IMG/VR virus record: IMGVR_UViG_2681813186_000015
Strand: one strand, 5' to 3'
Length of the DNA stretch: 10,303 bases
Source of the DNA: a virus
Lineage: Duplodnaviria > Heunggongvirae > Uroviricota > Caudoviricetes
Below the pieces are notes generated by a model, which did not search any database, had not been told where the DNA came from, and worked only from the letters and a program-made list of their open reading frames with translations. Positions within the stretch are counted from its first letter, which is position 1, and each line of letters opens with the position of its first letter. Below are positions 1 to 10,303 of the stretch, piece after piece. Both the position numbers and the translations under genes were made by a program.

Positions 1-285
1 TTTTCGCTCAATAAGCTGGCGCTTGGCAGCGCAAACATGAGTGTGATGAATACCTGTCATGGCTGCTATCTGCGTGTTTGTGAGTCGATCCATCGGCTTA
101 TTGAATCCGTATGTCTTGCGCATGATAGCGAGCATCACCTTCAACTGCCGGACGGTTAAATCAGCCATCAGCAGACTGTCGGTAATCTCGTTAGCAACGC
201 GCATGAAACCATCTTCGGTATCTGCCACGCGATGCTCCACGACCTCCAGTTGAGGCCTGTAATCAGCTAACTTAACGACGCCCAT
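1..285 (-). CDS. O: Phage lambda O-like replication initiation protein, N-terminal part only (gene continues past the window start)
   Basis: Minus-strand reading frame open from ATG at 285-283 to the window edge; AGGAG 6 nt upstream; in-frame TGA two codons upstream of the ATG. Hand translation MGVVKLADYRPQLEVVEHRVADTEDGFMRVANEITDSLLMADLTVRQLKVMLAIMRKTYGFNKPMDRLTNTQIAAMTGI... matches the lambda O N-terminal region as I recall it (LTKRQFKVLLAILRKTYGWNKPMDRITDSQ). Absent from the ORF track because there is no stop in the window. Confidence 0.8.
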   Translation of the reverse strand, partial: MGVVKLADYRPQLEVVEHRVADTEDGFMRVANEITDSLLMADLTVRQLKVMLAIMRKTYGFNKPMDRLTNTQIAAMTGIHHTHVCAAKRQLIERK

Positions 286-433
286 GTTTCACTCCTGCTT
301 TGGCTAGTCTGTAAACACCAACAAGGCGCTCTGCGAACGCCCTGTTATTTGCTGCGGCTACCACTAATCCCTCAGGTGAATCAGGGTGTCGAATCTCTTC
401 TTTTTCCTGGTATTTCTTACGACGTTTTGTCAT
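272..433 (-). CDS. Small hypothetical protein, 53 aa, between cII and O
   Basis: ATG at 433-431 preceded by AGGAG with 5-nt spacer; open for 53 codons to TAA at 274-272, overlapping the O start by 14 nt. Translation MTKRRKKYQEKEEIRHPDSPEGLVVAAANNRAFAERLVGVYRLAKAGVKHGRR. No homolog recognised; below the ORF-track length cutoff. Confidence 0.3.
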   Translation of the reverse strand: MTKRRKKYQEKEEIRHPDSPEGLVVAAANNRAFAERLVGVYRLAKAGVKHGRR

Positions 434-465
434 AATTACTCCTGTGGATTGATCCAGTAATTCCC

Positions 466-762
466 TCAGAATTGCATATCAATTTGCTTAAAATCCTCGG
501 TGGCAGCCGGGGATTTTTTCTTTGTGATTTCATCAAGCGCATACTTAAAAGCCCTGCTAATCGGACTGATGTCTGATGCCATTCCGAAAGCACACAAGAC
601 CGAAGCAATAAACCGCCAGTCCGTTCTGCTTATCTTCGATTCATGACAGCCAATCATCTTTGCCAGACCGCGCTGTGTAAGCGTTGACAGGTTGATGAGT
701 AAATCTGTTTCTGCGCGATCAACGTCGCGCTGTGATAGTTTGCTGTAACTTGTTCGTTCCAT
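466..762 (-). CDS. cII: CII-like transcriptional activator (lysogeny establishment)
   Basis: 98-aa ORF; C-terminus ...ITKKKSPAATEDFKQIDMQF resembles lambda CII C-terminus (...ILTNKKRPAATERSEQIQMEF, from memory); central HTH LTQRGLAKMIGCHESKISR. Lies immediately downstream of cro on the same strand, as in lambda. Confidence 0.85.
   Translation of the reverse strand: MERTSYSKLSQRDVDRAETDLLINLSTLTQRGLAKMIGCHESKISRTDWRFIASVLCAFGMASDISPISRAFKYALDEITKKKSPAATEDFKQIDMQF
495..523 (+). terminator. Rho-independent terminator on the plus strand inside the 3' end of cII; candidate 3' end of an oop-like antisense RNA
   Basis: Stem CCTCGG (495-500) pairs with CCGGGG (507-512), 5 Watson-Crick pairs plus one G-U, loop TGGCAG, followed by ATTTTTTCTTT (513-523). 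It is antisense to cII, which is where lambda places the oop terminator. Confidence 0.45.
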
Positions 763-771
763 TTCTTAAGA
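740..771 (+). promoter_or_regulatory. Candidate PRE-like CII-dependent promoter (plus strand, antisense to cro)
   Basis: TTGC-N6-TTGT direct repeat at 740-753, close to the lambda CII site TTGC-N6-TTGC, overlapping the first codons of cII on the opposite strand as in lambda; possible -10 TAAGAT at 766-771. Confidence 0.35.
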
Positions 772-847
772 TTTCCAATAGTGAATAGTTAGTTGAAAGG
801 TATGCGTGGAAACGCATATGGCCTTAGTTGGTCAGATATCTTGGGAC

Positions 848-893
848 TCGCTTTTCAGCGACGTAGGACGAATGTCCGTTGTTACAAAGAGCG
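848..893 (-). promoter_or_regulatory. nutR-like N-utilisation site (boxA, intervening hairpin, boxB) between cro and cII
   Basis: Read on the minus strand: boxA-like CGCTCTTTG (plus coords 885-893), hairpin GGAC-ATTC-GTCC, then boxB-like hairpin TCGCT-GAAA-AGCGA (plus coords 848-861). Near-colinear copy of the nutL-like element at 3497-3542. Confidence 0.55.
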
Positions 894-903
894 GCTCCGC
901 TTA

Positions 904-1119
904 TTAAGCGGCTTTGTGCTCCGGCGGGAACACGTCATCAAGACTTACTTTTGCGCCTAACTTGTTTAGACACGCAACAAGAGCACGGCATGTTTTAAGG
1001 TCTGGGAAGCGACGACCAGATTCCCAATGTCCGATAGCTCCCTGTGTGCATCCAACTGCCTTAGCAAGTGTTGTTTGAGAGATATTCAGTGACTCTCGAT
1101 ATTTTCGTAGGTTGCTCAT
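904..1119 (-). CDS. cro: Cro-like HTH repressor (Cro/C1-type)
   Basis: 71-aa ORF; ATG at 1119-1117 preceded by GGAGGG; HTH ISQTTLAKAVGCTQGAIGHWESGRR closely resembles the HTH of the divergent CI-like protein ([25 protein letters not shown]); divergent to the repressor across a 110-bp operator region. Confidence 0.8.
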   Translation of the reverse strand: MSNLRKYRESLNISQTTLAKAVGCTQGAIGHWESGRRFPDLKTCRALVACLNKLGAKVSLDDVFPPEHKAA

Positions 1120-1229
1120 ATGCCCTCCATAGTAACCACGAATAAAAAATACAATATGTACTTCTCAAATACAAGTAAAAATACACATTGTGCATGGATG
1201 GTTCCAGTACAGAGCGTAATAATAAGGAC
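1120..1229. promoter_or_regulatory. Divergent OR-like operator/promoter region (PR towards cro, PRM towards cI)
   Basis: Two 15-bp near-palindromes: AATACAATATGTACT (1148-1162) and ATACACATTGTGCAT (1182-1196), with TACA/TGTA half-sites. Candidate PR on minus strand: -35 TTGTAT (1174-1169), 17-nt spacer, -10 TATTTT (1151-1146). Candidate PRM -10 AATAAT (1218-1223) would start transcription near the cI ATG (leaderless, as in lambda). Confidence 0.55.
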
Positions 1230-1889
1230 ATGAAAATGAAATGGTATGAACTGGCTAGATCCAGAATGAAAGAGCTCGGCATAACTCAAGAGAAGTTAGC
1301 CGAAGAGCTAGGTATGACGCAGGGTGGAATTGGACACTGGTTGCGCGGATCTCGTCATCCATCTCTTAGTGATATTGGTGTGGTGTTTAAATACCTTGGT
1401 ATTGATAACATATCATTCAACCACGACGGGACATTTTCACCTGTTGGCGAATACTCATCGGCCCCAGTTAAAAAACAATATGAGTACCCTGTTTTTTCTC
1501 ATGTTCAGGCTGGGATGTTCTCTCCAGAACTCAGAACCTTTACCAAAGGTGATGCGGAGAGATTGGTAAGCACAACCAAAAAAGCCAGTGACTCTGCATT
1601 CTGGCTTGAGGTTGAAGGTAACTCAATGACCGCACCAACAGGTTCCAAACCTAGTTTTCCTGACGGGATGTTAATTCTGGTTGACCCTGAGCAAGCTGTT
1701 GAGCCCGGCGATTTCTGCATAGCCAGACTTGGTGGTGATGAATTTACCTTCAAGAAACTGATCAGGGATAGCGGTCAGGTGTTTCTACAACCACTAAACC
1801 CGCAATATCCAATGATCCCATGCAATGAGAGTTGTTCCGTTGTGGGGAAAGTTATCGCCAGCCAATGGCCTGAAGAGACGTTTGGGTAA
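1230..1889 (+). CDS. cI: CI-like prophage repressor, N-terminal HTH plus C-terminal S24 (LexA-like) self-cleaving peptidase domain
   Basis: [24 protein letters not shown]; Ala-Gly cleavage site in HVQAGMFSP; catalytic Ser in EGNSM and Lys in FTFKKL. The track start at 1188 is a TTG; first ATGs are at 1194, 1230 and 1236. 1230 was chosen because it fits a leaderless PRM transcript; 1236 has better spacing from AAGGA (1224-1228). Confidence 0.9.
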
Positions 1890-2207
1890 AGAGGATAGAT
1901 GGAGTTTAATGGCCATGAGTATCAAGCGGTCAAAAAGAAGTTCATCTATTCATTGAAAGCATAAGGCCATCTGAGTATATCCGTAATGATCTGGATATTG
2001 TCTATAACATCAATGACCGGACGATAGATATCGGTGAGCAGCGTCCTGTATGGCAGGGTGAGGCAGGTGAAAAAACGTCCTGCCATCAACAAGAATCAAG
2101 TGCATCCGCTCTCTGGACAGATGGAAAATTTATTGGATGCAAAAAGATATGAAATAACACCTGTATAGCACGGAGCTTTCTCTGACCGATGCACTTGAAG
2201 TTGTTAG

Positions 2208-2232
2208 GGCTGACCCAGCCTGCTGTTTCTTT
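2208..2232 (+). terminator. Candidate Rho-independent terminator, first of a tandem pair downstream of cI
   Basis: Stem GGCTG (2208-2212) pairs with CAGCC (2216-2220), loop ACC, followed by TGCTGTTTCTTT. Confidence 0.4.
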
Positions 2233-2263
2233 AGGTAAGAGAAAAGAGATTTAGGAGATGAAA

Positions 2264-2290
2264 GGTCGCAGAGGTGCGGCCTTTTTTATT
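2264..2290 (+). terminator. Rho-independent terminator downstream of the cI transcript
   Basis: GGTCGCA (2264-2270) pairs with TGCGGCC (2275-2281), 7-bp stem with one G-U, loop GAGG, followed by TTTTTTATT (2282-2290). Confidence 0.6.
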
Positions 2291-2329
2291 GAGAGTGGAT
2301 CTTGAACGGAAATTCTCAAGACTTGAGTC

Positions 2330-2358
2330 TTGCATGCAAATCAATTCCTGGATAAACT
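2330..2358 (+). promoter_or_regulatory. Candidate sigma70 promoter for the 173-aa accessory gene
   Basis: -35 TTGCAT (2330-2335), 17-nt spacer, -10 TAAACT (2353-2358). Overlaps palindromes CTCAAGaCTTGAG (2315-2327) and TGCATGCA (2331-2338). Confidence 0.3.
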
Positions 2359-2390
2359 CGATCTGAGTCAATAACTTAGAGAGAGAGCAA

Positions 2391-2912
2391 ATGGCAAAGT
2401 CAAACGTTAGCGTGCAGGCATTCAAGGACTTCCTTGAAGAGCTTATGTCGCTGAACATAATGAAGGAGGCCACCGCTCGAAATTTAAAAAACTCATCCGC
2501 TCGCCTCTTAACGGTAGTCCAAGAAGAGGAAATGGGTGATGTTACTCAGCTTGATGTGAATGAGCTTGCCGAGCGATACATCAACGCAACTGAGCCGAAG
2601 CCTAGCGACAGCAGCATTACTGCATATAAAAGCCGCATGGAAAGTGCAATCAAAAAGTTTGTAGCTTTCCAGTCTGGTGAAGAAATCCCATACACTCCGA
2701 TTGACAAAGAATCCAGTGAGGAAAAAGATTTGACTGGCGAACCAACAAAAGTCGAAGGCAAGGCTAATGCACTTCATACCTATGATCTTCCAGTAGTTCT
2801 TCGACCTGAATCAGGGGTTACAGTAACGATTAAAGGCATTCCTAACGATATCACAAACGAAGAAGCCGAACGCATCTCTTCAATTCTGAAGGTTTACGTT
2901 CGGCCTCAATAA
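2391..2912 (+). CDS. Hypothetical acidic 173-aa protein of unknown function, inserted between cI and pL (accessory 'moron' gene)
   Basis: Complete ORF with a GAGAG-type ribosome-binding site; candidate own promoter upstream and hairpin downstream; lies after the cI terminators and before pL. Appears more AT-rich than neighbouring phage genes (by eye). Soluble, rich in D/E, no motif I can assign. Confidence 0.6.
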   Translation: MAKSNVSVQAFKDFLEELMSLNIMKEATARNLKNSSARLLTVVQEEEMGDVTQLDVNELAERYINATEPKPSDSSITAYKSRMESAIKKFVAFQSGEEIPYTPIDKESSEEKDLTGEPTKVEGKANALHTYDLPVVLRPESGVTVTIKGIPNDITNEEAERISSILKVYVRPQ

Positions 2913-2924
2913 TGCAAAAGCATT

Positions 2925-2963
2925 CAGCACAATGTCCAACTCCCCAGTCCGACATTGATGCTG
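2925..2963 (+). other. Stem-loop just downstream of the 173-aa gene (possible weak terminator or 3' stabiliser)
   Basis: CAGCAcAATGTC (2925-2936) pairs with GACATTgaTGCTG (2951-2963), about 11 bp with a small bulge, 14-nt loop, followed by a short TTT. Confidence 0.35.
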
Positions 2964-3085
2964 TTTAACCAGAGCCTCCAAAAGGAGCCCTTGTTAAGGT
3001 ACACAATATTTGCGATGTAACCTTAGCGCGTCTGGTACATTTTTTCAAGCGGTTGTAGGGCTGCCGCCAATATGAGAAAACACAG

Positions 3086-3208
3086 ATGTCTACATACAAT
3101 TTGAATGACCAATTCGATCGAGAAGTTCATGTGAATGCCTATGAACGGATAAGGTATGGAAATCTTGAACATGTGTGTGAGCATTATCGCTCAAGGCCAC
3201 ACCGCTAA
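3086..3208 (+). CDS. Possible small ORF (39 aa), or a short non-coding transcript, ending at a strong terminator
   Basis: ATG 3086 to TAA 3206-3208, translation MSTYNLNDQFDREVHVNAYERIRYGNLEHVCEHYRSRPHR; weak ribosome-binding site; possible promoter TTCAAG-18-CAATAT upstream; strong terminator 8 nt after the stop. Coding status uncertain. Confidence 0.2.
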   Translation: MSTYNLNDQFDREVHVNAYERIRYGNLEHVCEHYRSRPHR

Positions 3209-3215
3209 TCATCAA

Positions 3216-3244
3216 CCCGGCCTCCATGCCGGGTTTTCTTTTCC
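3216..3244 (+). terminator. Rho-independent terminator (plus strand) just upstream of the pL-like promoter
   Basis: CCCGGC (3216-3221) pairs with GCCGGG (3228-3233), loop CTCCAT, followed by TTTTCTTTTCC. The minus-strand version has no U-tract. Confidence 0.65.
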
Positions 3245-3378
3245 TCTCGCCCAAAAAAACACATAACCAATTGTATTTATTGGAAAATAAATAGATACAA
3301 CTCACTAAACAACGCAATTCTGATCTCTCCTTACATCGCCGAGGCAATACACCCACGCTAAAAAACAATACTATTAAA

Positions 3379-3451
3379 TACAAAGCGTTGTAAAAAACCG
3401 CCCCGTTTTAGAACAAATTGTATTGACCAAGTGAAGTACATATCGTACTAT
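3379..3451 (+). promoter_or_regulatory. pL-like early-left promoter with candidate OL operators
   Basis: -35 TTGACC (3423-3428), 17-nt spacer, -10 TACTAT (3446-3451). Near-palindromes TACAAAGCGTTGTA (3379-3392) and AGTACATATCGTACT (3437-3451) share TACA/GTA half-sites with the OR-region palindromes. Confidence 0.55.
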
Positions 3452-3496
3452 TTAACCATCAGCAGGACGCTGGAAGCCAAATGGAACAGACTGGCA

Positions 3497-3542
3497 GGCT
3501 CTTTAAACAACGTCGACTCTCGACTACGTGGCTGAAAAGCCA
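3497..3542 (+). promoter_or_regulatory. nutL-like site (boxA, hairpin, boxB) in the leader of the N-like gene
   Basis: boxA-like GGCTCTTTAA (3497-3506; compare consensus CGCTCTTTA), hairpin GTCGA-CTC-TCGAC, boxB-like hairpin TGGCT-GAAA-AGCCA (3529-3542). Same architecture and near-identical boxB to the nutR-like element on the other strand. Confidence 0.6.
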
Positions 3543-3640
3543 GATCACCCAACCACATAAGCTGTGGGATGCAATGCCGAAGCAACCGTCTCAGGAGGAG
3601 CTTCGAGATTGCATCGCCAAAGTTTATTCGGGAGGAATCT

Positions 3641-3913
3641 ATGTCCAGAAAAACAGAATTTAAAGGCACCGCAGCTTCTCGCCGTAGAGCTCGTCGCGCA
3701 AACCTGCAAAGTCAGGAGGCGATTAGCTCCGACAAACTACACAGGCCAACCCCATCACGAGTGGTCTTACAATGCAAACGCAAACCAGCAATGAGAGCAG
3801 AAGTAATAACACTGACAACGTTGACCAGAAAATATGAAGGCTCAACTTGTCTTCCAAATGTAGCTCTTTACGCGGCAGGCTACCATAAATCCAAACAACT
3901 GACAGCAAGATGA
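3641..3913 (+). CDS. N: N-like transcription antitermination protein (arginine-rich motif)
   Basis: Internal ATG at 3641 with GGAGG (3631-3635) 5 nt upstream; 90 aa; N-terminal arginine-rich motif GTAASRRRARRANLQ resembles the boxB-binding motif of lambda N (…QTRRRERRAEKQAQW…); first gene after the pL-like promoter and nutL. The upstream part of the track ORF (from 3569) overlaps the nut site and was dropped. Confidence 0.6.
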   Translation: MSRKTEFKGTAASRRRARRANLQSQEAISSDKLHRPTPSRVVLQCKRKPAMRAEVITLTTLTRKYEGSTCLPNVALYAAGYHKSKQLTAR

Positions 3914-3971
3914 CTTGTGTTGGTCGCCAGAAAATGAAATTAGGCAGCAAACCACTTATTTGAGGTGATAT

Positions 3972-4223
3972 ATGGAATTTCATGAAAGTGCGATTTGTGA
4001 TTTTCGCGCTAACGCAAATTCAGTAAAACCACAGCCAATTGCAGTTCTTTTAAAAACAATGGGTGCGTGGGCTGTTTTATGCTTCGCCGCTGACGACACT
4101 GACGCAAGAATGGCAATAGGACAAGAGATGGAGATGGACCCGACAAACGATGAATTCATAATTTATGGCGCTCCATCTAATTACTTACTTGATACCTGCA
4201 ACATTTACAACAAGGCTGCCTGA
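3972..4223 (+). CDS. Hypothetical protein, 83 aa
   Basis: ATG 3972 with GAGG 6 nt upstream; sits where lambdoid phages carry ral-type accessory genes; no homology recognised. Confidence 0.5.
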   Translation: MEFHESAICDFRANANSVKPQPIAVLLKTMGAWAVLCFAADDTDARMAIGQEMEMDPTNDEFIIYGAPSNYLLDTCNIYNKAA

Positions 4224-4269
4224 TGGTGGCCTTTATTTTTGGCATAAACAACAGAATAAACACAGCACT

Positions 4270-4297
4270 GTGTATTCATTCCAACGAGTGAATACAC
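4270..4297 (+). repeat. Perfect 9-bp inverted repeat with 10-nt loop
   Basis: GTGTATTCA (4270-4278) and TGAATACAC (4289-4297); no U-tract after it. Confidence 0.5.
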
Positions 4298-4359
4298 GGA
4301 GCAATGTCGCTCGTAACTGAACAGGAGCCGACTTGTTCTGATTATTGGAAATCTTCTTT

Positions 4360-4385
4360 GCCCTCCAGTGTGAGGGCTTTTTTAT
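4360..4385 (+). terminator. Rho-independent terminator (tL1-like) within the early-left operon
   Basis: GCCCTC (4360-4365) pairs with GAGGGC (4372-4377), loop CAGTGT, followed by TTTTTTAT. Expected to be read through by N-modified RNA polymerase. Confidence 0.7.
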
Positions 4386-4449
4386 ATGCATACCAATAAC
4401 GCTTCACTCGAGGCGTTTTCGTTATGCAATCAAATATAAGGAGTTACCC

Positions 4450-4584
4450 ATGATGCACTTTCAGCTCGCGGGTAGCGGCGTCATGTCCGCTTTCTACCCG
4501 CACGAATCTGAATTATCACGCCAAGTTAAACAATTAATCAGAGCAGCAAAGAAACAACTGGAGGCGTTATGCGCAATGAAATAG
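4450..4584 (+). CDS. cIII: CIII-like small protein (candidate FtsH inhibitor protecting CII), 44 aa
   Basis: ATG 4450 with AAGGAG (4438-4443) 6 nt upstream; MMHFQLAGSGVMSAFYPHESELSRQVKQLIRAAKKQLEALCAMK resembles lambda CIII (…YAIAGWPVAGCPSESLLDRITRKLRDGWKRL…, from memory); position after N as in lambda and P22. The track ORF start at 4345 spans the terminator and was rejected. Confidence 0.5.
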   Translation: MMHFQLAGSGVMSAFYPHESELSRQVKQLIRAAKKQLEALCAMK

Positions 4585-4721
4585 CCATTAATCACCAGAT
4601 GCTTCGTGCTGCACAGAACAAAGCAGTAATAGCCCGATTTATTGGTGATTCAAAAATGTGGCTTGAAGCAAATAAAGCGATGAAATCAGCTATCAACCTT
4701 CCGTGGTATCGCAGGAAATGA
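4569..4721 (+). CDS. kil: Kil-like small protein (tentative), 50 aa
   Basis: ATG 4569 with GGAGG (4560-4564) 4 nt upstream, overlapping the cIII-like stop; MRNEIAINHQMLRAAQNKAVIARFIGDSKMWLEANKAMKSAINLPWYRRK; the IARFIGDSKMW segment resembles the FIGDEKM region I recall in lambda Kil; gene order cIII then kil as in lambda. Confidence 0.4.
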   Translation: MRNEIAINHQMLRAAQNKAVIARFIGDSKMWLEANKAMKSAINLPWYRRK

Positions 4722-4796
4722 GTTTTACAGATAACTGGTCAGACGAAGAATTCATTCGTCAGATGAAAGATTTAATCGGTAACGAAGGAGATATTC

Positions 4797-4967
4797 ATGT
4801 CACTTGCAACCACAGTGAAGGAGAGCAAGTTACAGAGACGCATGTACACGCAGAAAGCTCTCTGGTATCGCCATAATGGCGACCGCGAAGGAATGCGGGT
4901 ATGCCTTAATTTGTCCCGAGTCGAAGTATTAAATCAGCGTTATTTTCTTGGGCCATGTCCATTCTGA
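4797..4967 (+). CDS. Hypothetical small protein, 56 aa
   Basis: ATG 4797 with AAGGAG (4785-4790) 6 nt upstream; MSLATTVKESKLQRRMYTQKALWYRHNGDREGMRVCLNLSRVEVLNQRYFLGPCPF; stop 4965-4967 is followed 8 nt later by the start of the annealing-protein gene. A competing 52-aa ORF (4718-4876, other frame, ATGA overlap with the Kil-like stop) has weaker Shine-Dalgarno support. Confidence 0.4.
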   Translation: MSLATTVKESKLQRRMYTQKALWYRHNGDREGMRVCLNLSRVEVLNQRYFLGPCPF

Positions 4968-4975
4968 GGTGAATT

Positions 4976-5683
4976 ATGGATTTGAACAAATTCGATGAGC
5001 CATTCAGCCCTGAAGATATCGAATGGCGAATACAGCAAAGCGGTAAAACACGCGATGGAAAGGTGTGGGCTATGGTGCTGGCTTATGTCACGAACAGGGC
5101 AATCATGAAACGCCTGGATGATGTTTGCGGCAAAGCAGGATGGCGCAATGAATACCGCGATATTCCCAACAACGGCGGCGTTGAATGCGGCATATCAATA
5201 AAGATTGATTCCGAATGGGTAACCAAATGGGATGCTGCTGAAAACACGCAGGTAGAAGCCGTCAAAGGTGGTCGTTCCGGTGCAATGAAGCGCGCTGCCG
5301 TTCAGTGGGGAATCGGTCGGTATCTGTATAACCTTGAGGAAGGTTTCGCACAAACATCTCTCGATAAAAAGCAGGGGTGGCACAGGGCAAAACTGAAGGA
5401 TGGAACAGGATTTTACTGGCTCCCTCCATCGCTTCCGGGATGGGCAATCCCAGCATCAGATAACAAACCATCACCAGAAAATACCAACCAGAAATCTCCA
5501 TCGGTTGACTGCGAACAAATCCTGAAAGACTTCAGCGATTATGCGTCAACAGAAACTGACAAGAAAAAACTCATCGAGCGTTATCAGCGTGACTGGCAAT
5601 TAATGGCTGGCAACGAGGAAGCGCAGGCTAAATGCGTTCAGGTAATGAACATCAGAGTTAACGAACTAAAACAGGCGGCATAA
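4976..5683 (+). CDS. Rad52/22-family single-strand annealing protein (phage recombinase, Sak/Erf functional analogue)
   Basis: 235 aa; IMKRLDDVCGKAGWRNEY and KGGRSGAMKRAAVQWGIGRYLY match conserved Rad52 N-terminal-domain signatures; GAGG upstream; directly followed by ssb. Confidence 0.8.
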   Translation: MDLNKFDEPFSPEDIEWRIQQSGKTRDGKVWAMVLAYVTNRAIMKRLDDVCGKAGWRNEYRDIPNNGGVECGISIKIDSEWVTKWDAAENTQVEAVKGGRSGAMKRAAVQWGIGRYLYNLEEGFAQTSLDKKQGWHRAKLKDGTGFYWLPPSLPGWAIPASDNKPSPENTNQKSPSVDCEQILKDFSDYASTETDKKKLIERYQRDWQLMAGNEEAQAKCVQVMNIRVNELKQAA

Positions 5684-6190
5684 ATGGCAAGCAGAGGCGT
5701 AAATAAGGTGATTATCCTTGGTCGGGTAGGACAAGACCCGGAAGTTCGATACTCACCATCAGGAACAGCGTTCGCTAACCTGACAATAGCCACGTCAGAA
5801 CAATGGCGAGATAAAAATACTGGCGAGCAAAAGGAATTGACTGAATGGCATCGTGTTGCTGTATCCGGGAAACTGGCTGAGGTCGTGGGGCAGTATGTGA
5901 AAAAAGGTGATCAGATTTATTTCGAAGGAATGCTGAGAACCAGAAAGTGGAAAGACCAGTCAGGGCAAGACCGTTACACAACCGAGGTTCATGTCGGAAT
6001 TAATGGCGTGATGCAAATGCTTGGCGGCATTGGCGACAGCAAACAACAAGCAGCCAGCAGGCAATCACAGAAGCCACAGCAGCAATCATCACCAGCACAA
6101 CACAACGAACCTCCGATGGATTTTGACGACGATATACCCTTTGCACCAGTAACTCTCCCCTTCCCTCGTCACGCTATTCACGCAATTTAA
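5684..6190 (+). CDS. ssb: Single-stranded DNA-binding protein (SSB), with a 15-aa extension beyond the canonical DDDIPF terminus
   Basis: [23 protein letters not shown]…TEWHRV…[19 protein letters not shown]…MDFDDDIPF is near-identical in pattern to E. coli SSB; the ORF continues [15 protein letters not shown] before TAA at 6188-6190. Start abuts the upstream stop (TAAATG). Confidence 0.9.
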
Positions 6191-6198
6191 GGACTTAC

Positions 6199-6747
6199 AT
6201 GAATCACTTAATGGTTGACCTTGAAACAATGGGCAACGGGCCATACGCGCCAGTTATTTCTATTGGGGCGGTATTCTTTGACCCGAATACCGGAGAAACA
6301 GGAGAAGAGTTCTCGGTAAATATCTCGCTTGAGTCATCAATGCGATATCGGGCGCGTCCTGACGCTTCAACGATTTTATGGTGGATGGAACAGAGTGAAG
6401 AAGCCAGAAAATCGCTAACCAGCAACACTCAAGAGCTTTCAACGGCTCTTTCATGGTTATCTGAATTCATCATAAAGAACGCTAACCACAAATTCGTTCA
6501 GGTTTGGGGGAATGGAGCATCATTTGACTGCGTTATTCTCCGAAACAGTTATTCGCTGACAGGGCAGCCAGTTCCGTGGCAGTGGTGGAATGACCGCGAC
6601 GTAAGAACAATCGTCGAACTTGGGAAGGTAATAGGATTCGACCCTAAGCGAGATATGCCATTCAAAGGAACTCGCCACAACGCGCTTGATGATGCCATTC
6701 ACCAAGCCAAATACGTTTCAGCGATCTGGAAAAAGTTAGCTAAATAA
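6199..6747 (+). CDS. DEDDh-family (DnaQ-like) 3'-5' exonuclease
   Basis: 182 aa; Exo I motif MVDLETMG, Exo II WGNGASFD, Exo III RHNALDDAIHQA (H-x4-D); AAGGA 5 nt upstream of ATG 6199. Confidence 0.75.
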   Translation: MNHLMVDLETMGNGPYAPVISIGAVFFDPNTGETGEEFSVNISLESSMRYRARPDASTILWWMEQSEEARKSLTSNTQELSTALSWLSEFIIKNANHKFVQVWGNGASFDCVILRNSYSLTGQPVPWQWWNDRDVRTIVELGKVIGFDPKRDMPFKGTRHNALDDAIHQAKYVSAIWKKLAK

Positions 6748-6763
6748 TCAACAGGAGAAAACC

Positions 6764-7060
6764 ATGCCAGCGCCTCTGTATGGTGCGGATGACGCGCGCC
6801 GCTGTTCCGGCAATTCCGTATCGGAGGTGCTGGATAAATTCAGGAAAAACTACGACAGGATAATGTCGCTACCGCAGGAAACGAAAGAGGAAAAGGAATT
6901 TCGCCACTGTATATGGCTTGCAGAGAAAGAAGAACGCGAGCGAATTTACCAGACATCAATCCGACCATTCCGCAAAGCCACATATACCCACTTCCCTGAA
7001 TATATCGACCCGCGCCTGCGTAATTACCGCTCACGCTATGGCGCTATCAGTAATGGTTGA
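6764..7060 (+). CDS. Hypothetical protein, 98 aa
   Basis: ATG 6764 with AGGAG (6753-6757) 6 nt upstream; basic and acidic stretches; no homology recognised. Confidence 0.6.
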   Translation: MPAPLYGADDARRCSGNSVSEVLDKFRKNYDRIMSLPQETKEEKEFRHCIWLAEKEERERIYQTSIRPFRKATYTHFPEYIDPRLRNYRSRYGAISNG

Positions 7061-7070
7061 GGAATTAACA

Positions 7071-7361
7071 ATGAAAACAATGAAGCTAAACATCGACCTC
7101 GGCAAATACGTTATTACCGGAACCAAACACGACCTGATTCTTAGTGAAAGAGGAATTATCAAAGAAGGTGAGAATGCAGGGAAAGAAACACTAAGTCGTA
7201 TCGGTTATTACAGCAAGTTTGAGCATCTGGTTAAAGAGTTATGCAACCGTGAAATTCTGTTATCTCAGGCGCAGACGTTACAGGATATTCAGCAGCATAT
7301 CGAGACTGTATGTGTGTCACTTAGCATGGCTATTGACCAGTTCGTGGAGAGTAAATCATGA
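7071..7361 (+). CDS. Hypothetical protein, 96 aa
   Basis: Internal ATG 7071 with GAGGAA (7059-7064) 6 nt upstream, right after the previous stop; the track ORF start at 6918 overlaps the preceding gene and was rejected. Confidence 0.6.
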
Positions 7362-7522
7362 GGGGACTTGCATACAATCCCGGCATTCTTCCGGCAGAAA
7401 TGATTATTCGCCAACGCGTAAAGCCAATGCCATCGAGAGAGGAATTGCTTAAGAGAAATTCTTTTCCATCAGTGAATCAAAACAAATATCTGAATGCGAT
7501 GTGGCGGAGTGGGAAGAAATGA
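7358..7522 (+). CDS. Hypothetical small protein, 54 aa, translationally coupled on both sides
   Basis: ATG 7358 overlaps the upstream stop (ATGA); GGAGAG 7 nt upstream; its stop TGA 7520-7522 overlaps the next start ATG 7519 (ATGA); [54 protein letters not shown]. Confidence 0.4.
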
Positions 7523-8019
7523 AACAAATGACACTAATTGAGATGGATGGTTTTCTGAAAGGTGAATGCATCCCACGAGATTTAAAGGTTAACGAAACAA
7601 ACGCTGAATATCTTGTCCGTAAGTTCGGTGAACTTGAATCAAAACTAGAAACGGCGTTGCGGGAGTGTCGTTCTGCTGGAATCACGATTGATAACCTTGA
7701 GGCCAAGTGCGCGGCGCTGGTAGCGGAGAGTGCGGGGATGAAGAAGTTCTGCAAAGACGCTGCATTCGATGCCGATTACGAAGCAGAGCTAGGTATGGAG
7801 CGTGGTGGATTCAGTGATGCGCTTAACGAAATCAAAACCCCAGCCACCGATGCTTTCCTGGCTGAAGTCCGGGCTAAGGCGTTTGATGACCTTTGCGCGG
7901 CGTTCGTTAAGCACGCGTCGGTGTCCGGGCTGGACGATGGCGACTGCGTTACGGTGAAAGAGGCGACTGACGCTCTGCTGCATTGTGCGGAACAGCTTCA
8001 CGAGGGAGTGCATTCATGA
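7519..8019 (+). CDS. Hypothetical protein, 166 aa
   Basis: ATG 7519 chosen over the track GTG start at 7501; acidic, Ala-rich; no motif recognised. Confidence 0.6.
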
Positions 8020-8249
8020 GCAACCTACTACCATGTCCATTCTGTGGCGGCGCAGCGCACGTTGCCAGCGAAGCAGATCACCCTGAATATGGCTCTGGCG
8101 GTCGATTCTATTTCGTTCGATGCGGTACGTGTCGCGCTCAATCTGGTAGCAAATATGCAGCGCCTGGAAATGACTGCGCGATTTTTTATTCAGAGGTTAG
8201 AGCAGAGTGGAATCAGCGAGCAAAGGAGGCAACCAGTGAGCGAAATTGA
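8016..8249 (+). CDS. lar: Lar-family restriction-alleviation protein (small zinc-ribbon protein)
   Basis: ATG 8016 overlaps the upstream stop (ATGA); GAGGGAG 7 nt upstream; 77 aa with CPFCGG … CGTC … AEWNQRA, matching the Lar family pattern as I recall it (CPFCGG N-terminal knuckle, WNRRA-type C-terminus). Confidence 0.65.
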   Translation: MSNLLPCPFCGGAAHVASEADHPEYGSGGRFYFVRCGTCRAQSGSKYAAPGNDCAIFYSEVRAEWNQRAKEATSERN

Positions 8250-8832
8250 CTATCAGGCACTGCGTGAGGCGGCGGAACGTGCAATTCCAGCAATGGAACG
8301 CCTGTTAATGTTGCCAGTTGATGATGATTTGTTAAGTGAACAGGAACTTAAAGATTACGGTGTGGATATTGATGCGCTCAACGCCTTCAAATTTCTGGCC
8401 GGACCAGAAACCGTGCTGGCACTACTGGATGAGATCAACGCATTAGAGGAAACGCGTATCAACGATGTTTGCCGTATTGCGGAACTAACAAAACAACTGG
8501 AGTCGGCAAAATCAAAACTCAACGAGCAGCGTGAATATTACGAGGGAGTAATCTCGGATGGGAGTAAGCGTATTGCAGAACTGGAAAGCAACGAAGTCCG
8601 TGAAGACGGAAATCAGTTTCTTGTTGTTCGCCACCCCGGGAAAACTCCTGTCATCAAGCACTGCACTGGTGACCTGGAAGAGTTTCTGCGGAAGTTAATC
8701 GAACAAGACCCGTTAGTAACTATCGACATCATTACGCATCGCTATTACGGGATTGGCGGTCAATGGGTTCAGGATGCAGTTGAGTATCTGCATATGATGT
8801 CTGACGCAGGTATTCGCATCAAAGGAGAGTGA
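8236..8832 (+). CDS. Hypothetical protein with predicted coiled-coil segment, 198 aa; start uncertain
   Basis: GTG 8236 preceded by AAGGAGG (8223-8229) with 6-nt spacer, overlapping the Lar stop by 14 nt; earlier in-frame ATGs (8089, 8155) lie inside the Lar gene; central heptad-like region INALEETRINDVCRIAELTKQLESAKSKLNEQ. Confidence 0.5.
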   Translation: MSEIDYQALREAAERAIPAMERLLMLPVDDDLLSEQELKDYGVDIDALNAFKFLAGPETVLALLDEINALEETRINDVCRIAELTKQLESAKSKLNEQREYYEGVISDGSKRIAELESNEVREDGNQFLVVRHPGKTPVIKHCTGDLEEFLRKLIEQDPLVTIDIITHRYYGIGGQWVQDAVEYLHMMSDAGIRIKGE

Positions 8833-8833
8833 T

Positions 8834-9382
8834 ATGACCACTATAACCGATAAGAAACAGTATCCCAGCAAGCAATATCTTAATGAGCTGATCACCAACA
8901 TAGAGTTTGCTGCAAGGGCACCAGTTGAAGTCGTGAGAGCGATGGCAGCAGAGCTACAGAAGCGGCGCGAAGCTGATAGTGCAGAACCTGTAAGCCAAAC
9001 TTACAAGTTGCCAGTTAATACACCTTGCCAAGATGCGCCAGCCCATATCTGGCTGCAAACGGCTGGAGTATGGCCAGAAGATGGCGAGTTAAGCGAATTA
9101 ACGTGGTGCAGCCACAATCAGCACCATGATGACACGCTATATGTTCGAGCTGACCTTGTGAATGGCAACTCTCCGGTAATTCCGGATGGTTGGATAAGCT
9201 GTAGTGAGCGAATGCCGGATAAGTTAATTCCGGTAATGGTCATGTATGAAGACGGTGAGATGTGGTCTGCAATGTGGAATGGTAATCGCTGGGATGATGG
9301 CACCGAATATCCGGATCCGCACTCAGTTACGCACTGGCGTGAAATGCCAGCAGCACCGAAGCAGGAGGTTAACCGTGGCTAA
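8834..9382 (+). CDS. DUF551-like phage protein
   Basis: 182 aa; ATG 8834 with AAAGGAGAG upstream; C-terminal …SVTHWREMPAAPK resembles the conserved DUF551 C-terminal signature (…THWMPLPEPP) as I recall it. Confidence 0.6.
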   Translation: MTTITDKKQYPSKQYLNELITNIEFAARAPVEVVRAMAAELQKRREADSAEPVSQTYKLPVNTPCQDAPAHIWLQTAGVWPEDGELSELTWCSHNQHHDDTLYVRADLVNGNSPVIPDGWISCSERMPDKLIPVMVMYEDGEMWSAMWNGNRWDDGTEYPDPHSVTHWREMPAAPKQEVNRG

Positions 9383-9659
9383 CCTGCAACTTGCCGTTAA
9401 AGGTGAATACTTCGATGCCATGATTCGCGGAGAGAAAACGGAAGAGTATCGCCTGTGTAATGACTACTGGAAAAAGCGCCTCGTTAACCGTAAGTATGAC
9501 CGCCTGATTATCACAAAGGGATATCCGAAGCGCGACGACTTCAGTCGCAGAATTGATGTCCCGTATGACGGATATGAAATCAAGACAATCACACATCCCC
9601 ACTTCGGCGATAAACCGGTAAAGGTATACGCGATAAAGGTGAATATCAGCAATGAATAA
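9375..9659 (+). CDS. Hypothetical protein, 94 aa
   Basis: GTG 9375 preceded by AGGAGG (9363-9368) with 6-nt spacer, overlapping the upstream stop; the track ORF start at 9246 lies inside the previous gene. Confidence 0.5.
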   Translation: MANLQLAVKGEYFDAMIRGEKTEEYRLCNDYWKKRLVNRKYDRLIITKGYPKRDDFSRRIDVPYDGYEIKTITHPHFGDKPVKVYAIKVNISNE

Positions 9660-9730
9660 CAATCCTCGCATTCGCGGGGATTTCTTTTATCTGAACTCGC
9701 TACGGCGGGTTTTGTTTTATGGAGATGATT

Positions 9731-10030
9731 ATGGCCTGTTCAACATTCAACCCTCTAACGTTACAGAAATACCAGCCAGACCCTGAAGATTTATGCTCAC
9801 TGTGTGGCGGAAATCATGGTAAAGCAGCCATGATCGAATGTAAGGACAAAATCCACATTTGCCTTAATTGCGTTGATGTCCTCGTTGATATCAAAAATGA
9901 GAGAGAAGATAAAAAGCGTAGCGAGGCTGTTCGCGCCTTAGATTCATGGATGCGAGATGGATATAGTGCCGCGCAAATTTATGACTTAGCAATATCAAAA
10001 GGCGAAATACCAGGAGTACGCATCGAATAA
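9731..10030 (+). CDS. Hypothetical Cys-rich protein (possible zinc-ribbon), 99 aa
   Basis: ATG 9731 with GGAG (9721-9724) 6 nt upstream (alternative ATGs at 9719 and 9725); CSLCGG … CLNC spacing suggests a four-Cys metal site. Confidence 0.55.
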   Translation: MACSTFNPLTLQKYQPDPEDLCSLCGGNHGKAAMIECKDKIHICLNCVDVLVDIKNEREDKKRSEAVRALDSWMRDGYSAAQIYDLAISKGEIPGVRIE

Positions 10031-10072
10031 GACGTAACCGATATTCGAATTGAAGAACTGAAAGAACACCAA

Positions 10073-10096
10073 GCCGCCTGATGGCGGTTTCTTTTT
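10073..10096 (+). terminator. Rho-independent terminator upstream of the excisionase-like gene
   Basis: CCGCC (10074-10078) pairs with GGCGG (10083-10087), loop TGAT, followed by TTTCTTTTT. Confidence 0.6.
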
Positions 10097-10111
10097 GCCT
10101 GGAGAATTAAG

Positions 10112-10303
10112 ATGACCGATACCAGCCTGATTCCTGAGAAAGAAGTGATGAACAAGCTCGGTGTTTCATCACGTCAGACAATCTGGAACTATACCAAACG
10201 GCACGGATTTCCGAAGCCAGTCAGAACCCACCCCAAATCATACCTTCGTGAAGCTGTTGAAGGGTGGATTCTTAACGGTGGCGTTAATCAGAAATGCTCC
10301 TGA
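10112..10303 (+). CDS. AlpA-family phage transcriptional regulator / excisionase-like protein
   Basis: 63 aa; ATG 10112 with GGAG 7 nt upstream; LIPEKEVMNKLGVSSRQTIWNYTKRHGFPKPVR is the typical AlpA/Xis-type HTH pattern; sits at the distal end of the early-left operon where xis precedes int in lambdoid phages. Confidence 0.75.
   Translation: MTDTSLIPEKEVMNKLGVSSRQTIWNYTKRHGFPKPVRTHPKSYLREAVEGWILNGGVNQKCS

Follow-up and report, generated by a model that had tools for sequence, protein, structure and literature searches.

The closest described system to the locus studied here is that of phage H-19B (also HK97/933W-type). Its nutR has two hairpins; N together with NusA/NusG protects the spacer and boxB, and the spacer is protected by Rho alone (PMC3526286). 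The N/nut-dependent read-through has been demonstrated for H-19B nutR/tR1 (PMC3526286, PMC4499122). The lambda N reads a GNRNA loop as a GNRA fold, for which the U-A closing pair is needed (PMC12027372), and in the P22 complex the GACAA loop adopts the GNRA fold with its C looped out (PMC12550061). The boxA of rrn is UGCUCUUUA followed by ACAAUUUA, and the lambda boxA is CGCUCUUA (PMC2724277).

The window, that is the whole stretch of 10,303 nucleotides analysed from a Caudoviricetes virus record, shares 99.8% sequence identity with VT2-Sakai and with other Stx phages. The VT2-Sakai record (GenBank AP000422) carries a “putative N-utilization leftward” at positions corresponding to 3497–3537 of the window and a “putative N-utilization rightward” at those corresponding to 854–893. 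The nutL/nutR pair is already known, being annotated in public Stx-phage records, and its discovery value is small as the sites are annotated in VT2-Sakai and the architecture has been studied in H-19B; the only mildly new feature is the four-base boxB loop tied to a particular version of N. When the window was scanned against Rfam at E ≤ 1, two chance-level matches came up elsewhere and none at the nut elements, Rfam being without a nut family. A literature search, with Neely & Friedman 2000 and Cocozaki et al. 2008 outside its reach, found no published description of a Sakai-type or tetraloop boxB, no published experimental test of the Sakai-type N/nut pair and no published account of a link between the loop type and the type of arginine-rich motif (ARM) that N carries. 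Tetraloops are not mentioned in PMC6023938.

The nutL and nutR elements compared with known systems

We consider, with a probability of about 0.9, that a lambdoid N antitermination system of the H-19B/Stx-phage architectural class uses the two elements as its nutL and nutR RNA sites. The preliminary description had proposed such a pair, and the position, strand, boxA, boxB, cognate N gene, relatives and VT2-Sakai annotation support it. The pairwise alignment showed nutL and nutR to be colinear through GCTCTTT, ..CAAC, the hairpin, CTACGT and (G/C)GCTGAAAAGC(C/G)A. The pattern GCTCTTT-N(15-30)-CTACGTSGCTGAAAAGCSA matched the window exactly twice, at 3498–3542 (+) and 848–892 (−), with 0.00 matches expected from 200 dinucleotide shuffles, and a 19-nt core still gave just two window matches when 3 mismatches were allowed. 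Each boxB hairpin folds at −6.5 kcal/mol (z = −4.1 for nutL and −3.6 for nutR), and the spacer hairpins fold at −4.9 kcal/mol (z = −2.4) in nutL and −5.2 kcal/mol (z = −3.8) in nutR. The pattern match, alignment and folds together confirmed exactly the earlier view of two colinear elements with a boxA-like sequence, a hairpin and a 5-bp boxB with a GAAA loop. Both sites carry GCUCUUU, which is related to the boxA consensus (C/U)GCUCUU(U)A (PMC2724277), and 3′ of it the short hairpin typical of boxB, with a 5-bp stem and a GAAA loop of the GNRA-fold kind. This loop is a true tetraloop, unlike the pentaloop of lambda and P22.

Both elements lie on the transcribed strand, one after pL and before N and the other after pR and cro (Table 1). 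In the pL transcript, nutL comes after ∼40 nt and is followed 99 nt later by the N start, and nutR begins 11 nt past the cro stop codon, ahead of the tR1 hairpin and cII. The cognate N gene, recognised by its Pfam match, follows nutL and is preceded by a GGGAGG Shine-Dalgarno sequence. Its product has an N-terminal ARM, SRRRARRANLQS, and a P22-type C-terminus, LPNVALYAAGYHKSKQLTAR, and matched no chain in a PDB sequence search even at E ≤ 10. The sequence of the tR1 region is that of the H-19B nutR/tR1 region used in vitro (PMC3526286). The terminator downstream of N was present as described earlier, with a stem and a T run, and is predicted to be the first strong N target in the pL operon.

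Table 1. Positions of the nut elements and neighbouring features in the window.
Feature	Position	Strand	Basis and remarks
nutL, whole (boxA, spacer hairpin, UACG linker, boxB)	3497..3542	+	Pattern match, covariance model, AP000422 annotation
nutL boxA, GCUCUUUAAACAAC	3498..3511	+	Sequence; rrn-type (GCUCUUUA..ACAA), not lambda-type (GCUCUUA)
nutL spacer hairpin, GUCGA-CUC-UCGAC	3512..3524	+	Fold, shuffles, covariation
UACG linker, spacer hairpin to boxB (nutL)	3525..3528	+	Elements of relatives
nutL boxB, UGGCU-GAAA-AGCCA, loop 3534–3537	3529..3542	+	Fold, covariation; U-A closing pair, GNRA tetraloop
nutR, whole	848..893	−	Pattern match, alignment, nutL-only covariance model, AP000422 annotation
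nutR boxA, GCUCUUUGUAACAAC	878..892	−	Sequence, pattern match
nutR spacer hairpin, GGAC-AUUC-GUCC	866..877	−	Fold; identical to H-19B nutR hairpin
nutR boxB, UCGCU-GAAA-AGCGA, loop 853–856	848..861	−	Fold; H-19B has UCGCU-GACAA-AGCGA here
N gene, 90 aa	3641..3913	+	Pfam PF25694 N_peptide, E 2.2e-31; alignment to H-19B N and others
pL, TTGACC-17-TACTAT	3423..3451	+	Sequence; depositors' “putative major leftward promoter” at the same place
cro, first gene of pR operon, directly upstream of nutR	904..1119	−	HTH_3 match; annotated cro
tR1 region hairpin, UAUGCGUUUCCACGCAUA, between nutR and cII	793..818	−	Annotated “putative rho dependent terminator for pR transcript”
Intrinsic terminator after N, pL operon	4360..4385	+	GCCCTC-CAGTGT-GAGGGC then TTTTTT
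Weaker terminator-like sites	4212–4233 and 4398–4417		Sequence

The window shares with H-19B the layout of boxA region, ACAA(C/U), spacer hairpin, UACG and 5-bp boxB, the stem-loop between boxA and boxB being found at both sites. From the nutR spacer hairpin to cII, the two sequences differ only by one inserted or deleted C in the boxB loop and by two substitutions, and the two N proteins are homologues that have 57% identity and share their C-terminus. The two systems differ in the boxB loop (GAAA in the window and GACAA in H-19B), in the ARM (SRRRARRANLQS and SRRRERLKAKALANG, respectively, the latter two residues longer in the alignment) and in the length of N (90 and 127 aa). They also differ in boxA, which is a good GCUCUUU at both window sites but absent from H-19B nutL and CGCUAUUUU in H-19B nutR. 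The good boxA at both sites suggests that NusB/E may be used here; a reduced host-factor requirement of the H-19B-type NUT is reportedly named in the title of the Neely and Friedman paper of 2000.

The likeness to lambda lies in the order of boxA and then boxB, sites placed after pL and cro, a U-A closing pair, a GNRA-fold loop and an N-terminal ARM, and the window ARM AASRRRARRANLQSQ is 41% identical to lambda AQTRRRERRAEKQAQ over the aligned stretch, as compared with 33% for P22 and H-19B. Lambda differs in its boxA (GCUCUUA), in its unstructured spacer of 8–9 nt and GAAGA/GAAAA pentaloops, neither of which was found at the window sites, and in an N that has Trp18 and a different C-terminal module. 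P22 resembles the window in its boxA GCUCUUUA, in the C-terminal module (..ALYAAGHRKSKQITAR) of its N, gp24, and in the 5-bp boxB stem, but its nut has GACAA pentaloops and no spacer hairpin (AACUUCGAUGAU). A covariance model of the window nut family gave no match in the lambda locus and none in P22. The window boxAs, GCUCUUUAAACAAC and GCUCUUUGUAACAAC, share with E. coli rrn UGCUCUUUAACAAUUUA an additional U and a tail of ACAA (PMC2724277), whereas rrn has boxB before boxA, a dispensable boxB and no N protein (PMC8632103). The preliminary description correctly set the tetraloop and the spacer hairpin apart from lambda, but the novelty it implied for the hairpin was overstated, as H-19B-type nut sites are already known to have one (PMC3526286). 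The hairpin of H-19B nutR is identical to the one in the window nutR.

Conservation of the hairpins and alternative explanations

A covariance model built on four nutL elements, with no nutR included, gave 72.8 bits to nutL of the window and 38.5 bits (E 5e-12) to its nutR, against 7 bits for the match ranked next. An IMG/VR scan with N gave only N proteins of 97–100%, and the diversity of relatives came from a motif scan and from a query alignment led by a divergent N. The 29 distinct nut elements were parsed by structure and then aligned under the guidance of the covariance model, as MAFFT gaps were not placed structurally. In these elements, 99.6% of the cells were paired (76% in shuffles), changes on both sides were seen in 7 of the 10 pairs (4/5 in the spacer and 3/5 in boxB), and the covariation score was 0.507 against 0.122 in shuffles for an alignment that was fitted to the model; the signal collapsed when the partners were slid. 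Five unrelated spacer stems (GUCGA, GAUUC, GGUGA, GGCGA and GGAC) occupy one position, and the shuffle probability of the spacer stem ranged from 0.002 to 0.02 among the nutL classes and was 0.05 for the nutR stem of 4 bp. For nutL, 0.24% of the shuffles of the 20 nt upstream of UACG produced a 5-bp stem that ran up to the UACG boundary. The UACG linker itself is constant across relatives save one CACG. The invariance of GGACATTCGTCCTACG in some nutR spacers is by construction, because they were gathered with this exact motif. Furthermore, both elements were present at every locus carrying the Sakai-type N whose DNA reached far enough, which removes the concern raised earlier that relatives with the same N might lack them.

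The spacer hairpin could instead be a leftover or neutral spacer without a role in antitermination, serving in nutR only the Rho-dependent tR1 as a part of rut. The protection of the H-19B nutR spacer by Rho alone agrees with this, as does a hairpin loop that varies freely in sequence and length (3–6 nt). We consider it unlikely, as compensatory changes keep the hairpin at nutL and nutR in every lineage examined, the hairpin always adjoins the invariant UACG linker and boxB, and N with NusA/NusG also protects it in H-19B (PMC3526286).

Another explanation is an RNA-structure switch, in which the loop and 3′ arm of boxB (GAAA.AGCC) take boxA (GGCU.CUUU) as their partner and hide it until N binds boxB. 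The minimum-energy folds of whole nutL (−14.1 kcal/mol) and whole nutR (−12.6 kcal/mol) do use this pairing, where the two separate hairpins sum to −11.4 and −11.7 kcal/mol, respectively, and the title, at least, of Neely & Friedman 2000 mentions “alternative NUT RNA structures”. The complementarity is, however, automatic from GCUCUUU facing GAAAAGC; the base preceding GCUCUUU showed by eye no consistent covariation with the boxB stem, and the local hairpins should form first during transcription. The boxA:boxB pairing was rejected as it is not conserved among relatives, H-19B nutL and nutR and the nutL of two other relatives (L123 and L267) folding as two hairpins, and a switch of this kind is judged quite improbable. 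The idea that GTCGACTCTCGAC and the boxB sequences, which are palindromic in DNA, are protein-binding inverted repeats near early promoters has next to no likelihood, because the G.U wobble pairs are confined to the transcribed strand, which favours an RNA-level structure, the stems change sequence freely yet stay complementary, the annotated operators are in other places and the elements lie inside transcripts, downstream of pL and cro.

boxB loop type and N ARM type

No exception to the match between boxB loop type and N type was seen among 142 distinct N-to-nutR segments: the 102 short-ARM N proteins go with GAAA or GCAA tetraloops only and the 40 long-ARM H-19B-type N proteins with GACAA pentaloops only, the independent N lineages behind these counts being few (∼8 short-ARM and 2–3 long-ARM variants). 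The pairing holds within shared cro-side contexts too. Two seeming cases of a short ARM with GACAA were a classifier artefact, both in fact having the long ARM with V in place of an A, RRRERLKVKALANG. The GACAA pentaloop and the ARM RRRERLKAKALANG of the H-19B type were not found in the window, which has GAAA and, in the comparison with the H-19B class, the ARM RRRARRANLQS. The window nut sites are not of the H-19B class but of a sister specificity class.

Removing the looped-out C from the H-19B/P22 GACAA gives GAAA, as does removing the extruded fourth base from the lambda GAAAA, and the window loop is thus a canonical GNRA fold. It is possible, although rather doubtful, that the Sakai-type N/boxB forms a distinct recognition class, in which a Trp-less lambda-like ARM reads a GNRA tetraloop without an extruded base, is functionally orthogonal to the H-19B/P22 GACAA class and leaves the NusA contact to the spacer hairpin and UACG; other systems are thought to make this contact partly via the extruded loop base. 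If true, it would be a natural minimal “one nucleotide/two residues” specificity switch in an otherwise identical nutR/tR1.

Proposed working of the nut sites and its significance

As nut sites, the elements would work by analogy with the systems described above. Upon transcription from pL or pR, each site would expose a single-stranded rrn-type boxA (GCUCUUU..ACAAC), which may bind NusB-NusE. The sequence-independent spacer hairpin and the UACG linker would form the NusA docking region and in nutR overlap the tR1 rut site, a role carried over from H-19B because there this region is footprinted by N with NusA/NusG and by Rho. The GAAA loop of boxB and its U-A closing pair are probably bound by the N-terminal ARM of the 90-aa N, the ARM doing the reading being two residues shorter than that of H-19B and closer to that of lambda. 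The tethered N-Nus complex is expected to let RNA polymerase read through tR1 (793–818) and the tL terminators (4212–4417).

That tetraloops go without exception with the short ARM and pentaloops with the long one, in near-identical nutR contexts, is a natural experiment on ARM-RNA specificity, and it bears on whether Nus-factor assembly needs an extruded boxB base. A further orthogonal N/boxB tethering pair might also be drawn from it. In Stx-converting phages, early-operon expression is licensed by N antitermination at these sites, upstream of Q and toxin release, and the N/nut system is medically relevant because toxin release lies downstream of such antitermination.

nut elements in a mosaic immunity region

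The window represents an immunity and early region of lambdoid type. The region spanning 3400–3920 was 99.8% identical to VT2-Sakai, Stx1-converting phage, Stx2 phage II and dozens more O157:H7 Stx phages, and because the best coverage of the whole window by any single phage record was ≤51%, it is a mosaic with a Sakai-type immunity region. Downstream of N (~4400–10303), the window diverges from VT2-Sakai, which has ea10-cIII-kil-gam-bet-exo there; the window has a different module, with an SSB-like ORF (5684–6190) and further ORFs.

Features of the immunity and early region, in window positions
Feature	Position	Strand	Description
cII	466–762	-	Pfam Phage_CII
nutR	893–848	-	C-GCUCUUUGUAACAAC / GGAC-AUUC-GUCC / UACG / UCGCU-GAAA-AGCGA
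cro	904–1119	-	HTH_3
cI	1236–1889	+	HTH_3 and Peptidase_S24
pL-like promoter	3423–3451		TTGACC-17-TACTAT
nutL	3497–3542	+	G-GCUCUUUAAACAAC / GUCGA-CUC-UCGAC / UACG / UGGCU-GAAA-AGCCA
N, 90 aa	3641–3913	+	Pfam PF25694 N_peptide, E 2.2e-31
Terminator-like site 3' of N	4212–4233		
Terminator-like site 3' of N	4360–4377		GCCCTC..GAGGGC and T6
Terminator-like site 3' of N	4398–4417		

The paired elements noticed in the preliminary description were found exactly where it had placed them and with the colinear layout. The pattern of this layout matched only nutL and nutR in the window, where 0.00 matches were expected from 200 dinucleotide shuffles, and the same two sites alone were recovered with the 19-nt core at ≤3 mismatches. 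All four hairpins folded as described (-4.9 to -6.5 kcal/mol, z -2.4 to -4.1). A covariance model was made from nutL elements alone, four in number and each from different phages; it picked up the window nutR with a score of 38.5 bits and an E of about 5e-12. The next-best match of this model in the window, at 3299–3347 (+; AACUCACUAAACAAC..UACAUCGCCGAGGCAA), was weak (7.1 bits, E 0.24); it lies upstream of pL, outside the pL transcript, and is probably due to chance.

The nutL lies about 40 nt 3' of the pL-like promoter and 99 nt 5' of N, and nutR starts 11 nt past the cro stop and is followed by a hairpin (793–818) and then cII. In AP000422, the GenBank record of VT2-Sakai, the “putative N-utilization leftward” and “rightward” features correspond to window 3497–3537 and 854–893, and the “putative rho dependent terminator for pR transcript” to 793–818. 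The position of the elements relative to pL, cro, N, the hairpin of tR1 (the Rho-dependent terminator region) and cII, together with this annotation, supported their earlier reading as nutL and nutR. Because AP000422 annotates both nut sites, the feature is already on record, and its architecture is known from H-19B.

The predicted N start at 3641, the same as in AP000422, is supported by a GGGAGG Shine-Dalgarno sequence and by alignment to other N proteins. In AP005153, N was annotated as 114 aa from the ATG equivalent to window 3569 (3569–3913, +), and several more ORFs over its nut/N region look spurious. Over the N stop (TGA, 3911–3913), the region 3910–3963 (+) reads in another frame as MTCVGRQKMKLGSKPLI and a stop, resembling the lambda N C-terminus (..GITCSGRQKIKGKSIPLI and a stop). 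From its sequence, it looks like a fossil lambda/21-type RNAP-binding tail displaced by a P22-type C-terminus (..ALYAAGYHKSKQLTAR), and would thus mark a mosaic junction. The leader from nutL to the N start (3543–3645, +) folds as one long extended hairpin reaching the Shine-Dalgarno region (-39.5 kcal/mol, z -4.4), a stability equalled in 0 of 200 shuffles, and recalls the RNase III-processed stem of the lambda N leader. The H-19B and g341c leaders differ in sequence and also contain long inverted repeats.

Spacer hairpin and the conserved nut core

The relatives compared were H-19B, Shigella phage POCJ13, Salmonella phages g341c and 103203_sal5, and about 280 IMG/VR loci, and all of them shared the layout of boxA region, ACAA(C/U), hairpin, UACG and 5-bp boxB. 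Five unrelated spacer stems occupied one position (GUCGA/UCGAC, GAUUC(R)/(U)GAAUC, GGUGA/UCACC, GGCGA/UUGCC and GGAC/GUCC), with loops of 3–6 nt and variable sequence. Shuffling gave a perfect stem that stopped exactly at the UACG boundary in 0.2–2% of trials per independent class; for the nutR stem of 4 bp the figure was 5%. In a model-guided alignment of 29 distinct elements, which was fitted to the covariance model and included one batch of nutR elements gathered by exact spacer motif, standard pairs filled 99.6% of cells versus 76.2% in shuffles, both sides changed in 7 of the 10 pairs, and the covariation score was 0.507 versus 0.122, the signal being lost when partners were slid by 1–3 columns. 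The nutL hairpins and the nutR of three loci (L207, L208 and L267) had not been picked by exact spacer motif. The occurrence of G.U pairs on the transcribed strand points to a structure formed in RNA.

Instead of two hairpins, boxA could pair with the 3' half of boxB; in the window this pairing is the minimum-energy prediction for either nut site folded whole, because boxA GCUCUUU is complementary to boxB GAAAAGC, but it is not the minimum-energy fold in H-19B, L123 and L267 and is not conserved among relatives, and we regard it as incidental.

The two-hairpin arrangement is also present in H-19B, whose nutR/tR1 region, from spacer hairpin to cII start, is the same as that of the window except for one C and two substitutions. 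The nutR boxB loop is GACAA in H-19B and GAAA in the window (a single C), and the boxA segments of nutR are unlike. The H-19B nutR/tR1 was the in vitro template of the Sen laboratory, which showed N-dependent read-through from this nutR (PMC4499122), and given its two hairpins the extra spacer hairpin is an established feature of this lambdoid branch. The hairpin does differ from lambda, as had been claimed, but is not unusual within this branch. In lambda and P22, the spacers are short and unstructured and the loops are pentaloops, in contrast to the spacer hairpin and tetraloop of the window; the claimed difference from the lambda pentaloop was confirmed, and the nutL-built model found no match in lambda or P22.

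The conserved core of the H-19B/Sakai-type nut family is hairpin-UACG-boxB, and boxA seems optional. This fits the “reduced requirement for host factors” that Neely & Friedman 2000 name in their title.

Beyond the anatomy, position, N family membership, covariation and loop linkage found for the window, binding and read-through may be proposed by analogy with lambda, P22 and H-19B. NusB-NusE would bind the rrn-type boxA (consensus from PMC2724277) and NusA the spacer region (after PMC2724277 and H-19B footprints), the boxB tetraloop would be bound by the arginine-rich motif (ARM) at the N-terminus of N, and the tethered complex would read through the tR1 and tL terminators.

Among individual relatives, the H-19B nutL has no recognisable GCUCUUU boxA and reads ..GGUGAAUAUACAAC, with ACAAC, hairpin, UACG and boxB kept. 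The nutR of L005, L006 (103203_sal5), L155 and L164 likewise has no recognisable GCUCUUU boxA (g341c-type nutR, CACCACUUCCAACAAC), the rest of the core being kept.

boxB loop type and ARM class of N

The N proteins formed two ARM classes. The short ARM, RRR-x-(R/H/A)-R-(A/K)-x-(L/M)-Q, includes the window N (SRRRARRANLQS), and the long ARM of the H-19B/HK97 class (RRRERLKAKALANG) exceeds it by two residues when aligned. Across 142 distinct N-to-nutR segments, representing a modest number of independent lineages (about eight short-ARM and two or three long-ARM variants), the nut sites found with short-ARM N carried a GNRA tetraloop (GAAA or GCAA; 102/102) and those with long-ARM N carried GACAA (40/40, deviant sal5-type nutL aside), with zero exceptions. 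Two apparent exceptions were rejected as a classifier artefact.

In the P22 complex, the C of GACAA is looped out and the loop adopts a GNRA fold (PMC12550061), and GNRNA is read by lambda N as a GNRA fold, with a U-A closing pair required (PMC12027372). Since these loops are a GNRA fold with an extruded base, the window GAAA is the canonical fold with none; the U-A closing pair is retained. The lambda ARM was 41% identical to the short ARM, as against 33% for P22 or H-19B, and contains a Trp (W18), whereas the short ARM has no Trp at the equivalent position.

The long-ARM 103203_sal5 (about 4880–4900, +) and L114 have a deviant nutL boxB, GCUC-C-GUCAA-C-GAGC, in which a C.C mismatch closes the loop, resembling P22 boxB-right (CCGC-C-GACAA-C-GCGG); the nutR of 103203_sal5 has a U.G closing pair. 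Two IMG/VR loci, L214 and L223, encode hybrid N proteins with unrelated N-termini (MNSKQRYNARRMTAHNAAK.. and MNAKERKKLARAIAHRAEV..) on an L123-type C-terminus (..ICLPQVAIFAAGHRSDKYEHPYHV..). Their leaders are without the UACG-boxB motif, L223 having UGCUUCUUUAACAA and then a different hairpin. These two are a further specificity class from module exchange.

The ARM-loop rule was also true inside one and the same cro-side sequence context, which suggests that selection fits the nutR loop to N across this mosaic immunity region. No published description of the tetraloop/short-ARM class was found in the literature searched, and the residual interest lies in an easily tested point, the strict link of the GNRA tetraloop boxB to the shorter lambda-like ARM.

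Follow-up and report, generated by a model that had tools for sequence, protein, structure and literature searches.

On sequence grounds, positions about 2325-3243 of the window analyzed here (the whole 10,303-nucleotide stretch of Caudoviricetes DNA, IMG/VR record IMGVR_UViG_2681813186_000015) are an autonomous two-gene cassette, composed of a putative promoter, the gene hereinafter referred to as ORF173, a stem-loop, the small gene H0092, and a terminator. According to its structural model, the ORF173 product descends from tyrosine recombinases, is non-catalytic, and has a core-binding (CB)-type four-helix DNA-binding domain. ORF173 corresponds to ECs1184, which was already known as a gene reported to be impossible to delete; the two-gene cassette and the recombinase-derived fold are new. 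As a tentative functional reading, to which we give a probability of roughly 0.38, ORF173 would be the repressor or antidote of H0092 in a pair of the addiction or abortive-infection type. The phage that harbors the cassette in its cI-N cargo slot is an Stx phage of the Sp5/VT2-Sakai type. The features of the cassette and its flanks are listed in Table 1.

Table 1. Features of the two-gene cassette and its surroundings (positions in the window; residue numbers for parts of the ORF173 product)
Feature	Position	Strand	Description
cI	1236-1889		Same orientation as ORF173
cI (pRM) operon intrinsic terminator	2260-2290	+	Stem 2260-2285 and T-run
Palindrome CAAGACTTGAGTCTTG	2317-2332	.	Abuts and overlaps the -35 box; unique in the window
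Putative sigma-70 promoter	2330-2358	+	TTGCAT (2330-2335), 17 nt, TAAACT (2353-2358)
ORF173 (H0093, ECs1184, Sp5 ORF23)	2391-2912	+	173 aa, ATG start
ORF173, N-terminal domain	residues 8-95		Integrase-type core-binding (SAM-like) four-helix domain
ORF173, linker	residues about 101-128		Acidic, disordered
ORF173, C-terminal domain	residues 130-168		Conserved beta-beta-alpha domain
Palindrome/stem-loop CAGCACAATGTC-N14-GACATTGATGCTG	2925-2963	+	Between ORF173 and H0092
Spacer	2964-3085	+	Almost identical in E. coli and Salmonella, with lower conservation in P. vulneris
H0092 (formerly ECs1183)	3086-3208	+	40 aa, phrog_21154
Intrinsic terminator closing the cassette	3214-3245	+	z -4.75; annotated in AP000422 as terminator of the pRM transcript
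OL/pL	3376-3451		
N	3641-3913		

The ORF173 product was identical to H0093/ECs1184 of VT2-Sakai/Sp5, a Shiga-toxin-2 prophage, and the gene was carried by 234 of 5,426 complete E. coli genomes. The 173-aa ORF, which the first-pass annotation had called from the sequence, proved to be a real protein-coding gene: dN/dS values of 0.18-0.27 against homologs from Salmonella, Proteus, and Serratia indicated purifying selection. A TRAPP experiment on cultures of EHEC Sakai has also recovered the protein of ECs1184 (PMC7618764). The acidity ascribed to the product was confirmed by computation (pI 4.85, net charge about -8). The same annotation had described the gene as more AT-rich than its neighbors, which was not the case; the GC content was 0.444 for ORF173 and 0.443 for the cassette, compared with 0.456 for cI, 0.469 for N, and 0.460 for the whole window, and GC3 was 0.431 for ORF173 and 0.423 for cI. 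Thus, neither the ORF nor the cassette showed the deviant nucleotide composition that is taken as a mark of morons.

The coordinates agreed with the proposed location between cI and OL/pL-N, with ORF173 oriented as cI, an interval described as a hotspot of mosaic diversity (PMC8585504). Two cI-distal terminators had been placed ahead of the gene. The one at 2260-2285 was clearly supported (-15.9 kcal/mol, z -4.5, 0/200 shuffles as stable), whereas the one at 2207-2221 was no better than shuffled sequences (z -0.88). The terminator at 2260-2290 was 92-96% conserved in the Salmonella, Proteus, and Serratia loci, and a different one was present in Pseudescherichia vulneris; it is a conserved boundary of the cargo slot and lies outside the mobile unit itself. 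The putative promoter was weak by consensus (7/12) and below the threshold of the scanner. Its position was conserved in Salmonella, and counterparts were present in Proteus (TTGCAA-17-TAGAAT, 9/12) and P. vulneris (TTGCTA-17-TAGAAT). Transcription from a promoter of its own, as suggested previously, is plausible, since this position is kept in relatives and the homology of the mobile unit starts exactly at the -35 box.

Homology to the Salmonella copies extended from the upstream terminator to 3243, and homology to the P. vulneris copy extended from the -35 box to 3243, with the closing terminator (3214-3245) as the right-hand limit in both. The interval originally delimited (2291-2963) therefore cuts the unit at its right-hand end, as the unit continues to 3243 with the second gene. 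In P. vulneris, the unit was located at the Q-lysis moron site, after the antiterminator gene Q and before the lysis genes. Further, the identical ORF173 protein adjoined cI repressors that were mutually only 18-28% identical, and it was also combined with different cro types. The 24-nt core of the upstream terminator was found in 111 viral contigs, 80 of which were inspected; the ORF173 family was encoded ~105 nt downstream in 24 of these loci, and 50 contained other cargo, including genes for a P63C-domain protein, a ParA-like ATPase, and a Cys-rich small protein. Since 50/80 hairpin loci were without the family, the upstream hairpin was rejected as a cassette-specific element. Whatever the function of ORF173, searches for cargo of the cI-N hotspot can use this terminator (AGGTCGCAGARRTGCGGCC-T-run) as a practical landmark.

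The sharp homology ends, the varied cI partners, the alternative cargo, and the second site bear out the earlier view of an acquired moron in the cI-N hotspot. Taken from the sequence comparisons, a status as an autonomous, self-contained moron in the cI-pL/N cargo slot, uncoupled from immunity type, is strongly supported. Lambdoid morons (Juhala/Hendrix) are promoter-gene-terminator units inserted between conserved genes, and the cassette resembles them in being present or absent between the same conserved flanking genes, in having its own putative promoter and terminator, and in occurring at two classical sites, cI-N and Q-lysis. It differs from them in that its composition is the same as that of the surrounding phage, that it contains two genes, and that it may not be dispensable.

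The protein had initially been described as carrying no assignable motif, which was incorrect, as a tyrosine-recombinase core-binding domain was detectable in it. The AF2 model of ORF173 reached a pLDDT of 89.9, and Pfam SAM-like matches were obtained for 13 of 147 family members. Sequence searches with ORF173 itself (Pfam, NCBIfam, PADLOC, and PDB) identified no family and gave only sub-threshold SAM-like matches, PHROGs contained only families of unknown function, and Foldseek against BFVD returned nothing at E <= 1e-3. No domain was seen in ECs1184 in the deletion study either (PMC5155283). ORF173 possessed the N-terminal core-binding four-helix domain of tyrosine recombinases. The C-terminal catalytic domain with the R-K-H-R-H/W-Y active site was absent from the 173-aa protein, and none of the 147 family members matched Phage_integrase in Pfam. 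Instead, the CB domain was followed by the disordered linker and a 45-aa beta-beta-alpha module, which probably serves in dimerization or partner binding; a 48-sequence profile of the C-terminal domain alone had no credible match in PDB or Pfam. Close known systems are the core-binding (CB/SAM-like) domain of the tyrosine recombinases lambda Int, XerD, and IntI4, and MrpR/SroF of SPbeta-like phages, which are recombinase-derived phage repressors.

The family comprised ~650 clusters at 50% identity from Enterobacterales prophages, Alphaproteobacteria, Acidobacteria, and Dehalococcoidia, and all of the at least 653 representatives listed were about 165-200 aa in length. Conserved basic residues were K33, R62, K80, R82, R138, and R161, and the median net charge of the family was +3, versus -8 for ORF173. 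Outside phages, most members were encoded by single genes, and no conserved partner gene was found for distant members in 28 genome loci. An antidote function therefore cannot be the ancestral role of the family. In a distant Lysobacterales-type lineage, the gene for the family member overlapped a gene for a 198-aa protein with two transmembrane segments (2-TM protein). The C-terminus of a DUF5343 protein encoded next to one member resembled the C-terminal domain of the ORF173 family by eye; DUF5343 was not matched in a Pfam scan of family members.

H0092 is clearly a coding sequence, as shown by its substitution pattern relative to P. vulneris, in which 22 of 33 nucleotide substitutions fell at codon position 3 and 18 codons changed synonymously and 6 non-synonymously. 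A small ORF was present 150-175 nt downstream of the family member in all 44 phage loci examined, which represented five lineages; the gap between ORF173 and H0092 was 173 nt. In SH2026Stx1, gp20 (38% identical to ORF173) was followed by a homolog 57% identical to H0092, and in P. vulneris the two genes had been transposed together. As in type II toxin-antitoxin (TA) systems, the two genes thus form a conserved, co-directional, adjacent pair inherited as a unit. The H0092 product was near-neutral (pI 6.9) and matched neither a toxin family nor any entry in the sequence libraries searched (Pfam, NCBIfam, PADLOC, and PDB). H0092-like ORFs without the ORF173 family were found in a Ralstonia P2-like phage.

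The spacer between the stem-loop and H0092 may be the leader of the small ORF. The only plus-strand promoter detected by scanning it was located at 3072-3100, overlapping the ATG of H0092, and no RNA gene was matched in Rfam within positions 1800-3700. The Sp5 sRNAs AgvB and AsxR were ruled out as occupants of the spacer, both mapping to the pR' moron site, and ECs1181-1185 were not mentioned in the supplements of the Hfq-CRAC paper. In addition, cI operator-like half-sites near H0092 (3094-3103) were judged to be due to chance, because cassettes associated with unrelated cI proteins have kept this sequence.

A stem-loop following the ORF173 stop codon had been predicted previously, and it was confirmed at 2925-2963 (-20 kcal/mol, z -5.35). 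In Salmonella, the arms of this stem-loop were invariant and its centre was inverted. Its half-sites, ATGTC/GACAT, matched a palindrome enriched upstream of distant family members: allowing at most one mismatch, ATGTC...GACAT was present at 15 of 33 distant loci, compared with 101 of 1,008 control windows (p 4e-7, for a motif chosen post hoc and with some of the 33 loci related to one another). The exact palindrome was present at 6 distant loci, compared with 2 occurrences in 691 kb of background, and at locus L028 its arm (ATCAATGTC) was identical to the cassette arm over 9 nt. Within the upstream regions of the distant members, the palindrome was often flanked by a TATAAT-like box on one side and the Shine-Dalgarno sequence on the other. 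We infer that the ORF173 family consists of sequence-specific binders of ATGTC-N-GACAT palindromes, which would normally lie in their own promoters and serve autoregulation. The sequence at 2925-2963 is accordingly a candidate operator for ORF173 and/or a candidate leaky terminator between the two genes. The site was absent from the Proteus, Serratia, and SH2026 lineages, and the palindrome after the ORF was rejected as a universally conserved site, as unrelated hairpins occupied this position in other lineages. No ATGTC...GACAT site was found in OL/OR, and the sole exact site within the cassette was its own palindrome. The palindrome at 2317-2332 kept the form AGACT-N(1-2)-AGTCT in Salmonella and P. 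vulneris; with 4+4 bases it was statistically not distinctive, and it is a possible second operator.

In the systematic deletion study of Mondal et al. (2016), allelic exchange in an Sp5 lysogen never yielded an in-frame deletion of ECs1184, and 43 other mutants were obtained (PMC5155283). This outcome is at odds with a dispensable moron. ECs1184 was one of only two Sp5 genes that could not be removed, the other being the neighboring ECs1180 (PMC5155283). A regional or technical cause is possible for ECs1184, since ECs1180 was also undeletable. The failure to delete ECs1184 is a negative result from one study. If ORF173 is an antidote of H0092, it would be produced in the lysogen from its own putative promoter and would bind the palindrome at 2925-2963, perhaps also that at its own -35 box. 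Bound ORF173 would limit the expression or activity of H0092, which would be harmful when unchecked, and the hairpin between the genes is proposed to keep the output of H0092 below that of ORF173. Acting as an addiction or abortive-infection module in this way, the two genes would account for the failure to remove ECs1184 from the prophage.

An antidote function is consistent with the antitoxin-like character of ORF173, an acidic protein with an N-terminal predicted DNA-binding domain and a disordered linker, and with the pairing of the family with a 2-TM protein gene in a distant lineage. Like type II TA loci, the cassette has two co-directional genes that move together, palindromic operator-like sites, a first gene that was not removable alone according to the literature, and a second gene that appears to be set up for lower expression. 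Unlike type II TA operons, however, its genes are separated by a gap of 150-175 nt with a hairpin (here 173 nt and -20 kcal/mol) and are not translationally coupled, overlap being found only in the Lysobacterales-type lineage. Moreover, the putative toxin H0092 has only 40 aa, lacks a basic character, and could be placed in no known toxin family, and CB domains are not known as DNA-binding folds of antitoxins. The H0092-like ORFs unaccompanied by the family in the Ralstonia phage, the net charge of -8, which is unusual for a DNA binder, and the lineages without the palindrome also argue against an antidote function.

ORF173 occupies the same slot, in the same orientation, as lambda rexAB, Salmonella BTP1 bstA, and 933W stk, after cI and before OL/pL-N. 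The first-pass annotation had proposed a superinfection-exclusion, abortive-infection, or anti-defense factor. In this reading, ORF173 would be a phage-defense sensor that is expressed in the lysogen, senses the DNA of a superinfecting phage or replication/recombination intermediates, and triggers exclusion or abortive infection, alone or with H0092, the undeletability being technical or indirect. Although we regard this as rather doubtful, several observations are in its favor: the slot is a known rexAB/bstA hotspot (PMC8585504), and other phages carry interchangeable cargo behind the same terminator. DUF3024, which matches PADLOC PDC-S43, adjoined homologs in Proteus and SH2026Stx1, one distant member was encoded beside DUF5343 (PDC-M34A) and a HEPN-like Hypoth_Ymh gene, and the 2-TM protein coupled to the family in another lineage is typical of abortive-infection effectors. 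The two-part architecture, with an N-terminal predicted DNA-binding domain followed by a second domain, is also parallel to that of BstA. In contrast, ORF173 showed no KilA-N, RexA/RexB, or kinase relationship, and PADLOC 2.0 gave no match at E up to 1 or 0.1 for ORF173, H0092, gp20, or a distant member. ORF173 also has its own putative promoter and does not share pRM, and rexAB, bstA, and stk can be deleted without loss of viability, whereas ECs1184 was reported to be undeletable. Further, most non-phage members were found in housekeeping neighborhoods with candidate autoregulatory operators, which is more suggestive of a transcription factor than of a sensor.

Mondal et al. themselves attributed the undeletability of ECs1184 to a role in lysogeny maintenance (PMC5155283). 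ORF173 would then contribute to silencing the lytic program, for instance through repression of an early promoter or an antirepressor or through weaker induction, and its loss would induce the prophage and kill the cell. The predicted DNA-binding fold and the position next to cI and OL/pL agree with such a role, but the identical protein coexisted with cI repressors of 18-28% identity and with different cro types, and 50/80 loci with the same terminator were without the gene, many such phages sharing N. Together with the P. vulneris unit, whose late-region site is far removed from the immunity region, and the absence of the ATGTC...GACAT site from OL/OR, this renders lysogeny maintenance improbable. 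An immunity-specific co-repressor was similarly disfavored by the cI identity matrix and the copy at the Q site. Stx prophages modulate host regulons, as described in the general literature, and ORF173 may be imagined as a host-directed regulator in lysogenic conversion, that is, a transcription factor or nucleoid-associated protein acting on ATGTC...GACAT sites of the host, with H0092 as an unrelated accessory protein and the undeletability as an artifact. The family is indeed widespread as a single gene with candidate autoregulation in chromosomes of Alphaproteobacteria and Acidobacteria, and the protein is detectable in EHEC cultures (PMC7618764). Nevertheless, the pairing with a small ORF at 44/44 loci and the co-mobility as one unit speak for a joint function of the two genes, no host target has been described, and the deletion failure would be left unexplained; we consider this the least probable of the readings.

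In the O157:H7 lineage, Stx2a is carried by phages of the Sp5/VT2-Sakai type. The present analysis assigns an integrase core-binding fold to ECs1184, proposes its likely DNA target, identifies a partner gene, and delimits the mobile unit exactly. In a broader and unlikely form of the proposal, ORF173 would found a large family of small sequence-specific DNA binders that combine a domesticated recombinase CB domain with a new beta-beta-alpha module. In phages, it would act as the antidote or the sensor in a new two-gene addiction or abortive-infection cassette, with a 40-aa peptide as the partner in lambdoid phages and a 2-TM protein in another lineage, making the gene incurable from Sp5 and perhaps stabilizing the carriage of the toxin phage. 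If ORF173 and H0092 are an addiction or abortive-infection module, a recombinase-derived DNA-binding domain would join the known antitoxin and sensor folds, and the module would bear on the stability of Stx prophages, on competition between phages in the gut, and on the curing and engineering of prophages.

The window spans the immunity region and the early-left region in a lambdoid Stx phage, with cI on the plus strand. Over 1890-3450, it was 99.9% identical to VT2-Sakai, Stx2 phage 1717, phage 2851, and many O157:H7 Stx phages, and the counterpart of the 173-aa ORF (ORF173) on the Sakai chromosome was ECs_1184 of prophage Sp5 (VT2-Sakai). Among 5426 complete E. coli genomes, 234 carried ORF173 at an identity of at least 99%. 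Because the window diverged from Sp5 rightward of ~4300 and no phage record covered more than 51% of its whole length, it is regarded as coming from a mosaic relative. The early-left operon at ~4300-10303 was unlike that of Sp5, which has exo-bet-gam; judged from their translations, its ORFs included a candidate Rad52/Rad22- or Erf-type recombinase (4976-5683) and a putative SSB-like protein (5684-6190), and further ORFs were present. The interval from the end of cI to the terminator hairpin (1890-2259; ~370 nt, compared with ~75 nt in the Salmonella loci) had no annotated gene and contained short ORFs only, e.g., 2034-2168 (44 aa; no PHROG match). A 60-aa ORF annotated by RefSeq (ECs_5705; 3481-3663, +) spanned the nutL leader and overlapped the start of N. 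Just downstream of N, an 83-aa homologue of ECs1180 (Sp5 ORF21) was encoded (3972-4223, +), which had no match in Pfam or NCBIfam.

Features of the immunity region and their positions in the window
Feature	Position	Strand
cII	466-762	-
cro	904-1119	-
cI	1236-1889	+
ORF173	2391-2912	+
H0092, 40-aa ORF	3086-3208	+
Terminator	3214-3235	
OL/pL	3376-3451	
nutL, then N	N at 3641-3913	

ORF173 proved to be a real gene maintained as coding, with dN/dS of 0.27 (Salmonella), 0.22 (Proteus), and 0.18 (Serratia homologue), and values lower still inside its two folded domains. Two cI-distal terminators had been proposed in the first-pass annotation; one was a strong intrinsic terminator, a hairpin with a T-run (2260-2285, z -4.5), whereas the other (2207-2221) folded no better than shuffled sequences (z -0.88). 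The stem-loop past the ORF173 stop codon (2925-2963) was indeed very stable (-20 kcal/mol, z -5.35), without a clean U-tract. The putative promoter of its own, TTGCAT-17-TAAACT (2330-2358), remained plausible. It is weak by consensus, and its place is shared by counterparts in Salmonella, in Proteus (TTGCAA-17-TAGAAT), and in Pseudescherichia vulneris (TTGCTA-17-TAGAAT). The product was acidic, as described (pI 4.85, net charge -8); the supposed AT-richness relative to the neighbours was not seen (GC 0.444; cI, 0.456; whole window, 0.460).

ORF173 gave nothing above threshold in sequence libraries and no match in PADLOC or NCBIfam. It matched PHROG 2602 (unknown function), and Pfam Phage_int_SAM_1 only at E 0.047. 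Profile search yielded 653 family clusters (50%-identity representatives, E <= 1e-3), and nearly all of the best 150 representatives were 157-208 aa long and matched end to end. The AlphaFold model built from a 147-sequence alignment (pLDDT 89.9) comprised a four-helix bundle (8-95), a low-confidence linker (~101-128), and a C-terminal beta-hairpin plus helix (130-168, pLDDT ~95). Weak matches to four different Phage_int_SAM Pfam families occurred in 13 of the 147 members, and a catalytic domain was matched in Pfam by none of them (0/147); ORF173 therefore consists of a recombinase core-binding domain, with no catalytic domain, joined to a new small domain. The protein had been said to carry no assignable motif, a statement superseded by the detection of this core-binding domain. 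For the C-terminal module (consensus PIPLRxxLxVxIxGLPxDLTxxEAxKIA), sequence search of PDB and Pfam gave no match, and structure-based comparison with viral models produced no significant hit. Basic residues were most strongly conserved at K33, R62, K80, R82, R138, and R161. Across the wider family, linkers are usually basic (median +4) and the proteins have a net charge of +3; the enterobacterial phage clade stands out as acidic.

In a distant, Lysobacterales-type lineage (comparison loci L050 1594-2190, L053 3061-3657, and L015 7555-8154), a conserved 198-aa gene was overlapped at the stop codon of the family gene. Its product had two transmembrane helices at the N terminus and matched nothing in Pfam, PADLOC, or NCBIfam, and the pair resembles an operon of two genes that includes a membrane effector. 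In another locus (L017 7001-8792), a distant family member was immediately followed by DUF5343 (PADLOC PDC-M34A) and a Hypoth_Ymh/HEPN-like gene matching PD-Lambda-3_B/Aga_HEPN, with a PIN-PhdYeFM toxin-antitoxin pair nearby.

The view of ORF173 as an acquired, self-contained moron was borne out by the limits of the unit, its varied repressor neighbours, and a copy at the Q site. Against Salmonella prophages, homology opened at the upstream terminator and closed just past the terminator at 3214-3235, and the stretch downstream of ORF173 was ~90-95% identical, compared with 82.6% for ORF173. One 100%-identical protein adjoined three Salmonella cI proteins sharing 18-28% identity, with different cro types, and the repressors differed again in the Proteus, Serratia, and SH2026Stx1 prophages carrying a homologue. 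A P. vulneris prophage had its copy outside the immunity region, after a Q-type antiterminator and before holin and lysozyme genes, with homology running exactly from the -35 box to past the terminator. The unit thus shows textbook moron structure at both classical moron sites.

The 40-aa ORF, H0092, is part of the mobile unit. Between the window and P. vulneris, 22 of its 33 nucleotide differences fell at third codon positions (18 synonymous and 6 non-synonymous codons). In SH2026Stx1, an H0092 homologue (57% identity) followed gp20 (38% identity to ORF173) at unchanged spacing. In all 44 family-carrying phage or prophage loci examined, the large gene was followed, after 150-175 nt, by a co-oriented small ORF. 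It was H0092-like in three lineages; those of Proteus and Serratia were of other kinds, and their kinship to H0092 and to one another is doubtful. A strong hairpin stood directly 3' of the large gene in every lineage, with differing sequences. Ralstonia phage YO038_1 (P2-like; L049 1183-2277) carried two tandem small ORFs without an ORF173-family gene, one of 42 aa resembling the Proteus small ORF and one of 36 aa that was H0092-like; the two closely followed a gene for an ImmA/IrrE-like HExxH protease.

The upstream terminator (window 2260-2290) has a 24-nt core, AGGTCGCAGARRTGCGGCCTTTTT, that was found in 111 viral contigs, nearly base-for-base constant despite differing cI genes and cargo. 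Among 80 of these loci that were fetched and surveyed, the ORF173 family lay ~105 nt downstream of the core in 24, a P63C-domain protein (315-345 aa) in 20, a ParA-like ATPase (AAA_31) in 12, and a Cys-rich small protein in 7; the remaining loci had other cargo, and N usually came next. Because the cargo varies behind the core, the hairpin is interpreted as a common terminator of the cI operon that also marks a recombination boundary, with an exchangeable cargo site behind it. This survey agrees with published work, in which the cI-N interval is a recognised hotspot, occupied in lambda by rexAB and in BTP1 by bstA (PMC8585504). In Proteus/Providencia (L003 5422-5763) and SH2026Stx1 (L047 1221-1562), an inserted DUF3024 gene, which matched PDC-S43, a candidate defence gene of PADLOC (E 4e-37), separated cI from the ORF173 homologue.

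A DNA target was sought as palindromes within the 160-nt upstream regions of 34 family members from outside phages, the phage cassette being outside the discovery set. ATGTC...GACAT (6 loci) and TGTCT...AGACA (5 loci) stood out from shuffles (<=2), and exact ATGTC-N(0-16)-GACAT occurred only twice in the 691-kb background of those loci. With <=1 mismatch within 250 nt upstream, sites were present in 15/33 loci vs. 101/1008 control windows (Fisher p 4e-7, an optimistic value as the motif was picked post hoc and some loci are related). Most had the form TGTC-N5/6-GACA and lay at -27 to -90; several fell between a TATAAT-like box and the Shine-Dalgarno sequence, where autoregulatory operators are classically located. 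The arms of the palindrome between ORF173 and H0092 were exactly these half-sites, CAGCACAATGTC-N14-GACATTGATGCTG, identical over 9 nt to a Novosphingobium site, ATCAATGTC-N6-GACATTGAT. Its 14-16-nt centre, CCAACTCCCCAGTCCG (window 2937-2952), was replaced by the reverse complement, CAGACTGGGGAGTTGG, in Salmonella (L009 6537-6552), with unchanged arms, so that DNA site and RNA hairpin are both preserved; by its sequence, the flip is of the kind expected from template switching or recombination within a quasi-palindrome. The ATGTC...GACAT site was absent from the Proteus, Serratia, and SH2026 lineages. An AGACT/AGTCT palindrome was present at the -35 box of ORF173. ATGTC-type half-sites also occurred at the H0092 start (ATGTCTACAT; window 3086-3111), and the P. 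vulneris small-ORF start had an exact ATGTC-N16-GACAT (L165 5001-5026); a second binding site may overlap the H0092 start codon, or the match may be due to chance.

The simplest model fitting all of this is a self-contained pair in which ORF173 restrains the co-travelling H0092 (probability roughly 0.38). The ORF173 product would be a sequence-specific, probably dimeric DNA binder acting on the intergenic palindrome and perhaps also on AGACT/AGTCT at its own -35 box, with possible direct binding by its C-terminal domain; loss of the large gene alone would be deleterious. Such addiction or abortive-infection logic accords with a slot known to favour defence genes, and the Lysobacterales-type overlap with the 198-aa two-transmembrane gene supports one putative regulator or sensor with exchangeable effectors. 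Against the pair, toxicity of H0092 is an assumption of the model, the gene spacing is unlike that of classical toxin-antitoxin operons, and most non-phage family members appear as solitary autoregulated genes.

Published experiments bear on the model and its alternatives. By sacB allelic exchange, Sp5 genes were deleted in frame and without a marker from a K-12 lysogen; 43 mutants were gained, but never deletions of ORF23 (ECs1184) or ORF21 (ECs1180), in which the authors saw no conserved domain (Mondal et al., Sci Rep 2016, PMC5155283). They considered that deletion appears lethal and that both genes are probably needed for stable lysogeny (PMC5155283). A dispensable defence moron is at odds with this failed deletion. 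Among the alternatives, a defence-sensor function of ORF173 is the least unlikely, though rated below the pair model. A role in prophage self-maintenance seems improbable, and that of a host-directed regulator the least probable. An immunity-specific co-repressor is disfavoured as ill-fitting, given the freely combined unrelated repressors, the many sister phages without the gene, and the Q-site copy. The ECs1184 protein was recovered from EHEC Sakai in the RNA-associated proteome (FDR 0.065), and its signal in a PNK assay was no stronger than that of GFP (NAR 2025, PMC7618764), indicating that the protein is made and is not a strong RNA binder.

The gene itself, its puzzling undeletability, and the hotspot nature of the slot were already published. 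The present analysis adds a fold for the protein, its family and how far that family extends, a candidate operator, an obligate small partner, precise boundaries and another location for the mobile unit, and the common terminator marking the cargo slot. The ORF173 unit is considered a lysogen-side accessory cassette of the cI-N hotspot, encoding a protein of uncharacterised architecture, and the module-boundary-like terminator core could serve as a landmark for mining this hotspot.

What the first reader, a model, noticed from the sequence alone, without database searches (positions are those of the whole stretch)
3000..3244. Short terminated transcription unit (39-aa ORF or small RNA) immediately upstream of pL
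A strong plus-strand intrinsic terminator (3216-3244) lies only 8 nt after a 39-codon ORF (3086-3208), with a possible promoter TTCAAG-18-CAATAT upstream and no long ORF to account for it. This could be a small protein partner of the 173-aa gene, a small regulatory RNA, or an insulator that stops upstream transcription reading into pL.
Basis: seen in the sequence. Interest (0 to 1): 0.45.

Follow-up and report, generated by a model that had tools for sequence, protein, structure and literature searches.

The report
Prophage microprotein gene ending at immunity terminator
The short ORF is a real, conserved 40-residue protein gene, the second gene of a mobile two-gene cassette in a Shiga-toxin prophage. 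Its terminator is the counterpart of phage lambda's immunity-region terminator, so the anatomy is ordinary but the small protein's function is unknown.

Summary
The window is the immunity region of a VT2-Sakai/Sp5-type Stx prophage, read so that cI, pL and N point rightwards. The ORF (3086-3208; 40 codons, not 39) and the terminator (3214-3244) are both real.

- **Terminator:** it is homologous to lambda T_IMM and 933W tM, and was annotated in 1999.
- **ORF:** it was annotated as H0092 and later dropped by PGAP. It is under strong purifying selection (pN/pS 0.04-0.2) and has an invariant Shine-Dalgarno. It belongs to an uncurated microprotein family (phrog_21154; 320 clusters).
- **Cassette:** the ORF almost always lies about 175 nt downstream of the 173-aa gene (ECs1184). 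That protein carries an integrase core-binding-like domain and was reported as undeletable. The pair also occurs in unrelated phage contexts.
- **Promoter:** The published Hfq-binding peak EcOnc20 (window 3048-3173) starts upstream of its predicted start site. Transcription more likely comes from a conserved promoter upstream of the 173-aa gene.
- **Expression:** published RNA-seq and Ribo-seq show signal here in uninduced lysogens.

Verdict: a known kind of element, a lysogen-expressed moron ending at T_IMM, carrying an uncharacterised microprotein. Interest is moderate.

The parts
2260..2289 (+). Intrinsic terminator at the upstream edge of the cassette (GGTCGCA-gagg-TGCGGCC followed by T6). 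It separates cI and the DUF3024 remnant from the cassette.
   Evidence: Free energy -15.9 kcal/mol, z = -4.5. Conserved at 90-92% in front of the cassette in Oslo, P. vulneris, L031 and Proteus contexts.
2319..2334 (.). Palindrome CAAGACT-TG-AGTCTTG overlapping the -35 hexamer. Candidate operator; this is an inference.
   Evidence: AAGACT(T/A)AGTCTTGC is conserved in six cassette contexts. No binding test was possible.
2330..2358 (+). Predicted cassette promoter, TTGCAT-17-TAAACT (TTGCTA-17-TAGAAT in relatives).
   Evidence: Aligned and conserved about 35 nt upstream of the 173-aa ATG. The second cassette lineage has TTGATT-17-TATTAT at a fixed 31-32 nt from the ATG in seven contexts. No transcription start data.
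2391..2912 (+). 173-aa gene (ECs1184 / H0093 / phrog_2602). The N-terminal domain resembles a tyrosine-recombinase core-binding (SAM-like) domain. It is followed by a disordered linker and a small beta-beta-alpha C-terminal domain.
2925..2963 (+). Long hairpin just after the 173-aa stop codon, followed by only UUU. Possible attenuator, processing site or stabiliser.
   Evidence: Free energy -16.6 kcal/mol, z = -5.3. The stem is invariant in five variants and the loop is inverted in phage Oslo. The SH2026-type cassette has a canonical terminator at the same place.
2913..3085 (+). Structured spacer or leader of about 173 nt between the two genes.
   Evidence: Spacer length is 169-174 nt in five of the cassettes compared. 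Six helices with 95% of cells paired. Eight pairs changed on both sides against 3.7 +/- 1.3 in shuffles (1 of 500) and 0-3 in slid controls. Only five distinct sequences were available.
3042..3078 (+). Hairpin pairing UUUUCA (3042-3047) with UGAGAA (3073-3078) and GCGGU (3049-3053) with GCCGC (3063-3067).
   Evidence: Helices 5 and 6 (three pairs with changes on both sides). The hairpin alone is not unusually stable: -11.2 kcal/mol, z = -0.55.
3074..3078 (+). Shine-Dalgarno core GAGAA, 8 nt before the ATG.
   Evidence: Invariant in all five cassettes aligned, including the divergent SH2026 type (GGAGAA).
3086..3208 (+). 40-aa microprotein gene (H0092). Family motif: VxVxxYxRxRxGxxExVxxHxRSxP.
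   Evidence: pN/pS 0.04-0.21 with pS 0.28-0.91, and indels in multiples of three. phrog_21154 E = 2.3e-8. 320 representative clusters at E <= 1e-3. AF2 gives four short beta strands with core pLDDT 85-95.
3048..3173 (+). Published Hfq-CRAC peak EcOnc20 (Tree et al. 2014) after coordinate conversion.
   Evidence: Listed as Sakai 1255628-1255753, minus strand. The offset of +142 to NC_002695.2 was verified with the EcOnc27 probe. It was also verified by the exact match of XECs114 to window 3156-3263.
3214..3244 (+). Intrinsic terminator, homologue of lambda T_IMM and 933W tM.
   Evidence: Annotated as 'putative rho independent terminator for pRM transcript' in AP000422. Aligned with lambda and 933W.
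3245..3329 (.). Conserved linker between the terminator and oL, shared with lambda.
   Evidence: 87.5% identity to lambda over window 3214-3329 (alignment).
3376..3451 (+). oL operators (3376-3392, 3409-3425, 3434-3450) and pL (TTGACC-17-TACTAT, 3423-3451).
   Evidence: Annotation of AP000422 transferred with an offset of 121. Promoter scan.

Best explanation
Window 3000-3244 is the 3' half of an autonomous two-gene accessory cassette, a 'moron'. It occupies the slot between cI and oL/pL that rexA-rexB fill in lambda.

**Shown**
1. The 40-codon ORF encodes a conserved microprotein.
2. It is physically linked to the 173-aa gene for a core-binding-domain protein, across several phage types.
3. 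The hairpin at 3214-3244 is the homologue of lambda's immunity terminator T_IMM.
4. The 173-nt spacer is a conserved structured RNA whose last hairpin pairs with the Shine-Dalgarno.

**Published**
- The region is transcribed and carries ribosome footprints in uninduced Sakai.
- Hfq crosslinks to 3048-3173.

**Inferred**
- Transcription starts mainly at the conserved promoter at 2330-2358, reads through the 173-aa gene and the hairpin at 2925-2963, and stops at 3240-3244. That stop keeps lysogen transcription out of oL/pL.
- Translation of the microprotein is limited by the leader hairpin that occludes the Shine-Dalgarno, and may be modulated by Hfq.
- The 173-aa protein binds DNA and represses its own promoter through the palindrome at 2319-2334.

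**Function.** The microprotein's cellular target is unknown. I think it most likely acts in the lysogen as an accessory effector whose dose is held down by this cassette.
For: **Identity of the region**
- 99.8% identity to VT2-Sakai, whose record annotates H0092 and the terminator.

**Coding**
- pN/pS is 0.04-0.21 in two lineages, and indels are in frame.
- The Shine-Dalgarno core is invariant.
- Family matches: phrog_21154 and 320 clusters in an exhaustive HMM search.
- AF2 gives a confident beta fold.

**Linkage to the 173-aa gene**
- Shown: **Cassette edges and promoter**
- Shown: **T_IMM homology**
- Shown: - In lambda, pRM and pLIT transcripts end at T_IMM just after rexB (bioRxiv 10.1101/2021.04.19.439022).

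**Leader structure**
- Shown: **Expression**
- XECs114, which overlaps 3156-3263, has RPKM 452-807 for RNA and 88-135 for footprints in uninduced cultures (PMC5597208).
- Hfq peak EcOnc20 (PMC4104026).

**173-aa protein**
- Its N-terminal domain has a core-binding fold.
Against: - No transcription start or 3'-end mapping was available, so read-through of the hairpin at 2925-2963 is assumed. In the SH2026 lineage that position holds a canonical terminator, which argues for a separate promoter there.
- The leader covariation rests on five sequences, and the Shine-Dalgarno hairpin alone is no more stable than shuffles.
- Distant family members stand alone, without a 173-aa partner. In some cassettes the slot holds an unrelated small ORF. 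A specific protein-protein partnership is therefore doubtful.
- ECs1184 gave only background signal in an RNA-binding assay, and no DNA-binding test exists (PMC7618764).
- The cassette has no distinct base composition.
- PGAP does not call the ORF.
Confidence: 0.7

Rival explanations
1. Independent short transcription unit. The microprotein gene has its own promoter in the spacer, either the reader's TTCAAG-18-CAATAT or another, and is expressed separately from the 173-aa gene, as rexB is from pLIT in lambda.
For: - A strong hairpin or terminator follows the 173-aa gene in both lineages.
- Distant family members are standalone genes that must have their own promoters.
- Lambda offers a precedent: pLIT-rexB-T_IMM.
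- Weak promoter-like matches occur at the same aligned columns in Oslo and L031 (7 of 12).
Against:
- Its start, near 3080, would cut off the invariant Shine-Dalgarno.
- EcOnc20 reads begin at 3048, upstream of that start.
- No spacer promoter is conserved across variants.
Confidence: 0.25
2. Addiction or toxin-antitoxin-like module. The microprotein is harmful when overproduced, and the 173-aa protein keeps it in check by repressing the cassette or by direct neutralisation. This would explain why ECs1184 could not be deleted.
For: - ECs1184 could not be deleted in an Sp5 lysogen, and the authors judged the deletion lethal (PMC5155283).
- A palindrome overlaps the cassette promoter, and the 173-aa protein has a DNA-binding-type fold.
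- Translation of the microprotein looks restrained.
- One distant member lies beside a ToxN-like gene.
Against: - The microprotein family mostly stands alone.
- The slot can hold unrelated small ORFs beside a 73-77% identical 173-aa protein.
- A 173-nt spacer is atypical for type II pairs.
- There is no hit in PADLOC or in any toxin family.
- The failed deletion has other possible causes. ECs1180 was also undeletable.
Confidence: 0.2
3. Hfq-dependent regulatory RNA (EcOnc20), either instead of a protein or as a dual-function RNA that ends at the terminator.
For: - An Hfq-CRAC peak appears in four of five datasets.
- An intrinsic terminator with a U tail lies within 70 nt of the peak's 3' edge.
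- The RNA level is high relative to footprints (RCV 0.01-0.30).
Against: - Strong purifying selection acts on the amino-acid sequence, with saturated synonymous change. A purely noncoding RNA is therefore excluded.
- No northern blot, no target and no Rfam match exist.
- Hfq also binds mRNAs near ribosome-binding sites (abstract of PMC4104026).
Confidence: 0.12
4. A terminator or insulator only. The ORF is a chance reading frame.
For: - PGAP leaves the ORF unannotated in 233 E. coli genomes.
- The terminator is conserved far more widely than the ORF.
Against: - Selection on the amino-acid sequence, the invariant Shine-Dalgarno, homologues as distant as Ralstonia phages, and 320 family clusters.
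Confidence: 0.02

Closest known systems
Lambda T_IMM and the pLIT-rexB unit (immunity-region terminator after rexB); 933W tM
   Same: Same position, between the last lysogen-expressed gene and oL, and same strand as cI. The sequence is homologous: 87.5% to lambda over window 3214-3329, with an identical stem. In lambda a short second unit (pLIT-rexB) also ends there.
   Different: The upstream cargo is unrelated to rexA and rexB. The loop sequence differs. In other phages the same cassette is joined to other loops and right arms, so the hairpin also serves as a recombination junction. Here a separate terminator at 2260-2289 may already stop pRM transcripts.
Morons of lambdoid prophages (Juhala et al. 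2000; review PMC3594210)
   Same: An accessory unit with its own predicted promoter and terminator. It is found in different phage backbones and slots and is expressed in the lysogen.
   Different: It has two genes separated by a long structured spacer, and it shows no compositional contrast with its surroundings.
EcOnc20, candidate Hfq-binding sRNA of Sp5 (Tree et al. 2014)
   Same: Same locus and strand after coordinate conversion.
   Different: The peak covers the ribosome-binding site and the first 29 codons of a conserved coding sequence. It is better read as Hfq bound to an mRNA leader.
XECs114, 'novel small gene' of Sakai (Hucker et al. 2017)
   Same: Overlaps window 3156-3263 on the same strand, and the RNA-seq and Ribo-seq signals are real.
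   Different: It is in another reading frame, runs through the terminator, and is not conserved: the ATG is lost in L006 and the C-termini vary. The footprints fit 3086-3208 better.
Recombinase-derived phage regulators with a core-binding domain (SPbeta MrpR, phi3T SroF)
   Different: There is no catalytic-like domain, the protein is only 173 aa, and no sequence similarity or DNA-binding data exist.

Membership tests
T_IMM-type immunity-region intrinsic terminator of lambdoid phages | G+C-rich hairpin followed by a U tract on the cI strand | tested here: met
   8-bp stem with 6 G-C pairs and tail TTCTTTTCC. Free energy -14.3 kcal/mol, z = -5.0.
T_IMM-type immunity-region intrinsic terminator of lambdoid phages | Sequence homology to lambda T_IMM and its flank towards oL | tested here: met
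   87.5% identity over 120 aligned positions to lambda and 83% to 933W tM. The stem is invariant.
T_IMM-type immunity-region intrinsic terminator of lambdoid phages | Lies between the last lysogen-expressed gene and oL/pL | tested here: met
   About 130 nt upstream of the outermost annotated operator.
T_IMM-type immunity-region intrinsic terminator of lambdoid phages | Terminates transcription in vivo | not testable with these tools
   Only indirect evidence. Footprint coverage of 0.74 over 3156-3263 is compatible with RNA ending near 3240.
Moron (autonomous accessory transcription unit) | Own promoter | tested here: inconclusive
   Conserved sigma-70-like hexamers lie upstream of the 173-aa gene in both lineages. 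No start-site data.
Moron (autonomous accessory transcription unit) | Own terminator | tested here: met
   The terminator stem travels with the cassette into non-immunity contexts.
Moron (autonomous accessory transcription unit) | Same unit in different backbones and positions | tested here: met
   Found in the cI-pL slot, downstream of Q in P. vulneris, and in a non-lambdoid Klebsiella phage context.
Moron (autonomous accessory transcription unit) | Base composition distinct from its neighbours | tested here: not met
   GC is 0.41-0.46 throughout.
Hfq-dependent trans-acting sRNA | Bound by Hfq in vivo | tested here: met
   From the literature only: EcOnc20, in four of five CRAC datasets.
Hfq-dependent trans-acting sRNA | Discrete small transcript, noncoding, with defined targets | tested here: not met
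   The sequence is coding. No northern blot or target has been reported, and there is no Rfam match.
Type II toxin-antitoxin pair | Obligate pairing of two adjacent co-evolving genes | tested here: not met
   The microprotein is standalone elsewhere, and the slot is swapped for unrelated ORFs.
Type II toxin-antitoxin pair | Antitoxin cannot be removed while the toxin is present | not testable with these tools
   The hint comes from the literature only: ECs1184 could not be deleted.
phrog_21154 microprotein family | Profile match and shared motif VxVxxYxRxRxGxxExVxxHxRSxP | tested here: met
   E = 2.3e-8 for the window protein and 1.9e-31 for the SH2026 copy. Invariant residues are listed.

The most novel reading that the evidence does not exclude
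The 28-residue beta core defines a large, undescribed family of microproteins on mobile elements that act on a central host machine. About one in six members carry a C-terminal Q-L/Y-x-F-x-F tail. From memory this resembles a sliding-clamp-binding motif. In this prophage the microprotein would be the dose-sensitive effector of an addiction or defence module. Its transcription would be repressed by the core-binding-domain protein ECs1184. Its translation would be gated by an Hfq-bound leader that occludes the Shine-Dalgarno. This would explain why ECs1184 cannot be deleted.
Probability: 0.12. Interest if true: 0.7.

Novelty: new member of a known kind. Interest (0 to 1): 0.4.

Why it matters
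- **Annotation.** The locus sits in the Stx2 prophage of E. coli O157:H7 Sakai and is carried by at least 233 complete E. coli genomes, yet current RefSeq annotation leaves it blank. Three earlier readings of the same DNA disagree: hypothetical protein H0092, candidate sRNA EcOnc20, and 'novel gene' XECs114. The comparative evidence settles the frame. It also shows that the Hfq peak lies on an mRNA leader.
- **A testable lead.** The evidence links an unnoticed microprotein to ECs1184, one of only two early-region Sp5 genes that could not be deleted. That gives a simple experiment on what stabilises this Stx2 lysogen.
- **Limits.** The terminator itself is textbook lambda biology.

Tried and rejected
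- **AsxR/AgvB-type anti-sRNAs.** These lie near stx2, not here.
- **Scans for more spacer variants.**
  - The metagenome pattern scan returned only known variants and two unrelated hits.
- **Promoter in the spacer.** The scan found nothing conserved.
- **33-aa ORF in the spacer.** It is annotated in phage Oslo but is frameshifted in the window, so it was rejected.
- **XECs114 frame.** Rejected because it is not conserved.
- **Upstream neighbours of distant family members.** They are not homologous to the 173-aa protein.
- **Data not reachable.** Start-site and Term-seq tables of Sy et al. 2020 are not held. The afdb50 fold library was unavailable.
- **Complex prediction.** Not attempted. I expected the tool's input rules to refuse a fused big-plus-small sequence, and both structure-prediction jobs were then spent on the two single proteins.

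Full report
**What the window is.** Bases 2380-3480 are 99.8% identical to VT2-Sakai (Sp5), Nil2, Stx2 phage 1717 and many O157 prophages. The window is read so that cI (1236-1889), the 173-aa gene (2391-2912), pL (3423-3451) and N (3641-3913) all lie on the + strand. The record AP000422 already annotates the 40-aa ORF as H0092. It also annotates the hairpin as 'putative rho independent terminator for pRM transcript'. RefSeq's PGAP annotation leaves the ORF blank in all 233 complete E. coli genomes that carry it.

**Check of the observation.**
- The ORF 3086-3208 has 40 sense codons, not 39.
- The terminator has an 8-bp stem (3214-3221 with 3228-3235), loop CTCCAT and tail TTCTTTTCC. It is the top-ranked site in the scan, with a free energy of -14.3 kcal/mol and z = -5.0.
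- The proposed promoter, TTCAAG (3044-3049), 18 nt, CAATAT (3068-3073), is present but matches 6 of 12 positions. Promoter-like sites in the window are not enriched over shuffles.

**The terminator is lambda's T_IMM.**
- Window 3206-3300 matches more than 170 lambdoid phages at 80-87%, including lambda, HK97, H-19B and 933W. Several records label the site as the immunity-region terminator, or tM.
- In an eight-way alignment the stem is invariant. The flank towards oL is shared with lambda, 933W and SH2026. Identity to lambda is 87.5% over window 3214-3329.
- In lambda, pRM and pLIT transcripts end at T_IMM immediately after rexB.
- Otherwise identical cassettes are joined to different loops, right arms and downstream DNA. 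The hairpin is therefore also a recombination junction between modules.

**The ORF is a real gene.**
- Window against Oslo: 7 synonymous and 1 non-synonymous difference. Across two lineages pN/pS is 0.04-0.21, while pS reaches 0.28-0.91. Length differences are multiples of three.
- The Shine-Dalgarno core GAGAA, 8 nt before the ATG, is invariant even in the divergent SH2026-type cassette.
- The protein matches phrog_21154 at E = 2.3e-8. A 57%-identical copy sits in the same place in phage SH2026Stx1. A 36-aa homologue followed by a terminator lies downstream of an Xre/ImmA pair in Ralstonia P2-like phages.
- An exhaustive profile search found 320 representative clusters at E <= 1e-3. Nearly all are standalone proteins of 30-50 aa. 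They share the motif KxVxVxxYxRxRFGxxExVxxHxRSxP.
- AlphaFold predicts four short beta strands with core pLDDT of 85-95.
- No Pfam, NCBIfam, PADLOC or PDB relative exists.

**It belongs to a two-gene cassette.**
- In nearly all of about 55 loci with a 173-aa homologue, the microprotein follows about 175 nt downstream.
- The pair occurs in four settings. It lies between cI and pL in Sp5, Oslo, SH2026 and a Logan contig. It lies downstream of the Q antiterminator in Pseudescherichia vulneris. It also lies between convergent genes of a non-lambdoid Klebsiella phage.
- Homology among contexts starts 45-70 nt before the 173-aa ATG. It is preceded by a conserved terminator at 2260-2289 (-15.9 kcal/mol).
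- A palindrome (2319-2334) overlaps a conserved promoter, TTGCAT-17-TAAACT, at 2330-2358. The second lineage carries TTGATT-17-TATTAT at a fixed 31-32 nt from its ATG in seven contexts.
- The exceptions are informative. L031 and three Proteus-type loci carry unrelated small basic ORFs in the same slot. One locus has an IS1 insertion and one has a truncated ORF.
- Distant family members have unrelated neighbours or none.

**The 173-aa protein.**
- AF2 gives a confident four-helix N-terminal domain, a disordered linker and a small beta-beta-alpha domain.
- Mondal et al. could not delete this gene (ORF23/ECs1184) in an Sp5 lysogen and judged the deletion lethal.
- It was borderline in an RNA-interactome screen but gave background signal in a PNK assay.

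- The 173-nt spacer folds into six helices, with 95% of cells paired across five variants. Eight pairs changed on both sides, against 3.7 +/- 1.3 in shuffles (1 of 500) and 0-3 in slid controls.
- The first helix (2925-2963; -16.6 kcal/mol) follows the 173-aa stop codon. The SH2026 lineage has a canonical terminator at that position.
- The last two helices pair 3042-3047 with 3073-3078 and 3049-3053 with 3063-3067. On its own this hairpin is not unusually stable (z = -0.55), so its support comes from conservation only.
- A start at about 3080 from CAATAT would remove the Shine-Dalgarno.

**Published expression data.**
- Tree et al. list EcOnc20, an orphan Hfq-CRAC peak at Sakai 1255628-1255753 on the minus strand, with no northern blot.
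- Their coordinates refer to NC_002695.1. The offset to version 2 is +142. The EcOnc27 probe supports this. So does the exact coincidence of Hucker et al.'s XECs114 (1255538-1255645) with the window ORF 3156-3263.
- EcOnc20 is therefore window 3048-3173, which covers the leader hairpin, the ribosome-binding site and 29 codons.
- XECs114 shows RNA RPKM of 452 in LB and 807 in BHI, and footprint RPKM of 135 and 88, in uninduced cultures.
- Its own frame runs through the terminator and is not conserved. The footprints are better assigned to 3086-3208.

**Mechanism.**
- Shown: a conserved microprotein gene, its linkage to ECs1184, the T_IMM homology and a conserved structured leader.
- Published: transcription, ribosome footprints and Hfq binding in the lysogen.
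- Inferred:
  - transcription from the promoter at 2330-2358 through both genes to 3240-3244;
  - autoregulation through the palindrome;
  - restrained translation that may be modulated by Hfq.
- Unknown: the microprotein's target. The undeletable ECs1184 invites a toxin-antitoxin-like reading. The standalone distribution of the family and the swapping of the slot argue against an obligate protein pair.

**Verdict.** This is an ordinary kind of element, a lysogen-expressed moron ending at the immunity terminator, and both parts were annotated or listed before. Three results are new. The reading frame is resolved. The ORF is recognised as a member of a sizeable uncurated microprotein family. 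It is linked, through a structured leader, to an apparently essential prophage gene. Interest is moderate.

Noticed in passing
window 2925-2963; L005 2839-2877: The 14-nt loop of the hairpin after the 173-aa gene is the reverse complement in Salmonella phage Oslo (CAACTCCCCAGTCC against AGACTGGGGAGTTG), while the stem is unchanged. This looks like a loop inversion by template switching.
   Followed up: partly
window 1862-2284: This stretch is 82% identical to the DUF3024 gene region of 933W and SH2026Stx1, but no intact ORF remains. It is apparently a pseudogene between cI and the cassette.
   Followed up: partly
window 3214-3244; L014, L018, L025, L029: Cassettes that are the same up to the left arm of the terminator (apart from the Y24H substitution) continue with different loops, right arms and downstream DNA. 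Recombination breakpoints therefore fall inside the T_IMM hairpin.
   Followed up: partly
L031 3720-3860; L011 3705-3875; L004 1901-2029: In some cassettes the slot after the 173-aa gene holds an unrelated small basic ORF. One is 47 aa with a CxxC motif and IFRPYIIDKNGKKRFPKNSRVFPIPV. The other is 57 aa and matches phrog_33859. A Ralstonia phage has both kinds of small ORF in tandem.
   Followed up: partly
family members P0058-P0194: 24 of 144 family members end in P-G/H-Q-L/Y-x-F-x-F directly after the core. From memory this resembles a beta sliding-clamp binding motif. The window copy lacks it. Not tested.
   Followed up: no
L068 486-1105: One distant family member lies 57 nt downstream of a ToxN-like gene (PF13958, 26.1 bits against a cut-off of 25).
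   Followed up: no
window 3972-4223: The 83-aa gene after N (ECs1180, phrog_2471) was the other early-region gene that could not be deleted in Sp5 (PMC5155283). A terminator-like hairpin at 4212-4233 overlaps its 3' end.
   Followed up: no
window 3155: The only difference from Sakai inside the ORF is T against C. It gives Tyr24 instead of His24, at a position that varies in the family (Y, H, N or F).
   Followed up: yes
window 3090-3383, minus strand: A 97-aa antisense ORF overlaps the microprotein gene and the terminator. A shorter form of it is annotated as ORF B55 in AP005153. The codon-level selection on the + strand frame suggests it is spurious.
   Followed up: partly
window 1701-1885: The C-terminal part of cI is 94% identical to lambda cI at the DNA level, while the N-terminal part and the operators differ. 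The repressor is a mosaic.
   Followed up: no
L003 2220-2254 and relatives: In the SH2026/Klebsiella-type cassette the Shine-Dalgarno of the large gene also lies in the 3' arm of a small hairpin (CCTCATC...GATGAGG).
   Followed up: no

Follow-up and report, generated by a model that had tools for sequence, protein, structure and literature searches.

The window analysed here, a stretch of 10,303 nucleotides from a Caudoviricetes record of IMG/VR (IMGVR_UViG_2681813186_000015), carries four consecutive genes on its + strand between positions 4976 and 7060. The first gene (4976..5683) encodes a Rad52/Sak-family single-strand annealing protein of 235 aa (Pfam PF04098, phrog_1097), the second (5684..6190) a phage SSB of 168 aa (Pfam SSB, phrog_44, TIGR00621), the third (6199..6747) a DexA-like DEDDh protein of 182 aa with predicted 3'-5' exonuclease activity (Pfam PF16473, phrog_255), and the fourth (6764..7060) the anti-RecBCD protein Abc2 of 98 aa (Pfam PF11043, phrog_656). 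The preliminary description had recognised the first three genes as a recombination module at 4976-6747. These three genes were found at the coordinates that it gave on the + strand, but the abc2 gene was missed, and the module in fact extends to position 7060. The genes are separated by gaps of 0, 8, and 16 nt, and an RBS is present at each. The RBS of the exonuclease gene overlaps the ssb stop codon, and that of abc2, which starts 16 nt past the exonuclease gene, is strong. A search of the + strand from 4976 to 7060 found no promoter-like or terminator-like site. The tight gaps, the RBSs, and the absence of such an internal site support co-transcription of the module as the probable mode of expression.

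The flanking genes place the module in a familiar context. PHROG matches in the ORF list identified, all on the + strand, a CI repressor (1188-1889), an N-like antiterminator (within 3569-3913), CIII (within 4345-4584), and Kil (4569-4721). The genes of the operon run in the order cI - N - cIII - kil - module - ea genes - xis. The window carries the early-left operon of an E. coli (pro)phage that is lambdoid or P22-like. Two small overlapping ORFs on the + strand (4703-4876 and 4797-4967) lie directly upstream of the annealing protein gene; they matched phrog_2123 (1.4e-41) and phrog_1723 (9.4e-36) and resemble gp42.1 and gp42 of HK97. The same pair is also annotated in Sf6, HK75, and epsilon34. 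The label given to these two ORFs in PHROGs is 'recombinase'.

The assignment of the first two proteins rests on profile scores. The product of 4976-5683 matched Pfam Rad52_Rad22 (PF04098) over residues 4-136 with an E-value of 5e-26 and 91.9 bits (cut-off, 20.3 bits), and phrog_1097 at 3.5e-130. By the score of its N-terminal domain it is a member of the Rad52/Sak annealing family, with a predicted annealing activity; no close homologue with a solved structure was found by sequence. The exact protein is present on at least 1000 contigs. The product of 5684-6190 matched Pfam SSB (1.6e-36), NCBIfam TIGR00621 (4.5e-49), and phrog_44, and possesses the OB fold and an acidic DFDDDIPF motif. This motif is internal and not C-terminal, because it is followed by a 15-aa extension.

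The third protein matched Pfam PF16473 (Rv2179c-like) at 2.8e-73 and 245.8 bits, where the gathering threshold is 27 bits, with residues 2-177 aligned to positions 1-177 of the 177-position profile, and phrog_255 ('exonuclease') at 2.1e-86. The Exo I/II/III residues D7, E9, D110, H160, and D165 were invariant or nearly so in alignments of 11 and 31 homologues; the three Exo motifs read earlier from the sequence are thus intact on careful alignment. The catalytic residues also match up with those reported for T4 DexA, namely D7, D119, H186, and D191 (PMC12153337). The AlphaFold2 model had a mean pLDDT of 93.1, and its top structural matches in Foldseek were all DEDDh enzymes. The protein belongs to the DEDDh (DnaQ-like) 3'-5' exonuclease superfamily, with Exo I (DxE), Exo II (D), and Exo III (H-x4-D) present in that order on an RNase H-like fold. 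An RNase_T/DnaQ-type Pfam model gave only 20 bits on it. None of the three proteins exonuclease, annealing protein, and Abc2 is covered by an NCBIfam model.

The nearest characterised relative of the exonuclease is T4 DexA, a DNA exonuclease, and not the RNase after which the Pfam family is named. In a phmmer search against the PDB, the exonuclease matched only DexA (8KEL, 6.8e-14), and ranks 1-5 of the Foldseek search against the PDB were all DexA chains (4e-12 to 2e-10; best TM, 0.79). The Foldseek E-values were 4e-12 for DexA, 3.5e-6 for RNase T, and about 8e-5 for RNase AS (Rv2179c); Orn/REXO2, RNase AS, and the CBASS-associated exonuclease Cap18 were among the lower-ranked neighbours. DexA (8KEL, 8KEN) is similar to the present enzyme in its DEDDh active site and in being encoded by a phage, and is the best PDB match by both sequence and structure. 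However, the identity is only about 27-34%, DexA is longer (227 aa) with extra loops, and its tetramer residues S87 and D90 are not kept here. DexA also differs in its setting: T4 is virulent and has 5hmC DNA, and dexA adjoins dda rather than genes for an annealing protein or SSB. A part in intron homing, which is a form of DNA-break repair, has been attributed to this 3'-5' DNA exonuclease of T4. An identity with EcD, the E. coli DexA homologue of 'HREX' (Kang et al.), was considered and rejected, as the EcD primers encode MIDTET... and ...TIPETYD at the two ends and the present protein reads MNHLMVDLET... and ...WKKLAK. RNase AS of M. tuberculosis (Rv2179c; 4OKE), the founder of PF16473, has the DEDDh fold and the Pfam family in common with the exonuclease but is a distant relative (20% identity in Foldseek; no phmmer match at E < 0.01) and is a bacterial poly(A)-specific RNase, not a phage DNA-metabolism gene.

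The fourth gene accounts for what had appeared to be a mismatch of polarity. Abc2 matched Pfam PF11043 over its full length (4.7e-61) and phrog_656 (1e-55). In lambda Red (Exo-Beta-Gam) and Rac RecET, as in the window, annealing-based recombination is encoded early-left together with an inhibitor or modifier of RecBCD. In these two systems, however, the annealing protein is in complex with a PD-(D/E)XK 5'-3' exonuclease of the phage, and no lambda-Exo-like or RecE-like protein was found by Pfam or PHROG among the ORFs of the module and the flanking window that were scanned. Whereas Gam blocks RecBCD, Abc2 redirects it (PMC12315714). PMC5928155, which cites Murphy 2000, and PMC12315714 describe the P22 and HK620 modules as encoding no nuclease, with Abc2 turning host RecBCD into a 5'-3' resection activity. 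The phage can therefore dispense with a 5'-3' exonuclease of its own because Abc2 redirects the host enzyme, and with abc2 adjoining the exonuclease gene the "polarity mismatch" is gone. For modules of this class, as P22 and HK620 illustrate, it is a wrong premise that the annealing protein must be paired with a 5'-3' exonuclease from the phage. The P22 (Erf-Abc1-Abc2) and HK75/HK620 (annealing protein-SSB-Abc2) modules resemble that of the window in the pairing with Abc2, the hijacking of RecBCD, and the site in the PL operon after cIII/kil. [quoted passage not shown]

The region 4976-7060 is a four-gene Rec module of the 'ES18 functional type', which consists of an annealing protein, an SSB, a nuclease, and an anti-RecBCD protein. 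Zheng, Casjens, Davidson, Amundsen and Smith (Genome Res 2025) described under this name a Rec module with a "DnaQ-like 3'-to-5' nuclease"; they regarded the DnaQ-type gene of epsilon34 as a 'very likely legitimate Rec module member' and also called it curious. The Rec modules of epsilon34 (gp36-gp33), mEp235, and mEpX2 have the identical four genes in the same order, with essentially no difference from the window. At the DNA level, the four-gene module is 98.8% identical to those of mEp235 and mEpX2 and 90% identical to those of epsilon34 and g341c. The arrangement was found in 12 phage records, including these four phages, NM-3, and CurroJimenez, and in 137 of 5426 complete E. coli genomes (about 2.5%); E. 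coli strain 2313 has a prophage whose module matches that of the window at 100% identity. The genes flanking the module in the early-left region are mosaic, but the module itself is not. The exact exonuclease protein occurred in the order Rad52 - SSB - exonuclease - Abc2 at all ten non-redundant genomic places (10/10). The exonuclease had been singled out as an unusual partner of a Rad52-like protein; with six named phages, 137 complete E. coli genomes, and a published Rec-module type, it proved to be largely a standard one. The arrangement is neither rare nor new, being already known from sequenced model phages, E. coli genomes, and the literature. The present analysis adds the status of the exonuclease gene as an optional cassette, together with the existence of two sister clades with differing gene neighbourhoods.

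The cassette consists of the exonuclease gene and its 8-nt leader (6191..6747, + strand) and is absent from phage HK75, whose module is otherwise 98.4% identical to that of the window. The junction in HK75 reads ...caatt TAA tcAGGAGaaaaacATG(abc2), with the cassette missing. In the window it reads ...caatt TAA, the cassette (ggacttacATG...TAA), and tcaacAGGAGaaaaccATG(abc2), with the cassette flanked by the stop codon of ssb and the RBS of abc2. The annealing protein gene is present in 391 of the 5426 complete E. coli genomes, and 137 of these 391 (about 35%) have the full module. About 35% of the modules have the exonuclease gene, which forms a clean cassette between ssb and abc2 and is optional. 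The occupancy of the slot differs between phages, and Sf6 has an endonuclease gene there.

The neighbourhood of the gene was compared across 80 IMG/VR loci, of which 37, with an exonuclease at least 71% identical to that of the window, form the Rec-module clade. A recognisable annealing protein gene lies upstream of the exonuclease gene in 35 of the 37 loci: Rad52-like in 27, AAA_24/Sak4-like in 4, Erf in 3, and Sak4 with an HK620-type SSB in 1. At 34 of the 37 loci the exonuclease gene directly follows that for an SSB, counting three at which an endonuclease gene is inserted between the two. The order Sak4-SSB-exonuclease was also seen in Providencia prophages. In a neighbour-joining tree, calculated without support values, the Rec-module exonucleases form one clade, sister to an int-adjacent clade. 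The sister-clade exonucleases are about 60% identical, and their genes adjoin xis/int at loci that lack recombination genes. Some of the sister-clade loci have a dNMP phosphatase gene (phrog_318) in the vicinity.

The mechanism that we propose for the module, with a probability of about 0.5, combines resection by Abc2-RecBCD, coating by SSB, and annealing by the Rad52-like protein with 3' trimming by the DEDDh enzyme as an optional accessory step. On the basis of published P22 work, Abc2 would bind RecC and convert host RecBCD into a Chi-independent machine for resection of the 5' strand. The phage SSB would coat the 3' single-stranded tails left by resection, and the Rad52-like protein would anneal complementary strands. 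The DEDDh enzyme, presumably Mg2+-dependent and related to DexA, may then trim 3' tails and flaps that are unannealed or lack homology, together with single-stranded DNA in surplus, and such trimming would leave annealed 3' ends able to prime synthesis or be ligated. With its predicted 3'-5' polarity, this DEDDh enzyme would not be able to carry out the 5'-3' resection and should therefore have another task. To this extent the earlier suggestion of a different role holds, with end processing as the most plausible one; the anti-defence role or degradation of nucleic-acid signals suggested alongside it found no positive support, the PADLOC match being at 20 bits and DexA the nearest relative. 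The most likely role of the exonuclease is 3'-end trimming that supports annealing-based recombination, for which we infer the substrate, the polarity, and a cooperation with SSB. The clade-wide synteny with SSB and annealing proteins, the tight packing of the operon, and the intact catalytic residues are in favour of the proposed mechanism. Against it, the exonuclease is dispensable for this type of module, as HK75 is without it and Sf6 has an endonuclease instead, the full module is present in only about 35% of the E. coli genomes with the annealing protein gene, and the sister clade occurs in contexts without recombination genes.

A more specific version, which we put forward only tentatively, is that the exonuclease of the Rec-module clade is an SSB-coupled 3'-tail/flap nuclease that travels with ssb as a two-gene unit, whichever annealing family (Rad52-like, Erf, or Sak4) is present. 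E. coli ExoI and ExoX, which are 3'-5' DNases, have the DnaQ superfamily and the polarity in common with the window exonuclease, although no close sequence relationship to either was detected. ExoI acts on SSB-coated single-stranded DNA via the C-terminal tip of SSB and provides a model for an SSB-coupled exonuclease. According to PMC12315714, which cites Lovett 2011, host DnaQ-family 3'-5' exonucleases generally reduce recombination, a point against the trimming mechanism.

It is rather doubtful that the gene is instead an autonomous cargo gene in a permissive slot, which would do a generic DexA-like job, the conversion of host or competitor DNA into nucleotides for replication, and take no part in recombination. 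A scavenging role is documented for DexA, and the clean, gene-sized insertion/deletion bounded by the stop codon of ssb and the RBS of abc2, its optional presence in about 35% of modules, and the free-standing HNH or other endonuclease genes in equivalent slots are all as expected for cargo. The same applies to the sister clade, which adjoins xis/int without recombination genes and in some cases lies near the gene for dNMP phosphatase. On the other hand, location in a Rec module is a property of the whole clade in our sample according to the neighbour-joining tree, and SSB is kept directly upstream in 34 of 37 loci despite the changing annealing family, which is unexpected for random insertion. 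In addition, massive degradation of host DNA is not known from temperate phages of this type.

Two further possibilities would direct the enzyme at other targets. It is improbable that the protein is an anti-defence or RNA-directed enzyme, which as an exoribonuclease or an oligonucleotidase would destroy the oligonucleotides of immune signalling, the msDNA/RNA of retrons, or further small nucleic acids. The Pfam family is named after an exoribonuclease (Rv2179c/RNase AS), and Orn/REXO2, RNase AS, and Cap18 are among the lower-ranked structural neighbours, but the DNA exonuclease DexA is the closest by several orders of magnitude in E-value, and the stable neighbours of the gene are DNA recombination proteins. 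A search for literature support for an anti-defence or RNA-directed role found none. Nothing functional was found on mEp235, the work on Rv2179c was mycobacterial only, and the Gabija preprint covers lambda-Exo-type nucleases only. PADLOC gave on the module only a generic Cas-associated DEDDh match at 20 bits (2e-4), and the partner genes are absent. Very improbable is a defence or superinfection-exclusion nuclease against modified-DNA phages resembling HREX, in which EcD digests 5hmC-containing T4 DNA and, when plasmid-borne, protects E. coli from T4 (PMC12153337). DexA homologues are widespread in Enterobacteria (PMC12153337), and W152 of DexA, one of the two 5hmC-recognition residues, corresponds to W130 here. 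The other, D169, aligns to V144 in MAFFT, but its absence is only tentative because the alignment is gapped around V144. The gene is part of the PL operon, which CI represses, and has no separate promoter-like site; it should therefore be silent in the lysogen, which does not fit a defence gene of this kind, and no specific PADLOC match was obtained.

If the gene improves annealing-based recombination, it is a candidate addition to recombineering toolkits. Should the SSB-coupled reading be true, the exonuclease and its partners would be a viral counterpart of Rad52-dependent annealing with 3'-flap removal. The trimming mechanism, if true, would mean that phage annealing pathways need 3'-end clean-up besides 5' resection.

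The three ORFs of the preliminary description proved to be real and correctly located, all on the plus strand: a Rad52_Rad22 annealing protein (4976–5683, 235 aa, Pfam E = 5e-26), an SSB (5684–6190, 168 aa, E = 1.6e-36), and an exonuclease matching PF16473 (Rv2179c-like) over its full length (6199–6747, 182 aa, E = 2.8e-73). The genes are separated by gaps of 0 and 8 nt. The Exo motifs of the exonuclease are also all present, with D7, E9, D110, H160, and D165 invariant or nearly so in two alignments. The protein scored only 20 bits against the generic RNase_T/DnaQ Pfam model, and its AlphaFold2 model had a mean pLDDT of 93.1. A fourth gene had been missed: abc2 begins 16 nt past the exonuclease stop codon with a strong AGGAG ribosome-binding site and encodes a full-length Abc2 anti-RecBCD protein (6764–7060; PF11043, 4.7e-61; phrog_656, 1e-55).

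The presence of abc2 changes the interpretation of the module. The proposal that the exonuclease is not the resection nuclease stands, but the polarity mismatch claimed with respect to lambda Exo and RecE overlooked abc2. P22 Abc2 binds RecC and blocks Chi activation (PMC12315714), and, according to the account of Murphy 2000 in PMC5928155, it turns RecBCD into a 5'-3' exonuclease preparing ends for the phage annealing protein. The modules of P22 and HK620 encode no nuclease of their own (PMC12315714), and Pfam and PHROG scans of window ORFs detected nothing resembling lambda Exo or RecE. Because resection is outsourced to the host through Abc2 and RecBCD, the polarity is not paradoxical. We also considered whether such an exonuclease is a standard partner of the annealing protein; the arrangement turned out to be a standard, published, and optional variant of the module.

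The window corresponds to the immunity region together with the early-left (PL) operon, and its (pro)phage is an enterobacterial one of lambdoid or P22-like type. Genes resembling cII (466–762) and cro (904–1119) were recognized by eye from the translation on the minus strand. Pfam and PHROG searches with the ORF list identified the CI repressor (1188–1889, plus strand), an N-like antiterminator (within 3569–3913), CIII (within 4345–4584), Kil (4569–4721), Ead/Ea22, DUF551, and other 'ea' genes 3' of the module, and an excisionase (10112–10303). Relatives of HK97 gp42.1 and gp42 lie directly 5' of the annealing protein gene (4703–4967). These two small ORFs match phrog_2123 and phrog_1723, each of which carries the PHROGs label 'recombinase', and they are read in different frames with an overlap of about 80 nt; Sf6 gp30 and gp29 are annotated as the same overlapping pair. 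By analogy, they may be accessory factors comparable to Arf. The longest ORF at 6918–7361 starts with TTG, encodes 147 aa, and shares sequence with the 3' part of abc2, but since its phrog_154 match is confined to residues 52–146, the true gene probably starts near 7070, just after abc2. The whole window (1–10303) occurs in none of the complete E. coli genomes searched, the best being OkiPb01713 (74% covered, 99.6% identity). Prophages of O157:H7 have the window flanks in common, with lambda exo and bet replacing this module, which illustrates whole-module swapping of Rec systems.

The exonuclease gene is an optional cassette of the module. HK75 possesses the same annealing protein, SSB, and Abc2 (98.4% identity), but its ssb-abc2 junction is empty: it reads TAA tcAGGAGaaaaacATG, compared with TAA [ggacttacATG...exo...TAA] tcaacAGGAGaaaaccATG in the window. 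The same slot holds the gene of a 159-aa endonuclease in Sf6 and both this endonuclease gene and the exonuclease gene in CurroJimenez, and in some prophages an HNH_3 gene separates ssb from the annealing protein gene. Among 5426 complete E. coli genomes, megablast at a coverage of at least 80%, which counts close alleles only, found the full four-gene module in 137, the annealing protein gene in 391, and the window exonuclease allele in 151. The exonuclease is thus present in about 35% of these modules (137 full modules versus 391 annealing genes), and about 91% of the copies of its allele lie inside the module.

Some further features of the annealing protein and SSB were observed. The SSB C-terminus (6143–6190) has the canonical acidic tip ...MDFDDDIPF followed by 15 extra residues, an extension shared with the SSBs of HK75 and epsilon34. 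The SSB of Sf6 and CurroJimenez (157 aa) terminates at ...DIPF and is followed by the 159-aa endonuclease (phrog_2340; Sf6 gp26, positions 2692–3171 of the Sf6 locus L033). It looks as though a mobile endonuclease gene, on insertion or deletion, left its scar precisely at the SSB tip. E. coli SSB needs a free terminal Phe for partner binding; if the same holds here, the extended SSB may be unable to bind its usual partners. At the module position corresponding to 4976–5683, one comparison locus (L068, 3360–3983) encodes an Erf-family annealing protein (PF04404) whose last ~70 residues match positions 182–251 of phrog_1097, the C-terminal part of the Rad52-like family (E = 6e-11), suggesting that the unrelated annealing cores of Erf and Rad52-like proteins share a shuffled partner-interaction domain. 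A 33-nt stretch of the annealing protein gene (5123–5155; nt 148–180 of the gene) is 100% identical to a CRISPR-annotated region of E. coli JNE151685 (NZ_AP027258.1, 3118551–3118583), so that the recombinase gene appears to be the target of a host spacer.

The best 80 loci from an IMG/VR scan with the exonuclease, which represent its closest relatives only, were classified by their neighbours using clustering, Pfam and PHROG searches, and tblastn. They fell into two groups, which formed cleanly separated sister clades in a neighbour-joining tree drawn without bootstrap values. In the Rec-module clade (37 loci whose exonuclease shares at least 71% identity with that of the window), a recognizable annealing protein gene lies upstream in 35 loci: Rad52-like in 27, AAA_24/Sak4-like (phrog_1366) in four, one of which is without SSB, Erf (PF04404) in three, and Sak4 (phrog_2872) with an HK620-type SSB (phrog_743) in one. 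The two remaining loci are probably truncated by contig ends. SSB directly precedes the exonuclease in 34 of the 37 loci, three of these with an endonuclease gene between, and a window-like Abc2 lies downstream in 28. Providencia prophages show the order Sak4, SSB, and exonuclease (67% identical). In the int-proximal clade (43 loci, 60–62% identical), no annealing protein, SSB, or Abc2 was found in the 3 kb upstream of the exonuclease gene or the 1.5 kb downstream of it; DUF551-type genes precede the exonuclease, which is followed directly by xis and int. Prophages of Salmonella and E. coli, as well as Serratia phage OS31 and Vibrio phage K237, have the gene in this position too, and sporadic DnaQ-type genes near int have been mentioned (Zheng et al., PMC12315714). 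These contexts argue that the function of the Rec-module clade is tied to SSB and an annealing protein, not to Rad52-like proteins in particular, and show that the predicted basic activity would be generic enough for use elsewhere. Salmonella prophage loci (L011–L018, 1066–4570) share a conserved order of YfdP, DUF2303, dNMP phosphatase (phrog_318), DndB-like protein, exonuclease, xis, and int; the neighbouring 5'-deoxynucleotidase hints at a possible nucleotide-salvage role for the int-proximal clade.

A sequence search of the PDB with the window exonuclease matched only T4 DexA (8KEL and 8KEN, 6.8e-14). In the Foldseek search, DexA chains occupied ranks 1–5 (TM 0.79, E = 4e-12 to 2e-10), followed by RNase T from rank 6 (3.5e-6), Cap18 at rank 14 (1.5e-5), REXO2 at rank 17 (~2e-5; other Orn-type enzymes at ranks 25–50), and the Pfam namesake RNase AS (Rv2179c) at ranks 39–40 (~8e-5). 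The relatives are mostly T-even dexA genes (~30% identity), but numerous phages infecting Serratia, Vibrio, Pseudomonas, Rhodobacter, and Providencia, both temperate and virulent, have relatives as well. Because DexA is closest both by sequence and in Foldseek, DNA is the better guess for the substrate despite the 'exoribonuclease' label. In two long profiles, phrog_2082 (823 positions) and phrog_20376 (530 positions), it is the C-terminal end that the exonucleases of the window and of Providencia match, suggesting longer proteins with a C-terminal exonuclease domain. In an E. coli prophage (ON470580.1; L028, 1106–3549), a 455-aa CDS (2182–3549) adjoining xis/int has such a domain in its C-terminal ~175 aa (PF16473, 58% identical to the window protein); directly before it lies a separate 306-aa CDS (1106–2026) matching PF06630 Exonuc_VIII, the RecE N-terminal region. 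The 5'-3' nuclease of a RecE-like scaffold may thus have been replaced by a 3'-5' DEDDh domain.

We propose, with a probability of about 0.5 for the mechanism as a whole, that the exonuclease trims 3' ends. Abc2-modified RecBCD would resect the 5' strands, the phage SSB would coat the 3' tails, and the Rad52-like protein would anneal complementary strands. The DexA-like enzyme would then remove excess single-stranded DNA, or 3' tails or flaps that are non-homologous or have stayed unannealed, leaving 3' ends free to prime synthesis or undergo ligation. The mechanism draws on the identities and synteny presented here and, for the Abc2/RecBCD step, on the P22 work; the rest we infer. The optional presence of the gene and the existence of the int-proximal clade would also fit a gene that merely occupies a permissive slot as autonomous 'cargo' or for scavenging, but the synteny across the whole Rec-module clade makes this rather unlikely.

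An RNA-directed or signal-directed anti-defence enzyme is suggested by the family name and distant structural neighbours only; with DexA by far the closest relative and DNA recombination genes as neighbours, we regard it as improbable. Defence against 5hmC phages in the manner of HREX appears still less probable. The counterpart of DexA W152 is present (W130), but V144 is aligned to DexA D169, and EcD, the E. coli DexA homologue acting in HREX, is a different protein. Moreover, the gene belongs to the PL operon, which is repressed, and no promoter-like site was found inside the module; a PADLOC scan gave no specific match.

The arrangement has been described before and is common. Over its 2085 nt, the module shares 98.8% identity with phage mEp235, 98.6% with mEpX2, 90% with Salmonella phages epsilon34, g341c, and NM-3, and 100% with a prophage of E. 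coli strain 2313; BASEL phage CurroJimenez has the module with an additional endonuclease gene, and proteins identical to the exonuclease and to the annealing protein are each recorded on at least 1000 contigs. In their analysis of 325 lambdoid phages, Zheng, Casjens, Davidson, Amundsen and Smith (Genome Res 2025, PMC12315714) counted 25 phages whose modules combine annealing protein, SSB, nuclease, and anti-RecBCD protein, next to 27 nuclease-free ones of the HK75 type (their Table 1). They used epsilon34 to illustrate a nuclease whose gene is tightly packed and which is 'very likely legitimate' as part of a Rec module, and remarked that enzymes of this kind 'curiously, usually inhibit homologous recombination'. 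What was found here therefore rediscovers a published module, and its remaining interest lies in the biochemical role of the exonuclease and in the split between clades and their genomic contexts.

Follow-up and report, generated by a model that had tools for sequence, protein, structure and literature searches.

A conserved C-terminal extension beyond the acidic tip of phage single-stranded DNA-binding proteins

The SSB tip in known systems and in the window

In the solved complexes between SSBs (single-stranded DNA-binding proteins) and their partners, the free carboxylate of the terminal Phe is bound in a pocket of the partner protein. The normal mode of docking seats the Phe of the tip in a hydrophobic pocket; the basic residues that encircle this pocket probably bind the C-terminal carboxyl as well (PMC3632105). 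The SSB studied here is encoded in a stretch of 10,303 nt (IMG/VR record IMGVR_UViG_2681813186_000015, Caudoviricetes), which we refer to as the window. It resembles E. coli SSB in possessing an OB fold, a disordered linker, and a nine-residue acidic-hydrophobic tip, and it resembles P1 Ssb, plasmid SSBs, and many other phage SSBs in carrying a copy of the bacterial tip on a foreign scaffold. However, the tip of bacterial SSBs is terminal, whereas here 15 conserved residues follow the Phe, with a conservation that crosses the junction in the form PF-AP-x-[GT]-L.

Three phage systems provide points of comparison. In T7, the SSB gp2.5 and the primase-helicase gp4 share acidic C-terminal tails, the T7 DNA polymerase being the docking partner of both. 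The Vequintavirinae are similar in that one type of C-terminal peptide is present on both an SSB-like protein and a primase/helicase (Mydovirus: KB57_040; KpS8/rec6), but the tails of the two systems are unrelated in sequence and those of T7 end in an aromatic residue. Moreover, lambdoid prophages without a DNA polymerase gene also have the tail described here, a point in favor of a host partner. In HK620, the final hexapeptide of the SSB (SSB-2, HkaK), NDYPPF, is needed for the stimulation of Sak4 (PMC5928155). A group of tail-bearing proteins of 244 aa appears to be of the HK620 type, since their genes adjoin that of a Sak4-like ATPase and the proteins match the PHROGs SSB family phrog_743; the HK620 SSB ends with ...PPF, whereas these tail-bearing relatives end with DDDIPF+APIGLPFPSHSIYAL. 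Lastly, Bas52_0087, an SSB-like protein of the Vequintavirinae with two OB folds, triggers the DRT10 defense, and the preprint that describes it notes only an FDDDIPF motif in its C-terminal region (bioRxiv 10.64898/2026.04.29.721553). The phrog_4477 proteins of rV5_ev158, KB57, and Kashira, presumed to be of the same kind, carry the tip followed by a 15-residue extension, and we infer from these relatives that Bas52_0087 would also be extended, on a scaffold that differs from that of the window SSB.

The function of the extension is apparently undescribed. It is not mentioned in the Sak4/HK620 paper (PMC5928155), in a 2025 survey of lambdoid Rec modules, in the DRT10 preprint, or in the Hna paper, and neither the sequence strings of the tail nor a keyword search returned anything relevant in the literature searched. 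A sequence search of the PDB with two versions of the tail retrieved no chain containing the extension, only the tip of E. coli-type SSBs.

The earlier note on this DNA had reported an SSB whose reading frame continues for 15 residues past MDFDDDIPF, and this description is borne out by the features of the locus (Table 1). Codon M145 occupies positions 6116-6118 and codon F153 positions 6140-6142, so that the span 6116-6190 corresponds exactly to the tip, the extension, and the stop codon.

Table 1. Features of the ssb gene and of its surroundings in the window
Feature	Position	Strand	Description
ssb	5684..6190	+	168-aa phage SSB with extended C terminus; Pfam PF00436 E=1.6e-36; phrog_44 E=1.6e-66
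OB-fold ssDNA-binding and oligomerization domain, residues 6-104	5699..5995	+	Pfam PF00436 match
Disordered Q/P/S-rich linker, residues 115-144	6026..6115	+	pLDDT <50; unconserved columns
Acidic tip MDFDDDIPF, residues 145-153	6116..6142	+	Internal; same as E. coli SSB tip
15-codon extension, residues 154-168	6143..6187	+	Conserved in homologs; coding-type substitution
F153/A154 codon boundary	6142..6143	+	Site where relatives carry an inserted endonuclease cassette
TAA stop codon of ssb	6188..6190	+	Mosaic boundary with the downstream module directly after
Rad52/Rad22-family single-strand annealing protein	4976..5683	+	Directly upstream of ssb; Pfam PF04098 E=5e-26
DnaQ-like 3'-5' exonuclease (Rv2179c-like)	6199..6747	+	Directly downstream of ssb; Pfam PF16473 E=2.8e-73
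Abc2 anti-RecBCD gene, lambdoid recombination module	6764..7060	+	phrog_656 E=1e-55

The protein has the hallmarks of the SSB family in all respects but one. The Pfam match covers the OB domain, which AlphaFold2 models as a confident beta-barrel-type fold composed of beta-strands and one helix (block-mean pLDDT of 69-89 over residues 11-110). The linker is disordered and of low complexity, with Q122 as its sole conserved column in a 47-sequence alignment (A1), and the pLDDT stays below 50 across residues 114-165, which include the linker, the tip, and most of the extension. The tip contains the DDDIPF motif, and MDFDDDIPF is the C terminus of E. coli SSB in PDB entries 1eqq/4mz9. What departs from the family is the position of this tip, which is not at the extreme C terminus with a free Phe alpha-carboxylate. 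The AlphaFold2 monomer, computed with a 47-sequence alignment, models the tail with low confidence and is uninformative as to its function: residues 157-167 form only a weak beta-hairpin, and the tail does not pack against the OB fold.

Conservation of the extension in the ssb frame

An intergenic spacer could in principle have become an accidental read-through product if the stop codon had been lost recently or if the sequencing or assembly were faulty, and by our own arithmetic a stretch of 15 codons after a gene remains open by chance with a probability of about 0.5 [(61/64)^15]. It is therefore the conservation of the extension, and not its open frame, that exceeds chance. Exactly 15 residues follow [IV]PF in 111 of the 120 best homolog clusters obtained in a whole-protein search, so that the comparison with homologs proposed in the earlier note reveals a common and conserved feature. 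An error of sequencing is countered by the recurrence of the same gene, at least 99% identical, in phages HK75, mEp235, and mEpX2 and in 170 E. coli records that match at the same threshold. At least 62 distinct sequence versions of the extension are found across phages of Enterobacterales and Vibrio, with changes that are mostly synonymous or conservative, and the last residue is hydrophobic in every one of the 62 versions. The consensus of the extension is A-P-[VI]-[GT]-L-[PQ]-[FY]-x-[RK]-H-x-I-[HY]-x-[IL]. P155 and L158 do not vary in alignment A1 (47 sequences), in which A154, P159, F160, R162, H163, and I168 are at least 90% conserved. With a fixed length, this many versions over such a range of phages, and a substitution pattern of the coding type, the stop-codon loss envisaged in the earlier note is refuted, and we leave the whole family of accidental explanations next to no probability.

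The substitution pattern also bears on the level at which selection acts. The 38 unique nucleotide versions of the extension gave a pN/pS of 0.27, with entropies of 0.52, 0.25, and 1.20 at codon positions 1, 2, and 3, respectively. These sequences were retrieved with a pattern that fixes 6 of the 15 residues, but the nine pattern-free codons agree, with a pN/pS of 0.41 and entropies of 0.72, 0.34, and 1.27, as does the pattern-independent protein search. The +1 frame of the extension is interrupted by a stop in 26 of the 38 nucleotide versions. The tip itself has a pN/pS of about 0.10, and is as conserved in its internal position as in host SSB. Altogether, these alignments show that the 15 residues downstream of DDDIPF constitute a real conserved peptide, maintained by purifying selection in the frame of ssb. 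Given the synonymous variation, we reject the notion that the extension is constrained mainly as an element of DNA or RNA, although a secondary role as an insertion site persists. The nucleotide identity of the extension is very high among E. coli ssb alleles that are otherwise 73-75% identical, which shows that part of its uniformity within the lambdoid phages is due to recent recombination.

As to the distribution of the tail, 204 phage records cover at least 80% of tip plus extension. A scan of genome contigs identified 18 species representatives with the tail, all labeled Enterobacterales except for one contig assigned to Chryseobacterium. A phmmer search with the last 30 residues against 1.84 billion representative sequences gave 13 matches, all of 51-120 aa and mostly evident fragments of SSB genes, and a protein search with concatenated tails gave 20 matches, all short (28-86 aa), which included no new carrier family. 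Under the annotation "single-stranded DNA-binding protein", the extension is invisible.

Endonuclease cassettes at the Phe/Ala boundary

Phages harbor free-standing homing endonuclease genes, such as seg and mob of T4. A comparable situation was encountered in close relatives whose SSB has a free tip. In Huey, Sf6, and ETEC1702, the ssb gene terminates with ...IPF*, followed by a spacer and by an endonuclease ORF that ends with ...PDE[EA] and then 14 residues of the extension type. The ssb genes of the window and of Huey are 98% identical, except that the Phe codon of Huey is followed by an insertion made up of a 468-nt ORF and a spacer, and ECP1 and Sf6 display the same polymorphism. An endonuclease ORF is hence present or absent between near-identical alleles, a behavior typical of homing sites. 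Homology of the window with Huey, Sf6, and ECP1 extends through the TAA of ssb and then breaks, the exonuclease gene following in the window and abc2 in those phages. Comparison of these alleles shows that the close relatives with a free tip (...IPF*) are derived, a cassette having been placed precisely at the junction of the Phe and Ala codons. It consists of a stop codon, a spacer, and an ORF devoid of its own stop, so that the SSB is shortened to its free tip while the endonuclease ORF reads on into the former ssb extension.

Two types of cassette occur in 98 and 10 E. coli genomes (∼108 in total). The cassette ORF matches phrog_2340, "endonuclease" (E=2.6e-47), and has a weak N-terminal similarity to endonuclease VII; a search against Pfam yielded no family above threshold and no HNH match. 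Its motif HHCDY...WLC..CH..WH resembles a His-Me finger. In the RefSeq E. coli genomes listed, the Sf6-type ORF does not correspond to any annotated feature. The likeness to T4 seg/mob lies in the presence/absence between near-identical alleles, in a conserved coding target, in recoded flanking codons on the insertion allele, and in decay products. The putative homing cassette differs from seg/mob in being located inside the 3' end of a host ORF, to which it supplies the stop and from which it borrows the last 14-15 codons.

Because Sf6 gp26 and the Huey endonuclease both end in 14 residues that are identical to the extension, one could reverse the argument and consider the tail as a neutral scar, which would originate from the endonuclease or from the leader of a homing cassette, would have been fused to ssb upon deletion of the endonuclease gene, and would persist only as a homing or recombination site. 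Such a history is consistent with the Endonuclease VII-like genes that begin within the extension codons in rV5_ev158, KE23, and mEp554, with the existence of chimeric deletion products (P0131 and P0134), and with the near-identity of extension DNA among otherwise divergent ssb alleles. However, among 63 endonuclease homologs with the catalytic-core motif, only 6 have the ssb-type tail, and the other 57 terminate soon after ...WHKHNKPIY with unrelated ends. The lack of the tail in more distant endonuclease homologs leads us to reject an origin in the endonuclease and to assign the tail to ssb. Kashira, KB57, ALITA, V039C, the window, and ECP1 also have the extension in the absence of any neighboring endonuclease, and the variation at third positions, the pN/pS below 1, and the frequent stops in the +1 frame point to a peptide selected in the ssb frame. 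We consequently judge the neutral scar very improbable. In addition to encoding a selected peptide, the DNA of tip and extension is a recurrent insertion site, and it is probably a homing site. The primase/helicase of Mydovirus shows a second, independent indel at the same Phe/Ala boundary.

Carriers of the module and candidate partners

Tip and extension occur jointly on classical SSB subtypes that are just 25% identical in their OB domains, on an L094-type SSB scaffold, and on the SSB of Vibrio phage V039C. They are also found on the phrog_743 (HK620-type) family, which has neither a Pfam match nor any significant similarity, on the two-OB proteins (phrog_4477) that Kashira, KB57, ALITA, and rV5 encode (rV5/phi92-like lytic phages), and on the primase/helicase of the lytic myoviruses KpS8, rec6, and KE23. 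The carriers thus comprise, besides a primase/helicase, ssDNA-binding scaffolds that are unrelated in sequence; they stem from phages of Enterobacterales and Vibrio, both temperate and lytic, and share the core D-D-x-P-F-A-P-[VI]-[GT]-L-[PQ]-[FY]...[RK]-H-x-I-[HY]-x-[IL]-COOH. At the level of sequence, this distribution establishes tip and extension as one portable C-terminal module of ∼25 residues, the two parts of which travel together. The conservation, purifying selection, and portability of the extension support the view, raised in the earlier note, that the window SSB is a functional variant.

That note had also suggested a rewiring of the SSB toward its neighbors, the extension serving as a phage-internal adaptor for the adjacent Rad52-like annealing protein or DnaQ-like exonuclease. 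The tail of a phage SSB can indeed be needed by its cognate annealase, as for HK620 SSB and Sak4 (PMC5928155), and a Rad52-like gene lies upstream in 79 of 113 tail-bearing loci, with other families in the remainder; but this majority reflects the sampling of lambdoid prophages of E. coli and Salmonella. The DnaQ-like exonuclease is found downstream in only 32 of 116 tail-bearing loci, among many different downstream genes, and the tail coexists with Rad52-like, Sak4-like, RecT-like, or YqaJ-like genes or with no recombination gene at all. Besides, it is carried by proteins of lytic phages, including the primase/helicase, and Sf6 and Huey retain the same Rad52-like gene beside an SSB that has only the tip. 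The variation among neighbors rules out a fixed adjoining phage partner, the rewiring toward the annealing protein or exonuclease is unsupported, and we consider an adaptor of this kind improbable.

Partners in the host replication machinery can be envisioned too. The beta-clamp is recognized through hexapeptides such as QLSLPL in Hda, QLVLGL in Pol IV, and QTSMAF in epsilon. The segment P-[VI]-[TG]-L-[PQ]-[FY] might mimic these hexapeptides and tether the phage SSB or primase-helicase to the host sliding clamp. The spacing x-phi-x-L-x-phi(aromatic) is kept in 62 of 62 versions, with the hydrophobic [VI]-x-L-x-[FY] in place, and SSB and primase/helicase are both replication proteins. However, the hallmark Gln at position 1 of the motif (QL[SD]LF / QLxLxL) is replaced by Pro in 56 of the 62 versions, and the conserved half R/K-H-x-I-[HY]-x-[IL] would be left unaccounted for. 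Binding to the clamp is therefore doubtful in our eyes.

The end of the tail recalls the ClpX tags ssrA (..YALAA) and MuA (..RRKKAI), and nonpolar C-terminal pentapeptides are known to destabilize proteins. The extension may accordingly be a degradation or processing signal, with a largely nonpolar end (A-I-[HY]-A-I-COOH after R/K-H) that would be read by ClpXP or FtsH and would either limit the protein level or lead to trimming to a free tip, the extended protein being a pro-SSB. The fixed length to the C terminus, the invariably hydrophobic last residue, and the viability of alleles that end exactly at the Phe are compatible with such a signal, and the strong conservation of the internal tip would fit its eventual exposure. 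Nevertheless, the resemblance of R/K-H-x-I-[HY]-x-[IL]-COOH to the ClpX classes (ssrA-like LAA, MuA-like RRKKAI) is only loose, the conservation covers the full extension and goes on into the tip (PFAP-x-G/T-L), beyond the need of a simple degron, and ClpXP does not normally halt at a defined residue. We regard a degron as rather unlikely.

Our preferred interpretation, to which we give about an even chance, is that the conserved, portable module acts as a single docking motif, probably for a host factor. Tip and extension would form one short linear motif within a disordered tail, a proposal based on the unbroken conservation over the F/A boundary and on the fixed distance from the tip to the C terminus. 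Since the Phe is no longer terminal, the way in which known SSB partners are docked is closed to this motif; the extension would contribute a segment both hydrophobic and basic, and a new end, [HY]-x-[IL]-COOH. The target is most likely a conserved host factor, because no phage neighbor is constant and the carrier scaffolds differ. It may be one of the SSB-interacting proteins, in which case the mode of binding would be altered or blocking, or it may be some other protein. The viability of cassette-bearing phages with an SSB cut back to a free tip, such as the laboratory phage Sf6, indicates that the extension is not essential.

A broader and more tentative proposal is that of a previously unrecognized "capped SSB tip", a single linear motif that is horizontally mobile. 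By attaching it to any protein that handles ssDNA, phages would gain access to the network of host SSB partners with no use of the Phe carboxylate, and the endonuclease cassettes at the Phe/Ala boundary would toggle between the capped and the free-tip states. The capped tip might act on a host nuclease (exonuclease I, for example) as a decoy or an inhibitor; alternatively, it might be a masked tip that proteolysis or ssDNA loading exposes.

In a large set of phage proteins, the SSB tip is perfectly conserved yet buried under a conserved 15-residue peptide, which implies either that the tip is read independently of its carboxylate or that a second docking site exists. The cassette illustrates with unusual clarity how a mobile gene can give a host gene its stop and borrow the last codons of that gene, and it yields natural isogenic pairs of capped and uncapped SSBs. 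These findings bear on the choice of SSBs to pair with annealing proteins in recombineering, on why phage SSBs trigger defenses such as Retron-Eco8, Hna, DRT10, and others, and on the ways in which phages exploit or obstruct the SSB interactome of the host.

The ssb gene of the window and its extension

The ORF at 5684..6190 (+ strand) encodes a 168-residue protein that is a bona fide SSB: the SSB family profile (Pfam PF00436) matches residues 6-104 (E=1.6e-36, profile search), and AlphaFold2 models an OB fold with confidence and, from residue 114 on, a disordered tail. The gene belongs to a recombination module, in the early-left operon of a lambdoid prophage. In its fold, its linker and its tip the protein is an SSB; it differs from canonical SSBs in that the tip is not the C-terminus, a feature usually held to be defining. 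The earlier note had described this internal tip and its 15-residue extension, and is borne out to the nucleotide: the interval 6116-6190 comprises exactly the tip, the extension codons and the stop. A conserved 173-aa ORF (2391-2912, +), which follows the cI-type repressor and precedes cIII/kil, where lambda has N or rex, matches phrog_2602 (unknown function) end to end (E=3.5e-102) and no Pfam family.

Features of the window, with tail carriers and associated genes of other phages (L-handles denote retrieved nucleotide loci)
Feature	Locus	Position	Strand	Remark
cI-type repressor	window	1188-1889		first in the listed module order
cIII-like gene	window			between cI-type repressor and kil
kil	window	4569-4721		
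Rad52-like annealing protein	window	4976-5683		directly before ssb
Tip MDFDDDIPF	window	6116-6142	+	ORF translation
15 extra codons	window	6143-6187	+	ORF translation
ssb stop codon	window	6188-6190	+	ORF translation
DnaQ-like 3'-5' exonuclease	window	6199-6747		directly after ssb
abc2 anti-RecBCD	window	6764-7060		after DnaQ-like exonuclease
Lar-like gene	window			after abc2, last in the listed order
Cassette ORF, Sf6 gp26	L001	1984-2463		
Cassette ORF, Huey	L003	1978-2445		
Cassette ORF, ETEC1702	L002	about 2067-2546		
Endonuclease VII-like gene, rV5_ev158	L165	2044 onward		
Endonuclease VII-like gene, KE23	L162	2559-3011		
Endonuclease VII-like gene, mEp554	L129	2520-3083		
Two-OB SSB-like protein, Serratia phage Kashira	L125	1340-2578		phrog_4477, Vequintavirinae; tail carrier
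Two-OB SSB-like protein, Klebsiella phage KB57				phrog_4477 family; C-terminus APIGLPYGRNFIHCI
Two-OB SSB-like protein, E. coli phage rV5_ev158				phrog_4477 family; tail carrier
Two-OB SSB-like protein, E. coli phage ALITA (Stephanstirmvirinae)				phrog_4477 family; C-terminus APIGLQYGRNFLHCF
SSB, Vibrio phage V039C				C-terminus APVGLQYGRNLLHVI
gp23, phage mEp554				C-terminus SCVGLQYGKHRIYAL
DNA primase/helicase, Mydovirus KpS8	L164	608-2671		C-terminus GPDDDTPFAPIGLQYAKHAIYVI
DNA primase/helicase, Mydovirus rec6	L128	518-2581		C-terminus GPDDDTPFAPIGLQYAKHAIYVI
DNA primase/helicase, Seunavirus KE23	L162	524-2578		C-terminus DMDDDTPFAPIGLQYANHAIYVL
DNA primase/helicase, KB57	L163	608-2626		

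Phages HK75, mEp235 and mEpX2 carry the same ssb gene at 99% identity or more, as do 170 E. coli records, and the gene of Salmonella phages epsilon34 and g341c is 88.8% identical. Of 5,426 complete E. coli genomes, 411 contain related sequence, and in 303 it spans 80% or more of the gene. Among the best 120 clusters from a whole-protein search of a 5.8-billion-protein collection, 111 continue for exactly 15 residues after [IV]PF, seven end at PF and two are frameshifted or truncated. Escherichia, Salmonella, Klebsiella, Citrobacter, Enterobacter, Kluyvera, Phytobacter and Pluralibacter are among the genera represented. This constancy of length, together with the near-identical phage genes, refutes the recent loss of a stop codon that the earlier note had considered. 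Alignment with homologous SSBs, a check of the kind that the note had proposed, likewise finds the extension conserved: in 47 sequences from the search, selected without regard to the tail, P155 and L158 are invariant, A154, P159, F160, R162, H163 and I168 are conserved at 90% or more, and the linker has no conserved column except Q122. The 62 distinct extensions pooled from all sources give the profile A-P-[VI]-[GT]-L-[PQ]-[FY]-[PGA]-[RKS]-H-x-I-[HY]-x-[IL], and conservation runs unbroken across the Phe-Ala boundary (D-D-x-P-F-A-P-[VI]-[GT]-L-[PQ]-[FY]).

The tail pattern has 18 matches among species-representative bacterial genomes, 17 of them labelled Enterobacterales. The remaining contig (L159; CACSKA010000001.1, labelled Chryseobacterium sp. 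18061; 799 kb) has a prophage ssb of enterobacterial type, extension included, and is probably mislabelled enterobacterial sequence, or contaminated. Cluster P0001 (165 aa, Salmonella serovar Eko; 588 members), with an extension 3 residues short of the usual 15, is the only apparent length variant among the best 120 matches, and may reflect either a real variant or a difference in frame or stop. Family models disagree on whether the extension belongs to the protein: of the profiles that match window 5684-6187, phrog_18154, phrog_7364 and phrog_2544 stop precisely with the Phe of the tip (residue 153), as does phrog_4477 at residue 398 of the Kashira protein, and phrog_44 continues through the extension.

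When IMG/VR was scanned with a degenerate DNA pattern based on the tail, at least 120 loci matched, all of them true tails. Among the matches listed, the 45-nt extension has 38 nucleotide versions with abundant synonymous change; pN/pS (Nei-Gojobori) is 0.27 over all 15 codons and 0.41 over the nine left free by the pattern (tip, ~0.10), the entropies at codon positions 1/2/3 are 0.52/0.25/1.20 and 0.72/0.34/1.27, respectively, and the +1 frame is interrupted by a stop codon in 26 of the 38 versions. These signals indicate coding constraint in the ssb frame, with the caveat that the search pattern fixes six extension residues; the nine codons that it leaves free, and the protein search, which used no pattern, agree with this result. 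A DNA or RNA element as the main source of constraint is rejected on this coding-type signature. The tail, of fixed length to the C-terminus and joined gaplessly to a perfectly conserved tip, is a peptide under selection located in a disordered region; that the extension is a neutral scar we regard as very improbable.

Carriers and neighbours of the tail

Most IMG/VR carriers among the loci listed are classical SSBs, with subtypes whose OB-domain identity falls to 25% (e.g., the 'MAINTI...' type). The tail also terminates a 244-residue family that has no Pfam match and is not significantly similar to the SSB of the window; its match to phrog_743 'single strand DNA binding protein' and its position beside a Sak4-like ATPase give this family the look of HK620 'SSB-2'. 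Locus L094 holds one further, divergent type. A tblastn search with tip and extension matched 549 of 50,697 phage records, 204 of them with at least 80% query coverage. Across these predicted proteins, the tail proves widespread, portable and independent of the carrier scaffold. In Vequintavirinae phages, the DNA primase/helicase ends in the tip and 15-residue tail ..DDDTPFAPIGLQYAKHAIYVI. Four records named for Campylobacter jejuni ('Campylobacter phage' A145, A112b, A13b and D1; MG065645.1, MG065682.1, MG065677.1 and MG065646.1) match the SSB-like genes of rV5/phi92-like E. coli phages with scores equal to those of E. coli phages, and their host assignment looks doubtful.

Upstream of the tail gene lies a Rad52-like gene in 79 of the 113 loci listed, and elsewhere a Sak4-like ATPase, HNH endonuclease, YqaJ-like nuclease, RecT or others; a DnaQ-like exonuclease is downstream in only 32 of the 116 listed, the remainder having abc2 and many other genes, and in lytic myoviruses the neighbours are again unrelated. 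The functional variant considered in the earlier note is supported in general, the tail being conserved, selected and portable, but not as a rewiring toward the adjacent annealing protein or exonuclease, against which these neighbours argue. A tail independent of its neighbouring genes suggests a partner from the host, or a function complete in itself; a phage-internal adaptor seems improbable.

Endonuclease genes at the Phe-Ala boundary

The SSBs of Sf6, Huey and an ETEC prophage stop at ...DDSDIPF or ...DDEIPF and are followed by an ORF of 155-159 residues ending in ...KPIYPDE[EA] plus 14 further residues, the ssb-type tail. The Huey ssb is 98% identical to that of the window in nucleotide alignment: the two are identical up to ...GAACCTCC, Huey then has its tip codons recoded and, after these, a stop, a spacer and the ORF, and identity resumes at CCAGTAACT and runs to the TAA. 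Together with the Ala codon kept in some copies (..PDEAPVTL..), this places the cassette exactly between the codons of F153 and A154 (window 6142 and 6143). The encoded protein matches phrog_2340 'endonuclease' and, in a Pfam search, no family. Only 6 of 63 endonuclease homologues with the HHCDY...WLC..CH..WH core have the ssb-type tail, and the others end soon after ...WHKHNKPIY with unrelated termini, on which grounds we reject a tail native to the endonuclease; the tail is part of ssb, and the endonuclease gene arrived later, giving ssb its stop codon and borrowing its last 14-15 codons. The Sf6-type cassette is found in 98 complete E. coli genomes, with no annotated feature there in 8 of the 8 matches listed, and the Huey type in 10. 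We propose that this mobile cassette toggles the SSB between capped and free-tip forms.

Chimeric ORFs joining an SSB N-terminus to an endonuclease C-terminus, or an endonuclease N-terminus to the DnaQ-like exonuclease, look like deletion products of cassette decay. A further chimera fuses an Ea22-like N-terminus to the SSB linker and tail; the chimeric ORFs at the locus are in protein clusters P0131, P0134, P0144, P0173, P0180, P0183 and P0199. In the KB57 primase/helicase, the 45-nt extension is replaced right after the Phe codon by TAA and an unrelated 155-residue ORF (KB57_014), and the near-identical protein of KpS8 retains it, which makes this a second, independent indel at the boundary. 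Endonuclease VII-like genes of rV5_ev158, KE23 and mEp554 begin within the extension codons (in rV5, the ATG lies inside ..CAA TAT GGC..), and the last of these codons are read in two frames. Endonuclease genes have thus landed repeatedly in the conserved tail-coding DNA, as expected for homing endonucleases targeting conserved sequence, and we infer that they spread by homing.

A capped variant of the SSB interaction tail

Partners such as ExoI, RecQ, RecO, chi and DnaG take the final Phe of SSB in a hydrophobic pocket ringed by basic residues, to which the aspartates, and probably also the C-terminal carboxyl group, bind (PMC3632105 and structures cited there). With the Phe internal, this docking mode is not available to the tail. 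Our working hypothesis, to which we give about even chances, is that tip and extension act as a single longer linear motif that would engage a host protein differently, whether by blocking a normal SSB partner, binding the same partner in a new way or binding a different protein. An SSB ending exactly at Phe is tolerated, Sf6 being viable. A C-terminal degradation or processing signal, the main rival and in our view unlikely, would also explain the conserved internal tip and the working alleles that end at Phe. A clamp-binding motif has a slim chance and, like the adaptor and the scar, is less likely than either a linear motif or such a signal.

SSBs of phages and plasmids with a copy of the host tip are functional relatives of this tail, as are T7 gp2.5 and gp4, which have a common C-terminal tail, and the HK620 SSB; in none of them is the aromatic residue followed by a conserved cap. 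The final six amino acids in the HK620 SSB are needed by Sak4 (PMC5928155). A 2025 survey of lambdoid recombination modules sorts such genes into SSB-1, DnaQ-like nuclease and HNH nuclease and expressly does not examine 'shuffling of partner interaction domains'; the DRT10 preprint (bioRxiv 10.64898/2026.04.29.721553) notes only the FDDDIPF motif in a Vequintavirinae SSB-like protein, and the Sf6 GenBank record remarks, with no explanation, that gp26 has 14 contiguous residues in common with 'E. coli SSB'. String and keyword searches found no description of the extension in the collection of 8 million papers that they covered, nor did a sequence search find it in the PDB. The capped tail is apparently an undescribed variant of the SSB C-terminal interaction tail: that tail was already known, and what is new is a widespread, portable cap beyond the tip Phe, which an endonuclease cassette appears to toggle.

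Follow-up and report, generated by a model that had tools for sequence, protein, structure and literature searches.

We found that positions 6764-9659 of the 10,303-nucleotide window (the whole stretch of viral DNA analysed here) very probably correspond to what is known as exo-xis in lambda and as ea in P22: a mosaic of cassettes that makes up the accessory part of the PL operon, here in a lambda-like E. coli prophage. These cassettes are exchanged among lambdoid, P22-like and Stx phages. Like exo-xis and ea regions, the block has recombination genes on one side and xis/int on the other, runs on the PL strand, and is variable in content with conserved flanks. In kind it is already known: its eight genes are ordinary lambdoid exo-xis accessory genes, two of which are characterised while the others fall into common named families.

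The block had initially been described as a tightly packed set of ORFs with overlapping stop and start codons, located in a lambdoid early-left (PL) operon, and both parts of this description hold. All eight ORFs lie on the plus strand (Table 1), and 99.6% of the block is coding. ATGA stop/start overlaps were read directly in the sequence at 7358-7361, 7519-7522 and 8016-8019; the remaining junctions are overlaps of 14 nt (8236-8249) and 8 nt (9375-9382) and gaps of 10 nt (7060/7071) and 1 nt (8832/8834). A Shine-Dalgarno-like motif of the GGAG, GAGG or AGGAGG type stands 5-10 nt 5' of all eight starts, including the two GTG starts at 8236 (AAGGAGG upstream) and 9375 (AGGAGG upstream). Since all eight have matches to Pfam or PHROG families (E = 1e-12 to 1e-61), we consider these to be real genes rather than chance ORFs. 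The gene order of the window, cII and cro (both on the minus strand), cI, N, cIII, kil, Rad52-type annealase, SSB, 3'-5' exonuclease, the block and xis, is that of a lambdoid prophage. The recombination genes are identified by Pfam matches to Rad52_Rad22 (E = 5e-26), SSB (E = 1.6e-36) and the Rv2179c-like exonuclease (E = 2.8e-73), and in a near-identical prophage the gene matching 10112..10303 is annotated as an excisionase and is followed by an integrase.

Table 1. Features of the block and its flanks, with the matches on which each assignment is based
Feature	Position	Strand	Basis
Recombination module (Rad52-type annealase, SSB, 3'-5' exonuclease), upstream of block	4976..6747	+	Pfam
abc2, anti-RecBCD protein 2, 98 aa (ORF1)	6764..7060	+	Pfam PF11043, PHROG 656, PDB match
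DUF5405 protein, 96 aa (ORF2)	7071..7361, possibly from 7080	+	Pfam PF17399, PHROG 154
DUF2737 protein, P22 orf56 homologue, 54 aa (ORF3)	7358..7522	+	Pfam PF10930
EaE-like mosaic protein, 166 aa (ORF4)	7519..8019	+	PHROG 614, E = 1.7e-54
Lar-family zinc-ribbon protein, 77 aa (ORF5)	8016..8249	+	Pfam PF14354, 38.5 bits (gathering score 28.6)
ea22 orthologue, 198 aa, GTG start (ORF6)	8236..8832	+	Pfam Ead_Ea22, PDB 8dsx
DUF551 protein, 182 aa, unrelated N-terminal half (ORF7)	8834..9382	+	Pfam PF04448
Small protein, PGAP name 'ASCH domain-containing', 94 aa, GTG start (ORF8)	9375..9659	+	PHROG 625, E = 9e-50
Two putative terminator-like hairpins, directly 3' of ORF8	9661-9682, 9693-9712	+	Consensus scan; T-run after each
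Excisionase-like gene, downstream of block	10112..10303	+	PHROG 66 'excisionase and transcriptional regulator', E = 1.9e-8

Consensus scans of the block found no promoter-like sites (0 compared to 6.0 +/- 2.7 expected) and no terminator-like hairpin on the plus strand within 6764-9659. Together with the gene layout and its overlapping stop and start codons, the absence of internal signals in these scans suggests that the eight genes would be transcribed from PL as one unit subject to N antitermination, silent in the lysogen and translationally coupled.

The relatives of the block show the exchange of cassettes. An annotated prophage next to ybhC in E. coli OkiPb01713 (NZ_AP042682.1) contains all 2896 nt of the block at 100% identity, and E. 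coli 2313 (NZ_AP027159.1) matches 87% of it at 99% identity; both carry these eight genes, for which PGAP annotations already exist. The OkiPb01713 prophage differs in that IS3 elements disrupt the region upstream of SSB and different genes lie between cI and N, and no record in the searched collections covers 80% or more of the whole window. Parts of the block were present in 3423 of the 5426 complete E. coli genomes, and at least 80% of the block in 2 of the 5426. Among IMG/VR loci, many different combinations of ORFs follow abc2, and other prophages and phages carry alternative cassettes on the same scaffold. As an exact copy of an annotated prophage segment, the block matters little as it stands, and such regions are recognised phage 'dark matter' with a literature of their own, at which large-scale screens are already aimed. 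Its value is as a pointer to five common families without an assigned function, which thousands of prophages of E. coli and Salmonella carry, Stx phages included.

The initial annotation counted seven ORFs of no known function, a number that is wrong since 6764-7060 encodes Abc2 and 8236-8832 encodes Ea22. Residues 1-97 of ORF1 align with positions 1-96 of the 97 in the PF11043 profile (E = 4.7e-61; 203.4 bits, cut-off 25), and the protein matches the PHROG family labelled 'abc2 anti-RecBCD', is 92% identical to P22 Abc2 and matches PDB entries 8b1t and 8b1u, 'Anti-RecBCD protein 2' (E = 2e-55), 8B1T being the solved structure of Abc2 with RecBCD. ORF1 also retains Pro68 (...SIRP68F...), the residue at the PpiB site whose role in P22 Abc2 has been described (PMC9836394). 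Thus, ORF1 is Abc2, a P22-type anti-RecBCD protein, with predicted RecC binding and RecBCD modification. P22 Abc2 has been shown to bind RecC and to redirect RecBCD (PMC9836394); because of the high identity between the two proteins, we infer that Abc2 of this prophage would likewise bind the Chi-recognition domains of host RecC and redirect RecBCD to the phage annealase, which here is of the Rad52 type.

A small addition of the present work is that full-length DUF2737 is almost always found beside abc2. ORF3 matches PF10930 over its full length (E = 2.6e-31; 107.7 bits, cut-off 25) and is 75% identical to P22 orf56. The abc2 and DUF2737 genes occurred together in 46 of 46 and 55 of 55 IMG/VR loci and directly adjoined each other in 132 of 147 related loci, while in 15 of the 147 a DUF5405 cassette of about 300 nt lay between them. 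In every locus checked the two are neighbours, even where Abc2 is only 62% identical, and the C-terminal half of DUF2737 occurs in about 420 further phage records beyond the approximately 225 with abc2. Since the linkage was counted mostly in close relatives with conserved DNA in common, the two genes may be kept together by a shared recombination boundary and not by a joint function. Nevertheless, based on this near-constant adjacency, DUF2737 probably works with Abc2 or with the recombination module, and might conceivably either supply a part that the Abc2/RecBCD hijack still lacks or protect against defences that are alerted by inhibition of RecBCD. The near-constant pairing provides a concrete and cheap hypothesis on how Abc2-type phages handle RecBCD.

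These observations bear on the idea that the recombination module extends into the block, such that DUF5405 and DUF2737 are accessory recombination factors like P22 Abc1 and Arf, acting on RecBCD, SSB or the annealase. Consistent with this idea, full-length DUF2737 and Abc2 occur in nearly the same number of phage records (223 vs 225) and remain neighbours even where Abc2 has diverged, the block directly follows the Rad52, SSB and exonuclease genes, and the P22 system is known to need further small uncharacterised proteins (PMC9836394). However, all of this support is linkage, the DUF5405 model matches neither PC4-like nor other ssDNA-binding folds significantly, and the C-terminal motif of DUF2737 is found in many phage records that have no full-length copy. 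We therefore regard this idea as rather doubtful.

A second small addition concerns the DUF5405 protein itself, which has a confidently predicted fold that lacks a solved counterpart and recurs in small predicted proteins from phages of both Gram-negative and Gram-positive hosts. ORF2 matches PF17399 at 24.6 bits (cut-off 21.6) and PHROG 154 at E = 3e-32; PGAP places its start 9 nt later, at the methionine (window position 7080) at which many homologues likewise begin. Its AF2 model (pLDDT 92) consists of four beta strands followed by two helices. A search with this model found no solved structure that matched significantly, and the ORF2 alignment, used as a profile against the PDB, returned coiled-coil noise only. 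Among predicted structures in BFVD, the model matched DUF5405 proteins (TM 0.75-0.85, E = 2e-8 to 2e-7) and also small predicted proteins of diverse phages. We rejected the label 'replication initiation protein' that PHROG 154 carries, which was apparently carried over from a few phage records and for which we found nothing in support.

The EaE-like protein has no Pfam match above threshold; it is 43% identical to P22 EaE over 82 residues, and the exact ORF4 protein is found on 981 contigs. Its alignment is conserved at the N-terminus (residues 1-44) and in a C-terminal domain (residues 106-166) but variable between them, and neither a direct search nor a profile search with this alignment matched the PDB (the latter giving coiled-coil noise only). 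PHROG 368 and PHROG 14548 each match both ORF4 and ORF6, a sign of mosaic partners in common; we rejected the reading of the pair as paralogues, as they have no direct similarity (BLASTP E = 17). In the DUF551 protein, the family match is confined to C-terminal residues 119-176 (E = 8.6e-18; 65.4 bits, cut-off 22), the protein is 42% identical to the C-terminus of P22 EaA, and PHROG 6847 matches residues 1-61 only. The last protein owes its 'ASCH' name to the PGAP annotation, and the match is weak: ORF8 matches ASCH (PF04266) at 14.6 bits, under the cut-off of 21.2, over residues 6-29 only. Its homologues gave sub-threshold ASCH matches in 20 of 35 close and 5 of 46 distant cases (best E = 0.002-0.003), with two matching DUF3850, also below threshold. 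A total of 1266 cluster representatives match ORF8 at E <= 1e-3; searching the PDB by profile gave no match, and the AF2 model (mean pLDDT 53.5) is too poor for a fold search. The DUF5405, EaE-like, DUF551 and ASCH-like proteins would be accessory factors with no assignable activity.

The initial annotation had anchored the block on a Lar-family anti-restriction gene, and a Pfam Lar-family gene is indeed present, but the anchor proves weak. ORF5 exceeds the Pfam threshold (Table 1) and is named Lar family by PGAP, but scores 29.4 bits against the NCBIfam Lar model TIGR03655, under its cut-off of 39.6, and had no PDB match. The protein carries the motif CPFCGG...CGTC, in which C7-x2-C10 and C36-x2-C39 align with CPFCG...CNGC of RalR. 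With the Lar/RalR protein of the Rac prophage (b1348) it shares PF14354, the CPFCG...C..C zinc ribbon and a place in an early operon beside recombination genes, but the two are only 26% identical, over 42 residues. Alleviation of type I (EcoKI) restriction is itself disputed for Rac Lar/RalR, the founding member; a later study reports RalR as a toxin with DNase activity and without an inhibitory effect on restriction. A further difference from Rac is that we detected no RalA-like antisense RNA: there was no Rfam match and no promoter-like site on either strand at ORF5, and we rejected a type I toxin-antitoxin arrangement. We also rejected a fixed Lar-Ea22 gene pair, which four E. coli loci had suggested, as 6 of 8 Lar-containing IMG/VR loci have no Ea22 match. 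Type I restriction or DNA might conceivably be the target of the Lar-family protein.

These results bear on the proposal, made in the initial annotation, that the uncharacterised ORFs are candidate host-takeover factors or defence inhibitors. The proposal holds for Abc2, a true counter-defence or takeover factor, but not for Ea22, whose published role is pro-lysogenic. The profile and structure searches suggested there as a check placed Abc2 and Ea22 with characterised proteins of solved structure and the others in named families. In its strongest form, the proposal makes the block an anti-defence island, in which most of the uncharacterised ORFs inhibit restriction-modification or other defences and cluster around Lar and Abc2. 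The target of Abc2, RecBCD, is a hub of host immunity, the block does contain a Pfam Lar-family gene, and new counter-defence and trigger genes have come out of screens of variable accessory regions with known counter-defence genes such as abc2 or ral (bioRxiv 10.1101/2023.04.06.535777), regions that the block resembles in its cassette-like variability. Against this, the role documented for Ea22 is developmental, the founding Lar protein, of which ORF5 is only a distant relative, reportedly does not inhibit restriction, and none of the ORFs gave a match to any known anti-defence protein or fold. A PADLOC scan gave no defence-system match for any ORF of the block, and we found no paper tying DUF5405, DUF2737, DUF551 or the ASCH-like family to defence. 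For the DUF5405, DUF2737, EaE-like, DUF551 and ASCH-like ORFs, we found no informative solved-structure match and no functional literature; in the supplementary files of PMC12373910, the families of the block appear only in genome-neighbourhood tables and not among the tested genes. Because the Lar match is weak, Ea22 is developmental and five ORFs offer evidence in neither direction, anti-defence is a generic prior for regions of this kind rather than something the sequence shows, and we consider such an island unlikely. That at least one uncharacterised ORF is an unrecognised host-takeover factor seems more doubtful still; the best candidates are DUF2737 and DUF5405, the pair nearest abc2.

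The second characterised gene is ea22. Residues 2-117 of ORF6 match Ead_Ea22 (PF13935; E = 2.8e-24; 86.7 bits, cut-off 27), residues 118-198 match residues 8-88 of PDB 8dsx, the dimeric alpha/beta C-terminal domain of Ea22 (E = 1.6e-49), and the protein is 65% identical to lambda Ea22 over its full length. The start at 8236 (GTG) is in line with the lambda Ea22 N-terminus and with PGAP calls in two other prophages, while in the 100%-identical record PGAP places the start at the equivalent of 8155. Thus, ORF6 is a lambda-type Ea22, to which the tetramer and the pro-lysogenic phenotype, known for Ea22 of lambda and Phi24B (function in PMC7093339, PMC10834534), would carry over. By analogy with those phages, Ea22 would be a coiled-coil oligomer that biases infection toward lysogeny.

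The comparison with lambda exo-xis (orf60a, orf63, orf61, orf73, ea22, ea8.5) raises the possibility that the uncharacterised ORFs of the block tune the lysis-lysogeny decision, the timing of induction, host replication or the cell cycle, and do not act on defences. The block is positionally equivalent to exo-xis, preceded by recombination genes and followed by xis in the PL operon, with the same strand and the same early expression logic, and the Ea22 orthologue, with its C-terminal domain matching 8DSX, is common to both. The published exo-xis genes orf60a, orf61, orf63, ea8.5 and ea22 all affect lysogenisation or induction, and one paper (PMC4776307) places YfdS, which contains DUF551, in a cluster whose overexpression inhibits replication initiation. 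On the other hand, the target of Abc2 is recombination and RecBCD and not the developmental switch, and the block has no homologue of lambda orf60a, orf61, orf63 or ea8.5, so that the analogy is one of position and Ea22. Such a modulatory role is possible, and we put it forward tentatively. The recombination modules also differ, being Exo/Bet/Gam in lambda and Rad52/SSB/3'-5' exonuclease plus Abc2 here.

The PL accessory segment that we favour as the identity of the block also has a close counterpart in P22, whose ea region consists of abc2, orf56, eaE, orf45, eaF, eaD, eaI, eaA, eaG and eaC. P22 lacks the Lar-family, lambda-type Ea22 and ASCH-like genes, and has no DUF5405 cassette such as the block carries between abc2 and orf56; conversely, no homologues of abc1, eaF, eaI, eaG or eaC were detected in the block. 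The similarities to EaE and EaA (DUF551) are partial. In contrast, the order abc2, DUF2737 (orf56), EaE-like is common to both, with the first two proteins 92% and 75% identical to their P22 counterparts.

The block at 6764-9659 on the + strand is an ordinary, already annotated accessory segment of the exo-xis/ea type in a lambdoid PL operon (the region between the recombination genes and xis/int, called exo-xis in lambda and ea in P22). Its packing is real and far from chance: both the ORF list and the sequence contain the eight consecutive ORFs at the coordinates of the initial annotation, and all three of the ATGA stop/start overlaps claimed at 7358, 7519 and 8016 were found. Of the other junctions, two are overlaps (14 nt and 8 nt) and two are gaps (1 nt and 10 nt), and 99.6% of the block is coding. 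Shine-Dalgarno-like motifs precede all eight starts, the strongest being those of the two GTG starts (AAGGAGG, 8236; AGGAGG, 9375). Two start codons that PGAP sets elsewhere in an identical record are the sole corrections to the ORF list. In the 100%-identical RefSeq record (L001), PGAP starts the ead/Ea22 gene (L001 10392) at an ATG 81 nt upstream of 8236 (window 8155), resulting in a 95-nt overlap with the Lar gene. The GTG at 8236 is favored by its AAGGAGG motif, by the match to the lambda Ea22 N-terminus and by the PGAP calls in two other prophages, and the upstream start is probably a start-site mis-annotation.

The early-left placement was correct, as seen from the gene order running from cII, cro, cI, N, cIII and kil to xis; the window represents a lambdoid prophage's immunity and early-left region. 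Its minus strand encodes cII and a Cro-like HTH protein, while the + strand encodes, before the block, a LexA-like cI, a 173-aa gene, N, cIII, Kil, two small ORFs, a Rad52-type annealase, SSB and a 3'-5' exonuclease and, after it, a 103-aa ORF (ORF9) and an excisionase-like gene. A consensus scan of 6000-10303 on both strands yielded no sigma-70-like promoters (compared to 6.0 +/- 2.7 in shuffles), a depletion consistent with a long read-through operon. Likewise, the consensus scan found no + strand terminator-like hairpins inside the block, and an Rfam search of the whole window gave zero matches.

Features of the block and its surroundings (window coordinates)
Feature	Position	Strand	Remarks
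173-aa ORF between cI and N	2391-2912	+	full-length PHROG 2602 match
Small ORF between kil and annealase	4703-4876	+	PHROG 2123, labelled 'recombinase'
Small ORF between kil and annealase	4797-4967	+	PHROG 1723, labelled 'recombinase'
ORF1	6764-7060	+	ORF list and sequence
ORF2	7071-7361	+	ORF list and sequence
ORF3	7358-7522	+	ORF list and sequence
ORF4	7519-8019	+	ORF list and sequence
ORF5	8016-8249	+	ORF list and sequence
ORF6	8236-8832	+	GTG start; ORF list and sequence
ORF7	8834-9382	+	ORF list and sequence
ORF8	9375-9659	+	GTG start; ORF list and sequence
Terminator-like hairpins with T-runs	9661-9682, 9693-9712	+	first ones, directly 3' of ORF8
ORF9, 103 aa	9719-10030	+	PHROG 3680 over full length, E 2e-69
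Terminator-like hairpin with T-run	10071-10090	+	3' of ORF9

Four ORFs outside the block are also of note. The 173-aa ORF, which has no Pfam or PADLOC match, may be expressed in the lysogen; the corresponding site is occupied by rexAB and sieB in lambda and by DUF3024, a RuvC-family gene and a Ser/Thr kinase in the sibling prophage in L001. The two small ORFs upstream of the annealase overlap in different frames and may be Arf-like accessory recombination factors. ORF9 stands alone just upstream of xis, bracketed by the three + strand hairpins; its CxxC...CxxC motif yields a weak ClpX-type zinc-finger match (E 0.015).

Two of the seven ORFs initially described as of unknown function are characterised proteins with solved structures. 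ORF1 is Abc2 (full-length Pfam match, E 4.7e-61; 92% identity to P22 Abc2). It also matches Abc2 as solved by cryo-EM in complex with RecBCD (8B1T/8B1U; E 2e-55) and retains Pro68, which the structural study (PMC9836394) places in the active site of host PpiB. ORF6 is an Ea22 orthologue (65% full-length identity to the lambda protein), with an Ead_Ea22 domain at residues 2-117 and a match of residues 118-198 to the solved Ea22 C-terminal domain (8DSX; E 1.6e-49). Ea22 is a tetramer, and its deletion in lambda and Phi24B results in a shorter latent period, a larger burst and fewer host survivors, as well as reduced lysogenisation in lambda (PMC7093339, PMC10834534).

The Lar assignment held only in part: ORF5 scores above the threshold of Pfam Lar_restr_allev (38.5 bits; threshold 28.6), but falls below the NCBIfam Lar subfamily cut-off (29.4 bits; cut-off 39.6) and is a distant relative of Rac Lar/RalR, sharing just the zinc-ribbon core (26% identity over 42 residues). 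A PDB sequence search found no solved structure for the family. Moreover, a re-examination of RalR denied that it inhibits restriction modification and described it as the toxin, a non-specific DNase, in a type I toxin-antitoxin pair (PMC4041452). Since RalR reportedly is not an inhibitor, the ORF5 match to it is distant and the NCBIfam cut-off is missed, the Lar name is a weak ground for an anti-restriction neighborhood. For a RalA-like antitoxin at ORF5, we found neither a promoter signal (consensus scan) nor an RNA signal (Rfam).

The five other proteins indeed lack a known function, although they sit in named, very common families, and profile and structure searches gave an activity to no ORF beyond Abc2 and Ea22. 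PADLOC matched none of the block's ORFs, and PDB sequence searches with ORF2, ORF4, ORF5, ORF7 and ORF8 gave no informative match. ORF3 is DUF2737 (75% identity to P22 orf56), and the C-terminus of ORF7 is a DUF551 domain, as in P22 EaA. ORF2 is DUF5405, and its AlphaFold2 model (pLDDT 92; alignment of 38 homologues) places two helices after four antiparallel strands. This model had no significant match among solved structures; among predicted viral structures (BFVD), it matched DUF5405 proteins at TM 0.75-0.85 and, with E values of 1e-5 to 1e-3, uncharacterised predicted proteins of ~90-100 aa from phages of Bacillus, Lactobacillus and Cellulophaga; uncharacterised proteins of this size that resemble the model also come from enterobacterial phages. 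Thus, the predicted DUF5405 fold is widespread among phages, yet unannotated. ORF8 belongs to PHROG 625 and bears the PGAP name 'ASCH domain-containing'; its model is poor (pLDDT 53.5) and its Pfam ASCH match is below threshold, as in 20/35 close and 5/46 distant homologues, two homologues matching DUF3850 instead. ASCH membership is a plausible candidate assignment. ORF4 has no Pfam family, but matches PHROG 614 (E 1.7e-54) and P22 EaE (43% identity over 82 residues). Its alignment is mosaic, with a variable middle between a conserved N-terminus and a conserved C-terminal domain. ORF4 and ORF6 have no direct similarity; some PHROG families match both, pointing to exchange of parts between them in other phages.

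Abc2 and full-length DUF2737 travel together, occurring jointly in 46/46 Abc2-picked and 55/55 DUF2737-picked IMG/VR loci, in a sample biased toward close relatives. The genes directly adjoin in 132/147 loci, the remaining 15 having only a ~300-nt DUF5405 cassette between them, and adjacency is kept where Abc2 has 62% identity, as in Stx2a phages. In the phage collection, 225 records carry Abc2 and 223 carry full-length DUF2737. By itself, the C-terminal half of DUF2737 (residues 23-54; window 7424-7522; PHROG 4684) occurs in ~420 further phage records at 68-78% identity, mostly Salmonella/E. coli siphophages (e.g. SS3e, AG11, 'sidste'), which suggests a conserved short motif used beyond Abc2-carrying phages. 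The Abc2 structural paper (PMC9836394) makes no mention of orf56 or DUF2737, and we found no literature on either acting with Abc2. Because of the sampling bias and the C-terminal half found alone, we consider a functional tie to Abc2 a hypothesis.

Most likely, the block would supply accessory proteins of mixed kinds, made early, N-dependent and translationally coupled: Abc2 would hijack RecBCD to serve the recombination genes that the phage itself encodes and Ea22 would tilt infection toward lysogeny, while five proteins have no assignable activity. The proposal of candidate defence inhibitors in the block is a reasonable starting assumption for regions of this kind; in the present case Abc2 alone supports it, whereas it is weakened for Lar and contradicted for Ea22.

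The whole block is 100% identical (2896 nt) in a prophage annotated in E. coli OkiPb01713, where xis, int and ybhC follow. No record in the collections searched reaches 80% coverage of the whole window, and Stx2a-converting phages have ~99% identity to its immunity part. Of 5426 complete E. coli genomes, 3423 contain pieces of the block, as do 556 phage records, but the exact gene combination reaches a coverage of at least 80% in only two of those genomes. Other prophages keep the scaffold and exchange cassettes (e.g. dATP/dGTP pyrophosphohydrolase, YfdS, DUF4752, other Ea22 C-termini). Downstream gene content varies widely in IMG/VR loci picked by Abc2 or DUF2737, with Lar in 3, Ea22 in 13 and DUF5405 in 16 of the 46 picked by Abc2. 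This variability fits the 'accessory regions' already targeted by large screens, and is the same as that described for the lambda exo-xis and P22 ea regions.
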